From NCBI GenBank assembly GCA_963701095.1, contig OY969564.1, forward strand, positions 1,536,001 to 1,600,000: a stretch of 64,000 nt of DNA, given 5' to 3'. The position numbers and the translations under genes were made by a program. Source of the stretch: an uncultured Methanoregulaceae archaeon (GTDB lineage: Archaea > Halobacteriota > Methanomicrobia > Methanomicrobiales > Methanospirillaceae). Of this stretch, positions 1-64,000 are shown piece after piece (the stretch's first letter is position 1; the number at the start of each line of letters is the position of its first letter). The notes under the pieces were generated by a model that saw only the letters and a program-made list of their open reading frames with translations, was not told where the DNA came from and did not search any database.

Positions 1-1
1 T

Positions 2-580
2 GATATCGGGATCCAGTCCATGTCAGGTGCCTTTGAACGGGGCACCGATTTTCTGTATATCTGCTACGATAACGAAGCGTATGGGAATACCGGTATGCAG
101 CGATCGGGTGCAACCCCACTTGGGGCAAAGACCACTACAACGCCGACCGGAAAGACTGTAGAAAAGAAAGATATCGATGCTATTGCAGCTGCCCATCATC
201 TCGAATATATGGCCACTGCCTGCAGCGCATACCCGCTGGATATCTACAAAAAAGTGGCAAAAGCGCTAACATACCGAGGCCCGACTTTTATCCATATCCT
301 TGCTCCCTGCCCACCGGGGTGGCGATACCCGACAGAGAAAACAATCGAGATGGGAAAACTCGCGGTTAAATCCGGCATGTGGGTACTTTACGAACGTGAA
401 CACGGGAAACTCACGATAACAGCACCTTCGAAGGCAGCGATGAAAAAACCTATCCCCCTCGAAGATTACCTCGCCCTCCAGGGCCGGTTCTCGGGCATCG
501 ATAAAAAATCGCTCGAGATCCTCAAACAGCAGCTCGCGGCAAACCTCAAAAAACTCGCAGCAGAGGAGGCGGAACCATGA
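2..580 (+). CDS. porB: Pyruvate/2-oxoacid:ferredoxin oxidoreductase beta subunit (5' truncated by window)
   Basis: TPP-binding motif YDNEAYGNTGMQRSGATP; APCPPGW. Confidence 0.9.
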   Translation, partial: DIGIQSMSGAFERGTDFLYICYDNEAYGNTGMQRSGATPLGAKTTTTPTGKTVEKKDIDAIAAAHHLEYMATACSAYPLDIYKKVAKALTYRGPTFIHILAPCPPGWRYPTEKTIEMGKLAVKSGMWVLYEREHGKLTITAPSKAAMKKPIPLEDYLALQGRFSGIDKKSLEILKQQLAANLKKLAAEEAEP

Positions 581-1690
581 GAAAGATCGCAACCGGCAAC
601 AAAGCGATCGCCGAAGCGGTCAAACAGGCATTGCCTGCCGTCGTAGCAGCCTACCCGATCACGCCTCAGACCGAAATTGTCGAAACTATTGCAGACTATG
701 TCACAAGCGGCCAGATGAAGAGTCGTTACATCCCGGTCGAAAGTGAACATTCAGCAATGGCTGCCTGTATCGGGGCGGGCATTACGGGCGTACGGACATT
801 TACCGCGACAAGTGCACATGGTCTTCTCTACATGCACGAGATGACCAACTGGGCCGCTGGAGCGCGTCTACCAATAGTGATGGCAAACGTGAACCGGTCG
901 CTTGGACCCGGCTGGAACATCTGGGCCGAACATACCGATTCGATGCAGGAACGGGACACGGGCTGGCTCCAGGTATATGTCTCCACCGTGCAGGAAGCGT
1001 ATGATACAACCCTGATGGCATTCCGGATTGCTGAACACAACGATGTCCTGCTGCCGGTAATGGTCAACCTCGACGGGTTTTCCCTTTCTCACATAATGCA
1101 ACCGCTGGATACGGTCGAACCGGGAGATTTTATCCCACCACTTCATCTTCCTCACGCAATTGATACCAACAATCCAGCCGGGTATGGCGGCCTTACCGGA
1201 CCCGACCAGCATTTCCGGTTCAGATGGGAAATCGAACGATCGATGCGCGACTCGGTGAAAGTAATAGCGGCAACCGAGAAGGATTTTGCAGACCGATTCG
1301 GTCGCAGCTATGGTCCGACGGAGGAATACTTGTGCGAAGATGCCGATATTATCCTCATCGCTATGGGCACATTCGGGAAAGAAGTCTGAGGTAGCCATCG
1401 ACATCCTCCGGAAAGAGGGTATAAAGGCTGGGTCAATGCGACTGCGCTGGTTCCGGCCGTTCCCGAAACTTGACCTTGCCGGAAAAGAAATCGTCGTAAT
1501 CGACCGGGACTATTCCTTTGGGTTTGGCGGGATTCTTGCCCACGAGATTATGGCCCAGAACCGGTGCGAAGTATACAGTGTTATCGCTGGCCTTGGCGGG
1601 CAGGAAGTGACCTACGATGACTTAGCTGAGTTTGTCCGAAAGCGTCGCATGGGAAAAGAATTCTGGTTCGGGGTGACCGGGCATGTTTGA
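577..1690 (+). CDS. porA: 2-oxoacid:ferredoxin oxidoreductase alpha subunit (1-nt frameshift ~1385, probable sequencing error)
   Basis: AYPITPQT, ESEHSAM; continues into second frame GLGGQEVT. Confidence 0.9.
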
Positions 1691-2210
1691 AATCAGAATC
1701 CATTCCCGGGGCGGCCAAGGTGGTGTTACCGCAGCCCGGCTCCTCGCAACAGCCGCGCTTCACGACGGCAAATACGCAACTGCCTGCCCCTTCTATGGTG
1801 CAGAACGCCGAGGTGCGCCTGTCGTTTCTTTTGTCCGGATCGATGATCGCCCTATCCGGGTCTACAGCCAGATCAGAAACCCTGACCTCGTCGTGGTACT
1901 TGACGCAAGCGTCATGGAAACCGTTGATGTCCTGAACGGTTTAAAAAAAGGAGGCCGGGTACTCGTTAACAGCGCACACAACCAGGAATTTGCAGGGTTT
2001 GCAACATTCAACGTCGATCTGACCGGGATTGCCCTAAGAGAGAAACTGGTGGTTGCCGGAAGCCCGATCCTGAATACACCGGTTCTTGGGGCTCTTGCAA
2101 AAATGGGAGTTATCTCGGCCGAGTCGGCAAAAGAGGCGATCCGGGGGATGTTTGCCGATGAACGTAACGTCAATGCGGCCGACGCGGCCTATAAGGAGAT
2201 GAGTATATGA
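1683..2210 (+). CDS. porG: 2-oxoacid:ferredoxin oxidoreductase gamma subunit
   Basis: EIRIHSRGGQGGVT, YGAERRGAPV. Confidence 0.9.
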   Translation: MFEIRIHSRGGQGGVTAARLLATAALHDGKYATACPFYGAERRGAPVVSFVRIDDRPIRVYSQIRNPDLVVVLDASVMETVDVLNGLKKGGRVLVNSAHNQEFAGFATFNVDLTGIALREKLVVAGSPILNTPVLGALAKMGVISAESAKEAIRGMFADERNVNAADAAYKEMSI

Positions 2211-2467
2211 GCAGCAGTACAAAACGCGAGTGTCTGGCTATAAGCCGGCCGATAGAAGGAGCTGCCGGGCAGACCGGGTCGTGGCGGGTATTCCGGCCCG
2301 TCGTCGACAAAGAGAAATGTAACGCGTGCGGGTTCTGTTCGATGTACTGCCCGGACTGTGCGATCGATGAAGAACTCCTTGTTGACCTTAGGTTCTGTAA
2401 GGGTTGTGGCATCTGTGCGAACGAATGCCCAAAAAAGGCCATTACTATGGTGCGGGAGGAAAAATAA
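2207..2467 (+). CDS. porD: 2-oxoacid:ferredoxin oxidoreductase delta subunit (2x[4Fe-4S])
   Basis: TGSWRVFRP; CNACGFCSMYCP and CKGCGICANECP. Confidence 0.9.
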   Translation: MSSSTKRECLAISRPIEGAAGQTGSWRVFRPVVDKEKCNACGFCSMYCPDCAIDEELLVDLRFCKGCGICANECPKKAITMVREEK

Positions 2468-2642
2468 TCTAGCTGTAAAATTTATTTTTTTAGAGACACC
2501 ATAGTCTGAACGCCTAACAGAGGGTTTTTGCACGCCATGAGAAGTGCCTTTTGTCGGCGAAGGATGCAATCTTCAGGTGGAGATGCAATTCGCAACCTTT
2601 TTTATGCTCAGCTCTAATATACCGAAACAGGGGTTTATTTCT

Positions 2643-3368
2643 TTGAACAGCAGGAGTTTTGGGGATACAAGGGATCTATTCAAGTTCGATCTGGTACGGC
2701 ATATTATGAAATCTCTACCTGAACTTGCGGGGTTTACCTTTGTCCCGATGCTGACCGGAACTGAGGGGAAAGGGCACCGAAAAAATGCAGGAACGCAGAA
2801 CCTAGACAAGGCTTATCGTTCAGGAAAAGCCGGAAGCCAGAACCAGGATCTCCGGGAACACTTAACACGGCTTCAGGAAATCGATAACGATCTTGAGTAT
2901 ATCAATGGCGTCTCCACGTATTTCGAAAATGAAACGATCCTGATTGATATCCCTGGTAAGCAACGGTTCACAAACCATGATCGCGACACCTATTTTAGAT
3001 CGGTATTTAATAAATTCCCCAAAAATTCGCTTATTTTTGTTGATCCGGATACCGGCCTTAAGACAGATAGCCCGGATAATAAACACCTGCTTTATTCCGA
3101 AATAAAAGCAGTCTTAAACCGGATGGACAGCGGTTCGATTCTCATGATCTATCAGCATTTTCCCAAAGGGAACCATGAAGACTTTATCAGGACTACAGCA
3201 GGGGAGCTCGAAAAGTGGACCAACGTATATCCTGCCATTATTACCGATGCAGAAGTTGTCTTTTTTATCCTTACAAAAAACCAAAAACTCGCAGTCCACC
3301 TTAATGATGTCATTGAATGCTACGCAGATACCTATCCGGCTCTCCAGTGCATGAACTCAGAGGGATAA
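2643..3368 (+). CDS. Conserved hypothetical protein, possible methyltransferase-like fold; start uncertain (TTG 2643)
   Basis: FGDTRDLFKFDL N-terminus and IFVDPDTGL motif. Confidence 0.55.
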   Translation: MNSRSFGDTRDLFKFDLVRHIMKSLPELAGFTFVPMLTGTEGKGHRKNAGTQNLDKAYRSGKAGSQNQDLREHLTRLQEIDNDLEYINGVSTYFENETILIDIPGKQRFTNHDRDTYFRSVFNKFPKNSLIFVDPDTGLKTDSPDNKHLLYSEIKAVLNRMDSGSILMIYQHFPKGNHEDFIRTTAGELEKWTNVYPAIITDAEVVFFILTKNQKLAVHLNDVIECYADTYPALQCMNSEG

Positions 3369-3378
3369 AACCATGTTT

Positions 3379-3780
3379 CTAGGGACAGAATGAATGTTCC
3401 AAGACAACATCAGCCGGCTTGCTATCCGATGTATCCTTTGCCATATATTCGAAATTGAACCGATACAGGTGAGTGAAACGGCAGTTCCGGCATCGTACTG
3501 TGATAGTACGGCAACTGACGGTGATATCATGAGGCCCGTCAACCCCACAGTTTCTGCACACTGCCGGTGCCGCTAGAGACCAGACCGGCCAGGGTCCCGG
3601 TTTTGTAAACACACTTTCTATATCCACATCCTCGTTAAGGGGTATGAACACCCGGGTAGCCCCGCAATTCCTGCAGGTGACATCAGTCCGGTTGGGCATA
3701 ACATGAATATGTTGATCAGCAGGTTGCCGGCAGTGGTAACAATCGGTGTGATAATTTGCGCTGATGAACTTACCATCCAT
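3379..3780 (-). CDS. Hypothetical protein with duplicated zinc ribbon
   Basis: Four CxxC pairs (CYHC, CRNC x3) in two similar halves. Confidence 0.7.
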   Translation of the reverse strand: MDGKFISANYHTDCYHCRQPADQHIHVMPNRTDVTCRNCGATRVFIPLNEDVDIESVFTKPGPWPVWSLAAPAVCRNCGVDGPHDITVSCRTITVRCRNCRFTHLYRFNFEYMAKDTSDSKPADVVLEHSFCP

Positions 3781-3979
3781 GAGGGAGTGTTGTAGATCCG
3801 GGGCATCATTAACCTGTCGCAATAGGAAAATGTCCGGAAAGGCGGTATCATGAATAACGATTGTTTCACGTCAGGAGCGAAATATATTCCATGATTCAGG
3901 TTCTATTTTGAATTTGCGCAGGATTTAGCCGTGAAAAATGGTAAGTTTCTTTATTATAGACGATTTACGTGTACACCGT

Positions 3980-4543
3980 ATGAAACTGCTCATGGGATTT
4001 ATTATCCTTCTTGTTGCACTGGTGGCAATCACCGGGTGCACCCAACCTGCATCGACTTCTGCACAGAACACAACCACTGCCCCGATTACTGAAATAACAA
4101 CAGTAGCAACACCTGTTGCAACCACAGTCGCTACCACGGTACCAGTTACAACTTTAGCAATAGTTGCAAATGTAACTGCCCCGGTTGTAAATGTTACTAC
4201 TGCAGCAACAATGGCACCTGTAAATGTTACCCCCACGTTAACTCCTGCGTCCGGTGTTACCACCATTCATATCACCAGTACCGGGTTTACGCCCCAGACA
4301 GATATTGTCCTCCCGGGCACAGGTGTATCCTTTGTAAACAGTGACAATGTTTCTCTATCGATTATGACTATAGGAAATAACACTGGCGTATTCAACTCCG
4401 GTCAGATAATTCCGAAAAGTGCATTCCAGTATACGTTCAGCCAGAATGCTGGTACATATGTTTACCAATTATCGAACAACGCAAATGTTAATGGAACGAT
4501 CATTGTAACGTCCCCATCAAACGCTAACCATTCATCATCCTAA
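3980..4543 (+). CDS. Lipoprotein with Thr-rich linker and cupredoxin-like domain
   Basis: Hydrophobic signal + ITGC lipobox; GFTPQ..GTGVSFVNSD..FNSG..FQYTF..GTYVY..GTIIV. Confidence 0.7.
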   Translation: MKLLMGFIILLVALVAITGCTQPASTSAQNTTTAPITEITTVATPVATTVATTVPVTTLAIVANVTAPVVNVTTAATMAPVNVTPTLTPASGVTTIHITSTGFTPQTDIVLPGTGVSFVNSDNVSLSIMTIGNNTGVFNSGQIIPKSAFQYTFSQNAGTYVYQLSNNANVNGTIIVTSPSNANHSSS

Positions 4544-4774
4544 CCCCTCTCTTTTTTAGTTTAACAATCTGTAACAATTATGTTACGGCGTGTTATTGTA
4601 AACGCCGAAGATCTTTTCTCAGTGGATTGATACCGGGAAATCAAAACAAGGCATCCCGTCCTTTACTTCCATGTGTAAACTACGCGTAAGTTGCTTAACC
4701 AATTTGTAATTCCCCACTAGGATAATAAAAATCGGTGAGTGAAATGAGTAAAAAAGTTAAAAATTTTGAGGGGA

Positions 4775-6428
4775 TTAGTAGTCGCCCATGCCGGGCATTC
4801 CGCCCATGCCACCCATGCCCGGGGGCATGCCGCCGGCACCGGTGCGGGCCGGGGGACTTCGAGGAGGCTATAACATCATCAATGCGGAGGATCATGATCG
4901 CCGCTTCTGCTGCTGATGAGATCGCCTGTGTCTTGACACGGAGCGGCTCAACAACGCCGGCTGCTTTCATATCGACAGCTTTTCCTTCGAACACGTTGAG
5001 ACCGTAATTTTTCTTGCCCTTCTCATGGGTAGAACGAATCTCTACAAGCATATCGATAGGATCGAGACCTGCATTCTCTGCAAGGGTCCGCGGGATGATC
5101 TCGAGTGCAACTGCAAAGGCCTCGATAGCGAGCTGTTCCTTGCCACCGACTGTTGCCGCGTACTCGCGGAGACGGAGTGAAAGCTCGGTCTCGGGTGCAC
5201 CGCCGCCGGCGACTACCTTCTTGTCCTCGACTACGACACCGACAACACGGAGTGCGTCGTGGATGGCGCGCTCAAGCTCGTCGACGACGTGCTCAGTGCC
5301 GCCCTTGACAATGATGGAGACCGCCTTTGGGTTCTTGCACTGCTCGACAAAGGTCATCGCTTCTCCGGATACCTTGCGCTCTTCGACAAGACCGGCATGG
5401 CCGATTTCTTCCTTGCTGATCGCGTCAATACTGGAAACAAGGCTGCCCCCGGTTGCCCGGGCAAGCTTCTCCATGTCGCTCTTCTTGACACGGCGGACGG
5501 CAAAGATACCGGCCTTTGCAAGGTAGTGTTGGGCGATGTCATCAATACCCTTCTGGCAGAAGAGGACGTTTGCGCCGCTTGCAACTATCTTCTCGACGAT
5601 ATTCTTGACCATGCGTTCCTCTTCGTCGAGGAATGCCTGTAACTGGTCGGGGTGGGTGATGTTGATTTCGGCGTCGACTTCGGTCTTCTTGAACTCGACT
5701 GCTGCGTTAAGAAGAAGTATCTTTGCGTTGGTTACCTTCTTTGGCATTGCCGGGTGAACACGCTCCTTGTCGACGAGAACACCTTCAACAATCTCTGAAT
5801 CCTCAATGCTGCCGCCGGTTTTCTTCTCAACCTTGATGTTATCGATATCGACGGTACCGTCAGCATCAGTAACCATGGTAACAGCCCTGACAACGAGGTC
5901 ACAAAGCTTATCCTTACTTGCCTCTGCACCCTTGCCGGTCATCGCAGTGCCTGCGATGTTCTTTAAAAGTGCTTTATCGGTTGACTTTACGTCGAACGCA
6001 ATGTCCTGGAGAAGCGCCTGTGCCTTCTCTGCTGCCATGCGGTAACCGTGAGCGATAACCGTCGGGTGGACATCCTGTTCGAGAAGTGACTCAGCCTTCT
6101 TTAAAAGTTCTCCACCGATAACGACAGCGGTGGTTGTTCCGTCGCCGACCTCATCATCCTGGGTCTTTGCAACCTCGACCATCATCTTAGCGGCCGGGTG
6201 CTCGATGTCCATTTCCTTTAAGATGGTGACGCCATCGTTTGTAATCACAACATCGCCGATGGTATCAACAAGCATCTTGTCCATACCTTTGGGGCCGAGT
6301 GTGGTCCTGACTGCGCTGGCAACTGCCATCGCAGCGGTAATGTTCATACCCTGGGCATCACGGCCCCGGGTACGGTTGGTACCTTCCTTAAGAATGAGAA
6401 TTGGTTGTCCTCCAAGTTGTTGCGACAT
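4775..6428 (-). CDS. ths: Thermosome (group II chaperonin) subunit; frameshift ~4840, GGM tail ends at 4775
   Basis: [39 protein letters not shown] in shifted frame. Confidence 0.97.
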
Positions 6429-6888
6429 AAAATTATCACCACTTTTAGCACTAAAATTGGTTTGTGGGTCTATATAAAATTTACCTGTGTTGGTTCTGGT
6501 GTGGCACTGTCGAAAGACTGTTCTACCTTCGTGCGCTCTCCCTGAATATTCCGTTCATGCTTCCAAGGATATTGTTGTTCGGCCTCGTTTCAAAGTCATT
6601 CAGGCGCACATGTGAATTTTGTATTCAGGCAAACCCGGATTATCCGCCTTGATTGCCTCAGGGTAAGCCGGTAGTTCATCCAGGAGAATCCCTTGTCAAC
6701 AACAGATCTCTAACCACGCTCTCTCTTCTTTTCCCTGTCAGCTTTTTCCGGTTCAGGTATCCTTAAAAATGAAAACGAAAGATGTTTTTTAAAACACATA
6801 CAAAAATCATCGGGGTGATACTGAACAAATGATTGTAGCATGTCCACATCTTTTACGTCGTATGGATATATTCGTGCAAGCTCTGATC

Positions 6889-7113
6889 TGGACAGACAAA
6901 AATCGGACTCTTTAGAAACGGACATGAATGGACGTTCCATACAAACCATGAAAATCGAATACCAAAACGTTGTTTTGATGATATCTGGTAAACATATTTG
7001 ATTTTCGTGAGACACAAATATCTTAAATGGTTGTACCGATATCCCAAAGAGTGAGGGGTGGCGTTTCCTTACCTTTTATGCAAAATCAAACGGTGAGAAC
7101 ACACAATAATGTC
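6889..7113. repeat. Copy A of a dispersed bipartite non-coding element
   Basis: TGGACAGACAAAAATCGG (6889-6906) and 54-nt core 7060-7113 match 46619-46636 and 46690-46743. Confidence 0.75.
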
Positions 7114-7185
7114 AGAAATTCTCGAAATCACCCTGGAACATAAAAAAGATTACTTTTTTTCCATTAATAAGGTAATAATCGTGGT

Positions 7186-8140
7186 TCACGAATCGGAGTT
7201 ATATGGATCGAATCCGACATCGCCGATCAAATCGAGCAGCTCGGAACTGTCACGGATATGGTGCAGCCGGTCCTCACCGATGAGAAGGGTACGCCCAATC
7301 TTCTTTTCATGATGATAATCGGTGATAATACACATCGCGTGCTTCTTTGCAATCTTTGAAAGGTTACTGATAAGGGCAGCGCGTTTGATAACCTTCTGCG
7401 CCGGGCCATACCCCGTCATAATGGTATGCTTATCGAATGTGAGGAGCGCCTGGAACGGTGCGCCCCGGAGCATGTGGAGCTGCATCCCTCAGCTGTTCGA
7501 GGAATTCGATGGGAACACCCGGGCCGACTTTTCTCTTTTGTCCCTCATGTCCCGGTTCTGCAGGTTCGCGGCGAACGATATCGATAGATTCGACAACCCC
7601 GGTATTGAAATACTCCTCGATCCGGATGGCGACTTCGAGCGTAGTGCCCATACCACTTTCGTACTTGCTGATCGTGCGACGAGATACACCGAGAATATGG
7701 CCCAGATCGCCAAGCGACATATTCTGACGCTCACGGAGTTCTCGTATGACATCACCATTAATGTTAACGTACAGACCACCGGGAGATGCGTAAACCAGGG
7801 GAGGAATTTTCTCCACAAAATAATCGTACAATGTTGCGACGCTGATAGCGTAGATGCCGTACCTAACATAGACTGCACCCCGTTCGAGCTCCGCTTCACG
7901 TGCGCGTTCGCCAACAATAAGAGGTACGCCTCCTAGGTGCTGGGCGATAACGTCAAGATCAAATGCCGCTTCCTCGCTCACAGAATCAATATGTATAACG
8001 ACCTTGATTACAAGCAGTGTCCCGTTATTGCGTGCTATGAGATCAAAACTCCTCGGGCGGAGGGTAAACTTCTCCGATACCTCAAATCCCGCTGAAATCA
8101 TCACGCTGGTAACCAGCTGGAGTTGGCGTTCCTGAGACAT
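7186..8140 (-). CDS. Archaeal XRE-type HTH transcriptional regulator with N-terminal nuclease-like domain; frameshift ~7489
   Basis: PRSFDLIAR, YASPGGLYV, SLGDLGHILGVSRRTISKYESG; divergent from tiaS. Confidence 0.85.
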
Positions 8141-8183
8141 GCAGTTACAAATGGATGGAGCGTACCCATATATTAATATAGAT

Positions 8184-9410
8184 ATGCTGATCGGCGTCGA
8201 TGACACGGACTCCCCCAAAGGCATGTGCACCACGTATCTTGGTGCCGTACTCGCACGGCGGTTGATCCATAACCATATGCGGGTCCGGGAGGCACGACTC
8301 GTCCGGCTCAACCCGAATGTGACTTTCAAGACCCGGGGAAACGCAGCGATTGCCCTCGATGTGGAGGGAGATCCTGAACAGGCTTTTTCACTTGCCTGTG
8401 ACATCGTCGAGGAGCTTGCCGATTTTTCCTGCGAGAATACCAATCCCGGTGTTGTAGTGACAGAGACGCATCTTGATCCGGCCTTCTACCGGCAGGCAGT
8501 GACAGATTTCTGCGAGATCGATGAGGCTGTGAATCTGCTTGAAACTGCCGGGGCTCGGTTCCGGGGCTGGAAGAACTGGCGCGGACTTATTGGTGCAACA
8601 GCAGCCGTCGCAAGTTTGTTTCATGATACAACTTATGAAATCCTCACATATCGTGATCCTTCACGAGGGGGTATAAAGCGTGAAGTAGACCGGGAGAGCC
8701 TCTTTGCAGCAGAAGACTCGACGTATCCGCATACATGGGATACGGTCGATTTTGCAAACCAGGTAGTGGTGTGCGTGCCACACACGCCGGACCCGGTCCT
8801 CTTTGGGATCCGGGGCGAGAGCCCTTCCTGGATAATGATAGCCCGATCCCTGATTGTATCAGAAAAACCTGTAATTGAACAGATCTGGGTTACCAACCAG
8901 GGAACCGACGCCCACCTTCTTCCCGGGACCTGCGGATCCCTCCGTGAAGGACGTTCGTACCGGGTACAGGGGATTGTTACCATCCCCCCAAAAACCACCA
9001 TCGGAGGTCATGTTTCGTTTTCGATCTGTGACAATTCTACAGAAACCCGGTGCATGGCTTATGAACCGACAAAAAAATTCCGGAATATCGTGCGGGAACT
9101 GGTTCCTGGCGACCGTATTGTGGCTGTCGGGAGTTACAAGAAAGAAAGTGTTAATTTGGAAAAGATCTGCCTGGTTTCTCTTGCACGTGACATCCACGTA
9201 AAAGCACCGGTTTGTTCCATATGCAGCAGCCGCATGACAAGCGCCGGGAAAGATAAAGGATTCAAGTGCCGGAAATGCGGGGCACGTTCAAAGGACGCAG
9301 AAGTGACAGAAATTCCCCGAACAATTTGTGCGGGATGGTATGAAGTTCCGCCCACTGCGAGAAGGCATCTCGCAAAACCGCTGTGCAGAGGATTCCCGGA
9401 TACCCCGTAG
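8184..9410 (+). CDS. tiaS: tRNA(Ile2) 2-agmatinylcytidine synthetase
   Basis: IGVDDTDS..GMCTTY, RLNPNVTFKTRGN, OB fold, C-terminal Zn ribbon, ARRHLAKPL. Confidence 0.95.
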   Translation: MLIGVDDTDSPKGMCTTYLGAVLARRLIHNHMRVREARLVRLNPNVTFKTRGNAAIALDVEGDPEQAFSLACDIVEELADFSCENTNPGVVVTETHLDPAFYRQAVTDFCEIDEAVNLLETAGARFRGWKNWRGLIGATAAVASLFHDTTYEILTYRDPSRGGIKREVDRESLFAAEDSTYPHTWDTVDFANQVVVCVPHTPDPVLFGIRGESPSWIMIARSLIVSEKPVIEQIWVTNQGTDAHLLPGTCGSLREGRSYRVQGIVTIPPKTTIGGHVSFSICDNSTETRCMAYEPTKKFRNIVRELVPGDRIVAVGSYKKESVNLEKICLVSLARDIHVKAPVCSICSSRMTSAGKDKGFKCRKCGARSKDAEVTEIPRTICAGWYEVPPTARRHLAKPLCRGFPDTP

Positions 9411-9426
9411 TTTTTTCCGGGGCATT

Positions 9427-11463
9427 TTACGATCGAAACTGGCTCGATTCCACAATTGCGATTTCTGCTACTGAAAGCCCGTATATCCCATATACCAACG
9501 AATCGATCTGTTTATTGGTCGAGTCAATCTCCCGCCCAATCAGCTGTTTCTCCCGTTCTGTCGTTGCATGACTAAGATGCTGGTGAAGATCGAGCATTTC
9601 TGTTACCAGCTTTTCCAGCCGGTCATGCCGGGTCCGGTCGGTGGCATTATCAAGATCCGGCGTATAGACCGGGAACTGCCCGATGATCTCCCCGGGATGC
9701 TCATCGCCAGACTCGCTTTTAGCGAGATGTGCAAACACGAACGCAGCAAGCCTGCTGTTGAGGAGACCAAGAAGGAACCGGCTCCGGAGGGGATAATGCC
9801 AAAATGGTTTCCAGTTGCTTTCGGGCTCCTTCCCAGGGTAAAACAGGGCGGGAAAGACTCAAGTAAAAAAATAATCCGGGGTTTCTCCTCCTGTTCCATA
9901 TCCTGGCCAGTTGCATGACGATATAGGATCCCACCAAGTACAGATATCTCAAGAGGGGTTCCCTCTCGGGAAATTTTTTCAAAGAGTCTATCCTTACGGG
10001 TATCGCTGAAACGCCAGCCTCCCCCTGACAACTCCTGCTGATTCACCGGAAATGCTGAATCCGCGTCCCCGTAGTCCACCATAAACGGATGAGTAGGATA
10101 TGCGTTCGTGATCCTAAGAAAACATGAGGTCTCTCCCTTGTAGCTGGAGAACCGTATTTCTTCGATCTGCTGTTTAAGCAGCAGAGAACGTAGTGGAACA
10201 CCGGCCTTTGTGTTGAGCCACCAGGTGCAGGTCACAAAACAGGCTACGCCCCCAGGGCGCAAGAGCCTACACGCTTTTTCAATAAAAAATGCCGAAACCT
10301 TTGCTCCTGAATTATAGACACTATAATGCTGCTGGAAGTACTGCTGGAGCCATTCACGCACTGGGACCAGATTTTCAGGGGGACTGCATAAAACAACGTC
10401 AAAACCGCCAGGTGCAAGAATTTCAAAAAAATTCTCCTTCAAATCGAACATTTGAATTGTATGACGTTCATGTGCCGGGCAGAACGCCCATGATTCGTCA
10501 TCTGCGATCTCCGGGCTTATAAGGGCATTCCCGCATCGGATAGTACTCGAAAGGGTATGGAGCAGGTCACCAAATATTTCAAAAAAACCACCTTGAAGTG
10601 CCGTGGTATTATCATTTCCATAAACTGCAAACGCAAGCAGTATCCGGGAAACCGCCGCCGCATAGGGATCGATGTCTAGGCCAAAAAGTGTATGTTCAAG
10701 AAGGTCTTTTCGCTCCACAAACGTCCATCGGGTCTGATTTTTCCCACTGACGAGTCTATGGTACGCCCGAAGCAACAGGGAACCGGCACCGCACGCAGGA
10801 TCAAGAATGCGTAATGGGAGAGGGTCCTCATCAGACCGATTTACAAGAGCGGCGGCTAGTGTGCTCGATACTGCATAATCCAGAAAAACTGGATTTGGGA
10901 TAAAACAGACAGACTCTTTCCTGCCGATCAACAACTACTGCCTGATGGGCAGCAGACCGTCGTATCGTCCGGCTGAGGTACTGGTCGAACACACTTGCAA
11001 TCTCTTCAAGGGAAATCCGGGAAAAATGATAGGGTCGGTCTGCAGAAGCGAGCCTGGTGGCAATATTCCTGATTATCTTTTCGTCTATTACAGGATGTGT
11101 CTCCAAGACAGGTTTGTTGCGATGAGATATTCCTTTATCTTCATCGATCCCTGCCCAGAGATCTATCATGCCGGTAAAAAATTCTCCAAGTCTGACTTCG
11201 CTACTCTCTGCACTGGCGACCTGTAAAAGGGTACCAGGGGAGACGAGGCTACGATCTTCTGCCAGTGCGAGGATACAGAACCGAAACAGGATGCGGTATG
11301 TAGTAAGCGCAATCTCGTTACTCCTCAACCCGATATTGTTTCTGGCGATGGTCCTTGCGAGCTGTTCGCGCCATGAACAGAGATCTGAGAGCAGGATCGT
11401 CCCGGCACCATAATCTGAGGGTGTGTTCATCTCATTGTCAGGACCAGGATCAGGCCTTGGCAT
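9427..11463 (-). CDS. Degenerate type IIG/Eco57I-like DNA methyltransferase-specificity protein; two frameshifts (~10913, ~9780)
   Basis: ILDPACGAGSLL, LFGLDID, IRCGNAL, GGFDVVLCSPPE, C-terminal QIDSLVYGIYGLS. Confidence 0.75.
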
Positions 11464-11610
11464 GATATACTACTCTACGCGAATGGGAGAATAAGGTGTT
11501 GAACAATAGATTATGTGCTTTTGGCACTTTGTTTCCTTGTGAATGATTTCAATAAAAAAAGACATTTTAATCACGGCCTGCACCTACAGACACTATATGA
11601 GGTCGCTTTC

Positions 11611-12168
11611 ATGAAACACCAGAACACTGTACCGACAAGCGGAACGGTCACGTTTAAGTCGGTAGGCCAGATCTATGATACTGAAGATCCCTCACCGGAA
11701 GAGAACCGCGATCTCTCTGACAGGGCAGAGGACAGGATTTTTCACACGGTACTTGATGTCCCCAAAGGAGTCCGGGCTGCACTTTGTGACGATTTGGTCA
11801 TCATGGTTCCGGCACAGGAACTGACATCAGAACGCAATAATGCCATTATTTCAGCAGTACGATCCCACTTCCGGCGCAGAGCTGACGAGATGCAGGGCGC
11901 CATGAAAATTACCCAGCGAGTCGGCGTACGTGAATTCCGATTGACGATCGCCGTATGCATTCCCGCATTTATCGGCATTGCTATCTGTTCACAGTTCCAT
12001 GGGAATCCTCTCACAGAAGTGATCGAGAATGTTCTGGTTATCATAAGCTGGGTGACCATCTGGCAACCCTTTCAGGTGCTTGTGTTCGATCGTTGGACCG
12101 CAAAAGAGACCGCCGCAGTGTATCGGAAAATTGCTGATATGTCAATAAGTGTTCGTTCATCAGCATGA
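11611..12168 (+). CDS. Hypothetical membrane protein (two C-terminal TM helices)
   Basis: Hydrophobic segments; ISWVTIWQPFQVLVFDRW. Confidence 0.7.
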   Translation: MKHQNTVPTSGTVTFKSVGQIYDTEDPSPEENRDLSDRAEDRIFHTVLDVPKGVRAALCDDLVIMVPAQELTSERNNAIISAVRSHFRRRADEMQGAMKITQRVGVREFRLTIAVCIPAFIGIAICSQFHGNPLTEVIENVLVIISWVTIWQPFQVLVFDRWTAKETAAVYRKIADMSISVRSSA

Positions 12169-12351
12169 CAAGGATCGTTTTAGGATTATCCCAACGTCGA
12201 TGAGGGTAAACGGGCTATAATACCTATCTTCTCATTTTTGCCATTTTTATTCAGGAACCACCTGGGACAGGTAGATGGTTCCTCTCGTTTTATATTGCCA
12301 CCATGTTTATTGCCGCATATTACATTTTATTTTTAAAAGGAGGTATCCTGC

Positions 12352-13155
12352 GTGGTCCAGAAAATTTCTGTGCTTTACGTCGATGATGAACCCGGCTTAT
12401 TGGAAATCGGCAAAATTTTTCTCGAAAAGAGCGGACAATTTTCTGTTGATATCGTTACCTCGGCTCCGGATGCACTGGCCATTCTTGCTACGAAGACCTA
12501 CGATGCCATTCTTTCCGATTACCAGATGCCCGAAATGGACGGCATTGAATTTTTAAAGAGTGTCAGGGCATCGGGAAACACTATTCCGTTTCTCATTTTA
12601 ACCGGAAGAGGACGTGAAGAGATAGTTATCCAGGCGTTAAACGAAGGAGCCAATTACTATATTCAGAAAGGAGGGAAACTGGTACCGCAGTTCACTGAAA
12701 TTGCACACCAGATCCGGCACGCAGTCCAGGAAAGATGGGCTGAATCTGACCTCCGCAATCTCGAACGTCGGGAATCTGATATCCTTGACTTTATGCAGGA
12801 ACCAACGTTTACAATCGATATATCCGGGCAGGTTACATCCTGGAATTGTGCTATCGAGAATCTTACCGGTGTTCCGGCAACGGAAATACTCGGGAAAGGG
12901 GATCATGAATACGCGATCCCTTTTTTTGAAAAACGGCTGCCGATCCTTATCGATCTTATCCTCTGGCCAAACATAACCGTGGCCGGTCGTTATGAACACA
13001 TTACCCGCGATGGAGATGTCCTGATCGCAGATACAATTCTAACTTCTCGAACTGGCTCAACGGTTATGCTTCACGAAAGGGCAGGTCCGTTGTATAACCG
13101 GGATGGTGAGATTGATGGTGCAATTGAATCTATCAAAGAAATTGTGAACCTCTGA
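12352..13155 (+). CDS. Response regulator receiver + PAS domain protein
   Basis: VLYVDDE, SDYQMPEMDG, LTGRG, YIQKG; PAS ending GAIESIK. Confidence 0.9.
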   Translation: MVQKISVLYVDDEPGLLEIGKIFLEKSGQFSVDIVTSAPDALAILATKTYDAILSDYQMPEMDGIEFLKSVRASGNTIPFLILTGRGREEIVIQALNEGANYYIQKGGKLVPQFTEIAHQIRHAVQERWAESDLRNLERRESDILDFMQEPTFTIDISGQVTSWNCAIENLTGVPATEILGKGDHEYAIPFFEKRLPILIDLILWPNITVAGRYEHITRDGDVLIADTILTSRTGSTVMLHERAGPLYNRDGEIDGAIESIKEIVNL

Positions 13156-13213
13156 TGTATCGGAATGGATTTATGAGTATTTTTCAAAAAAGAGGAAAAT
13201 GATTCGTACTTCG

Positions 13214-13867
13214 TCAAATTCCCTTTCCTTTTTTCATAGACCCGTATATTTTGACAAAGACCGAAACGAGTGCGACAAGTGACACCGCAATAATCGCGTA
13301 CACGATGAACGTGAAGTTTGCCTGAACAATCGGGAGATTGCCTACAAAATAACCGGCGAGCAGGAAGACGCATGACCACATAACACCACCAAGGATATTG
13401 TATCCCAGGAACCAGGAATAGCGCATCTTCCCCACACCGGCGAGGAACGGTGCAAACGTCCTGATAAAGGGCATGAACCGGGCTATAACGATGGTAAAGC
13501 CGCCATATTTTTCAAAATACTGGTGTGTCTCCTCGAGATGCTCCTTTTTGACAAGCGAGTATTTCCATTCAAGTATTTTCATTTCGAAGGTATAGCCGAT
13601 CCAATAATTGAGAGTATCGCCAAGTACGCATGCAAGAATCAGACTGCCAAGCAGAACCCATATATTGAGCATCCCGGCCCCAGCAAGTGTTCCTGCAACA
13701 AACAACATGGAGTCACCCGGTAAATAGGGTGCAATCACCAAGCCCGTCTCGCAGAACAGAATAAGGAAAAGGATAACATACGTCCACAGCCCGTACTGCT
13801 GGAGAATCCCCGGGAGGTACTTATCAAAGTGCAGTACCAAGTCGATAAAGGTGAACGGAAGTACCAT
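13214..13867 (-). CDS. dedA: DedA/VTT family membrane protein
   Basis: FCETGL, LPGDSMLF, ARFMPFIRTFAPFLAG. Confidence 0.92.
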   Translation of the reverse strand: MVLPFTFIDLVLHFDKYLPGILQQYGLWTYVILFLILFCETGLVIAPYLPGDSMLFVAGTLAGAGMLNIWVLLGSLILACVLGDTLNYWIGYTFEMKILEWKYSLVKKEHLEETHQYFEKYGGFTIVIARFMPFIRTFAPFLAGVGKMRYSWFLGYNILGGVMWSCVFLLAGYFVGNLPIVQANFTFIVYAIIAVSLVALVSVFVKIYGSMKKGKGI

Positions 13868-13941
13868 CGTACATCATCATTGAACAGAGAGTGATAAATG
13901 AGTTGGGGCAGTACTGAAGGACACGAATAACCTAAAAAAAA

Positions 13942-14211
13942 TTAATCGCCCCGGATCTGGTGAATCCTCAGGAGCCCGGCACAAGATCTGCAAGTATAAT
14001 ATTCATCCTTCCAGCAGGTTTCACAGGCCCAGCGTCCGCAAAGCACACACTGCCGGAGCTCCGAGATCGGGTGCGGGGTATTGCAGAGATCGCACGTGAA
14101 TTGAGCGAAACTATGCGGGTCCTTTGCCGGGGGTTCCCCTTGCTTACGCATCACGGTGATCTCTTTTTTGAGATCACGGATACGATCTGAGGAACTTTTA
14201 TTTTTTGGCGT
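13942..14211 (-). CDS. Small zinc-finger protein; start uncertain
   Basis: CDLC..CVLCGRWACETCW..CRSC (8 Cys). Confidence 0.7.
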   Translation of the reverse strand, partial: TPKNKSSSDRIRDLKKEITVMRKQGEPPAKDPHSFAQFTCDLCNTPHPISELRQCVLCGRWACETCWKDEYYTCRSCAGLLRIHQIRGD

Positions 14212-14554
14212 TTCCTTTGCCGGCCAGTTCTTTTTCCAGAACGTCAAGGCGCGCCTCCAGCGATGAGAGCGTATTCTTCATCCCGGACTCGTAGTTCTTC
14301 AGTTCTGCAACCCGCGCCTCATCCTGTTCGAGCTCAGAACTGCGCTGATCCTGAAATTTCGCGAGTCGGGTCTTGGTGACAAGCTGCCAGTCTTCCACCA
14401 TGCTCTGGAACCTGCGGTCAAGGTACTCGTCTACCCGGCTCTCCACAGGACTCGTGATCGCAAGATCACCTTTTGCACCCTTGAAAAAATAATACACGAG
14501 GAACAGGAGGATACAAAGGACAATGACAAGGAAAATAAAAGTAAGAAAATCCAT
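14198..14554 (-). CDS. Membrane-anchored coiled-coil protein (paralogue 3)
   Basis: N-terminal TM; VDEYLDRRFQSMVEDWQLVT; heptad tail. Confidence 0.8.
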   Translation of the reverse strand: MDFLTFIFLVIVLCILLFLVYYFFKGAKGDLAITSPVESRVDEYLDRRFQSMVEDWQLVTKTRLAKFQDQRSSELEQDEARVAELKNYESGMKNTLSSLEARLDVLEKELAGKGNAKK

Positions 14555-14555
14555 A

Positions 14556-14778
14556 TCAGGCCCTCCCTTTCAGGCTTCCTGCACGCCGTTCCAGTTCAGT
14601 AAGTTTGTCCGCAGCTGCGTGTTCAAAGGCTTTTAACCGGGGAACCTCTTTTTCCAATGCCAGGAGCCGGTTGGTGAATTCTTCGAGATCAGACTTTCGT
14701 TGAGAGATCCCATTCCTCGACAATATATTTCATCCTGCGGTCCACGTAGGCATCCAGGTACGAGTCCATGCCAATCAT
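14556..14778 (-). CDS. Small coiled-coil protein (paralogue 2); absent from ORF track, one extra base at ~14693
   Basis: Manual translation MIGMDSYLDAYVDRRMKYIVEEWDLSTK(A)DLEEFTNRLLALEKE...GRA*; ATGA overlap with upstream gene. Confidence 0.75.
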
Positions 14779-15092
14779 GACGATCGCTCCATAGATGTGA
14801 TCAGGTCATCTAACCGTTTTGCTCGTGCCTCGATAACGGCTCTTCCTGCGTAAAGGCTGCTGATCTCGTCACTTACCCGCGATAGCCGGCTTTCGAGTTT
14901 TTCGAGATCGCTTTCTGTCACGAGATCCCATTCTTCAATGATTGCCGCAAAGTGCTGGTCGAAATATGCGTCCAGCGATTTATCGAGCGTCGGAACATGC
15001 GATTCGATTATCCCGGGTAGCGTCGCAAACGTGTCCCAGAACGAATCCCCTGTCATGTTCCGGGTCGGATTCGGGTTGATAACTGGGTACAT
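14775..15092 (-). CDS. Coiled-coil protein (paralogue 1)
   Basis: LDAYFDQHFAAIIEEWDLVTESDLEKLESRL. Confidence 0.8.
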   Translation of the reverse strand: MYPVINPNPTRNMTGDSFWDTFATLPGIIESHVPTLDKSLDAYFDQHFAAIIEEWDLVTESDLEKLESRLSRVSDEISSLYAGRAVIEARAKRLDDLITSMERSS

Positions 15093-15095
15093 CTG

Positions 15096-15524
15096 TTATT
15101 TCACCTTCTTTTCCTGTTCCTGGACGTTACCGAGGAGATAATCCAGTTTCTTTGATTTTACGATACTTTCTAGACGGGTCAGGCGCTTGTCAAGGAGGTT
15201 TTCCTTTGCAAAATTATCAGTTCCAATCGCGGTATTTTCGTCTTCCACCTGTTTTATTGCTGCGGTCTGCTCAGGTGAGAACCGGGTGAACGGGAACATC
15301 TTTGATGCTTCGTGCTGCTGGAGGAGTTTGAGCTTATCCCGTTCCAGTTCCAGTTCAATAGTCCGGTTAGTCGTTTTCATTATTCGTATCTCACGGATGA
15401 TGAAGTAGATTATGGCCAACACCATGATGATGATAATACCCATAATGGCGATATCAGGGGTAAAGGTTACCGGGACGGATGCATCTGCCATGTTAGTACC
15501 CGCCGCAGTTGTTGATTCTTTCAT
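15096..15524 (-). CDS. Single-pass membrane coiled-coil protein
   Basis: TM IAIMGIIIIMVLAIIYFII then charged helical region. Confidence 0.75.
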   Translation of the reverse strand: MKESTTAAGTNMADASVPVTFTPDIAIMGIIIIMVLAIIYFIIREIRIMKTTNRTIELELERDKLKLLQQHEASKMFPFTRFSPEQTAAIKQVEDENTAIGTDNFAKENLLDKRLTRLESIVKSKKLDYLLGNVQEQEKKVK

Positions 15525-15538
15525 CTCTACATCTCATA

Positions 15539-16048
15539 TCAGAGATCATCTCCTTTACCGGTCACATTTTTCACGGTTTTCTTTACTTCCTTGGCGGTCT
15601 TTGCAGCAGATTTTCCGATACGATCGGACGCTTTTTTTGTTTCCTTTTTCAACGATTCGGCCGCAGTTGCCGCTTCTTCTTTTACTTCATGGACGGTTTT
15701 TTTTGCCGTTTCGTCCAGTTTCTGTGCGCCTTCTGAAATCGAAGTGCTTGCTTCCGCAACTGCTTTCGATACTTTTTCTTTTAACGGGGGTGTTTTCCTG
15801 ACAAGTACCTCATCACCCTCATTTATATCGAGCGCTTTAATATCCTCGACACTGACACGGATCTGCCCTGAAGAAACCATAGTATCGGCAATTACCGTAA
15901 CGCCAACCGATTTTTTGGAAATCTCGTTGATCAGGTCAACGCGGTCTCCTTCAGCAACGCCGAGTTCCGGGAGATTTTCAGTATTAATGCGTATCCGGCC
16001 GTGACTGGGAAACGCCCGCTTCTTAACGGTTAAACGTACATCCGGCAT
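15539..16048 (-). CDS. CDC48/VAT N-terminal-like (double-psi barrel) domain + amphipathic K/A/E-rich tail
   Basis: GRIRIN..LGVAEGDRV and GQIRVS..LDINEGDEVLV duplicated GD-box pattern; no AAA domain. Confidence 0.7.
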   Translation of the reverse strand: MPDVRLTVKKRAFPSHGRIRINTENLPELGVAEGDRVDLINEISKKSVGVTVIADTMVSSGQIRVSVEDIKALDINEGDEVLVRKTPPLKEKVSKAVAEASTSISEGAQKLDETAKKTVHEVKEEAATAAESLKKETKKASDRIGKSAAKTAKEVKKTVKNVTGKGDDL

Positions 16049-16160
16049 AGATGAAAGAACAATGCTGATAAGGTATATATTTTCCTCAATTTTTCATTCT
16101 ACGCACAGTTATCAGCCTCAAGCGCCAATAGATTGGCAACAAATGGTAAGGTAATGTGTG

Positions 16161-17100
16161 ATGAAACACCAGTGCGATGAACCGGTTACCCAGATGCATA
16201 TCAGGCCGTCCATGACTGTCGGAGAATTGGTCAATGCCATGGGAAAAGCCGGGGCATACAACGGCGGCTCACTCTATCATGCAGCAGAAATTTATGAAAA
16301 AATGCTTCGGGATAGTGGCACGACAAAATTCTTTGGCCTGGCTGGCGCTATGGTCCCAGCCGGTATGGGTGGGATCGTCTCTGATCTTATAAGGGACGGT
16401 TATATCGATATCCTTGTCTCTACCGGGGCAAATCTTACGCACGATATTATCGAAGCTATTGGCTGCCGGCACTTCCACGGTTCAGCCTTTACAAGCGACA
16501 TCGAACTCCGGCACGATGAAATAAACCGTATCTACGATGTTTATCTTCCTAACGAAGCCTTCGAACATTTCGAGGTTTTCATGCAGGATGTTTTTGGTGA
16601 ACTTGAGCCTAATAGCACCATCTCCATTTCACGACTGCTGCGGCACATCGGTTCGCATCTGAAAACCGGTATTCTTGCAACGTCCGCACAAATGGAAATT
16701 CCGGTTTACTGCCCGGCGGTGCAGGATTCCATGGTCGGTCTGCAGTACCTGGCTCTTTTCTCAGACTACCAAGGTGACCGTTGACGCATTTGCTGATATG
16801 CCTGAGCTGCTTGACACCTGCTTTGCAACAAAGAAAGCCGGTGCTATTCTCGTCGGAGGAGGGGTTCCCAAAAATTTTATTTTGCAAAGCATGCTTATGA
16901 CTCCGAACGGTTTTGATTATGCAATCCAGCTGACGGGGGACCGGCCGGATCTTGGTGGCCTGTCAGGAGCAACGCTCGACGAAGCCCGATCGTGGGGCAA
17001 GATCACCGAAGAGGCTCGTGCCGTCACAGTGTATGGTGACGCCACGATCACCCTGCCGGTCCTTATCGCGGCCGTGATGGAGAGGTTATCCCATGCCTGA
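16161..17100 (+). CDS. dys: Deoxyhypusine synthase; frameshift ~16749
   Basis: LVSTGANLTHD, GGGVPKNF, GGLSGATLDEARSWGKI, GDATITLP. Confidence 0.92.
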
Positions 17101-17740
17101 GCTTATTCTTGCTCTCGATGTGACAGAAAAGAAAAAGGCGCTCGATATTGCCTGTACCTGCGCCCCGAACCTTGACGCAATCAAGATCGGTTATCCGCTT
17201 GTCCTCTCGGTTGGCCTCTCCATAGCCGCAGACCTTGAAAAAGCCGGTCTTCCTCTCATTGCTGACTTTAAGGTTGCCGATATTCCCAACACAAACAAGA
17301 TTATCTGCGATAAGGTATTCGATGCCGGTTTTTCAGGAATTATCTGTCACGGATTTCCCGGTATGGACTCGATGAAGGCTTGTGTTGCCTCGGCCCATTC
17401 ACACCATGGTGCATGCTACGTCGTTGCAGAGATGAGCCATCCGGGAGGGACCGAGTTTTTCTCTTCGGGTGTGGCGGAACGTATAGCAGGAAACGCCATC
17501 ATTGCAGGAGCTGATGGGATCATCGCACCTGCTACCCGGCCGGACCGGGTTCGGGTCCTGCGAGGTTTTGTTGGTAATAAAAAGATCCTCTCCCCGGGAA
17601 TCGGCGCACAAGGGGGGGATGCGGATGCAGTCGCCGCGCTTGTTGACGGTATCATCATAGGGAGGGCTATCTACGAGGCAGGGGATCCCGTGGCTGCAAC
17701 GCGGTCCTATGCGCGAGTCCGCAGAAGGGAAAGAGAATAA
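17093..17740 (+). CDS. pyrF: Orotidine-5'-phosphate decarboxylase
   Basis: ILALDV, ADFKVADIPNT, SPGIGAQGG, IIGRAIY. Confidence 0.96.
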   Translation: MPELILALDVTEKKKALDIACTCAPNLDAIKIGYPLVLSVGLSIAADLEKAGLPLIADFKVADIPNTNKIICDKVFDAGFSGIICHGFPGMDSMKACVASAHSHHGACYVVAEMSHPGGTEFFSSGVAERIAGNAIIAGADGIIAPATRPDRVRVLRGFVGNKKILSPGIGAQGGDADAVAALVDGIIIGRAIYEAGDPVAATRSYARVRRRERE

Positions 17741-17855
17741 ACAACTCTGTTTTTTCGACCCGATCCTTCATAGCGCACCCGTACGTACCGCGAATGCGAT
17801 ATTACCTTCGGAACAGGGTCTAAAAATTTATTAAGCCCTTATGCAATGTAGTAGT

Positions 17856-18217
17856 ATGGAATGGAGCACAGAACAAAGGAAAATGGCAGAAAAATACACA
17901 AAACTCGAAGAAATTCCCGAACAAGACCGAAAATACAAGTGCCATACCTGTCATCTCATCGTAGACCAGACGCCGTGCCCGAATTGTGGTGAGACAAAAC
18001 TCGAGATTATGTGCCCTCTCGACAACTGCCACTGCGTCCATGAAATGATATCAGGGATTGATTACTGCCCGCTCTGCGGTAAACCCGTCTGTCCAGAATG
18101 CGGGTCTCACGATGTTGTCCAGATCAGCCGGGTGACCGGTACCTGCAGGACGTTTCCGGCTGGAATGCTGGCAAGCAGCAGGAGCTCAAGGACCGGATCC
18201 GATACTCAATCGCATGA
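17856..18217 (+). CDS. Small stand-alone NrdD (class III RNR) C-terminal/glycyl-radical domain with Zn ribbons; 1-nt deletion ~18140
   Basis: CPECGSHDVVQISRVTG(Y)LQDVSGWNAGKQQELKDRIRY after frame repair. Confidence 0.8.
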
Positions 18218-19089
18218 GATATTACACAGACTCAGGTTCGCTTTTTGTCCGCGGTGCGTTCCGCGCCGCGAGTACCGGGATTTCCGGGGGAATCCGGAAT
18301 GTTACAACCCTTTTTAATCACATGGTCCCTGCGCAGTGGAACTATACCGCGCCTGAAAAAGAGATTGAACTGGTGGCAGCTGCTGCCGGTACCGGGCGGG
18401 ATGTTCTGGGTCTCTTAACTGCAGTTCCTATCCAGAACCTTTGCGTACTTCAATACGATTTTATCACGGTCTTTGTTACTGCGGGAATCCAAAAAAAAGT
18501 CACGGGCGCCGGGACCATAAATATTATCGCATATAGCAGTGAGGGTTTCGAAGACTCTGCACTGCTTGAAACCATTATGGTCGTTTCTGAGGCCAAGTCA
18601 GAAGCTCTGTTAGATCTTGGATTGGATTCGGGCACACCTACCGATGCTGTTATCGCCGCATGTGAAGGCGAATTAAAGCATCGGTACGCCGGACGGGTTA
18701 CCGAACCCGGACAACGTGTACGGGATGCAGTGCTCAGGGGGGTTCCTGAAGCCCTAAACCGCTTCGAACGTGATGTGCAACCCACACAACCGGCTTTCTT
18801 CATATACAGCCGATTGGATAGCGGTCATTGGGTCGAGTGGTCATCTGTTAACTGCCCATATTACCCCTGCCATTTTCAAGGACAGAGCTGCGACTTCTGC
18901 TACTGTCCATTCTACCCATGCAAAGATGAGACTCTCGGCGAATGGTCACCGAGCTCCTCAAACGGCCGCGTCTGGAATTGCTCGCGCTGCACGTTGCTTC
19001 ACGAACCGGACATTGCAGGCTACCTTAAGCACTATCCGGATGCGCCGCTCGAAGAGCTTGTGCGCCTTCGTAAAAGAAAGCTAAAATAA
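18214..19089 (+). CDS. cbiZ: Adenosylcobinamide amidohydrolase fused to Cys-rich small domain
   Basis: GLLTAV, VTAG, GTINI, EAKSEAL, GTPTDAV; CPYYPCH..CDFCYCPFYPC..WNCSRC. Confidence 0.85.
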   Translation: MRYYTDSGSLFVRGAFRAASTGISGGIRNVTTLFNHMVPAQWNYTAPEKEIELVAAAAGTGRDVLGLLTAVPIQNLCVLQYDFITVFVTAGIQKKVTGAGTINIIAYSSEGFEDSALLETIMVVSEAKSEALLDLGLDSGTPTDAVIAACEGELKHRYAGRVTEPGQRVRDAVLRGVPEALNRFERDVQPTQPAFFIYSRLDSGHWVEWSSVNCPYYPCHFQGQSCDFCYCPFYPCKDETLGEWSPSSSNGRVWNCSRCTLLHEPDIAGYLKHYPDAPLEELVRLRKRKLK

Positions 19090-19090
19090 G

Positions 19091-19285
19091 TTATCCGTTG
19101 ATCCCCAGCGCCTTTAAGAGCTCGGGAAGAGGAATACCGTGGGCCTCGGCCGCTTCGCGAATGGTCTCGCCGCGAGCAATGGCGCATCCGACACAGCCCA
19201 TGCCGAACTTGAAGAGGGCCTCGGTTGATTCGGGTTTTGCCTGGAGAAGATCGTAGATTGTTGAGTCTGCAGTTAATTCAGCCAT
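19091..19285 (-). CDS. DUF1858-type small redox/disulfide domain protein
   Basis: FGMGCVGC..ETIREAAEAHG. Confidence 0.85.
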   Translation of the reverse strand: MAELTADSTIYDLLQAKPESTEALFKFGMGCVGCAIARGETIREAAEAHGIPLPELLKALGING

Positions 19286-19418
19286 ACTACACTTAATTCC
19301 CGTACAGGGACATAAATCTCACCATAGGTATCCATGCGAAAAGCCTGATTACTTTCGCAACGCACGGTACCTGCTATATACACGTCATCCAATCCGATGT
19401 ACCACTGGAGATGTAAGA

Positions 19419-20666
19419 ATGGATTATTCCGAAGCTATCGAAAGAATCTCCCGAAAGTTCAAAAAAAGCGGTAATGAGATAAACCGCGAAAAGGTTGAGA
19501 TAAAGTTGCGCCGGCTGATCGAAGAATTTGGTGTCCAGCCTGCAGAGGCTGAGCGAAGTGTTTCAAACGAGCTTGCAAAAGAGTTTAACATCCCTCCGGC
19601 AAGCCCGCAGGGATCATCCAGTGCTGGTGGTGCGACTGGGCAAAAGGTAATTGCAGACGCCTGCCCCGGAGACTGGGTAACCCTGGAAGGGAAAGTGGTT
19701 TCCCTGGCTGCCCCTGCATCGCCGGCGATAGCCCAGAGCGGGATTGTAGCCGACGAATCCGGGGCGATCCGTTTTGTGGTTTGGGCCAAGTCTAATGCAC
19801 CAAAGATGAAAGAGGGCGCATGGTACCGTATCGAATCAGCTGTTGTTGACGAATACAAAAACATCCCCAACCTCAAGGTGCACTCGGGAACGACGATTAC
19901 CGAGATCGATAAATCTGATCCACTTATCCCATCACCAGTGCCGGTTAAGGATCTCCGGCCCGGTATTGGGAGCGTCCGCGCAAAAGTTATACAGGAGTGG
20001 GATGTCACTCACGACAGGATACTCCAGTCCGGCATCCTTGGAGACGAGACCGGCACGATCAAGTTTGTGATCTGGAAAGAGCCGGGAAAAGAGAAACTCA
20101 CGGTAGGCTCGGTCTACTCGGTTTTCTATACACAAGTTGATGAGTTCAACGAACGGTTGTCACTCAATCTTACAGGTGCAACCATCATGCAGGAGGAGGG
20201 AGACTTGGCAACAATAGCCAGTAGCGATGCAGAGATTCGCGGCGCTATCGTGCATATTGCGCCAGGCTCCGGAATTATCAAGCGATGTCCGGTCGAGGGG
20301 TGCAACCGTGCCCTGTCCCGGCAGAACTACTGCCCAATCCACGAGATCCAGCCGCAGTTTGTCTATGATCTCCGGATCAAAGGATGGCTGGACGATGGAG
20401 AGAGAACCCACAATCTCCTCTTGAAACGCGATGTCGTAGAAGCACTAACCGGGATAAATCTCGATCAGGCAAGGGAGATCGCGGAGAACAATCCTCTTGG
20501 CATGGATGAGGTCTTTTTGCAGATGCGGGAAAAAGTACTCGGCCGATATGTGGCCTGCAAGGGTCGCGAGATCGAGAACAGGCTTCTCGTTAACAACTGC
20601 GAGAGGATGCATTTTGAAAGTGGAGAACATACAAAGCTCCTCAACCGGGCCGGGGGTTCATCATGA
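19419..20666 (+). CDS. rpa: Replication protein A (three OB folds + Zn finger)
   Basis: QSGIVADESG, QSGILGDETG, CPVEGC..CPIH, DLRIKGWLDDG. Confidence 0.9.
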   Translation: MDYSEAIERISRKFKKSGNEINREKVEIKLRRLIEEFGVQPAEAERSVSNELAKEFNIPPASPQGSSSAGGATGQKVIADACPGDWVTLEGKVVSLAAPASPAIAQSGIVADESGAIRFVVWAKSNAPKMKEGAWYRIESAVVDEYKNIPNLKVHSGTTITEIDKSDPLIPSPVPVKDLRPGIGSVRAKVIQEWDVTHDRILQSGILGDETGTIKFVIWKEPGKEKLTVGSVYSVFYTQVDEFNERLSLNLTGATIMQEEGDLATIASSDAEIRGAIVHIAPGSGIIKRCPVEGCNRALSRQNYCPIHEIQPQFVYDLRIKGWLDDGERTHNLLLKRDVVEALTGINLDQAREIAENNPLGMDEVFLQMREKVLGRYVACKGREIENRLLVNNCERMHFESGEHTKLLNRAGGSS

Positions 20667-21262
20667 GTGCCCGGGAATCGGAGATGGGCCGTCGTGACGG
20701 CAGCTTTGAACGCGAACCGGCACGCCGGGTCTTCGCAAGCGAACTCCGGGAATGCCGGTACCAGTTCAAAGACGGCGAGGATGAGAAGAGTCCGACATTT
20801 GTTCTTCTCCCCACCGGAGAACGATCAAACAGGATCTTCCTTGTGGGTACGCTTACCGAAAAAACCCGGCAGGGTGAACAGAACATATTCTACCGGGGCC
20901 GGGTAATCGATCCGACTGGCACTTTCTTCATCATGGCGGGAAGTTACCAGCCAGAGGCGATGCAGCAGATGGCAAAGATTGAAACACCTGCATTTGTCGC
21001 AGTTACCGGAAAACCGAACCTGTATCAGAAGCCTGACGGATCGTATCTCGTTTCCGTTCGGGTCGAATCGGTAACGGTAGTAGACAAAGAGACCCGGGAT
21101 ATCTGGTTGCTGGACACTTCAGCCCGCACACTCGACCGGATTGACGCACTCACATCAGGTATGACACCGGATATAATTAAGGCAAAGGAACAGTATCCTA
21201 CGCTCGATGTTGTGACGCACCGGAGGATGGTCTACGACGCATTGGCTCAGATTAAAATTTAA
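20663..21262 (+). CDS. RPA-associated OB-fold protein
   Basis: REPARRVFASEL, LLPTG..NRIF, DPTGTF..AGSYQPEA; coupled to rpa. Confidence 0.85.
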   Translation: MSARESEMGRRDGSFEREPARRVFASELRECRYQFKDGEDEKSPTFVLLPTGERSNRIFLVGTLTEKTRQGEQNIFYRGRVIDPTGTFFIMAGSYQPEAMQQMAKIETPAFVAVTGKPNLYQKPDGSYLVSVRVESVTVVDKETRDIWLLDTSARTLDRIDALTSGMTPDIIKAKEQYPTLDVVTHRRMVYDALAQIKI

Positions 21263-21315
21263 TTTTTTTAAGGGTCAATGTAATAGATCTTAAAAATCCG
21301 GAACGTATGCTATGC

Positions 21316-21816
21316 TTAAAGCGTGCTCTGGTAAACGACCGATTCAGCACCGTCAGAATATTTAGCGGTTACTACAACGTTTGTGATCCCTGAAGGACTG
21401 GTGAACGTTTTGCTCGTCCCCGGGCTGATCCCAAGTGTACCTACCTGATCTCCATTGATCGATACCTGAATCTCTGTTACCTCCCCGGGACTACACGTGC
21501 TCTGCATGAGCTCAAGCCGTATTGATGCTGATGAAACTCTGCTTCCAGTGATCCCTATAGTGCACGTTGGTTGTGCCGGGATAGATACATCTGAACTTGT
21601 GGGAGACGCCGCTATCACTGGTGCGATAGTCGTTCCTGATCATGGGACAGTACTGATCAGTAAGAAGTAAACGATTATTATTACCACAATAAAACCCGTG
21701 ATCGGGATCAACAAGGTGAAGGTGCTCTTTTTCTTAAGGTTGAACCGGCAATTTGGGCAGGTTTTCTCCCGGGGCATAATGGGTGCACCACAGCGGGGAC
21801 AGGTCTTAGGTGCCAT
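21316..21816 (-). CDS. Zinc-ribbon + TM + pilin-like extracellular domain; interrupted by in-frame TGA at 21640-21642
   Basis: CPRCG..CPNC, TM, C-terminal VVVTAKYSDGAESVV; both ORF-track pieces are in the same frame. Confidence 0.6.
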
Positions 21817-21893
21817 ATAATCAAGTATACTCTTCAGACACGGATAGCAATATCTACGCCTTTCGTAAAACAGGCAAAAGTTTTGGAGGGGTG

Positions 21894-22604
21894 TCACATC
21901 TTTTCAAGTGCCCTCAGGCTCGAAACTGCCCCATCGAACTGTTTTACTTCAATGACCGCAGTGGCATGCTCCCGTCTCATCGCATCCATCACGGGAAGAA
22001 AAACTATATTTCCATCACCTACGGGACTATGGGTATCCCTTTTCCCGTCATTATCATGGATGTGGAGGTGAACAAAGTGCCTTTCAAGAAATGCCGGCAG
22101 GCACCGGTTAAGGTTTGCATGGCCAATATCGAGCGTAAAAGGTTGATCCCGGATAATCGCAAGATCTTCAGGAGTCCGTAAATTAAAAAAATTCATGTCA
22201 CCCATATTCTCGAACGAGAAGGCTACCGAGAGATCGTGTGCTGCACGGTTAAGCTCGGTAAGGGATTTTTCAAACTGACGGTTAGCCTGCTCCCGTTCTT
22301 GCGCCCAGGCAAAGTAGCCAGGATGGAGGACCACTGCAGCGCCTATCTCCGCGGCTCGTGTAAAGCAGTTTGTCATAACTTCAACACTTGCTTTACGAAC
22401 ACCTTCGAAAATACAAGCGATATTTAAGCCATGATAGGGGGCATGAAGGATGAAATCGCTGGAATAGCTCTCGAAGAGTTCGGGGCTGTCCACGAAATGG
22501 GGGCCCTCGTCCATGACCTCTATAAGATTGGTGAGACGACACAACCGGTCCAAGGCAACCGGAAGCGACTCGTCTATGAGGCAATAGGTCGAGATGCCGA
22601 TCAT
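21894..22604 (-). CDS. Sugar phosphate isomerase/AP endonuclease 2 family TIM barrel
   Basis: LHAP, VLHPG, FENM, LDIGHA, HLHIHDNDG..DTH. Confidence 0.85.
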   Translation of the reverse strand: MIGISTYCLIDESLPVALDRLCRLTNLIEVMDEGPHFVDSPELFESYSSDFILHAPYHGLNIACIFEGVRKASVEVMTNCFTRAAEIGAAVVLHPGYFAWAQEREQANRQFEKSLTELNRAAHDLSVAFSFENMGDMNFFNLRTPEDLAIIRDQPFTLDIGHANLNRCLPAFLERHFVHLHIHDNDGKRDTHSPVGDGNIVFLPVMDAMRREHATAVIEVKQFDGAVSSLRALEKM

Positions 22605-22696
22605 GAAAAGCGATAATACATAACGTGATATATAGATGTGGATTATGAATGTCTTTTATACGAATTCGTTCACGCTACTATGCTTTTAAGCGGGGT

Positions 22697-23880
22697 TTAA
22701 AATACTGGCATTAATCCGCGATGGGTCCCTGTCAACGATCGGCCTCCATCAGGCGTTACCATAAAAGTGTTTTCTATCCCGACAAGGCCAACATCCTCGA
22801 TCCCCTTCTTTGGCTCAACGGCAAAAACCATGCGCTCCTGCAGAGGTTCATTAAATCCTTGTGCGATAACAGGGGTTTCATCGATCCACAGCCCAATCCC
22901 ATGCCCGAGGAATTTTACCGTATTATTCCTGTATCCCATGAACCCTTTTTTGAATTCAGGTCCAAGTCCGTTCATGACGTTTGTATAAATCTCCGAGGGA
23001 ATAGCGCCAGGTCTCAGAAGTGCGGCTACTTCATCCTGTACGGCGACACACTGTTCGTGGACACAGATTGCATCATCAGGAATTGCTTCCCCAAACATGT
23101 ACGTCATAGTTTTGTCGGTCTGGTATCCTTCAAAGCCACACCCTATATCGACGACAACAAGATCGCCTTTTGCGAGTTTCCTTTCCCGCACCCGGCCATG
23201 GGAACGGCAGGACACATGCCGGAGATCCCCCCGGGGGTATCCACACAAATAGGATTAACCGAACTCATGCCAAAACCAATCTGACCAAGCAGCATCTCGT
23301 TAAACATGCCGAACCGTATAATACCCTGGTGACCCTCCCGGACCATAACTGCATAGAGTGCTGACGCAAGAGAGACCTCATCGATCCCATCTGTTAAAAG
23401 ATCCGGTACGAGATCTTCGAGAACGTGCCTGTGGATCTTCCCGGCCTTTTCCATCAGGGCAATTTCATACGGACTTTTAACCGATCTTACCGCGGCAACA
23501 TGTGCATCGACACCAATGGGTCCGGTAAAAGAGAAGTGTTTCTGCATGCGACCGTACTGGGCGATCGATACGAAATCGAGTTCAAGATGAACCGGGTTTT
23601 TTATCGGCCCCGTCGCTGATGCGGCGTCGCGGTAGCTTGCCATCGGTCTGATATCAGGAAACTGCGATTCTTTGATTGCCCGCTCCCAACTTTTCCGGAC
23701 CCAGAAGATAGCATCACTATTTCGAGGAACGAGCAGCAGTCCGTCCTGAATGGTGCCAGTAAAATAATAAAGATTAATTTTTTCCGTGATAGCCGCTACC
23801 TCCCAGTCGGGACAGGTACGGTCTAAACGGTCCCTGAAACGGACCATCCTCGCATTGAGTTCAGTGATTGGGACCTGCAT
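22697..23880 (-). CDS. Xaa-Pro aminopeptidase (M24); frameshift ~23188
   Basis: [36 protein letters not shown]. Confidence 0.9.
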
Positions 23881-23996
23881 ACTTCTGGAAGTACCATAAG
23901 CAGACCATGCTATTTATCGGTACTGAGTAGGTCGACAAAACTTCGGAATCGATTTTTAAAAAGGATAAAACAGGTAATAAAAAGAAAACAAAAAAA

Positions 23997-24674
23997 TTAA
24001 TCCCGGTGCTTGTCCGCTTCCCACCGTTCCAGAACCTCGCCGCCTTCGACAAAAACGAATCCATGCTTCTTCGCATACGCTTTTGCACCAGCTTTTGGGA
24101 GTGCGTAACCGGACTCATCGTCCAGCATCTCGCAGATTGTGATCGAAGGCGTGACACCAGCCATGCGGGCAAGTGCTACAGAAAGTTCTGTCTGTCCGCG
24201 CCTTTGGTCAAGCAGGTTGTCGGCCGCACGTAAGAGGGCGCAGTGGCCCGGAGTGCGGAAAGATTCGCTGAAATGTGTACCTCCACCATTCAACGACTTT
24301 TTCACCTGCTCTGCTACTGCAGTTATCGTGAGCGCCCGATCCCGGTCAGTGATACCGGTGAACGTATTTTTGTGATTGACCCATAGAGAAAACGAGGAGT
24401 GGTTTTTTCGGTCATACGGGATATCACCCTTTTGTTCGGCAACATCCGTATTACGGAGTACATCGCTCGCAAAGGGCAAGCCAAGTTTCTCTGCCGCGAC
24501 CGGATCGACCGCAGTACAGATCAGACCGCCGCCATCTTTTCGCATCTGGAGAATATGACGGGGTGTAACCATATCGGACCGGATCGCAAAATCAGTCTCG
24601 CCTTCCCGGTCATCAAAATCGTAGAGCAAAATGAATCTTCCATTCCGAAGAGCTTTAATCGCATCGTCAATCAT
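23997..24674 (-). CDS. ribB: 3,4-dihydroxy-2-butanone 4-phosphate synthase
   Basis: DREGETD, GGLICT, TGITDRDR, FRTPGH, RRGQTE, CEML. Confidence 0.95.
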   Translation of the reverse strand: MIDDAIKALRNGRFILLYDFDDREGETDFAIRSDMVTPRHILQMRKDGGGLICTAVDPVAAEKLGLPFASDVLRNTDVAEQKGDIPYDRKNHSSFSLWVNHKNTFTGITDRDRALTITAVAEQVKKSLNGGGTHFSESFRTPGHCALLRAADNLLDQRRGQTELSVALARMAGVTPSITICEMLDDESGYALPKAGAKAYAKKHGFVFVEGGEVLERWEADKHRD

Positions 24675-25335
24675 ATGCCACCTCAATATTCACCCGATCG
24701 TTCTCTTTTAGATGTAGATCATCGCGGAGCCCTACAGGAGCAATAACCTCAACAATATCCTCGGGATAATGGCTCCGTCCGGGGACAACAATCCCGCAGG
24801 AAATATCATTGATCCGGCAGGGAAGACACCTGACACCACCAAACGTCCGACCTTCGGTCGAGAAGCCCTTGATCGGAATCCAGGTCAGCGTTTCGATCTT
24901 CTTCCGGATCGGAATATCTGATCCGGCAAGGCGGAGGTTAAGCGTCCCCGGATACGGCTCAAAACCGAGGTGTCGGAGGAACTGCTTTTTGTAGGGTTCA
25001 AGGCTCATATAGTAACGACCCTCACCGAGCCCGCTCACAACAACACCGGAAAGGGAATAATGCCCACCTTCATGGCCAAAGAGCCGGCAATACTCCGCAT
25101 ATTCACGCCTGAGTTCTTCTTCCCCTTCTTTTGTGACCGTTATGTGCTGGCCATCAGGGTTCATGGTCCGGGTAATCAGCCGCTGGTTTTCGAGAGATTT
25201 GAGCCGGCGGGACGCGGTCTGCGGACTTGTGACCAGCGCACCCGCGAGTACCTGCGATGAGGCAAACACAGGGCCACGGCACCCACCCATGAGAGCGATA
25301 ATCTTGAGGGATTCGAGATCCTCTGCCAATACCAT
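24667..25335 (-). CDS. ribK: CTP-dependent riboflavin kinase with N-terminal winged helix (RbkR-type)
   Basis: SPQTASRRL HTH; SGLGEGRYY, PYPGTLN. Confidence 0.93.
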   Translation of the reverse strand: MVLAEDLESLKIIALMGGCRGPVFASSQVLAGALVTSPQTASRRLKSLENQRLITRTMNPDGQHITVTKEGEEELRREYAEYCRLFGHEGGHYSLSGVVVSGLGEGRYYMSLEPYKKQFLRHLGFEPYPGTLNLRLAGSDIPIRKKIETLTWIPIKGFSTEGRTFGGVRCLPCRINDISCGIVVPGRSHYPEDIVEVIAPVGLRDDLHLKENDRVNIEVAYD

Positions 25336-25469
25336 GTCCATCAAAATTGAGATGCATACTATTTATGGATTGCTTTCTTTCCAACTGTTGTTGAAACCTC
25401 GACGATGTTCGTTTGTTGTCGAATGTACGTTCGTTAATTATTTAACGGGACGAGTCGACTTAGTGGAGT

Positions 25470-26180
25470 ATGAAATCCGGTCTGCGACATCAGCTCGCCG
25501 AAAAAATGGCGGGCGAAATTACGCTATCGGACTCACCAGGGCTTGCGCTAAAAAAATGGCGCCAGAACTTCGAGATTGCGCCAGGTGTCCTCTCGGATCG
25601 CCTGGGAGTCTCCCCTTCTGTAATCAGTGATTACGAGAGCGGCAGAAGAAAGAGCCCTGGAACCGCCGTTGTCGGCAAGATCGTCGACACCCTCATCTCT
25701 ATTGATGAGGAAAGCGACGGCAAACACATTAACAAATTTTCCTCCATGCTCTTTTCAGGTGTCGATGATGACGTTATCCTCGATATCCACGAGTACACGA
25801 ACCCGGTCGCTCTTGATACGTTTACCGAAGCGATCAAATGCACGGTACTCTGCGGACCCATGGACCAGACCATTTTTGGCTACACTGTGGTCAACAGCCT
25901 CAATGCTATCCTTCAGCTCTCCGCTGAAGAGTTCAACCGCATTTACGGCTGGAGCACGGAAAGGGCGCTTATATTCACGAGTGTCTCGACCGGCAAGTCG
26001 CCGATGGTTGCAATCCGGGTCACTCCATTCAAACCGAGATGTGTGATCCTGCAGGGAATTGATGCGGAGAGCGTCCACCCTTTTGTCACAAAAATGGCTG
26101 ATCGGGACCACATCACCGTCCTCTGCACAGAGATGGACATCAACAAAATTGTTAGTACACTGAGGGAGAAAGAATGGTAG
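25470..26180 (+). CDS. XRE-family HTH regulator heading the HMGS-thiolase operon
   Basis: [44 protein letters not shown]. Confidence 0.85.
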
Positions 26181-27226
26181 GCATCATTACCTACGGTGCA
26201 TATATACCGAGATACCGGATCAAGGTTGAGGAAATTACCCGAGTCTGGGGCGCAAATGCTGCAGATGTAACGGGGGGACTTGGAGTTTTTGAGAAGTCTG
26301 TACCTGATCTCGATGAGGACGCCGCAACAATTGCGGTTGAAGCAGCAAGAAACGCCCTAAAGCGCAGAAACATTGATCCCGAACAGATCGGTGCCGTTTA
26401 CGTGGGCAGCGAATCGCATCCCTATGCAGTCAAGCCGACAGCCTGCACTGTAGGCGAAGCGATCGGTGCGACGCCCAACATGACGGCAGCCGACTTCGAG
26501 TTTGCCTGCAAGGCAGGAACAGCTGCGATCCAGACCTGCATGGGCCTTGTTAAGAGCAAGATGATCCCGTACGGGCTTGCCATCGGTTCCGATGTCTCGC
26601 AGGGTGCGCCAGGAGATGCGCTCGAATACACTGCCGCGGCGGGGGGGGCAGCATTCATTATCGGGAACGATGACCCAATAGCCATGATCCACCATACCTG
26701 CTCGTTTACAAGCGACACGCCGGACTTCTGGCGCCGCGAGGGGCAGGATTATCCCCGTCACGGCGGCAGGTTCACGGGGGACCCGGGATACTTCAAGCAT
26801 GTGAAAGGCGCAAGTATGCTGCTCCTTGAACAAACAAAAAAGACGCCGAAGAACTACACTTATGCGGTCTTCCATCAACCTAATGCAAAGTTTCCGCAAA
26901 AAGTGGCAAAGGACCTCGGCTTTACATCAGAACAAATCAAGCCGGGCCTTGTCGTACCGAAACTGGGCAATACCTATTCAGGTGCATCACCGGTAGGTCT
27001 TGCGGCAACGCTTGACATCGCAAAACCGGGCGACACGATCTTTGTCTGCTCGTTTGGTTCTGGTGCCGGCAGCGATGCATTCGATATCGAAGTTACCGAC
27101 GCGATTGCCTCTGGAGATTTCCACCGCGATGCAGCGCCGTCGGTGCAGCAGCTCCTCAAAGACCCCATTTACCTCGACTATGCACAGTATGCAAAACACA
27201 AGGGAAAGATCGTGATGCAATCATGA
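26174..27226 (+). CDS. Archaeal hydroxymethylglutaryl-CoA synthase
   Basis: [39 protein letters not shown]. Confidence 0.93.
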
Positions 27227-28389
27227 GAGACGTAGCAGTTATCGGAATCGGGTGCACGAAGTTCGGCGAAAAGTGGGAAAGCTCGTTCCGTGATATCTTT
27301 GTTGAGGCAGGAACGCTTGCCCTAGAGGACGCGCAGCTCTCGGGTGAGAAGATCGACGCAATGTACGTCGGGAACATGAGCGCGGGCCGGTTCATCGGAC
27401 AGGAACATATCGGCGCTCTTATCGCTGACTATGCCGGTATGGCAACCCGACATATCCCATCAACCCGTGTCGAGGCCGCATGCGCATCGGGAGGACTCGC
27501 ATTTCGGCAGGCTGTAATTGCGGTCGCAAGCGGGATGGAAGATATTGTGGTCGCAGCAGGCGTCGAGAAGATGACCGATGTCGGATCGGATGAAAGCACC
27601 GATACGCTGACCGGCGCGGCAGACCGCGAGTGGGAAGGCTTTATGGGAGCAACATTCCCGGGCCTGTATGCAATGATCGCAAACGACTACATGCACAAAT
27701 ACTCGCTGACCCGCGAGCAGCTGGCGCAGGTCGCAGTAAAGAATCATTACAACGGGGCAAGGAACCCGATCGCTCAGTTCCAGAGCGAGATCACGCTTGA
27801 CACTGTGACGAAATCAACTATGGTCGCAGAGCCGCTCCGACTCTTTGACTGCTCACCGGTAACTGACGGGGCAGCTGCGGTGATCGTGGCACCTCTTGAC
27901 CGCGCCCGCGAGTTCACGGATACACCAATCAGGGTTCTCGCAAGTGCTCAGGCGAGCGATACAATTGCGCTACATGACCGGCGCGATATCTCGACGCTCG
28001 ACGCTACGGTCGCTGCAGGGCAACGTGCCTTTAAGATGGCACACCTTTCGCATAAGGACATCAACATGGTCGAAGTGCATGATTGTTTCTCGATCGCGGA
28101 GATCTGTGCGATTGAGGATCTCGGTTTCTGTAAGAAAGGAGAAGCCGGAAAGTTTACCGCGGACGGCGAAACAGCTCTTGGCGGCAAGATCCCAGTCAAC
28201 ACGAGCGGCGGGCTCAAAGCCTGCGGTCACCCGGTCGGAGCAACAGGCATCAAACAGGTCTATGAGATCGTCCAGCAGCTCCGAGGGGAGGCTGGGAGGC
28301 GCCAGATCGAAGGTGCAAAAATCGGCATGACACACAATGTGGGCGGAACCGGCGCAACAGTCGCGGTCCACATCCTCGGGGGGGTATAA
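27223..28389 (+). CDS. Acetoacetyl-CoA thiolase
   Basis: [29 protein letters not shown]. Confidence 0.93.
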
Positions 28390-28390
28390 G

Positions 28391-28783
28391 ATGACGGTAG
28401 CACGGTTCTGGAGACATATCCCCCAGCGGTACAACATGGTGGGTACAAAATGCGAGCGGTGCGGGCGGCACTTCTTCCCACCCCGGACATTCTGCCCGGA
28501 CTGCCGCAGAGCAGGAAAGATTGTCGAGCATAAGTTCTCGGGTTCCGGCACAGTCGTTACATTCACAGTGATCCACACCGCAGCCGAACAGTATTCGATG
28601 CTGACGCCGTATGTGCTTGCTATCGTCAAGCTCGATGAAGGCCCACAGATCACGACCCAGGTCGTATGCATTCCCGAGAGGGCAAAGATTGGGATGAAGG
28701 TAAAAAGCGTTTTCCGCAGGATCGTCACAGACGGCGAAAGCGGTATCATCCATTACGGGACGAAATTCGTACCGGCAGAATAA
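28391..28783 (+). CDS. DUF35 Zn-ribbon/OB-fold protein (thiolase-HMGS scaffold)
   Basis: CERCG..FPPR..CPDC; YGTKF. Confidence 0.92.
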   Translation: MTVARFWRHIPQRYNMVGTKCERCGRHFFPPRTFCPDCRRAGKIVEHKFSGSGTVVTFTVIHTAAEQYSMLTPYVLAIVKLDEGPQITTQVVCIPERAKIGMKVKSVFRRIVTDGESGIIHYGTKFVPAE

Positions 28784-28844
28784 TTTTTCTCTTTTTTAGA
28801 TCGAAATTCACCACCAGTAACTTACAAAGGAGTCATTTTTTTAA

Positions 28845-29651
28845 TCAACATTTGTTACCTTTCAGAAATGTAAGTACCATTTCGCTGAATCGATTCGGGC
28901 ACTGGTACATCAGTCCGTGACCTGCGCCCGGAAATACGGCAAGTTTGGCATATGGGATCCGACAGCTGATCAGCCGGGAGTTTTCCGGCGGCACCACAAC
29001 ATCCTCATCCCCGGTAATAACGAGTGTAGGTGACTCTATATTTTCAAGCCGGGATAACGATCCTCGCCATGAGGAGAAAGCGGCTAATTGCCGAGTGCTG
29101 TTCTCAGTGCTCGTAATCTCTCTGACCTCCGGGCAATACCGGAACGGATCGTGAGTGGAAAGCCAGGCGGGCGGGAAAAGCAACGGAAACATGCGTTGGG
29201 CCACTTCCTCCATAGTCCCGTTCTTGTCTGTAAGCCGGGCAAAAATATCCACCGGAGCTCTCACTGCATCAGCGCTCCCGCAGTCCCCTGCGACAAGAAC
29301 GAGACGATTAATTTTCTCCGGAAACGCGAGCGCCAGTTCCTGTGCAATGCACGCCCCCATAGAGAAACCAAGTATATGGGCCCTGGAGATACCAAGAGAG
29401 TCCAAGAGAAAAGCCGTATCTTTTGCAAAGAGCGGGACCGAGAACTGCCCCTCCGGAACAACGGAATCCCCCGTACCTCGATTATTAAAGACAATGACCC
29501 TGAAATGCTTAGAAATTTTTTCAAGTACGGGTGGGTTCCATGTATCCATCGCAGACGCAAGGCCGTTGATAAAGATCACCGGATACCCTGAACCATATTC
29601 GTGGTACGCAAGCGTTGCATAACTAGGAGGGATTGCAGTTACCTGTACCAT
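28845..29651 (-). CDS. Alpha/beta hydrolase
   Basis: GFSMG nucleophile, GDED, GAGHG. Confidence 0.9.
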   Translation of the reverse strand: MVQVTAIPPSYATLAYHEYGSGYPVIFINGLASAMDTWNPPVLEKISKHFRVIVFNNRGTGDSVVPEGQFSVPLFAKDTAFLLDSLGISRAHILGFSMGACIAQELALAFPEKINRLVLVAGDCGSADAVRAPVDIFARLTDKNGTMEEVAQRMFPLLFPPAWLSTHDPFRYCPEVREITSTENSTRQLAAFSSWRGSLSRLENIESPTLVITGDEDVVVPPENSRLISCRIPYAKLAVFPGAGHGLMYQCPNRFSEMVLTFLKGNKC

Positions 29652-29728
29652 TGAAACGACATAGGATACTTGATCTTATGAGCATTCTCAGTGTATGCAG
29701 TGGACTGAACCACTCGCGTTAGAGGGAA

Positions 29729-29896
29729 CTAGAAAATATCTGACAACGATCCATCCAGGTTTAAAATAAAGGTCGACCCACAACCGCCACTACCCGAGCA
29801 CATGCAGAAATGTCCGTCGGATCCAAGATCCTCATGGACAACGATTGTGTTTTCCCGCTGGCAGACGGGACATGCGGGAAGATTACGGTGGACCAT
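29729..29896 (-). CDS. Small Cys-rich (Zn-ribbon-like) protein
   Basis: CPVC...CMC..GGCG in 55 aa; no family recognised. Confidence 0.45.
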   Translation of the reverse strand: MVHRNLPACPVCQRENTIVVHEDLGSDGHFCMCSGSGGCGSTFILNLDGSLSDIF

Positions 29897-30002
29897 GCTT
29901 CTTATTTTATTGCACTTAAGGAAAAAAGAGATTGCGGTATAAGTCATTTCATGTTTTTTTGCTCGATGGAAATGTGGTCTTTTCAGGATTATTCCCAGTT
30001 TT

Positions 30003-32387
30003 TCATGAATTCTGAACAGGAACAAAACTATTCCCGGTATGTATCGGCAAAGTCCTGGGAAGCTCGATACCGAGTGCCTCTTTGAGGACTTCTTCAACTG
30101 TTTCGACCGGAACAAATGTCAGTTCACCGCGGACGTCCTGTGGTACGTCCTGGAGATCGCGTTCGTTTTCTTTTGGAAGAATGACTTTTTTGATCCCCGC
30201 CCGGTGTGCAGCAAGAATCTTCTCCTTTATTCCTCCAACCGGGAGTACCACACCACTCAGAGTAATTTCGCCAGTCATCGCAAGGTCGGAGCCTACGGTT
30301 TTCCCGGTAATCAGTGATGCGAGTGCCGAAAATATCGTCACCCCTGCCGAGGGGCCGTCCTTTGGTGTCGCACCAGCGGGCACGTGGATGTGGATGTCAC
30401 TTGTGATAAAGTTAAATCCATTCTGAGTTCCGGCAAGCCGGGATCGGATGAGGCTTGACGAAATCGTCGCCGATTCCTTCATCACATCCCCAAGCTGGCC
30501 GGTAAGGGTGAGCTTGCCAGTACCGGGCATAAACGTCCCTTCGATAAAGAGTATCTCCCCACCGACAGGTGTCCAGGCAAGGCCGGTAACTACCCCGGGA
30601 ACCGGTTCTTTCCGTGCCACTTCCTGCCGGATCTGCTCCTTACCAAGGATCGTTAAAAGATTATCAGGAGTAACTACGAGCGGCAGCTCAGCGGTACCGG
30701 AGACAATCTTTTCGGATACGTGCCGGGCGATTTTTGCGAGCTGCTTCTTGAGCCACCGGACACCAGCTTCACGAGTGTATTTTTCGATGATCAGCTTCAG
30801 GGCATCATCTTCGAATTGGAGTTTGTCCTCATCAAGGCCATGTTCCTTTAAAACCTCTGGGATAAGGTGGTCTTTAGCAATGGCAAACTTCTCGCTTTTT
30901 GTGTAGCCGGAGATCTCAATCATTTCCATACGATCGAGAAGCGGCGCCGGAATCGTAGATAGGGAATTCGCCGTCGCTATGAAGAGAACATCCGAGAGAT
31001 CGTACGGCACTTCGAGGTAATGATCCGAGAATGTACTGTTTTGTTCCGGGTCAAGTACCTCGAGGAGTGCACTTGCCGGGTCACCCGCATATGACGATGA
31101 AATCTTGTCTATCTCATCGAGTATAAAAACCGGATTCTTCGTTCCGGCTTTATGGATTCCCTGGATAATCCTTCCAGGCAGAGCCCCGACATAGGTCCTC
31201 CGGTGTCCCCGGATCTCTGCCTCGTCCCGAACTCCACCAAGGCTGATCCTTACGTATTTCCTTCCGAGCGCCTCCGCAATACTTTTTCCAAGACTCGTTT
31301 TTCCGGTGCCGGGTGGGCCTGCAAAGAGCAGGATTGAACCTTGTTTTTCCTGACGGAGTTTCATGACCGCAAGGTGCTGGACAATACGCTCCTTGACTTT
31401 TTCAAGTCCGTTGTGATGGTTGTCGAGGACACGGCGGGCCTGAACGATATCAATGTTCTTTTTCTCTTCAGTGACCCACGGTAGGTCGAGCATGAGATCG
31501 AGATAATTCCGGATTACTGAACTTTCATGGTTCTGGCTGCCGCCGGTCTCAAGTTTCTTCACTTCAGCGAGGGCTTTTTTCCGAACATCATCGGGCATCT
31601 TCGAAGCTTCGACTCGTTCCCGGTAACCCTCATCACCGGATGTGCCTGAGCTTGCATTAAGTTCCTCCTGGATAACCTTCATCTGCTCTCTGAGCATCGC
31701 TTCCCGGTTTGATTTGCTTACCCTGTCAGAGACTTTTTCTGCCATCTCAATCCGGATCCTGATGTTCTCCCGCGTTTTGATGAGAAGCTCAAGGAACGTG
31801 ATGTACCGCTGTCTTACAGAGACGATCTCAAGTAACTCCTGTTTCTCGGCAATATTGATCGGAAGGAAAGGCATTACAAAGCCAATGATCCTGTCTATAG
31901 ATTCCATCTTGTCGATGGGGCGGGTGAACTGTTCGGACCCGGAAAAGCGGCGGCTGATCTCGTGGATAGTGCTTTTTACATCGGTAAGGATCCGGGCCTG
32001 CAGATCTGTTTCAAGATCCTCCTGATCCGGTACAGGCTCATAGGTGGCAAAAAATTGGCCCTCACGAAGTGTAAGAGAACTGACTTTGATCCTTTTTTCG
32101 GAATTAGAACAGACAAGATAACCGCCATCGGTCGGTTGTACATGTTGGATCCGTAACAGGTTGCCGGTATTATACAGCGATTCCGCTGTCAGTTCCAGAG
32201 GGCGTATGCCACTTTTTACCGTAAGACCAATCGCTTGCCATCCGCCAGCATCCGTCGTCGAACCGAGCAAGAGATCCCCAGTTGCCTTATCAACAGGAAA
32301 CTTTGTCCGGCTCCCGGGATAAGCGACAATTTCAAAGAGGGGAATTACGAGTTTTTCCGTTGTATCTTCATTGTTTTCTGACTGCAT
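30003..32387 (-). CDS. lon: ATP-dependent Lon protease, bacterial LonA type (soluble)
   Basis: GPPGTGKTS, GHRRTYVGALPG, PKDGPSAG, GGIKEK; no TM segments. Confidence 0.97.
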   Translation of the reverse strand: MQSENNEDTTEKLVIPLFEIVAYPGSRTKFPVDKATGDLLLGSTTDAGGWQAIGLTVKSGIRPLELTAESLYNTGNLLRIQHVQPTDGGYLVCSNSEKRIKVSSLTLREGQFFATYEPVPDQEDLETDLQARILTDVKSTIHEISRRFSGSEQFTRPIDKMESIDRIIGFVMPFLPINIAEKQELLEIVSVRQRYITFLELLIKTRENIRIRIEMAEKVSDRVSKSNREAMLREQMKVIQEELNASSGTSGDEGYRERVEASKMPDDVRKKALAEVKKLETGGSQNHESSVIRNYLDLMLDLPWVTEEKKNIDIVQARRVLDNHHNGLEKVKERIVQHLAVMKLRQEKQGSILLFAGPPGTGKTSLGKSIAEALGRKYVRISLGGVRDEAEIRGHRRTYVGALPGRIIQGIHKAGTKNPVFILDEIDKISSSYAGDPASALLEVLDPEQNSTFSDHYLEVPYDLSDVLFIATANSLSTIPAPLLDRMEMIEISGYTKSEKFAIAKDHLIPEVLKEHGLDEDKLQFEDDALKLIIEKYTREAGVRWLKKQLAKIARHVSEKIVSGTAELPLVVTPDNLLTILGKEQIRQEVARKEPVPGVVTGLAWTPVGGEILFIEGTFMPGTGKLTLTGQLGDVMKESATISSSLIRSRLAGTQNGFNFITSDIHIHVPAGATPKDGPSAGVTIFSALASLITGKTVGSDLAMTGEITLSGVVLPVGGIKEKILAAHRAGIKKVILPKENERDLQDVPQDVRGELTFVPVETVEEVLKEALGIELPRTLPIHTGNSFVPVQNS

Positions 32388-32401
32388 ATGTACTCCAATT
32401 A

Positions 32402-32426
32402 TTTAGTTTGATTTTACCTAACTAAA
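32402..32426. promoter_or_regulatory. Imperfect palindrome, putative MarR operator upstream of lon
   Basis: TTTAGTTTGATTTTACCTAACTAAA; similar copy upstream of marR. Confidence 0.65.
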
Positions 32427-32443
32427 CCCCGGGATAAAAAAAA

Positions 32444-32863
32444 TTACCCGACTTTCTTCAGGATCCCGACAAGGAGATCCAGTTCGTTTTCATCGAGCGA
32501 ATCAACCATTTGTTCAATCACCTGACGCAACGCAGCCCGTTCAGCTTGTGCGATCTTTTTTCCTTTCTCGGTCAAGCGGATATACAGAATCCTTTTATCC
32601 TCGGGACAGGATTCGCGATACACGCACTCCATCCGGACAAACCGGTTGATTGTCTCAGTTATGGTGGGTTTTGAGTTTTTTGTGATCTCCGCAAGCCTGC
32701 TGAAGGTCACTTCCCCCTGTTGATCGATAGTTCTGAGATAGCCAACCTGCCTGACGGTTATCTCCGGGAGTCCGCATTCGGAGAAGATTCTGCAGGAGCA
32801 TTCATTCCTGATCCTGAAGAGTTTTTCAAACTCAGCGAATAACTGCTCCTGACGGTCCGCCAT
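32444..32863 (-). CDS. MarR family regulator
   Basis: SKPTITETINR, EDKRILYIRLTEKG. Confidence 0.9.
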   Translation of the reverse strand: MADRQEQLFAEFEKLFRIRNECSCRIFSECGLPEITVRQVGYLRTIDQQGEVTFSRLAEITKNSKPTITETINRFVRMECVYRESCPEDKRILYIRLTEKGKKIAQAERAALRQVIEQMVDSLDENELDLLVGILKKVG

Positions 32864-32876
32864 AGATCGATCTTCA

Positions 32877-32901
32877 TTAGTTTGGGTTTACCTAATAATA
32901 A
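32877..32901. promoter_or_regulatory. Putative MarR operator upstream of marR
   Basis: TTAGTTTGGGTTTACCTAATAATAA, shares TTAGTTTG-nn-TTTACCTAA with 32403-32421. Confidence 0.65.
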
Positions 32902-33054
32902 AGATTCGTATTCACACGTTAAAAACTTTCAAAAAGTGAGAAAGGATCGGTATTTTCTGAACGCCGATTGTCTTCACCGTGAAAAGTCTAAAAACAGGGA
33001 TTGCAGGAATTTTTCGGCGGAGATTATTTATTCCGAGTTTAATCAATTGCTATT

Positions 33055-33474
33055 ATGGATGCGAACACTATTTTAAAAAAATATGAAACGGCAGTATATC
33101 TTGTCCTTATCACGCTTTTTGCGATTATCGTTGCCTTCTCGATTGGGGAACTGATTTATATCCTTTATAATTCACTTTTTGTCAACTCTCCATTTCTTCT
33201 GGAGAATAACGAACTATTGGGCCTGTTCGGTTATTTCCTTCTCGTACTTATCGGCGTGGAGCTTCTGGCAACGGTCGCGGCATATGTCAATGAAAAGGTA
33301 ATCCGTGTAGAAGTAGTAATCCTGATCGCTATAATAGCAATCGCCCGGAATGTCATTCTCCTCGACCCGACGGCAATGGAACCATTGAACATGTTCGGAA
33401 TATCTGCGATTATATTCGCGCTCTGTTCAGGGTATTTTTTCCTCAAGAAAGCGGGGCTCGGTAAACAGGATTGA
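33055..33474 (+). CDS. PsiE-family membrane protein
   Basis: LLVLIGVELLAT, IAIIAIARNVI; four TM helices. Confidence 0.8.
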   Translation: MDANTILKKYETAVYLVLITLFAIIVAFSIGELIYILYNSLFVNSPFLLENNELLGLFGYFLLVLIGVELLATVAAYVNEKVIRVEVVILIAIIAIARNVILLDPTAMEPLNMFGISAIIFALCSGYFFLKKAGLGKQD

Positions 33475-33583
33475 CTTGATCTATGCAAGAGAATGCCTCC
33501 AAGACTAATCCGAGAGAGAAAATGAACAGTAATTATCTTTTCCGGTTATGAGAACACCCCTAGAGAATCATCCTTTTATTTTA

Positions 33584-34491
33584 TCATACTTCTATATCGT
33601 AAACCGCATGCCACTGGCCAGGTGAATATGACCGCACAATGCGCTCGGTCACTTCTGTAGCACCAAGCTCATATATCCTGTCGATATGCTCACCTTCCCG
33701 AGATACCAGCGAATAGAAATGAATCATGCCCCCGTGCCTGATAAGCCTGAATGCATCGGTCAAAAAATCAGTCCCGGCAAGCGGGAGGTTCATGATGATC
33801 CGGTCGAATTTCCATGGCAGAGTACTCCTGAGCCGACAGGCATCTGCAAGGAGAGGGAGAATATTGGTGGCTTTGTTTTTCCGGATATTTTCGATCAACA
33901 TGAGGACTGCCTTGGGATTGAGATCTACTGCCACAATGAACGCCGCATGTGGAGCAAGGGTTATTGCAAACGGGCCAACCCCGGTAAACATGTCGAGCAC
34001 GTTTTCGTTATTCCGAGTCTTTTCTGCGATGCGTTGGCGTTCTGTTGAAAGCCGGGATGAGAAATATGCATTGGCAAGGTCAATTTTATACCGGTGCCCG
34101 TATTCATTAACTTCTGTTAGTGTCGTGTCATTTCCGGCAAGAACCATATAGTCCCGGGTGCGGTACTTCCCCGAGACTTCGCTTTGCGGAAAGAGAACCG
34201 TGTGCAGAGAAGGCCGGGAAGCAAGGATCGCCTCTGCCCCTTTCGGATCATTATCCTGCATAATGGCTATCCCCCCCACAAGTTCATGACGGGGAAGGGA
34301 GATGCGGCCGGGTTGATCTTCGAAAACATACCGTGATGTTCCCTCACGTGCTTCTTGGACGGGAAAGACCAGAAACTCTCCATCATGCAGCACCTTAAAC
34401 GTCAGATCGAGGGCACCGTCGCGGAGAAGTGCCTGCCGTACTTCTTCACCTTTTTTTGCCGGTACCTCAGTCCCCATTGTTCATTTGTCAT
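33584..34491 (-). CDS. trm5: Trm5/Met-10 family tRNA methyltransferase; probable 1-nt deletion ~34466
   Basis: YFSSRLSTER, DMFTGVGPF, DLNP, DRIIMNLP; likely N-terminus MTNEQWGLR(V)PAKK. Confidence 0.8.
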
Positions 34492-34537
34492 GAACCCAAC
34501 CACTGCGCCTATAATAGTTTACGTGCAACATGTATTC

Positions 34538-35810
34538 ATGGCTGGTGATGACGGGCACCACGATGCGAAAAAAGGACGGGATCAAGGAGAAGAAGCAGAG
34601 ATCCTGGCAAAACTGAGGGATGGATCCATCAAGATATACGAGCTCGAAAAACAGCTTCGACCTGTCGATGCGGTCAGGGTGCGCCGGGAGTTTATAGAAC
34701 AGGAAACCAGTACGACACTTGAAAATATAGGAATCTTTTCAATCGATGTCGACCGGGCGGCAACTAGGAACTGCGAGAATATGATCGGCACTGTGCAGGT
34801 GCCAGTTGGGGTCGCTGGACCACTTTCAATCAATGGCGAGTATGCAAAGGGCTCGTTCTGGCTTCCTTTAGCGACAACTGAAGGAGCGCTTGTGGCATCG
34901 GTGAACCGGGGAGCAGGCGCAATTACCAGAGCCGGCGGGGTTCAGGTACGTATTCTTCATGACGGCATGACACGGGCCCCGGTCTTTGCTGCGCAAAGTA
35001 TCGTACACGCAAAAGAGATTGCGGACTGGGCTGAAGCCCATACAAACGATCTTGCTGCCATTGCCCAGACAACGACCACTCATGGAAAAATGACCGGACT
35101 CATGTCTTTCATCGCGGGCACGAGCGTGTTTATCCGGCTTGAATTTGATACCAAAGATGCAATGGGTATGAATATGGTCACCATAGCCAGTGCAAAAGTA
35201 GCCGACGAGATTGTAAAAGCTACCGGAGCGAGGCTTATCGCACTTTCAGGAAATATGTGTTCCGACAAGAAACCGGCCGCTATCAATGGTATCCTGGGCA
35301 GGGGACGCAGTGTGATAGCTGGCATCGCGCTTTCCCATGATCTGATTGAGAAAATCTTAAAAACGGATGCACAAACGATGATCGAAGTGAACTACCGCAA
35401 GAATCTTGTCGGTTCGGCAAGAGCCGGTGCAATGGGGTTCAACGCCCATGCAGCTGAATATCGTAGCTGCTCTATTTATTGCCTGTGGTCAGGATGCAGC
35501 ACATGCAATCGATGGCAGCACATGCATGACAACAATTGATGCTACGGAGTCAGGAGTCTATGTCGCAGTCACACTTCCCTCACTCCCGGTAGGTACGGTG
35601 GGCGGCGGAACCGGAGTCGATACACAGAACGAGTGCCTTAAAATTCTTGGCGTCGCCGGAGGGGGGACTCCTCCGGGAACGAATGCTAAGAAGCTGGCTG
35701 AAATTATAGGTGCCGGAGTACTTGCCGGTGAACTGTCTCTCATTGGCGCCCTCGCTGCGCAGCATCTCGCCCGCGCCCATCAGGAACTCGGGAGGGGAGT
35801 GAAAAAGTAA
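34538..35810 (+). CDS. hmgA: HMG-CoA reductase (class I, NADPH); frameshift ~35456
   Basis: CENMIG, ATTEGALVAS, DAMGMNM, GQDAAH, VGTVGGGT, GELS. Confidence 0.95.
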
Positions 35811-35931
35811 GGAATATTTTGAGGGAACGGGCATCTTAAACACCAGTAAAAGGTCATATATCGCAGAATCAGAGAAAAGTAATCAGGCGTCCCTTTTATT
35901 GAGGGTTTGGATCGCTTCCTCTTTTTTTATT

Positions 35932-36426
35932 CTAGAACCGGAACCATTTCATCATGACAAGGGCATCTTCACCGTTTGCATAATAGCCGCCGACCTGAAA
36001 AACATTTTCGTACCCGAGGCGCCGGTAGAATCGCTGGGCAGGTGCATTTGATTCCCTGACTTCAAGCTGGCACCCGCTTGCGCTCTCAATCGCAAACTGG
36101 TGTTCAAGCCGGATCACCAGCTGTCGGCCGATACCTCTGCGCTGGAACGGTGCACTTACAGCAAAATTGCATATATGGCCATAGATATTTTCCCCGGTGT
36201 CCTCAAGAGCCCCGACAATAAAGCCGGCTATCTTTCCTTCGCACACTGCGACAAAATACGTAGTAGGGTAATAGGAAAGGGCTTCCGTGAAGATCTCCGC
36301 ATCCCAGGGATCAAGAAAAGCTTCTCGCTCGATCGCTACGATCGCCGGCACATCGGCAGGTACTGCCCGTCTGATAACCGGGATTGACGGGTGATATGCA
36401 AGAGAAGGGGAACGGATCATGGACAA
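35932..36426 (-). CDS. rimI: RimI-like N-acetyltransferase
   Basis: QRRGIG, LEVRESN..AQRFY, YYANGEDA. Confidence 0.88.
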   Translation of the reverse strand: MSMIRSPSLAYHPSIPVIRRAVPADVPAIVAIEREAFLDPWDAEIFTEALSYYPTTYFVAVCEGKIAGFIVGALEDTGENIYGHICNFAVSAPFQRRGIGRQLVIRLEHQFAIESASGCQLEVRESNAPAQRFYRRLGYENVFQVGGYYANGEDALVMMKWFRF

Positions 36427-36591
36427 GGTCCTTTTATTGCAGTATCATCAGTTACCCCATGGTACAATAAGCATTGCGCCCTAGATTGGGGCGTGCCTGA
36501 TCATGGTGGAGGGCATTTAGTCTTCGATTATATATGTGACCTCGCCCAAATCTATGAGAAAGTACGCCCGTTTTGGGCTTTGGTAGGTACC

Positions 36592-37857
36592 ATGGTAAAC
36601 GTCTATCGTTTTGCCGCAGTGCGTCCTGCACCCGGTGAGGCCTCATCTATTGCAGCTGTCCCGTACGATGTCGTCACTGCAGAAGAAGCACGGACGATCA
36701 TTAAAGCAAACCCGGAGAGTTTTCTTACAGTCAGCCGGTCAGACGCGGAACTTCCAGACATTCCTCCGGATGACAACCGGGTCTATGAGCGGGCTCGCGA
36801 CAATTTCCAAGCATATCTTGAAAATGGTCGCCTCAAAAAAGATGGCCGTCCTGCGATGTACGTGTACCGGATCTTGCAGGAAAACGATACATTTATCGGC
36901 CTGTGCTGCTGTCTTGATACCGAAGATTACCGTTCAAACAGGATCCGGCGCCATGAGTTGACCCGGTATGACAAAGAAGAGGACAGGACACGACATATCG
37001 ACGCGATAAAAGCCCACGACGGCCCTGTCGTGCTCCTGTATCGCGATCACGATCTCCTCTTTTCCTTTATTGAATCCCAAATATCAGAAAAAAAAATACC
37101 TGACGCGGAAGTGCATACATCTCATGGGGGTACCCACCAGATCTTTGAGATAACCGACCCGGTTGCACTCGACACGATTGAACACCGTTTTCAGGATATA
37201 GAAAATCTTTATATTGCAGATGGTCATCACCGCGCCAAAGCTGCGATCAACTTGGTTGACAGAATACGTGATTCTGGCTTGCCGGCAGAGGGTGAAATTA
37301 GCCGGTTCATGGGCGTACTCTTTGCTCACAATCGGGTAAAGATTCACGGCTACAGCCGGCTACTTGCTGACATTGGGACATTTGATACTGAAACTTTCCT
37401 TAACGGACTCACGGAATACTTCAAAGTAACACCCTATGGGGATGTTGATGGGAATGGGTACAATATTCAGCCGCGCATTGCATGCCCGGAAAAATATCAC
37501 GTGATGCACCTTTACCTTCAAAAGAAATGGTACGAATGCACCCGGTTGATCGACCCGGCTGCATCCCTTCTTGAAGTTCTCGATGTCGCGGTACTTCAGG
37601 AACTCGTATTTAAAAAAATGTTTGGCATAACGGATCCCCGAGGTGACGCACGGCTCCAATATCTTGGAGGCGCCCGTCCTGTTGCCGATCTCGAGCGGCT
37701 CGTGGACAATGGTACCTATCGTCTTGCTTTTGCCATGCAGCCGGTCCGGGTTGGAACGGTTCTTTCCATTGCCGACGCCGGAGGAGTTATGCCTCCCAAA
37801 TCAACGTGGTTTGAGCCCAAGCTCTTAAGCGGGCTTGTGATACATTCATTTTCGTAA
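36592..37857 (+). CDS. DUF1015 family protein
   Basis: VPYDVV, RRHELT, YIADGHHR, MPPKSTWFEPKL. Confidence 0.9.
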   Translation: MVNVYRFAAVRPAPGEASSIAAVPYDVVTAEEARTIIKANPESFLTVSRSDAELPDIPPDDNRVYERARDNFQAYLENGRLKKDGRPAMYVYRILQENDTFIGLCCCLDTEDYRSNRIRRHELTRYDKEEDRTRHIDAIKAHDGPVVLLYRDHDLLFSFIESQISEKKIPDAEVHTSHGGTHQIFEITDPVALDTIEHRFQDIENLYIADGHHRAKAAINLVDRIRDSGLPAEGEISRFMGVLFAHNRVKIHGYSRLLADIGTFDTETFLNGLTEYFKVTPYGDVDGNGYNIQPRIACPEKYHVMHLYLQKKWYECTRLIDPAASLLEVLDVAVLQELVFKKMFGITDPRGDARLQYLGGARPVADLERLVDNGTYRLAFAMQPVRVGTVLSIADAGGVMPPKSTWFEPKLLSGLVIHSFS

Positions 37858-37906
37858 AAAACAGGAACCTGAACCTTTATTGTTTTTCCCGGAAAGGGAC
37901 TATGAT

Positions 37907-38779
37907 ATGATCACCCTTGCACTTCCCAAAGGCAGTCTTGAGGCCCAGACGCTCCAGCTCTTCAAAGAGGCCGATCTCGAAGTCAGACGAACTGACCGCG
38001 ACTACAATCCCCTTATTGCAGACTGCCGGATCAGCAAGGTAAAAATTCTGCGCCCGCAGGAAATCCCGACCTATGTGGACAAAGGGTATTTCGATCTCGG
38101 CATCTCTGGTCTTGACTGGGTCCGGGAAACTGGGGCAAATGTTGTTGAGGTGGCGGCTCTTTCCTACAGTAAGACCGGAGAAGGCAATGTGAAGATCGTA
38201 ATCGCAGTACACCGCGACGAACCGATTGAGGATGCTGCACAGATCCGGCCCGGCAGCCGAGTGACAACAGAATACCCGGAACTTACAAAGAACTATTTTG
38301 CTGATAGAAATATCCCTGTCCAGCTCTTTCACTCGTTTGGCGCGTCAGAAGCAAAAGTGCCCGACCTTATGGATGTAGTTGTAGATCTTACCGAGACGGG
38401 AACTACCCTAAGAAAAAACGGTCTCAAAATCATCGGGCAGATTATGGAATCACACACCGTAATAATTGCGAACAAGGAGGCGTGGGCGAATCCGGAAAAA
38501 CGACGTGATATCGAAGAGATCAAGACCCTGCTCTTTGGGGTACTCGAAGCCCGGCATAAGGTCCTCCTGACAATGAACGTCCCTACGGCAGCACTGGAGA
38601 AGATTGTCTCGGCACTTCCAGCTATGAAAAAGCCTACTGTAAGCCGGCTCCATGGTCTTGATTATTACAGTGTCCAGACAGTTGTGCAGAAAAGTGCAGT
38701 CAACGGTCTTATTCCGAAGCTTAAAGCATGCGGTGCAGAAGACATTCTCGAAATCCCTATCACAAAAATTGTGCCCTAA
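37907..38779 (+). CDS. hisG: ATP phosphoribosyltransferase (long form)
   Basis: LALPKGSL, RPQEIP, DLGISGLD, TETGTTLRKNGL, C-terminal regulatory domain. Confidence 0.93.
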   Translation: MITLALPKGSLEAQTLQLFKEADLEVRRTDRDYNPLIADCRISKVKILRPQEIPTYVDKGYFDLGISGLDWVRETGANVVEVAALSYSKTGEGNVKIVIAVHRDEPIEDAAQIRPGSRVTTEYPELTKNYFADRNIPVQLFHSFGASEAKVPDLMDVVVDLTETGTTLRKNGLKIIGQIMESHTVIIANKEAWANPEKRRDIEEIKTLLFGVLEARHKVLLTMNVPTAALEKIVSALPAMKKPTVSRLHGLDYYSVQTVVQKSAVNGLIPKLKACGAEDILEIPITKIVP

Positions 38780-38909
38780 TTTTTTTACCGCAATAATGCT
38801 GGTCTTTATTTTCTACGAATTGAGGGGGATCGTTCATCTGACGAAGTAAACGATACAGCGAACCAGATAAAAACAACATTTATATCACTTCAACCGTCAA
38901 AGCCCTTTA

Positions 38910-39497
38910 ATGAATATGATGCGATTTCCTGGCTTGTCCTGTCTGGTTGCTGGTCTGGTAATTCTGCTCTGTTTTGGTGCAGCGTGCATTTCAGGTCCCT
39001 CCGGACAGAGTCCGACAAACGCAACGCCGGTTCCGGGAGGAATAACTGTGCTTGGGGGAAACTATAGCAGTCAGCAAATGACATATACGCTCGATCAGGC
39101 CGAAACAGCCGTCATCCAGGAATACCAGGCGCAGGCAGGTGAGAATAACCAGTCAATCTTCTATATCCGGGGAGAGCATGTTGATAGTTCGGGTAAAGCA
39201 CAACGTTGGATTTTTGGCATCTACCTAGGGAATACCTCGACGATGCTTGTCTATGATAACAATGGTGTTTCCACGCTTGCCACGCCACCGGGATTGCCTG
39301 CACCTGAAACTATTCCTCCGAATGTTCTCACACCTGAAGATATCATGAAAATTGCTTCTTCCTCAGGTTCTCTCAACCTGAATGGGACTTCCCTGGTGCT
39401 CATGAACGGGCAATATACTATTACAGAAACCGGGTCAGGTCAGCAGGGAATTGTCATCAATGCAATAACAGGAGAGTTGATTACTACCCATGATTGA
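38910..39497 (+). CDS. Hypothetical lipoprotein/secreted protein
   Basis: Signal peptide ending GAAC; PepSY-like C-terminus INAITGELI. Confidence 0.7.
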   Translation: MNMMRFPGLSCLVAGLVILLCFGAACISGPSGQSPTNATPVPGGITVLGGNYSSQQMTYTLDQAETAVIQEYQAQAGENNQSIFYIRGEHVDSSGKAQRWIFGIYLGNTSTMLVYDNNGVSTLATPPGLPAPETIPPNVLTPEDIMKIASSSGSLNLNGTSLVLMNGQYTITETGSGQQGIVINAITGELITTHD

Positions 39498-40677
39498 TGA
39501 TGCCGGAAATCTCTCCATTGATTTTTTGGTCGGTTTCACCATCTTCATGATAACGCTCATCTATGTAGCAACATTGATCCCAACCCTCTTTATTGGTCTC
39601 AAGAGTAACACTATAGATTATGATGCAGTCGCCTACCGGACCGGGGTGATTCTCGCTGAAGATCCCGGCATGCCTTACAATCCCTCGTGGGAGACTCTCC
39701 CCAATACATCAGATAGTGATATCCTGCGGTTCGGTCTTGCGCTGTCAAAAGATACCCCTAATATTTTGACACCAGAAAAAATAACCCGGTTTTTCTGCAC
39801 GTCCGAATTTGTCTACCCTTCAGATTACCAGTCGAGGGCGGTCTTCGGAGACTATCCATACCAGTTCAATGTCTCCCTGCAGATGGCAGGAAGTAACGTA
39901 ACGCAATCAATCGGGGATGTCATACCAGACCAGGACTACGGGTACAGCCGACGGGTAATCAAGGTAAAGGAGCATAGTAACGCCACCCTTGATTTCTCTA
40001 ATTTCATAGTGATCCCGGGCCCAACTCCAGCGCCAGCAAGTAATCTACCCTTAAGAATTTACACGCAGAATGCAACCAATCAGGCATTCTCAATTTATTT
40101 CAATTACACGTATCTGCTCAATAATGGTTTCGATAATAACAACCCAGCGTACGAAATCAACCCCCTAGCACCATCGGGGTCAAACGGGATTATAGGTGGT
40201 GAGGGGGCACTCATCAACTTTACGGGTCTGCAACATCTCCCTAAGAACACAATTACGCCGACAAATATAAGCCTGACCACTATTTCAATATATTATTCCA
40301 AATCAATGGCCCCATTAGGGACAGGTCAGAATGCGTTTGAAGGTCCGGAATTACCTCCTTGGAATGTTACTCCGTTTGAATTATTTATCGACGGTAATAC
40401 CACATCTGCTACGACATTACCCATGAACGTAACAAATAATATATCGCTTTTCATACCACCGGGTTTACTTAGTTATGCAGGAGGGGATGACTCGAGCACT
40501 TTGCTGAATGTCACCCTGCAGTTTAACCTGACGGATGGCTACGGGAATCCACAATCGGACTGGTATCTTAACAGTACACAGGTCATGCCAGATGGTGCTT
40601 TTGAGTATAACTACACCAATCCCAATATCACCCAGCCCCACCTGGAAGATGGTGTCATGGAGGTGGCAGTATGGTAA
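39490..40677 (+). CDS. Large pilin-like protein (class III signal peptide-like)
   Basis: DDAG|NLSIDFLVG + hydrophobic helix; many N-x-S/T sequons. Confidence 0.7.
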   Translation: MIDDAGNLSIDFLVGFTIFMITLIYVATLIPTLFIGLKSNTIDYDAVAYRTGVILAEDPGMPYNPSWETLPNTSDSDILRFGLALSKDTPNILTPEKITRFFCTSEFVYPSDYQSRAVFGDYPYQFNVSLQMAGSNVTQSIGDVIPDQDYGYSRRVIKVKEHSNATLDFSNFIVIPGPTPAPASNLPLRIYTQNATNQAFSIYFNYTYLLNNGFDNNNPAYEINPLAPSGSNGIIGGEGALINFTGLQHLPKNTITPTNISLTTISIYYSKSMAPLGTGQNAFEGPELPPWNVTPFELFIDGNTTSATTLPMNVTNNISLFIPPGLLSYAGGDDSSTLLNVTLQFNLTDGYGNPQSDWYLNSTQVMPDGAFEYNYTNPNITQPHLEDGVMEVAVW

Positions 40678-41258
40678 ACGATCGAGGACAGCTTTTTACC
40701 ATTGAAGGAGTTGCCGCCGGCATGATCATGCTGTTTACTACCTATCTTGTCCTGAGCGCGACTACAATATACACACCAGGAGACAGCCATATCAGCGATA
40801 TGCAACTGGAGCAGATAGGTTCAGACGCATTGAATATGATGAACACCCCTTCTAATTGTACAAGTTCGTCCTGTGTGAGCCAGCTTCAGCAAATTGTTAA
40901 CGAATCTGATTATTCTCCCACAGGTATTCCCCTGCAGGATCTGCAATCTGCAATCGATTTCAATACGACATTCCTAAATTATATAAATAACAGGACAGGA
41001 TCAATGTCAGATAATCTCCATTACGAAGCATTTGTTGTTTTCAGGAATGACACTGATACGAATACAAATTCAACCTGGAGTTATCCCTTGGCATACAATC
41101 GTAACCTCACCGGCGTTGAACATCCGGTCCGGGTAACCGAATGGGTCATAATTGGACCCCCTAATTTCCCCGGTATTGTAATACCACCGACGGAACCACA
41201 TATGTATCTTCCGAAGCCCCGGGCAGTCCTTGTGGAGGTGCTCTTATGGCGGGATTAA
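40671..41258 (+). CDS. Pilin-like protein
   Basis: NDRG|QLFTIEGV + hydrophobic helix. Confidence 0.72.
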   Translation: MVNDRGQLFTIEGVAAGMIMLFTTYLVLSATTIYTPGDSHISDMQLEQIGSDALNMMNTPSNCTSSSCVSQLQQIVNESDYSPTGIPLQDLQSAIDFNTTFLNYINNRTGSMSDNLHYEAFVVFRNDTDTNTNSTWSYPLAYNRNLTGVEHPVRVTEWVIIGPPNFPGIVIPPTEPHMYLPKPRAVLVEVLLWRD

Positions 41259-41626
41259 GCGATGACGCACAATGGATCGTAATGATGGGGTTTGTCGTGA
41301 GCTTGAGTTTTTTCTTCCTAGCAATATTACTTAACCAATCTACTGTGGTTGGCCAGACAACGGCAGAAAGCGTCCTGGACTTTCCGAAAAATGATATCCG
41401 GGATGTAAGGGATGTAATGATCGAATCTGCCGAACTACTTAATGCTACTACGGATCCGATATCGGAAAGCCAGTATGCAACAATCCAGAATGATATCCAA
41501 ACACTTTCACTGAGTGAGAAAAAAGCGGTAGTCCAATATCAGATCATCAATTCCAATCCACTCTGGCTCAGCATTCACTACAATAACGGGGTGACTTCCT
41601 ACAATGAAACCTGGGTATCGCCGTAA
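41246..41626 (+). CDS. Pilin-like protein
   Basis: DDA|QWIVMMGFVV + hydrophobic helix. Confidence 0.65.
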   Translation: MAGLSDDAQWIVMMGFVVSLSFFFLAILLNQSTVVGQTTAESVLDFPKNDIRDVRDVMIESAELLNATTDPISESQYATIQNDIQTLSLSEKKAVVQYQIINSNPLWLSIHYNNGVTSYNETWVSP

Positions 41627-42059
41627 AAACCATGCAGAAACCGGTGTAAGTACCCTAATCGAGTACGTCATGATAACAACAATCATGATTATTCTCTTTG
41701 TTGTCGTATTACTGGAGGTAAACGCAAATTTCATGCAAGGACCGGCGGAAACATTGCAATACAATGCATTTACTGATATAGGAAACGGGATATCAACAAG
41801 AATAGTTGATGTGTACGCCATCGCGCCGACGACCGGGAATATCACTTCATCATTTACCCTTCCTGACGAAGTCGCGGGGCAGGATTATTTTGTCGATATT
41901 TATACCGGGGCGACGGCAGCAGATCAGGGAGTTATGGTCTACCATGGAAATATTATCAGCAATATCAGTATTGCGGGTATTAGCTCAACGCGGAATGTAA
42001 CAGGAAACACAACAGGAAGCGGAATAGATCAGATAAGTTATGACTCGCAGGGATTCTGA
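41604..42059 (+). CDS. Pilin-like protein
   Basis: ETG|VSTLIEYV + hydrophobic helix. Confidence 0.72.
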   Translation: MKPGYRRKNHAETGVSTLIEYVMITTIMIILFVVVLLEVNANFMQGPAETLQYNAFTDIGNGISTRIVDVYAIAPTTGNITSSFTLPDEVAGQDYFVDIYTGATAADQGVMVYHGNIISNISIAGISSTRNVTGNTTGSGIDQISYDSQGF

Positions 42060-42924
42060 AACGATGCAACCAGATAAGGAAAGAGCACACGGAAAGGACA
42101 GTGCGGTATCTGAAGCGATTGGATTCATCATTATCTTCGGCATAATTATAGCCGGGATCGGTATTGTCACCCTCTATGGTTATCCGATGCTTTTACAGCA
42201 GCAGTCCACCTCAAACGAACAGATCATGGAGAAAAATATGATCGTTTTGCAGAACGACCTTAAGAGTATTGCTTACAAAACAGTACCCTATACGGAAACC
42301 TCGCTGAATGTGGGCGGCGGGGCTCTCACGGTTTATAATATGACGTATGATAATGCTACTGAGTCGAATTTTTCGATTTATAATCAACAAGGTGTTTGGA
42401 ATGGTTTTGGGATTGCCCCGCCTTCAAATCCACTAATCGTTTCTACCGGTGATCTCCGTTATGAATCGATAAGCGAACAAACCGGTTTGTCACTTGAAAA
42501 CGGGGGTGTAGTCAAACGTTCGCTTTCTGAAAGTGGATCCTCAATGCTTGCCACACCCCGGTGGTATTATGACAGCCAGACCAATACCGCCGTTATCTAC
42601 CTGATTGAATTTGTAACGCCTTCGACCGATATCATGTCCCAGGAGGGCGTTGGTTCGGTGAAAATGGATCTCATTCTGACTAATTATTCTCAATTTCAGC
42701 TTGCACAAGGTGACACACTCTATGTCAAATACCTGCCAAATAACAACGCGGATTATTCCGCGGCGTGGGACAGTTATTTCACCGGGTCTCTAAATATGGT
42801 ACCCACGGGAAATCCGAATGAATATGAATGGCTCGGACCGCTTATGCCGCCGGCACAGCAAGTCCCTGCTTCAGGAGCTACAGTTGTAATCTACCAGTAC
42901 GAAGTAGCTATCGATAATATATAA
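42040..42924 (+). CDS. Archaeal pilin-like protein
   Basis: KDSA|VSEAIGFIIIFG typical archaeal pilin N-terminus. Confidence 0.78.
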   Translation: MTRRDSETMQPDKERAHGKDSAVSEAIGFIIIFGIIIAGIGIVTLYGYPMLLQQQSTSNEQIMEKNMIVLQNDLKSIAYKTVPYTETSLNVGGGALTVYNMTYDNATESNFSIYNQQGVWNGFGIAPPSNPLIVSTGDLRYESISEQTGLSLENGGVVKRSLSESGSSMLATPRWYYDSQTNTAVIYLIEFVTPSTDIMSQEGVGSVKMDLILTNYSQFQLAQGDTLYVKYLPNNNADYSAAWDSYFTGSLNMVPTGNPNEYEWLGPLMPPAQQVPASGATVVIYQYEVAIDNI

Positions 42925-43157
42925 CCCCATATCGTTCCGGAAAGATGACATTTCCAAATTCTTTTATTAAAACATTTTGAATTAAAAAACAATATAATGG
43001 CTTATGTTCAATAGAAATGCAGATCTAACGTCATATATGTACCAAAAAACCACCAAATTTTTGATATTTTCCTATTTCAAATGATATTTTAAGTTTTCAA
43101 GAAATCAATAAATATATATAATACGAGTGTAAATACCTAACTCAAAGGCGACGAGAC

Positions 43158-46100
43158 ATGCGGGCTCATCTTATTTTGATTTCAATAGCTTTTCTGCTCC
43201 TGTTGGCAGGTGCAGGCAATGCCGCAGTAATTCCGGATCAGAATTCAACAATTTCGAGTAATACAGCAAACAATTGGGTCGTAGTAGCCCATCAGTCAAT
43301 TATTACGGTCGATGCGTATAACTCGACAGCCCTAAATCCGGTGGTGGGTGCAACTGTCACGTTTGCACTTAACTCAACACTACTGGGATCGCTCACTCCG
43401 AGTAGCGGTATTAGTGATGCAAGCGGAATGGCAGAGAGTACATTTAGTGCGGGCACAAAAACCGGTGCAGTCAATATCACGGCGACAATAACCTATAATA
43501 ATATCACGGTTACCAAGGTTCTTACCGAAAATATCGATCATGATGTTGCACAAAATGCAGCGTTTGATTTCATGAATGAAGTGACTGTAGGTTCAGAAAC
43601 ACCTTTCAATATCAGACTTAACTGACAAATATGGCAATCCCATAGACAACCGGAATCCCGCCGATCTGCATTCAGTAGCGCTCTGGATATCCGCATCATC
43701 CGATAATATGGCGGCGTTCAATATCAGTGGAACTCATTTGCAGTATATTAATCAGTCACTGGATGCAAACGGGAATATTTCGGTCAGTGTTATTACAGAT
43801 ACTAAGCCGGGAGAAAATGAAATTCTGCTCTACCCCTTTGGTAACGTCGGTTATCCGTGGGGTGTTCCACAGTTTATTTACGGTTTAAATGACGGCCAAC
43901 CCTATTCCGTTACTGAATCCATAACCCCTTCAAACCTTATTGAACCTGCAGATAATGGACCTGATCATATTTTTAGTGTCACTACGACGTTATATGACAA
44001 ATACGGGAACCCGACCGAAGACCAAGAAGTGCAGGTACAATCGAACTATGCCGGGGATCCTATAGTAAATATGTCATCCAACCCCTTTGGTCAGGTTTTT
44101 TATACCTATGGTCCGCATAGCGCATCCGGTTATGTCATCCTGACAGCAACATGTCCGTCAAATACTTCGGTTAGCACTTCCGAAACAGTTCAATTCTATA
44201 GCACAGCTCCGGTGAACATGGCATTTACGGCAACGCCCCAAGTGATGGCAAGCCTTGATGCCAATCCCTCACAAATCGCACTGCTCCAGGCAAAAGTGAT
44301 GGATGAGATGGGAAACCCGGTAGCAAACCAGACAGTAACATTCAGTCTTGGAACACCCACCTACACGTATTCAAACTGCTCTCTCAGTGGGCCGACCCTG
44401 TTAAACACCACAGCGACAACCAACATAAATGGAACTGCTACTGTTGTCTTTATTCCCGGAAAATTTGACACGAACCAGGCAAATATAAGTTATGATCCGA
44501 CAGATACAGGTTCCGTCACGGCGACGGCAACATGGAATGGTATTAATCAGCCAATCAAAATGAGCTGGAAGAATTATCCCTATCTCAGTGAGCAAACTAC
44601 GGTAATTCCTCCAAACGTTAATGTGGGCGGTAATTTCACTGTTATGATCAATCTCACAGCTGATGGGTGGAATCTGACCGGGACACCTGCCGATGTCGTC
44701 ATCGTATCAGATCTTGCGGGAGGTATTGGCGGGACTGGGCGGTTGGCAAACACTCAAAAAGCAGAAGTGGGATTTATCAAAAATGCTACCGACGATACCT
44801 ATATTTCTTTGGCATCTTTTGGTGACAGTCCAAGCCCAAGCGGTTCATATTATGCATCATCGGATACCCGTACTCTTTATGCGGAACAAAAAGCAGCCTA
44901 CCCGGCTATATTGAAACCTTTTAATCCCTATGGCCTGGTAAATGACAGTGATATGGTCGATCCCGCACATTGGAATAGTATCACGAGCGGAAACGATTAT
45001 TGTTTTAATGGTGTCGCCTGTATTAATGCCACAAATCCAATGAGTTATCAATATTTAAACCCATGGTCAGACGCGTCGGTAGATGCTCCTCTTGAGAATG
45101 CTGGACCGACATTTGGGAACCAGCCCGCACTCTCTAATACTGTGAATCAGTATACGGCAAACGGCGGGACAGATTATGCGGCAGGCATTAATGCCGCTCT
45201 CCAGGTTTTGGTTGGGTCGCCCGGTCACCCGGCTCAGGGCAATCCCACACATAACCAGACGGTCATTATTATGGGGGACGGCATCAACATGATGGCCCCG
45301 ATTGCACCCGGCTCCCTGGAATCCTATTGGCCTTCCGACTGGAATCCTAGAAATGGGACCGGGACATCCGAAGGTCCGCAGCTCTGGTGGTTTGATGAGA
45401 GCGATGTCGGAAAAGCTGCTGCTGTTGATGCGGCGACCCGGGCAAAAAACCAGGGAATAACCATTTATGGGATTGGGTTCCCGGACGCTGATAATTCCGG
45501 TCATAACAACATTTCGGACATGTCATTCTTTGACAGTCTGGCGTCAGCACCAAGCACAGTATATTTTGCCCCGGATCCCACTACGATGACAGGAATATTC
45601 CAGCAGATCGAAGGGCAGATCCAGAACACAGCAGGGGTAAATACTACCATGACACTGAACCTGCAGAGCGTTGCCATTACATACGACAATGTAACCAATG
45701 TGTCAAGTGATGCTCTCAGTTACGTATATAATCCTGCATCATCAACACAAATTACCGATCAGAACGGGTACACTTCCATTATCAATCAGACCGATGAATG
45801 GAACCAGAACAAAACCCTTATATTTAATATAGGAAAAATGACCGTCGGGCAGACATGGAGTACTTCATTCGAATTGCAGCTCCTGCAACCAGGCAGTGCC
45901 AATATTCCTGGTAACATGTCTACGATTTGTTTTAATACCGGACAATGCATGATACCGAATAGTGGTACTGTAACCGGAAGTGAAAATTATTCAAATACCG
46001 GTTTTAATATGCCGGTAATTGGTATCACTGACCTTCAGGCACAGAGTAGTACAGTAACCACGGTTGTTCCACTCCAATGGAATATCACTTACCCGGGCAG

Positions 46101-46353
46101 CGAATATGCTACTGAGGATCTTTATTATAATTCTGTAAGTAACCCCACATGGAAATTTATTGCCGAGCGGCCGGTCGATGGTCCAGTATTCAATTACACT
46201 CAGGCATATAGCTGGGACGTCAGCAGCCTCCCGGCGGGAGATTATTCTGTTGAAGTAATAGCTTATGCGCATGATGCCGACAGTGGAAAAGAGATTATCC
46301 CCACTTCGATCGTACTTGGGCAATCAGCTAAGGCATTTATCAGACTTCAATAA
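43158..46353 (+). CDS. Secreted Ig-like repeat + vWA surface protein (~1060 aa); one extra base ~43620
   Basis: Signal peptide; repeats DKYGNP, DKYGNP, DEMGNP; vWA strands DVVIVSD, GGTDYAAGI, IIMGDG, IYGIGF. Confidence 0.8.
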
Positions 46354-46618
46354 ATTTTTGATTTTTTTTCAAGGTTCACCCCTTTCAGAAAAAGAGAGGC
46401 CGACAAGTTCCTTTTTTGGCCAGTTCCTCCTTTGATAAATTGATAGGAAAAAAAACGTTTCTATAGAAATCTTCATTTTCGTTCGAAAAACAGCATTTCT
46501 ACAGAGAGGCCGAAAAATGCTCTATTGGATCGTTGACAAAAATCAACGGGGTGAGATTGAACATATATTTGGTGAATATCTCTATATTTTGCTTTAAACG
46601 GAAAATTCATCTCTTTTA

Positions 46619-46743
46619 TGGACAGACAAAATTCGGGTCGTAAAAAACGCATCTAAAAAGATATATCGACGTTCAAAAGAGCAAGGTACGGCGTCTCCTT
46701 ACCCATTTTATGCAAATAAATAGTGAGGAGACACAATAACGTC
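46619..46743. repeat. Copy B of the dispersed bipartite non-coding element
   Basis: TGGACAGACAAAATTCGG + core with GTCTCCTTAC...GTGAGGAGAC inverted arms. Confidence 0.75.
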
Positions 46744-46870
46744 GAAAAACCAACATGTCAGTTTTGTTGAATTATCGTCCAGCTTGATCAAGGATTCATT
46801 CTTCATCCTAATCTGTTACTGGGGAGTTCGACAGAACCGAAATAACAGCCTCTTCATGAAATCATGGGGA

Positions 46871-47205
46871 TCAAAGGTAATGACTACGCCGCAGCCATTC
46901 AACTTGCGGGCTGGTGTATCGGTGAAGGATATCGCATTTTTCATCCTAATAATTTCAAGGGACAATGATAAGGAAGTCGCCTTCCCGGATCCAGACTTTC
47001 TTTTTTATCTTTCCCCTGATCCTTCCCATCCGTGTCACACCATCGAAACACCGGATGCGGATGTGATTTGATCCCATCATGAGTTCAGCACACCCAAATT
47101 GTTCGCGGTCGCGTTTCTGAGGAAGTCTCACACGGACAACCTCATCACCTGATCCAGTTACCGGGGATTTTTTTTCAGACCGAACGAGCCTCTCCTCTGT
47201 GCCAT
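46871..47205 (-). pseudogene. eif1A: Translation initiation factor aIF-1A homologue with two in-frame stops (not in ORF track)
   Basis: VVRVRLP..MMGSNHIRIRCFDGVTRMGRIRGKIKKKVWIREGDFLIIVP*NY*DEKCDILHRYT..QVEWL. Confidence 0.85.
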
Positions 47206-47330
47206 TTCAGGCGCCCACATTTATTTTTTGGTGCCAAAAAAATATATTTTTTTATGCGTGAAATAGACCCGACCACTCACAGGGATAGAAATATCTATAA
47301 TTTTAAGGAGAATAATCCTTTGAGGGATAA

Positions 47331-47413
47331 TGCGAGAAGCAGGAGTCGAACCTGCGAACCCCTACGGGAACGGATCTTGAGCCCGCCTCTTTTGGCCACT
47401 TAGATATTCTCGC
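47331..47413 (-). tRNA. tRNA-Leu(CAA), intronless
   Basis: Acceptor GCGAGAA/TTCTCGC, anticodon arm GCGGG-CTCAAGA-TCCGT, long variable arm, GCAGG-TTCGACT-CCTGC. Confidence 0.93.
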
Positions 47414-47581
47414 ACAAAATAATGGTGCTTATACGATAGTAAAAGGCTTTGAAAACTCAAAAATCTTATGTCAGAATACTTTTAATTTTACAATCCGTTC
47501 TCATAGGTCAGGCTTCGAACCTCATAATTGTGCTCGATCATATTGGTTGAGAGAAAACACATATGGTATCAGATAAGGAAA

Positions 47582-50500
47582 TCACATGAAATCGGCGAGG
47601 CCCAGCTGTTCCTGTTTTTCCTCGCCAAAAGTCGACTCGATTGCAAGATCGAGCACCTCTACTCGCTGCCTGCAATATTCTGATACATGGTATTTTTTTA
47701 CCATACTGCGAGAGACTTCGAGATATTTTTTAACCGATCCTTCATGTACAGTCGGGATAATATTGCCATTACATACCCCTTTACCCTTGAATTTTGTGCA
47801 TTTGCCGGCAAGAGGCATCCTGCGATAACTGGTGTTGCATTTAGTGCACCGGAACTTCTGCTTGGAAAACGCCGAGAGGTTACCCATCAGATCGCGGATG
47901 AAATGCGTATTGAGAACGCGCTCTGCAACATCATCAGCGTCGACCGCCCGGATCTTCTCAGCCAGATCCAGCTCGGCCTCGAGTTTCTCCGTCATGGTTT
48001 TGAGCTGCGTATACGTGGATTCCAATGGCCCCGCCGATATATCTGAAGTGTCATGGGTAAAGTAAAATCCTTCGAGCTGTTGAGGGGTACCCAACCGCCG
48101 CTCAACACGATCTATGAGCTTCTCGACATCCTTTGCCTTCGCATAAACGAGACCGGCCTCATAAAGCTCGATCGGGTAGGTGCGACCTACATCTACGTTC
48201 AGGGATTCTTTGTCAATCTCTGCAGGATCAATACGGCTTGTGAGGACTAAAGGTGCGTCCATCGTGCCACCACGGTTTTGGGGTAAGAAGGAGCGTGAGA
48301 AATTCAAAAGACCGTCCATAAGGAGCATTATGCAATCTTCATCACCGTCGCATTGGCCGGTAAAGATGCCATTTGCCACAAGAGTGTGATCGTCTGCCAC
48401 AGTCAGGCAGTACACCCGATCCTCAAGTGATGTTACTGTTTCAACTGTTTTAATCCGATCTGCAATAACCGAGCCGCCTTCAAAGACCGGTACAGCGTCG
48501 CCGACTTTAATTTCGAGAGCCTTGATTTTCCGTAAATACCCGATGTCCCAGACCAGCATCGCATGATCCGGGGTAACCATCAACTCGCGGTTCCGGGCGG
48601 TAGTTAATCGCACCAGATGTGCCGGCGCACGGTGGATGGAAACCGACGTAATCCTGCGCAGGTGCATCATGCCGGTTGTATCTACAGTTCTCGTAAAATA
48701 AGGGAAGACCGGATCGGAGTAATACGTACCCAGCCGATCCAGTCCTGGTTTACTGACATCAAAGTTCTCCAGTACGAATTTCCGGATGGGGAGATGTAAC
48801 CAGGTTTTTCCGTTGTAGACTTCAATTTCGGTGCCACCGTAAAAACAATTCCGGCGTTTAGCCGCATGAAAAAAAGGATGGGCATAACCGACGTTTGCCC
48901 TTGTAAATCCAATGATCCGCGCTAATACACCGGCGCTCGTGTGGGGGGCAAGCCCAATTACAAGGTGGCCGACCAAGTCGTCTCTGGTCTTTACATTATA
49001 GAATGCGGGCAAACCATAAAATTTGGTCAATTCGTCATCAATAAATTGCGCAACTTTCATCATGTAATCCGCGCACGAGTCGGAAACAAGCAGATCCTGG
49101 GGATGCATTTCCACGACTTGTTTGCCATTCTGGAGATCGTATCCGTTCATATCCTTAAGGTACCCAAGCGACCTGAGTTTCTCGACCGGAACACAAACCT
49201 CATCCGGCCTGATATGGGTCAAGGGTAGATCAATCATGTCGAACCGGGTTGTGCCGTCTTTAAAAACATAAATATCCTGCTGAGCGCGAAGAATACCTTT
49301 TTCCATTGCTTCTACAGTCTTTTCCCGTGATATGACACCTTTGACACCTTTCACAAGGGCAATGCTCCCTTTTTTTATCCCAAGACGGTCCATAGCCTTT
49401 GCATATTCCCCTTTCACATTCAGGCTGATCCGCTGGCTGCATATGGCCGGGACGTCACAGTTCGGGCAGCGTTCACCAGCGACTTCGTGTCCGCACTTCG
49501 GACAGGTGTTTACCGGGGTTGTATGGGTCCCACATTTCTGGCATTGGTTCATGTACGTGATCTCGCCGCAGCCAGAACATCGCCGCCGCCCGACCTCGAT
49601 CTCGATGATCCCTCCTTCTTTCTGGAAATCAATCTCAGTCGCGTGAGCGTCTGATTCCTCAGTATGGATCGAAGCTTCCTGGAATGATCGTCTGGAACCT
49701 CCGGATTCACCAAGCGGGAAAAGTGCATGCGGTGGCGGACTCATCTTCCGTGGCTTGGATTTGCCAGGACGGCCCATTCGACCACCAATCCGAAGACCTG
49801 ATCGTGAACGGAGCCTGATATTGCTCAGGTGCATAACTAGTGCAAGTGGAGCAGCATCGGCTGGTGCCGTTTTCCAGGTCGACCGCTTTTTTAATTGGTC
49901 ATCAAGGCCAAGGCAGGCCACAAAAGCCCCGAAGATCCGGATCCATATTATTCCTCCGCTCACCTTATGGGGGATCAAAAGGAACTCAAGAGATTCTTTT
50001 ACCTCCGGGCTAAGAGGAATGGTCAGTGCTCCATCCTCAATCGTCCCGGTACTCGAAACAATTTCGGCAAGTAGCCGGATCTGGTTTGACGTAATATCGT
50101 CCCAGAACCACGTATAGGCCGGATGAAGGAACCCCCCGGATTTAGCAAGAGCGATTGCCCCTTTTTCGTCTGATGGGGATTTTTCACCCGGGCCTTGGTC
50201 GAGGAGCCACCATTCCTCGCAATAACCTGCAGGTACCAGAGGGTGATTATTTTCTAAAAAATCTCCATAGGCAATCAGGATTTCGCCGACATCCAGGATT
50301 CTTTCGACCTTTGATATTACGGCAAGGGCAGTTTTTTCATCATCTACCCGGATGACTTCCCCGCCGGTCAGGCGCACTGTCGGTCCTTCGATAGTATCGA
50401 CAGGAACAACCCCGCATGCTTTTCCGGGCCGCTCAAGTTTCATCTGGGTACCGACCGCAAGGAAACCGCCCAGAATGTGAAGGGTCGCCGGATTGAACCC

Positions 50501-51503
50501 TGCCGTGGCAAACCCGGTATTACGGGAACGGCCGTACCGGAGCCTAAATCCCCCTTTGCGCATAGGATACGAAAAGACCGGTCTACCCCCAATGAGATCC
50601 CGGAGATATTTGTCGAGAGGTTTGACGCCTGGGGCATCATCCTCATCCCCCGGTTTTGCTGCCCCTGCGATGAGCTTGTCCAGCCAGTCCCAGCCACTCA
50701 TATTCATTTTCTCGACCTTATTCTTGAGCTTGCGGGCTTTACCTGCAATTCCTTCAGCAAGGACGAGCGCCATTCCGCCACGGACTGCATTTGTCTCTAC
50801 GCGTTCAAGGTTCCGGTGCCCGGAGACTTCTTCTTTTTCCGTAGCTTCACCATCAATACAAACCGGACAGTTTTCTACGATCAACCGAATCTCTGCTTCG
50901 CTTGGCAGATACTGGAGGTTCATTATGGAGTTGTACTGGCGAATCTCCTCGATGTACCGCTCAACCTCGACTTGGCGTGGAAGGTAACGGCTAATCCCGA
51001 GTTTCTGCCTGACATAATCACCGACAAGTACCGAAAGGGCCTGAGCTGTCCCACCTGCACTGCGGATCGGGCCGGCATAATATATTTTCAGGAATGAACT
51101 ACCGTCATCGTTATTACCAAGACCCACTTTTGCAATCCCTTCAGTGGGCGCCGAGACCACACCTTCTGTCAAGAGAGCCATTGCAGTTCGAATAGAGTGG
51201 TCCAGAACCTCATTGTTGTTTTTCTCACCGAACATCCGTGCGACAAAATCGTCGCCAATCCGAAGTGCCGCTTCCTCACGGGACATCTGCGATTCGAGTT
51301 CCCGGATCCTGGCTGCCACTCCTTTTATCCCGAGAAGTGCCTCAACCCGGTCCGCGAGATCGCTCAGCTATCGGTATCTCGACGTCCAGGCTCGGATCGA
51401 GACCGCGTGAACGCGCTTCTTTTGCAAGCGCAATTGCACGGGTAAGCCCCTCCATCAGGCTGTTCCCGTACATTTCCATCTCAGGTGAGATGATGAGCAT
51501 CAT
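47582..51503 (-). CDS. polC: DNA polymerase D large subunit DP2, intein-containing; two N-terminal frameshifts (~51420, ~51365)
   Basis: [41 protein letters not shown], Zn fingers. Confidence 0.97.
48353..48847 (-). mobile_element. Mini-intein (165 aa) in PolC, Cys1 ... Gly-Gln, +1 Cys
   Basis: [12 protein letters not shown]...VTPDH...[27 protein letters not shown]; no endonuclease domain. Confidence 0.95.
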
Positions 51504-51583
51504 GATACATTCATACGGCTGAAAATTTATACTGTATTATTTAGGTTTTCCTCCTCCCTGAAAAAGGAAGGCCCGGGCAGGGA

Positions 51584-52120
51584 TCAGATCTCTTTTCTAT
51601 CAAGGATTTGGTCGACTAATGACGGCAGACCGGTTTCGCCCATCTGCCAAAGAGTGAGCGTAGCGCATGAGCGGAGAATCTCGTTAGAATCAGAAAGCCG
51701 ACGATTAAGCGGTTCGACTGCAGGTTTCCCGATCCTGCAGAGTGCCCTTGACAGAAAACCACGTAATTCGCGGTCTTCACTTGCCATTGCAGAAATTATC
51801 GGTTCTACCGCCGGTTCCCCAATCTCCCCGAGCGCTGCGGCAGCGTAGCGCCGGAATTCATGGTCCTGATTCTTTTCCATCGCTGAAATGAGCGGGCTTA
51901 TTGCTGGGATCCCCACTTTCGCAAGAGCGATCGCACGGTACCAACGCCGATCATTATCACACACTTCAGCCATGGAGTTGATTAAAGGCTCAACCACAGC
52001 CTCACCTCCATCTGCAAGCACGAGAACTGCATGATGCCGGTTTTCCATAGAAAGATCGTCAAGCTGGCTGAGCTGGAAGACAATAGTGTCCTGATCGTTT
52101 TTATGATCTGTTGTGTTCAT
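51584..52120 (-). CDS. HEAT/PBS-lyase repeat protein
   Basis: Repeated ALxxIG-PAVEPL units. Confidence 0.85.
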   Translation of the reverse strand: MNTTDHKNDQDTIVFQLSQLDDLSMENRHHAVLVLADGGEAVVEPLINSMAEVCDNDRRWYRAIALAKVGIPAISPLISAMEKNQDHEFRRYAAAALGEIGEPAVEPIISAMASEDRELRGFLSRALCRIGKPAVEPLNRRLSDSNEILRSCATLTLWQMGETGLPSLVDQILDRKEI

Positions 52121-52201
52121 GGGAATCACCGTTATCCTCCCTATTTCGCGTAGCATCTCATGGTTGTTACTACCGGGATATATCCGGCTAATTTTCTTTT
52201 A

Positions 52202-53320
52202 TTATGCAAAACCAAAAAAAGGGGGAATAAATAGGAGACAGAAGAAAATTGCCATCAGGACAAGTCCGAGAGGAATGCCCAATCGAGCCCACTCCCGGCT
52301 TGTGATTCCTGTTTTTGTTGCCGCGATGATGTTTGGGATGTTACCTGGAATCAGCATACCACCTGATATGAGCAGCGCCAAAAGAGCGCTTGTGATCTGG
52401 TTTAAGGAAAGTGCTGGGCTAATCTCGGCAGCGGCGAGGGTGGCATTATCGAGTACCGCTGAAATCATATTGACCCAGTAAAGAAATTCCGGCGGAATAA
52501 GGACAACATAGCCGAGGATCAGAGGCTGGAATCCATCTCCAAGAAAAATGAGGGCCATAATGAAAAGATAGATTTTCCCGGCCCGGACAATAATATCACT
52601 TACCTTTTCACGCTCAACAACACATCGGATGTTTGTTTCGTCGGTCTTCCGTCTTTTTAAGGCAACCAAACCGAGAATTCCGAGGAGAATAACAGCGATA
52701 ATGATATAGATCCCAAGTATGCCAGCAAGAAACCCAAAGCCGGCGTGATAGGGATCGCCGGATAGCCGGGATACTACGATTGTCGTGAGTGGTTCACCAA
52801 GGGGGGTCAGACCAGCCCCAATGCCGATGGCGAAGCATGCAATTACTGTGATCTCAATCTTGGATTCTTTAACCAGAGGGAGGGTATTTATAATTTCCAC
52901 AAGGATAATCGCCGCGAGAATAGCAGATATGACACTGGATACGAGACCAATTATAACGATAAGCAGCGGCACGATTAGGATCAGGGAACATAATTCTACA
53001 ACGCCATTGATCGCTCGCTCAAGGTGATGGTGGAAATAGTAGATGAGAATTCCCATAACAAGGACGATCTGAACAATCCCAATCGGGATTCCTGCCACCG
53101 ACACGATATTCAAAGGAGCGGTAAGTGCTTCAACAACAACCGCTATGCTCCAGCCGTTGTATTCTCCGGGAAGATTCACAAAACCCGAAAGTGTAAGGGC
53201 AAGGACACCGCAGAAGAACAGGAAAATCTCGAGATTTTCTTCGATCTTTCTTGTTGAGAAAGGAAGAATCAGGACGGCACAGAAAATGATGAAAAGGCCG
53301 AGGATCACAAAAATATCCAT
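52202..53320 (-). CDS. DUF1646-like ion-transporter-superfamily membrane protein
   Basis: IGAGLTPLGEP, SAVLDNATLAAAE, GGMLIPGNIPN; about 10 TM helices. Confidence 0.8.
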   Translation of the reverse strand: MDIFVILGLFIIFCAVLILPFSTRKIEENLEIFLFFCGVLALTLSGFVNLPGEYNGWSIAVVVEALTAPLNIVSVAGIPIGIVQIVLVMGILIYYFHHHLERAINGVVELCSLILIVPLLIVIIGLVSSVISAILAAIILVEIINTLPLVKESKIEITVIACFAIGIGAGLTPLGEPLTTIVVSRLSGDPYHAGFGFLAGILGIYIIIAVILLGILGLVALKRRKTDETNIRCVVEREKVSDIIVRAGKIYLFIMALIFLGDGFQPLILGYVVLIPPEFLYWVNMISAVLDNATLAAAEISPALSLNQITSALLALLISGGMLIPGNIPNIIAATKTGITSREWARLGIPLGLVLMAIFFCLLFIPPFFGFA

Positions 53321-53497
53321 GCCGATGCTCCTGAAAGACGCAATTCTTTACTAAGGGGATTTCTCTGGTACCTTTTTTGCATATGTGGGGATAAGGGCTT
53401 CCTTTTTCAAGATGACTCGTTCCTGGTGACTAAAGAAACTATATATGTATCTTCTGGGGTATACTCCAGTGATAATCTCCTCCGGGGCAGGCAGACA

Positions 53498-53695
53498 ATG
53501 GTGCAGGATCTCCTAAGAACTATCCGTGCATTGCAGAATACGGCAATCGGGAACTGCAGGGAACGCATAGAGAAGGCAGCACAAAAACCAAAGACGAGCA
53601 TCGACAACGATGCAGCAGAAACGGGTACACGGGCCAACCATGAAAAGCCCATGCACGGAGTGACTTCAATACTCAAAGATAAACACGGGCTCTGA
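53498..53695 (+). CDS. Small helical protein, weakly subunit-H-like
   Basis: MVQDLLRTIRA..RERIEKA resembles next gene (LLQQIRD..KKRIDTA). Confidence 0.35.
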   Translation: MVQDLLRTIRALQNTAIGNCRERIEKAAQKPKTSIDNDAAETGTRANHEKPMHGVTSILKDKHGL

Positions 53696-53707
53696 GGAGG
53701 TATTTGT

Positions 53708-54028
53708 ATGGATACAGAAAAAACACTGTTACAGCAGATACGGGACAAGGAGCAGGAGTTCAAAAAGAGAATCGATACGGCGAGGGCAGATACAGCGGCC
53801 ATGGTTACTGCAGCAAAAACCGAAGCTGCTGAACTGCTCTGCACGGCCGACGAAACGGGAAAGAAGCATGCAGAACAAGTGTACTGGAATGTCCGGGGAA
53901 AGACGGCAATCGAGATCGAAACCCTGAATAAAAATGCCGAACTCGATCGTTTAATCTCTTTAGAAAGAGGAGAGAGAAATGTCCCTGCCGCAGTGGAAAA
54001 AATCGTCAGCTACATAACCATGGAGTAA
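53708..54028 (+). CDS. atpH: A/V-type ATPase subunit H (peripheral stalk)
   Basis: Charged helical ~106 aa before subunit I; GAGGAGG RBS. Confidence 0.75.
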   Translation: MDTEKTLLQQIRDKEQEFKKRIDTARADTAAMVTAAKTEAAELLCTADETGKKHAEQVYWNVRGKTAIEIETLNKNAELDRLISLERGERNVPAAVEKIVSYITME

Positions 54029-54056
54029 TGTAAGCGATCTCCAGCGGAGAGGTGCT

Positions 54057-55985
54057 ATGCTCCAGGTAATGAAACGCATTCAGGTAATCGGGCCAAAAGC
54101 GGATCTAGATCGTGCTGTCGATCTATTATACGAGGCCGGGACCCTTCATATCGAGAATGCACTGGACCGTATCGGAAAAGACGAGATCCAACTTACCGGT
54201 GTCCGGCAGGATGAAGCTGATGAAATCGCCGGCGTCCTTGGCACAATAAATGCGATATTTTCAACACTTCCTGCCATTGCCGACGACTCCGAAGCCCAGA
54301 ACCGTTTCCGTTCCTCTTTTGAACGAAAAACTCCCAATAAGCTGGTTGCCCGCGCCCGATCTATCATTAATTCCCTTGAAACAACGACTCGTGACCTAGC
54401 AGCGAAGAAAACTGAGCTCGCACTATCGATTTCAAACCTGAACCGGTACGAAAAAGTACTCGATATTATCCATCCAGTGGAAAAAGAACTACCCGCGCTT
54501 GAAGGGTTTGAAGTGACGATCCTCCTGATCCAGGAAGAACATAAGGACGTAATCGAGCTGATAAAAAACGAAATTAACTCTATCACCGGCAACCGGTTCG
54601 AAATGATCGCGACAACGGTCGATGCCGAAACTCTCGCCGCAATTATGGTCTTTCCCAAAAAATACTCTGAGGAAATCCATTCGTTTATCTATTCCGTGAA
54701 TGTGAACGAGGTACGGCTCCCAAGCGAATTTGCCGGCAGGCCTTTTTATGAGATGTATGCCCTGATTGGGGAGAAACGACTCCGGGCTCAGGAAGAAATT
54801 ACCCACATCGACCAGAAGTTGCTCATTCTTTCAAACAACTGGTACCAAGAACTTGTCGTATTGAAAAACCACCTAAGCCGGATAAATGACGAGATCAGTA
54901 TGTACCGGAATTTTGGGATATCGGATTACGTTTTCGTAATTATGGGCTGGGTCCCTAAAAAATACCTTGAAAAAACCCGGAAAATGATACATGACAAGCT
55001 TTCAGGCCGGGTAGTTATCCGCGAACTCCAGGTGACAGAAAAAGACTTTGATGATGCACCGGTTTATTATGATAATCCCCCATGGATCAAGCCGTTCGAG
55101 TTTATCATGCAGATTGTATCGCTTCCGCGGTACCGTGAGATCGACCCCACGCCAATCCTTGCTATTTTCTTCCCTCTCTTTTTCGGGTTCATGGTGGGAG
55201 ATATCGGATACGGCCTTATTATCCTCGCCTTTGGTTTGGCAATCCGGTACCGGTTCAAGGAGGTCGGGTTTGCAAAGAACCTGGCGAGCATCCTGGTTAT
55301 CTCCTCTATCCCGGCTATTATTTTCGGCTTTTTTTTCGGCGAGTTCTTCGGAGACTTCGGGGAAAGAATGGGATGGCTTGCACCAGTCCAGTTTTTGGGC
55401 ATCACTTGGAACCGCGTGGATGCAATGATCCCTTTACTCATTATTGCGATCACTATTGGTGTCATCCATGTTTTCCTAGGGCTTTTTATCGGCATTAGGA
55501 ATGCGATCATCACAAAGAAACGCAAACATCTGTATGAGAAGATCGGTATGCTTCTGATGATGACCGCAATAATTGTTCTTGTAGCAATGTTCGCTAAAAT
55601 TATGCCTTCTTATTCTGTATATCCGGCGGCTGCCTTTATCCTACTCGGTCTTCCCCTAATCCTGATAGGTGCCGGGGTTTTTGGCACTATAGAAGTGATG
55701 AGCACGGTCGGAAACATCCTTTCGTATTCACGGCTTATGGCGATAGGAATGGCGTCGGTAATCCTCGCTATGGTTGCAAACCGGCTCAGCGGTGCGTTTG
55801 CGTTTGCGATTGTTGGCATTATTGTGGCCCTTTTACTGCATGCACTTAATGTCGTGCTCGCTATGTTCTCCCCATCGATTCATGCGGTACGTCTCCACCT
55901 TGTCGAATTTTTCTCAAAGTTTTATGAAGGAGGCGGGATACCATACAGGCCTTTCAAAAGGGAAATGCCACAAAAGGAACGGTAA
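54057..55985 (+). CDS. atpI: A/V-type ATPase subunit I (a)
   Basis: GWVP, EIDPT, GFMVGDIGYG, LSYSRL, RLHLVEFFSKFY. Confidence 0.95.
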   Translation: MLQVMKRIQVIGPKADLDRAVDLLYEAGTLHIENALDRIGKDEIQLTGVRQDEADEIAGVLGTINAIFSTLPAIADDSEAQNRFRSSFERKTPNKLVARARSIINSLETTTRDLAAKKTELALSISNLNRYEKVLDIIHPVEKELPALEGFEVTILLIQEEHKDVIELIKNEINSITGNRFEMIATTVDAETLAAIMVFPKKYSEEIHSFIYSVNVNEVRLPSEFAGRPFYEMYALIGEKRLRAQEEITHIDQKLLILSNNWYQELVVLKNHLSRINDEISMYRNFGISDYVFVIMGWVPKKYLEKTRKMIHDKLSGRVVIRELQVTEKDFDDAPVYYDNPPWIKPFEFIMQIVSLPRYREIDPTPILAIFFPLFFGFMVGDIGYGLIILAFGLAIRYRFKEVGFAKNLASILVISSIPAIIFGFFFGEFFGDFGERMGWLAPVQFLGITWNRVDAMIPLLIIAITIGVIHVFLGLFIGIRNAIITKKRKHLYEKIGMLLMMTAIIVLVAMFAKIMPSYSVYPAAAFILLGLPLILIGAGVFGTIEVMSTVGNILSYSRLMAIGMASVILAMVANRLSGAFAFAIVGIIVALLLHALNVVLAMFSPSIHAVRLHLVEFFSKFYEGGGIPYRPFKREMPQKER

Positions 55986-56032
55986 ATCCCACGAAATGAA
56001 AAGACGCATGAATATGACTAACGATTTGCGAA

Positions 56033-56701
56033 TTATCTATTGAGATCCATTCTTTTCTTATCCTGCACCTTGCGTCTCTTCTTTTCCATTATGCTTTTAA
56101 CTTTCTTGAGCCGAAACAGATCCTCCCGTTCCCGTTCATCAATTGCATTTTGTATGTACTTTGCCTGGGTCTTCAGTTCCGGGATCAGGATCTGCTCAAG
56201 CGCATTTACCCGGCGCCGGTTCATCTGGATCTCGGCCCCGAGTCGACGCATAGCTGTTTCGATCTCTGCAAGTTTGATAAGAAGATCCAATTCCAGCTCG
56301 TACCGCTCTGCAGTCTCATCAATCCTTGCGCTGGTAGTAATGATACCATAACCCCGCTCCAGCATATTTTTGGAAACACGTTTCTTCTCGATCACCGGGA
56401 CCGGTACACCCATAATATTCTTTCCGCTAATATCTACGGTAATCGAACGCCGGGTGGCAAAAGAGGCCGATCGGAGTGTAACCGGATCGTCAACGGCTTC
56501 AGCAAGCATCAGGGAGAGGTCGGCTGCCTGTGAAACCTGCTCCAGCTCGTCACGGGTATCTGATACGGTACCAAGAATCTTAAAAAACTCTTGGATGAGG
56601 GCATCCATCTTCTGGCGCAACAGATCACGCCCCTGCTCTGCAAGCTTGATCTGGGCCTTCATCTTCATGAGTTCCATCCGCGTTGGCCTGACCTGTTCCA
56701 T
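56033..56701 (-). CDS. atpD: A/V-type ATPase subunit D
   Basis: PTRMEL, NIMGVPVP, RRVNALE, EREREDLFRLK. Confidence 0.95.
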   Translation of the reverse strand: MEQVRPTRMELMKMKAQIKLAEQGRDLLRQKMDALIQEFFKILGTVSDTRDELEQVSQAADLSLMLAEAVDDPVTLRSASFATRRSITVDISGKNIMGVPVPVIEKKRVSKNMLERGYGIITTSARIDETAERYELELDLLIKLAEIETAMRRLGAEIQMNRRRVNALEQILIPELKTQAKYIQNAIDEREREDLFRLKKVKSIMEKKRRKVQDKKRMDLNR

Positions 56702-56729
56702 AATCGTTTTTCAGCTCCTTTATTATTCG

Positions 56730-58128
56730 TCAATCCTTCCGTGCAGCCGGGTGATATTTCTGGATATAATCCTTTTTTATCCGCTTGAGCTCATCCTCCG
56801 GTAGGGCACTGAAGAGATCCCAAGCTATAGAGAGCGTTTTTTCAATGGACCGGTCCTCGTCACCTTGGGTAATAAACTGCAACTCGAAGGCATCCGCGAA
56901 TTTCAGGTAATTCCGGTCGAGGTCTGTTAGTGCCTCTTCTCCGACAATAGCAACAAGCCTGCGCAGGTCACGTCCGTACGCATAGCTAGCGTAGAGCTGA
57001 TCTGCCACACCGCGGTGATCCTCACGGGTTTTGCCCGGGCCAATCCCGAGGTTCATGAGCCGGGAAAGGCAGGGAAGAGCATCGACCGGCGGATCGCCAC
57101 CTCGACGGAAAATGTCCCGCGAAAGGACAATCTGGCCTTCAGTGATATAACCGGTCAAATCGGGTACCGGGTGGGTAATGTCGTCATCAGGCATGGTCAG
57201 GATCGGGATCTGGGTGATTGAACCGGACCTGCCTTTCAGCCTTCCGGCCCGCTCATAAATAGAGGCAAGGTCCGTGTACATATAGCCGGGATACCCGCGG
57301 CGACCGGGCACCTCCTCCCGGGCAGTCGAGATTTCACGCAGCGCTTCACAATAGTTGATCATATCGGTAAGGATCACCAGAACGTGGAGGTTGTGGGTAA
57401 ACGCAAGGAACTCGGCTACTGTGAGACCGCACCGTGGGGCTGCAAGGCGCTCAACGGTCGGGTCATCAGCAAGGTTCATAAAAAAAACCACCCGATCCAG
57501 CGCGCCGGTACGCTCGAAGTCCTGCATAAAAAACGAGGCCTCCTTATGGGTGATGCCCATGGCAACGAAAACGACGGCAAACTGCTCGTTTTCGCCAAGG
57601 ACTTTTGCCTGACGGGCGATCTGGGCGGCTCAGCTTGCTTGCCGGAAGGCCTGAACCAGAGAAGATTGGCAGCTTCTGCCCACGAACAAGCGTATTAAGA
57701 CCATCGATTGCAGACACACCGGTCTGGATAAAATCGGCAGGTTTGTCACGTGCGGAGGGGTTAATCGGCATTCCGGCAATATCCAGAACAGCCTCCGGAA
57801 TGATGGATGGGGCCCCATCCCGGGCTGTTCCTACACCGGAGAAGATGCGACCCAGCATATCTTTGGAGACTTGGATCCGGGCAGGTTCCCCAGTGAACCG
57901 GACAGTCGTGCCGAGAAGATCTATCCCTCGCGTACCTTCATAGACCTGAATAACAGCATGGTCCTCCGAGATGTCAAGTACCTGGCCGCTTCGTTCTTCA
58001 CCGTCAGGAAGAGTGATCTTCACGATCTCACCAAAGGACGCTCCCTTTACACCGGTAACAAAGATCAGGGGACCTGACACATATCCTATAGTACGGTATT
58101 CTCTGGTCAGCAGTGCTGTATCTTTCAT
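56730..58128 (-). CDS. atpB: A/V-type ATPase subunit B; frameshift ~57630
   Basis: [31 protein letters not shown]. Confidence 0.95.
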
Positions 58129-59863
58129 TTCTCTACCACCAGCCCTGTCATACGGTCATTGATCTCTCCTATTATACCTCGGAGTGTCTCAATTTCTGCT
58201 ACCTCTTTCATCCTTCCGATAACTGCCCGTAACGGGAGTTCCTGGATCTGACGCAAGCTAATCCCCCGGTTCATTGCAAGGTTCACCTGCTCGTAATATG
58301 CCATGATCACTTTAAGCATCAGATATTGCTTTTCTATAGGGCAGAACGAATCGGTCTCGCTGTAAGCGCTTTGTTGGAGGAAATCCTCGCGAATCATGCG
58401 TGTTGCTTCGAGGATCGCTTTCTCGCTGTCGGGAAGTGCATCAGGCCCCACCAGCTGAACGATCTCCTGCAGTTCCACTTCTTTCTGGAGCAGGTAAATT
58501 GCCTTATCCCGAAGTTCCCGCCAGTCACTGGCAATTTTTTGGCTGTACCATCCAGCAATGGAATCAAGGTAAAGTGAATAACTTTTTATCCAGTTCACGG
58601 AAGGGAAATGTCGGCGGTAGGCAAGATTTGTATCCAGCGCCCAGAATGTTCCCACAACCCGTAATGTATTCTGGGTGATGGGTTCGGAGAAATCTCCCCC
58701 AGGCGGCGATACCGCCCCGACTACAGTAACCGACCCGGTTCGCTCCTTGGCACTGAGGCAGGTGACCCGTCCGGCCCGTTCGTAGAATGCTGCAAGGCGG
58801 GTTGCAAGATAAGCAGGATAGCCCTCTTCTCCTGGCATCTCTTCGAGCCTACCCGAGACTTCCCGGAGTGCCTCCCCCCACCGGGATGTTGAATCAGCCA
58901 TCAGGGCCACATCGTATCCCATATCACGGAAGTATTCAGCAATAGTGATACCGGTGTATATCGAGGCCTCACGGGCAGCCACGGGCATATTGGAAGTATT
59001 TGCAATAAGGACCGTCCGCTGGATCAGAGGGAGATTTGTCCGGGGATCAACCAGTTCGGGGAATTCAGCAAGAACGTCGGTCATCTCGTTTCCCCGCTCT
59101 CCGCATCCAATATAGACGACAATCTGGGTGTCCGACCATTTGGCAAGAGTCTGCTCGGAAACTGTTTTTCCAGTCCCAAAGCCCCCTGGAATCATCGCAG
59201 TCCCCCCCTTCGTTACCGGGAACATACAGTCAAAAACCCGTTGTCCCGTAATCAAGGGGAGTACCGGATCCAGTTTCTTTCCAATAGGCCGGGGGATCCG
59301 CACCGGCCAAGACTGCATCAGGGAGAGTTGAACCCTTCCATCAAGAATACAAACGGTCTCGTTGACAGAAAAGGCACCACCGCTTATTTCCGTGACCGTT
59401 CCGGAAATTTTTGGTGGAACGAGAACTCTGTGCTCAAACTGGAACTCCGCGACGGTCCCAATAATATCTCCTGGTAAAAGAGGGTCGCCAACTTTAACTA
59501 CCGGAACAAATTCCCATTTTTTCTCCCGGTCAAGGCCAGGTGCTGTGATACCTCTACCGATAAAATCCCCGCTTTTTTTTAGGAGAACCGGAAGCGGACG
59601 CTGGACGCCATCATAGATTGACGAGAGGAGACCCGGACCCAGTTCTACTGAAAGCGGGGATCCGGTATTTTCCACACACTCGCCTAACGTAAGACCGGTG
59701 GTATCTTCATATACCTGAATAACCGACTCGTCGCCTTCGAGCCGGATGATTTCGCCGCGGAGCGCCTCGGGTCCGACGTTTACTACATCGTACATCTTGG
59801 AGCCGATCATGTTTTTTGCAATAATAACCGGGCCCAAATCCGGGAAATCGTTCCTTTAATCAC
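58125..59863 (-). CDS. atpA: A/V-type ATPase subunit A; 1-nt deletion ~59836, GTG start
   Basis: [41 protein letters not shown]. Confidence 0.96.
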
Positions 59864-59867
59864 ATTA

Positions 59868-60188
59868 TCACCTCTTTAAAACAATGTTGTACCCAATCGC
59901 CTTACGGAGCAGCCGTTCGATGTATGTCCGGCGGTCCAATTCTTTTTTCTTGGCGGGGATTGGGATAATAAGAGGGCGATGCATTTTCTCGATCCGGTCC
60001 ATAAGTTTTTCATCGAGTGAGAGCATGTACTCCTCGTTGACAGCGACGATCCCTATGTCATCCTTGTGAAGAAGGGGAGGTATGGCAATCTTTGCCTCTT
60101 CCACGTCCCGTACTTCGACAACCTCTGCTCCGGCAAGCCGGAAACCCGATGCCCGGTCGGTGTCAGTAACGATTACAAATTTATACAT
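59868..60188 (-). CDS. atpF: A/V-type ATPase subunit F
   Basis: GFRLAG, RKAIG. Confidence 0.9.
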   Translation of the reverse strand: MYKFVIVTDTDRASGFRLAGAEVVEVRDVEEAKIAIPPLLHKDDIGIVAVNEEYMLSLDEKLMDRIEKMHRPLIIPIPAKKKELDRRTYIERLLRKAIGYNIVLKR

Positions 60189-61239
60189 ACACCAACTCCT
60201 CACGCAGGCTTTCGATCGGGAAATCTGCCGTTTTACAGCGGGAAATAACCCGAACATTAGTGATCTCGTTATACTTTGCCCAGAAATAGCCGATTAGGGA
60301 TGAAACACTCAGTGGCTCACCGGAAAATGACCCAGTACCCTGCTTTACAAGGTACCGTTCCAGCTCTTTTTCGACCACTGAAATTTTCTGGGCTTTAACC
60401 TCAGCTTCAGGAACAGACGAGAGAAACTTGTACCGGGAGACAGCCATTGCTACAAGGGCATCATCAATTGTATGCAAAGAAAGCAGAGCCGTGAGTTTTT
60501 TGATATCGAATTCCAGCCCGCCAGGTATAAGAAACTGAGAAGCCTCTCCGGGATCAACGTGGTCCCTGATCATCCGCAGAACCGTCTTGATATTGACGGT
60601 GTCTATCTCAATAGTAAGAACTCGGCGGATTATCGTTTTATTAATATCAGAACCCAGAACCGAACCGAGCGCTTTCTCGTAATAATACCGGTCAAGCGAA
60701 CATTCAAGCCTGCCAAGATCGCCTGTCCGTGCAAAATCCGGGAATGCCTGAGTAAGAGGTCTGGCCCAGGGGATACGCCATGTTGCGAGCAGATCGATTA
60801 CCGTCTTTGGATCCGGCTGTCGGACGAGCTCATTGAGGATAGATTCATCAAGTTCGCCTGCTGGTATGAGACAATCAAGGATTTCCTCGTTTGTTGCGTG
60901 GATATTCTTACCACGGAGAATCGTCTTGATGTTCTGTATGTCCCACCGGTGAAGAAAAATTGTAATGTAGCGTTCAGCTTCCTCGATTTTGGCAAACATC
61001 AGAATCTTCCGGAACGTCCGGACAAAATTTTTTCGCAGAGCGTATTCGATGCAGGCCACGCCAGTATACTTTCCCCGGCTTTCAATAATATCATCACGGT
61101 AAGGGGTTTTTTCAAGCTCGCCGATAAGGGAGTCGATATCGGGCTGGAGAATCAGGTTATCGAGCGTATGGTGATCCAAGAGACGGCTCTTCATTCCCCG
61201 CATACGGGCATTAATATATCCCCAGTCCATCTCAATCAC
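60181..61239 (-). CDS. atpC: A/V-type ATPase subunit C
   Basis: YINARMRGMKSRLL, WDIQNIKTILRG, EIDTVNIKT. Confidence 0.92.
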   Translation of the reverse strand: MIEMDWGYINARMRGMKSRLLDHHTLDNLILQPDIDSLIGELEKTPYRDDIIESRGKYTGVACIEYALRKNFVRTFRKILMFAKIEEAERYITIFLHRWDIQNIKTILRGKNIHATNEEILDCLIPAGELDESILNELVRQPDPKTVIDLLATWRIPWARPLTQAFPDFARTGDLGRLECSLDRYYYEKALGSVLGSDINKTIIRRVLTIEIDTVNIKTVLRMIRDHVDPGEASQFLIPGGLEFDIKKLTALLSLHTIDDALVAMAVSRYKFLSSVPEAEVKAQKISVVEKELERYLVKQGTGSFSGEPLSVSSLIGYFWAKYNEITNVRVISRCKTADFPIESLREELVYV

Positions 61240-61817
61240 CCAAAGAGTGTAGCATAGATCTCACGTCTCTTGTGTTCCCTTACCCTTTCGAGCCGGGATT
61301 CGATCGTGTTGGAAATGGTGATTTTCCCGTCCGGTGAGCTTGCAGTCAAGCCGCCAATGCAATCGAGGTCGGGACGGATCTCATATGATTTTTTCATCAT
61401 CTCCAGGGTTTTTTTACAGAGATCAATATCCTGGGGATTGACATGGATAACAACCATGCCTCCCTCCATAGAACCAATAGTCTCTTCACAGAGGTGCTTG
61501 AAGACAGAGGGATACTTTTCGTCTTGTCGAAGTGAATTGAGTCGCTTTCCTGCATGTTCAAATGATGTTTCGAACATCTTTTCCTTTGCAACGAGCGCCT
61601 GCTCCTTGATTTTGCCTTTCGCCAAGTACAACTGTTTATTCCGCTCTATACCAGCAGCGTTTTCGGCTTCCTTTACGATACGTTCTTCGACTTCTTTTGC
61701 CAGTTTCCTTGCCTCTCGCCGGATCTCATCAACCTGTTTTTGGACATTTTGCCGGAGCTCACGCTCTTTTTCCTCGGCACTTTCCTCGACGGATTTTAAA
61801 AGAGCTTCATAGGCCAT
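61236..61817 (-). CDS. atpE: A/V-type ATPase subunit E
   Basis: Coiled coil then CIGG..DGKITISNTIESRL. Confidence 0.88.
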   Translation of the reverse strand: MAYEALLKSVEESAEEKERELRQNVQKQVDEIRREARKLAKEVEERIVKEAENAAGIERNKQLYLAKGKIKEQALVAKEKMFETSFEHAGKRLNSLRQDEKYPSVFKHLCEETIGSMEGGMVVIHVNPQDIDLCKKTLEMMKKSYEIRPDLDCIGGLTASSPDGKITISNTIESRLERVREHKRREIYATLFG

Positions 61818-61948
61818 GGCAACATCGACCCTGTAGTCTTCTGCTTCCAGTCAACCACCATCAGCCTCAGACATCCTGTCCAGACCGTGTAAAGAAGAAT
61901 TATGATCAGGAGATGGAGTTTCCTGTGCGTGCGCTATTGCCACCCGGT

Positions 61949-62167
61949 TTACGTAACCATTAGTATTATCATTGCGGCTACGACAAAGCCAAGGATGACA
62001 AGTGTTTCGGGTATGGCTTCGAGTATGATGATTGATCCCACTACTTCAGGCCGCTCAGCAATTGCTCCCGCTCCAGCAGCCCCAATCCTGGACTGAGCCA
62101 AACCGGTACCTATTGCCCCACCGGTAAATGCAATCGCAGCTCCAATCGGGACTTCCCAACCAACCAT
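61949..62167 (-). CDS. atpK: A/V-type ATPase proteolipid K (c), single hairpin
   Basis: AQSRIGAAGAGAIAERPE..IPETLVILGFVVA. Confidence 0.93.
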   Translation of the reverse strand: MVGWEVPIGAAIAFTGGAIGTGLAQSRIGAAGAGAIAERPEVVGSIIILEAIPETLVILGFVVAAMIILMVT

Positions 62168-62274
62168 TATAATACCTCCACTGATAGTATCCTACAGATT
62201 GCTGATATATTAAGTTATTGCGCAATTCTTCTAGAAAGTACTTCCTTCAGTTAATATCCTGTCTCCGGCGAGGA

Positions 62275-62601
62275 TTATTGTTTCTGGGAAAGGATTGCAT
62301 CCATTTTTTCCACGGAGGGGCCGGATAATGTATGTTCTGTCATTCCTGCACTGAGTGCAAGGAGATCGCGTATGTCCTGATGAGTAAGCGTCGAGAAGGT
62401 ATACTTTTCCCATTTCTTGCGTTCAAGACGCCCCCAGAGCTCTCCAAGTATCTTCCGAAGCAACATGCAGTCGGAGCCACACAAATCCGGCCAATTAACT
62501 GCTGAACTGTGCCGTATCTTCTCTATAGCTTCTTCAACAGCTTGCTCTTTTCTGAGCTGGAATCTCCGACGGCCCAGCTCATCATTGCTCGTGCGGGTCA
62601 T
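62275..62601 (-). CDS. Hypothetical protein, paralogue of 62761-63090
   Basis: ELGRR..KEQAVE..W..W..WEKYTFS. Confidence 0.7.
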   Translation of the reverse strand: MTRTSNDELGRRRFQLRKEQAVEEAIEKIRHSSAVNWPDLCGSDCMLLRKILGELWGRLERKKWEKYTFSTLTHQDIRDLLALSAGMTEHTLSGPSVEKMDAILSQKQ

Positions 62602-62760
62602 AAATAGGGTGTATCGGAATTATTTCTTTGATATAATAGGTTTTTTCATTACCGGGAACTTCCAGCAGTTTTCTTTTAAATTTTCCTGTCGACTACCGCA
62701 AAGTTTATTGGGGCATAACGGGATTCACTCATCATCCCCTCATGGGGTGGGAGGAAATGT

Positions 62761-63090
62761 ATGCCGGAAGCAACCCAGGCCGAGGTGGGAAGGCGGCTGT
62801 ACCACGTCCACCGTGAAAAGAAAGTCGAACGATCAATTAAAATGATGCAGCAGGGAAAGAAATCTGAATGGAAGTTATTTTCTGAAGATGAAATACGGCT
62901 TTTGTCTCACCTTATGCAGTGCACATGGAATGTTATCGATCAGGATCTCTGGGAGAAGATCCCTTTTAGCAGCATAACCATAAGTGAAGTCCGGGAGATT
63001 CTTTCATATGGGGAAGGAATCAAGCCAGGACGGAACCCAACATCGGAATCCGTTGACAATATCAAAAAAATTCTGCTCGGACTCTCCTGA
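62761..63090 (+). CDS. Hypothetical protein, paralogue of 62275-62601
   Basis: EVGRR..REKKVE..W..W..WEKIPFS; GGAGG RBS. Confidence 0.75.
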   Translation: MPEATQAEVGRRLYHVHREKKVERSIKMMQQGKKSEWKLFSEDEIRLLSHLMQCTWNVIDQDLWEKIPFSSITISEVREILSYGEGIKPGRNPTSESVDNIKKILLGLS

Positions 63091-63160
63091 ATCCCTCTTT
63101 TTTTAAAGATTTCCCATCGCCCGGATCTAGATGCCTTGCCGGTAAGGTATCAGGAAAATA

Positions 63161-64000
63161 TTATTCGGTTGCTACCCGGATACAATCGGCAATCGTGCCG
63201 ATCCGGGCTTGTCCACCGCACATGTTAGGTACGTAGGCGAGTGCTTTTCCGGAGTTACCCATAATTGAATGGTACTGCTCCATTGCAGGTGAAACAACCA
63301 TGCAGGTATCAGCATAAACCTTGGCACCGCTCTTTTCAATGGATTCGACAGCTGCTTTATTCCGTACAATAACACCCTGCGCTGCAAAAACATAGAGGGG
63401 TTTTTTCACGACTTTGCCAGAAAGAAGCCGGGCGATTTCTGCCAGTTCTTCTGGAGAGCAATGAGGGCAGCCGACTGCAACTGCCTCTACCGGGATTTCC
63501 TTAAACAGGCATGAAATATCTTTTGTTTCGACCGTAATAATCTCGAGGCCAGATAGGTCGTATTGTATTTTTTGTGATTCAGCGGTAATACCCTCCACAT
63601 GATAAAGTGCGACTGCACCAGTCGCAGCCATCGCAGCGCCAAGAGCCTTAAGCTGGTCAGGATCCGGCTTGATTCCGCGGAAGAATGGAACCCTGTTTCC
63701 GACAAATTTTCCTGTATGAAATCCCAGCGCTCCGAAATCAGCGATAGACCAAGAGGAGGCATCGGCGTGAACATCAATTACCAGCTGCGGTTTGCGGTTT
63801 TTGGCCAGATGCAAACCGTAGCAGGGTGTTTTTCCGACGAGCGCTGCGGCAAGGGCACTCGGTCCCCCTTCCCGGTTTGTCCGCGCTCCGATCACTGAGT
63901 TCGCGTAACTGACTGCCGACGACTCAGACCATGCCAGATGATCACCATACCTGGTTTCGTACAGGTAATATGGCGTGCAAGTGCATTCGAGCTGGATGCC
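63161..64000 (-). CDS. Aconitase X catalytic subunit (probable phosphomevalonate dehydratase large subunit), 5' truncated
   Basis: CTCTPY, AWSESSAV, GARTNREGG, GCPH, DTCMVVSP, NSGK. Confidence 0.9.
   Translation of the reverse strand, partial: GIQLECTCTPYYLYETRYGDHLAWSESSAVSYANSVIGARTNREGGPSALAAALVGKTPCYGLHLAKNRKPQLVIDVHADASSWSIADFGALGFHTGKFVGNRVPFFRGIKPDPDQLKALGAAMAATGAVALYHVEGITAESQKIQYDLSGLEIITVETKDISCLFKEIPVEAVAVGCPHCSPEELAEIARLLSGKVVKKPLYVFAAQGVIVRNKAAVESIEKSGAKVYADTCMVVSPAMEQYHSIMGNSGKALAYVPNMCGGQARIGTIADCIRVATE

Follow-up and report, generated by a model that had tools for sequence, protein, structure and literature searches.

Small single-pass anchors with cytoplasmic zippers and a peripheral amphipathic-helix protein, all located where the membrane faces the cytoplasm, are features of the phage-shock (Psp) system, which serves here as a working analogy only. 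The six-gene archaeal operon to be discussed shows no PspA homology and just a marginal likeness to PspB, and it adds barrel and zinc-finger modules.

The barrel is the fold that the first gene product, g1, has in common with the N domain of p97, Cdc48 and VAT, more precisely with its Nn double-psi barrel. The latter proteins, however, possess an ATPase and the second N subdomain (Nc), whereas g1 ends in an amphipathic repeat tail or in such a tail plus a TrkA_C domain. The tail has the same 11-residue type of periodicity as the helices of apolipophorin-III, apolipoprotein A-I, alpha-synuclein and the LEA-type proteins, although no g1 match to these lipid helices reaches a curated cut-off.

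For the last gene product, g6, two families have to be considered. FYVE-type fingers (endofin, RUFY, Hrs, EEA1 and the FYVE-like fingers of Rab effectors) match its structural model over the finger and the C-terminal helix. True FYVE domains, however, bear a basic lipid-head-group motif, which g6 lacks; its Pfam score remains under the cut-off and the Z values are middling. The other family is Prok-RING_2, reportedly defined by Burroughs, Iyer and Aravind in Mol Biosyst 2011; the abstract of that paper is said to state that some prokaryotic RINGs are not ubiquitin-related. The whole Prok-RING_2 model is matched by g6, while the other five genes of the operon fall outside the family. In our searches its range coincided with the Methanomicrobiales genomes that hold the operon, and the literature searched yielded no functionally tested member.

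A simpler relative of the operon is a two-gene module of Methanobacterium type (see below). Its g5-like protein resembles g5 in anchor, motif and coiled coil, but contains a Gly/Ser-rich insert; all named members are annotated as “hypothetical protein”. Among eukaryotic assemblies, ESCRT-0/I unites a FYVE finger and a coiled-coil stalk of three chains (10.1101/2024.02.06.579148).

Organisation of the operon

The window, i.e., the whole stretch of DNA analysed, comprises 64,000 nucleotides of an uncultured Methanoregulaceae archaeon. Between positions 13942 and 16048 it is filled by six minus-strand genes, g1 to g6, which abut or overlap and form one tight unit. An earlier note on this DNA had claimed this packing, and the open reading frames bear it out. 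It had also proposed to look for the gene order in relatives, and there the order is kept: it is identical in 39 of 40 loci, which were retrieved around PF14445 matches. In the 40th genome (G196), g3 to g5 merely lie on a separate contig, so the six genes still co-occur there. The junctions are short: measured over the 39 orthologous loci, the median distance between genes is 15 nt (g1-g2), 0 nt (g2-g3), −4 nt (g3-g4), −4 nt (g4-g5) and −35 nt (g5-g6).

From this structure we read the six genes as a presumptive single transcription unit. A TATA-like A/T-rich box (16074 to 16083, minus strand), read from the sequence, is located about 30 nt upstream of the g1 ATG. An A/T-rich 8-mer is found at −40 to −21 in 31 of the 39 orthologous loci; for a control region from −70 to −51 the figure is 18 of 39. 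If the box acts as a promoter, its position suggests a leaderless or near-leaderless transcript. At the opposite end, a T8 tract (13934 to 13941, minus strand), likewise read from the sequence, follows immediately 3' of the g6 stop codon and is likely an archaeal terminator; a run of at least five T occurs within 45 nt past this stop in 20/39 loci. Two RNA runs each contained just about 1/20 of the sampled words.

The coiled-coil proteins and their anchors

Three consecutive genes are variations on one theme. The product of g3 (14775 to 15092, minus strand; 105 aa) is a soluble protein with an N-terminal extension, the motif D-x-Y-F-D...E-E-W-x-L-V-T and then a heptad coiled coil. That of g5 (14198 to 14554, minus strand; 118 aa) starts with a transmembrane helix (residues 3-21), which is followed by the motif P-x-E-S-R-x-D-E-Y-L-D-R-R-F and, again, a coiled coil. 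Between them lies the minimal version, g4 (14556 to 14778, minus strand), which is split in the window. The heptad periods of the three are 3.46-3.48, with 3.48 as the best period of g3. Profile-profile comparison by hhalign relates g3 to g4 with an E of 1.1e-15, g4 to g5 with 8.1e-15 and g3 to g5 with 1.3e-12, at probabilities of 97.8-98.6%. Judged from these profiles, g3, g4 and g5 are true paralogues; the common motif and the heptads had been noticed before, and the comparison confirms the homology behind them.

The interruption of g4 is due to a single letter, the base at 14693. The runs X1, X2 and X3, which stem from one study and of which X1 may be the source sample, each yielded a contig that spans the site and omits this letter (full contig depth 10.8, 8.99 and 19.7, respectively). 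The base is an assembly error, not a mutation. Its omission restores the g4 frame (..STK-A-DLEEF..) and thus a protein of 73 aa, precisely as the earlier note had guessed when it spoke of a gene hidden by a 1-nt error. The orthologues are intact open reading frames in 39/39 cases and align from the start to about 72-76 aa; two of them have a longer upstream open frame.

The fourth helical protein, g2 (15096 to 15524, minus strand; 142 aa), has an N-terminal transmembrane helix (residues 25-43) ahead of a helical domain that is predicted to be cytoplasmic. Its likeness to g5 is faint (hhalign 70%, E 3.9e-5). A hydrophobic segment of 19 residues is present in 38/39 g2 and in 39/39 g5 proteins, which substantiates the anchors first seen in the window, and is absent from the g1, g3, g4 and g6 proteins. 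In all g2 and all g5 proteins (39/39 each) Lys plus Arg are in excess after the segment compared with before it. By these topology signals, g2 and g5 are predicted to be membrane-anchored at the N-terminus, with the remainder in the cytoplasm.

The barrel protein g1

The first gene, g1 (15539 to 16048, minus strand), encodes 169 aa: a double-psi beta-barrel (residues 1-88), seven amphipathic repeats of 11 residues (89-165) and an acidic C-terminus (..GKGDDL). The barrel emerges from the AF2 model with a pLDDT of about 90. Its top Foldseek matches are the N domains of p97/Cdc48 (E 4e-8, probability 1.00), with an rmsd of 1.1-1.3 Å over 83 columns and about 22% identity. Two GD-box half-repeats can be made out, and R11, G17, R18, R20, D55 and D69 are invariant. 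Against Pfam CDC48_N (PF02359) g1 scores 24.8 bits, which is under the cut-off of 35.1; when the genome was scanned with this model, g1 reached 25.5 bits and two other places 90-94 bits, one of them in an open frame of 814 aa. Further Pfam matches of g1 are Molydop_binding (27.6 bits) and, under the cut-off, ApoLp-III (E 8.3e-7). The chain of 169 aa contains neither an AAA+ ATPase nor a second (Nc) N subdomain, residues 89-169 being helical repeats. The earlier description of g1 as CDC48-N-like, with a barrel, an amphipathic tail and no ATPase, is therefore right in fold, tail and missing ATPase, but has to be qualified by the Pfam score and by the lack of the second N subdomain.

The tail has a periodicity of 3.65 residues, with z>3 in 37/38 tails, and is modelled at a pLDDT of 41-50, i.e., with low confidence. 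It displays Lys-rich flanks with small apolar residues. Its match to alpha-synuclein is weak (E 0.014). Of course, the 11-residue periodicity would also fit a right-handed coiled coil. A TrkA_C domain (PF02080) is absent from g1 of the window in the Pfam scan, but is found at the C-terminus of long g1 orthologues in 4/4 tested, with 27.1-38.3 bits against a cut-off of 27.

The zinc-finger protein g6

The last gene, g6 (13942 to 14247, minus strand; 101 aa), starts with TTG and overlaps g5 by 50 nt. The upstream TTG is the true start, since the N-terminal extension that it creates is kept in relatives. The protein is built of a basic N-terminus, a helix, a binuclear zinc finger with eight cysteines (Prok-RING_2) and a C-terminal helix. 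The match to Pfam Prok-RING_2 (PF14445) amounts to 127.4 bits (cut-off 22.4, E 2.3e-37) and covers positions 1-56 of 56. The eight cysteines, already counted at first inspection, are C52, C55, C67, C70, C75, C78, C86 and C89; they are invariant in 40/40 sequences and are the predicted zinc ligands.

The cysteine spacing of the finger is C-x2-C...C-x2-C-G-x3-C-x2-C...C-x2-C, a C-x2-C pattern that resembles the FYVE consensus, and it has no Cys-x-His pair, which belongs to the RING consensus. With the AF2 model (pLDDT 81), Foldseek found nothing at E<=1e-3. In VIA-align, run against representative structures, the first 13 rows were FYVE-type domains or related zinc fingers of Rab effectors, with Z from 6.1 to 4.0, and RING/PHD fingers ranked lower at Z of about 3; all matches have Z<=6.1, and values below 8 may reflect a common arrangement. 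The best one is endofin (Z 6.1, rmsd 3.2 Å, 64 aligned). Against Pfam FYVE (PF01363), g6 scores 13.5 bits, the cut-off being 27.8.

Distribution and genomic surroundings

The full operon was seen in Methanomicrobiales only in our searches. There a genome has either the complete set or none of it; the set occurs in no fewer than three family-level groups and is nearly always single-copy. In a sample of 401 genomes of the phylum, strong RING matches and the g5 family occurred in the same 31 genomes, that of the window included; tallied by family and excluding the window's genome, the figures are 27/31 for f1 and 3/9 for f6. Three relatives of 98-99% completeness that have no RING match also miss the g5 family. 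The operon is dispensable even within the genus: in 18 of its 68 genomes, including some of 98-99% completeness, it was not detected. The genomes that have it come from metagenomes of peat, wetland, soil and freshwater.

The surroundings are variable. Clustering of the flanking open reading frames of the 39 loci yielded no family with members at more than 12 of them, and each genus has flanks of its own. With flanks not conserved, the six genes travel as a module. Within the flanks retrieved, a DUF308 (HdeD-type) membrane protein occurs in 12/39 loci, on either side and in several genera; an Orn/Lys/Arg decarboxylase recurs in 6/39 and an amino-acid permease in 5/39 loci, all these counts being drawn from related genomes and thus not independent. 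In the window, the downstream neighbour, beyond the T8 tract, is a VTT/DedA gene.

Contigs of Methanobacterium type contain a two-gene core, a g2 homologue and a g5-like gene. In 31/31 such metagenome loci, each of at least 8 kb, the former is directly upstream of the latter, an arrangement that marks out the anchor pair as the likely ancestral core. The g5-like family matches g5 with 99% in hhalign (E 5.2e-18). At E<=0.01 these loci revealed no g1, no g6 and no further paralogue of g3, g4 or g5. An 11-residue period reached z>3 in the Gly/Ser-rich insert of only 6/26 g5-like proteins; with no clear period there, a function shared with the g1 tail finds no support.

A proposed scaffold at the membrane, and its alternatives

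What do these six proteins do together? On balance, we are inclined to think that the operon encodes a coiled-coil scaffold, anchored in the membrane and facing the cytoplasm. In this scaffold, g2 and g5 would be single-pass anchors, N-terminus out and C-terminus in, with their helical domains in the cytoplasm, and g3 and g4, the soluble paralogues of g5, would join g5 to build a heteromeric coiled-coil stalk. The scaffold would carry two non-enzymatic adaptor modules, g1 and g6. The g1 module would consist of the Cdc48/VAT-N-like double-psi barrel and a lysine-rich 11/3 amphipathic helix of the kind that alpha-synuclein, apolipophorin and LEA-type proteins use at lipid surfaces, and may likewise bind lipids; in some genera it terminates in the ligand-binding TrkA_C domain. 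The g6 module would be a binuclear zinc finger of FYVE/RING-like type. A hetero-oligomeric, membrane-tethered coiled-coil complex is plausible in view of the conserved gene order, the junctions, which are tight or overlap, the paralogy and the co-occurrence, and its members would presumably bind each other. The role is most likely that of a structural or sensing membrane scaffold (surveillance, stress protection, remodelling), not that of an enzyme pathway. A bolder version, which we regard as unlikely, sees an undescribed archaeal membrane machine. Its FYVE-like finger, its Cdc48/VAT-N-like barrel and its helix for lipid surfaces would be displayed by the three-paralogue stalk together with the other anchored coiled-coil protein. 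The machine would resemble the tether and sorting scaffolds of eukaryotic endosomes, though separately evolved, and its two-gene core would be common to Methanobacteriales.

The scaffold can also be given a more specific job, that of a Psp/LEA-like stress module: the anchored leucine zippers of g2 and g5 would sense the membrane and hold or release g1, the 11/3 helix of which would coat and stabilise damaged or acid- or osmotically stressed membrane, with TrkA_C adding ligand control in some genera. The amphipathic tail with its likeness to ApoLp-III and alpha-synuclein, the TrkA_C fusion of the long g1 forms, the DUF308, decarboxylase and permease genes in the flanks and the habitats of the holders are all consistent with it, as are weak PspB matches on the g5 anchor (4/39 members, best E 0.0017). 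These matches, however, are driven by the transmembrane segment and are far under the cut-off; the operon comprises no homologue of PspA/ESCRT-III, the genome gave no Snf7 match, and the window has VTT/DedA in place of the said neighbours, the counts of which are not independent anyway. We consider this job unlikely. A primitive, ERAD-like quality control of membrane proteins, with g6 as RING-type ligase or recruiter, g1 as binder of substrates or adaptors, and the Cdc48/VAT and small modifiers of the cell as partners, might be suspected from the Prok-RING_2 membership of g6, from p97/Cdc48 N domains as nearest relatives of the barrel and from the two further strong CDC48_N matches in the genome; eukaryotic membrane RING ligases indeed bind the p97 N domain. 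Yet g1 is devoid of the second N subdomain, which forms the adaptor groove of p97, the g6 model is closer to FYVE-type fingers than to RING E3s and lacks their Cys-x-His pair, and the families that recur among the clustered flank ORFs of the 39 loci, DUF308, the decarboxylase and the permease, are not of ubiquitin type (E1, E2, Ubl, JAB), which renders the proposal quite improbable.

The more distant alternatives fare worse. In archaeal division PRC-barrel proteins have a function (10.1101/2023.03.28.534520). This role, together with the FYVE finger and three-chain stalk of ESCRT-0/I, might assign the operon to a machine for cell division or membrane remodelling. We deem that very improbable: the three PRC matches of the genome are 0.3 to 1.5 Mb away from the operon, the genome scan gave neither a match to Vps4_C (control positive in 4 genomes) nor one to Snf7 (weak control), and many complete relatives in which the operon was not found must still divide. 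A mobile or defence-type accessory module is suggested by the patchy distribution (not found in 18/68 genomes of the genus) and the variable flanks. However, nothing convincing was matched in PADLOC/PHROG, the best being a ZorA tail (E 5e-5) on the low-complexity tail of g1, next to marginal others; no relative was seen in viral contigs, effector domains such as a nuclease or an ATPase are not encoded, and nearly all genomes have one copy. Little credence can be given to this idea. The least credible one, which the earlier note had derived from a resemblance of the coiled coils, is a Phasin/UbiK-like factor that would coat storage granules or assist with lipid-soluble cofactors. Phasin (PF05597) does match the motif-plus-zipper segment in 29/39 g3 (at E<=0.1) and 7/38 g4 proteins, but always below the Pfam cut-off of 28.8 bits: g3 of the window has 15.1 bits and the best g3 member an E of 9.4e-5. 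For g5, the list of the 25 families with most hits does not contain Phasin. UbiK/BMFP (PF04380) did not match g3, g5 or either half of g4 of the window at E<=1, and it is missing from the corresponding top-25 lists of all three alignments (g3, g4, g5). The one-contig genome (86% complete) gave no match to PhaC_N, for which the control in Caulobacter was positive, and to our knowledge Methanomicrobiales make neither PHA nor ubiquinone. Granule coating thus finds no support.

What is new, and why it matters

No characterised bacterial or archaeal system was found to match the six-gene composition. The assertion that no described system looks like this one stands to that extent, but g6 does belong to a described Pfam family, Prok-RING_2. 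The account in the 2011 paper on that family may already sketch this neighbourhood; if so, the novelty is the anatomy worked out here, not the first sighting. Barrels of the Cdc48-N type, fingers of the FYVE/RING type and lipid helices with an 11-residue period are all employed by eukaryotes at their membranes. The operon unites these three kinds of domain without an ATPase and without ubiquitin parts, and what they did before or apart from such systems thus becomes a testable question. A non-enzymatic membrane module of six proteins, strict in its order and lost as a whole, would fill a gap in membrane biology. Methanomicrobiales rank among the main producers of methane in peat, wetlands and digesters, and hardly anything is known of their cell biology. 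The source of the window is itself a peat-soil methanogen.

Gene order and transcription signals

The genes under study form an operon of six ORFs on the minus strand within 13942-16048 of the window sequence, here called g1 to g6 in the 5' to 3' direction. They code for a barrel-and-tail protein (g1; 15539-16048, 169 aa), a membrane-anchored protein (g2; 15096-15524, 142 aa), three coiled-coil paralogues (g3, 14775-15092, 105 aa; g4, 14556-14778, broken in the window; g5, 14198-14554, 118 aa) and a zinc finger (g6; 13942-14247, 101 aa). The last gene starts with TTG and overlaps g5 by 50 nt; this long form is real, since its N-terminal extension is kept in relatives.

The zinc finger matches PF14445 (Prok-RING_2, here RING). 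Forty PF14445 loci of about 9 kb each, picked for spread over genera and for long contigs, were fetched, and 39 of the 40 contain all six genes in the same order and orientation. The six-gene order described in an earlier note is thus conserved in relatives. In the exception, genome G196, g6 is solitary on contig C104 (locus L079, 7839-8147) and g3 to g5 stand in order on contig C71 (9411-10176); the solitary g6 adjoins a long ORF that resembles, by eye, a Y-family DNA polymerase. The flanks are variable, each flank family being found in 12 or fewer of the 39 loci.

Median intergenic gaps range from 15 to -35 nt over the 39 orthologous loci. An A/T-rich TATA-like box (16074-16083, minus strand) precedes the g1 ATG by about 30 nt, and the g6 stop has a T8 tract (13934-13941, minus strand) on its 3' side; judged from the sequence, they may act as promoter and terminator, respectively. 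Of the 39 orthologous loci, 31 have such a TATA-like box, compared with 18 for a control stretch, and T runs follow the operon in 20. Of the words sampled, a fraction of 0.05 was present in the RNA runs X18 and X20.

The coiled-coil paralogues and the anchors

The earlier note had seen three paralogous coiled-coil subunits. Profile-profile alignment with hhalign agrees: g3, g4 and g5 are homologous, with E values of 1.1e-15, 8.1e-15 and 1.3e-12 among them. In all three a short helix (D-x-Y-[LF]-D-R-R-[FM]...E-E-W) leads through an L-x-T turn into a heptad coiled coil, whose best periods are 3.46-3.48 in g3 and g4. An N-terminal hydrophobic segment is present in 39 of 39 g5 and 38 of 39 g2 sequences. 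In both proteins K+R are more numerous after this segment than before it (39/39 each), and the helical parts should therefore face the cytoplasm. g2 and g5 share this architecture; their profile likeness is weak (hhalign 70%, E 3.9e-5) and comes mostly from the anchor. For g2 and g4 hhalign gave 3.9%. At most, then, g2 is a candidate for a fourth paralogue.

A complex predicted from g3 (28-105), g5 (30-118) and g4 scored 0.77 versus 0.65 for a control with g5 replaced, a difference that carries no weight for or against binding. DUF7607 (PF24580) matched 13 of 39 g5 members and was dropped as coiled-coil noise because none of 301 genomes of the phylum has a member above its cut-off. Searches of the ESM Atlas with g2 and g5 returned just their own unnamed archaeal clusters. 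The profiles of g3, g5 and g6 and a long form of g1 retrieved nothing from the solved structures beyond coiled coils of designed or generic kind, weak fingers of the TFIIE/PHD type, TrkA and alpha-synuclein.

The barrel and the zinc finger

Residues 1-88 of g1 gave a confident model of a double-psi barrel. Its best matches are the N domains of p97, Cdc48 and VAT (E 4e-8, rmsd 1.1-1.3 Å over 83 columns), yet g1 has neither their second N subdomain nor their ATPase, and its sequence score falls under the Pfam cut-off for CDC48_N. Because of invariant Arg residues, DNA binding of the AbrB type was also considered; the AbrB and MazE matches are marginal (E 0.012). The tail of g1 is a clean 11-residue repeat with a best period of 3.65; compared with shuffles, 37 of 38 tails have z>3. 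Weak matches of the tail are apolipophorin-III, which stays below cut-off (E 8.3e-7), and alpha-synuclein (E 0.014). In most orthologues the C-terminus is short and acidic (K/E-D/E-L). Nine of 39 aligned g1 sequences have instead an extra stretch of about 70 residues, which exceeded the TrkA_C cut-off in all four cases tested.

The zinc finger has eight invariant Cys, and its model is confident (pLDDT 81). Foldseek with this model found no match at E<=1e-3. When the model was aligned against all representatives, the first 13 rows were taken by FYVE-type domains and the zinc fingers of Rab effectors related to them, Z falling from 6.1 to 4.0. As these values are middling, the modelled finger is given the broad label of a FYVE/RING-like binuclear finger.

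Distribution

In 301 genomes sampled from the class, PF14445 was found in 137, in 132 of them above cut-off. By family-level group (f1 to f6) these are 116 of 154 in f1, 13 of 33 in f6, 2 of 11 in f4 and 5 of 45 in f3, the last all weak matches; f2 (0/46) and f5 (0/11) gave none. Across 401 genomes sampled from the phylum, strong RING matches and the g5 family occupy the same 31 genomes, i.e., 27 of 31 in f1, 3 of 9 in f6 and the genome of the window itself. Beyond the order this sample yielded just weak RING-like matches and one marginal g5 match. Three relatives that are 98-99% complete and have no RING also have no member of the g5 family.

When each prokaryote species was represented by one genome, a scan gave 147 relatives of g5. 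Among the 80 listed, every name is Methanoregula, Methanoregulaceae, Methanospirillum or Methanomicrobiales, apart from one 'Methanobacteriota archaeon'. The nearest homologues of g1 are named 'hypothetical protein [Methanoregula sp.]', and distant representatives supplied a single name, 'hypothetical protein [archaeon]'. A longer, fused form of g6 was met once, in a protein of 195 aa.

Beyond the order, PF14445 matches are weak (E 5e-7 or weaker) and were rejected as members of the same system: in the four loci fetched the other five genes are absent nearby. In these loci (L075-L078; genus g80, family f7) zinc-finger proteins of some 58-70 aa (E 5e-7 to 2e-4) stand alone, encoded between a long repeat-rich protein and an enzyme gene of about 550 aa.

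A wider two-gene core

Among 1.84 billion representatives the g4 profile had just 165 matches at E<=1e-3: the three paralogue groups, long repetitive coiled-coil proteins, which are taken for noise, and proteins of 145-205 aa. The latter have the same anchor, followed by an insert rich in Gly, Ser, Lys and Glu and then by the motif and the coiled coil; their named relatives are 'hypothetical protein' entries of Methanobacterium species. Taken as one family, they show homology to g5 (99%, E 5.2e-18). In each of the 31 metagenome loci that span 8 kb or more, the g5-like gene has a homologue of g2 directly upstream. Homologues of g1 or g6 and further g3, g4 or g5 paralogues were absent from these 31 loci at E<=0.01. 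The constant pairing and the homology to g5 make the anchored coiled-coil pair look like an old core. The soluble paralogues g3 and g4, the barrel-tail protein g1 and the zinc finger g6 would then be additions of the Methanomicrobiales version, a direction of change that we infer.

An 11-residue periodicity in the Methanobacterium insert was considered and found unsupported (6/26). In the same loci (L166-L245), a membrane protein of 113 aa follows the two-gene module after 4-60 nt in 16 of 31 cases, and 29 of 31 have a divergent gene on the upstream side.

Possible function

No enzymatic domain was found in any of the six proteins. The strict order, the tight or overlapping junctions, the paralogy, the joint presence and loss, the two anchors and the lipid-helix-like tail point to a membrane-anchored assembly that faces the cytoplasm. 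We consider it somewhat probable that this is a heteromeric coiled-coil scaffold carrying barrel and finger, which may work in membrane surveillance, protection or remodelling. Such a scaffold would hold the g1 barrel and the g6 finger at the cytoplasmic side of the membrane.

Within the scaffold reading a stress-type role is favoured, itself rather unlikely. It is suggested by the 11-residue tail of g1 and its TrkA_C fusion, and by a membrane protein of the DUF308/HdeD type near the operon, on either side, in 12 of 39 loci (L034-L037, L040, L043, L044, L047, L051, L058, L066, L067). In some genera the DUF308 gene lies upstream of the operon; other genera have it 137-279 nt downstream. Its recurrence possibly links the operon to acid stress. 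Beside it stand an Orn/Lys/Arg decarboxylase in 6 of the 39 loci and an amino-acid permease in 5, which also speak for a stress role. The loci come from related genomes, so these neighbour counts overstate independence.

Other roles fare less well. The idea of an adaptor for quality control of the ubiquitin/Cdc48 type is weakened: the N-domain groove is missing from g1, the g6 finger looks FYVE-like, and clustering of the flank genes gave no family that is shared by more than 12 of 39 loci. A part in division or in an ESCRT-like process is disfavoured by the own genome, in which PRC-barrel matches are distant from the operon and neither Vps4_C nor Snf7 was found. A phasin/UbiK role fails, as the thresholds of these families were not reached and a search of the genome gave no PhaC_N; from such a likeness the earlier note had considered granule coating or membrane remodelling. 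A defence or mobile element has no supporting match; PADLOC and PHROGs gave nothing usable, and viral contigs contained no relative of the operon's proteins.

Relation to described systems

Membership of a named family is confined to g6. Prok-RING_2 was reportedly defined in 2011 by Burroughs, Iyer and Aravind (Mol Biosyst 7:2261), and that paper may already describe the operon neighbourhood. If it contains the barrel/coiled-coil/RING arrangement, the anatomy presented here is new and the sighting is not. Subject to that paper, we place the operon outside all kinds of system characterised so far. The literature search retrieved no text on it; it is unmentioned in the passages seen of PMC11354881, PMC7159879, 10.1101/2024.02.06.579148 and 10.1101/2023.03.28.534520.

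Assembly quality and neighbouring genes

The gene g4 is split in the window, and its 39 orthologues are all intact ORFs, aligned from the start to about 72-76 aa. Contigs of four public sequencing runs were compared with this stretch. In X1, X2 and X3 a contig across 14693 omits one letter there, at full contig depth; X5 has no cover at this position. The suspected 1-nt error is thereby confirmed, and removal of base 14693 gives the very frame proposed, ..STK-A-DLEEF... X1 is possibly the source sample, and X1-X3 belong to one study, so the comparison checks the assembly and is not an independent population. The own genome is a single contig of 2.63 Mb with a marker completeness of 86%. The adjoining deoxyhypusine synthase gene (16158-17100, plus strand) is likewise split, into two overlapping frames of 208 and 141 aa that match positions 1-182 and 177-287 of Pfam DS; this is probably another single-base assembly error, and the two split genes fit an indel-rich assembly. 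Outside the window, at G000:C1:878865-879110 of the own genome, CDC48_N matches strongly (90.7 bits) within a frame of just 211 aa; this is a short N-domain protein, or else a further indel has cut a Cdc48 gene.

A membrane protein of the VTT/DedA family (13214-13867, minus strand; PF09335, E 7.7e-21) is encoded 75 nt 3' of g6, beyond the T8 tract. It is probably outside the unit, being a neighbour in just 4 of 39 orthologous loci. Further on, an ORF of 267 aa (12352-13155, plus strand) appears, by eye, to comprise a response-regulator receiver and then a PAS-type domain; flank clustering (cluster 1) placed an ORF that looks similar near the operon in 5 loci.
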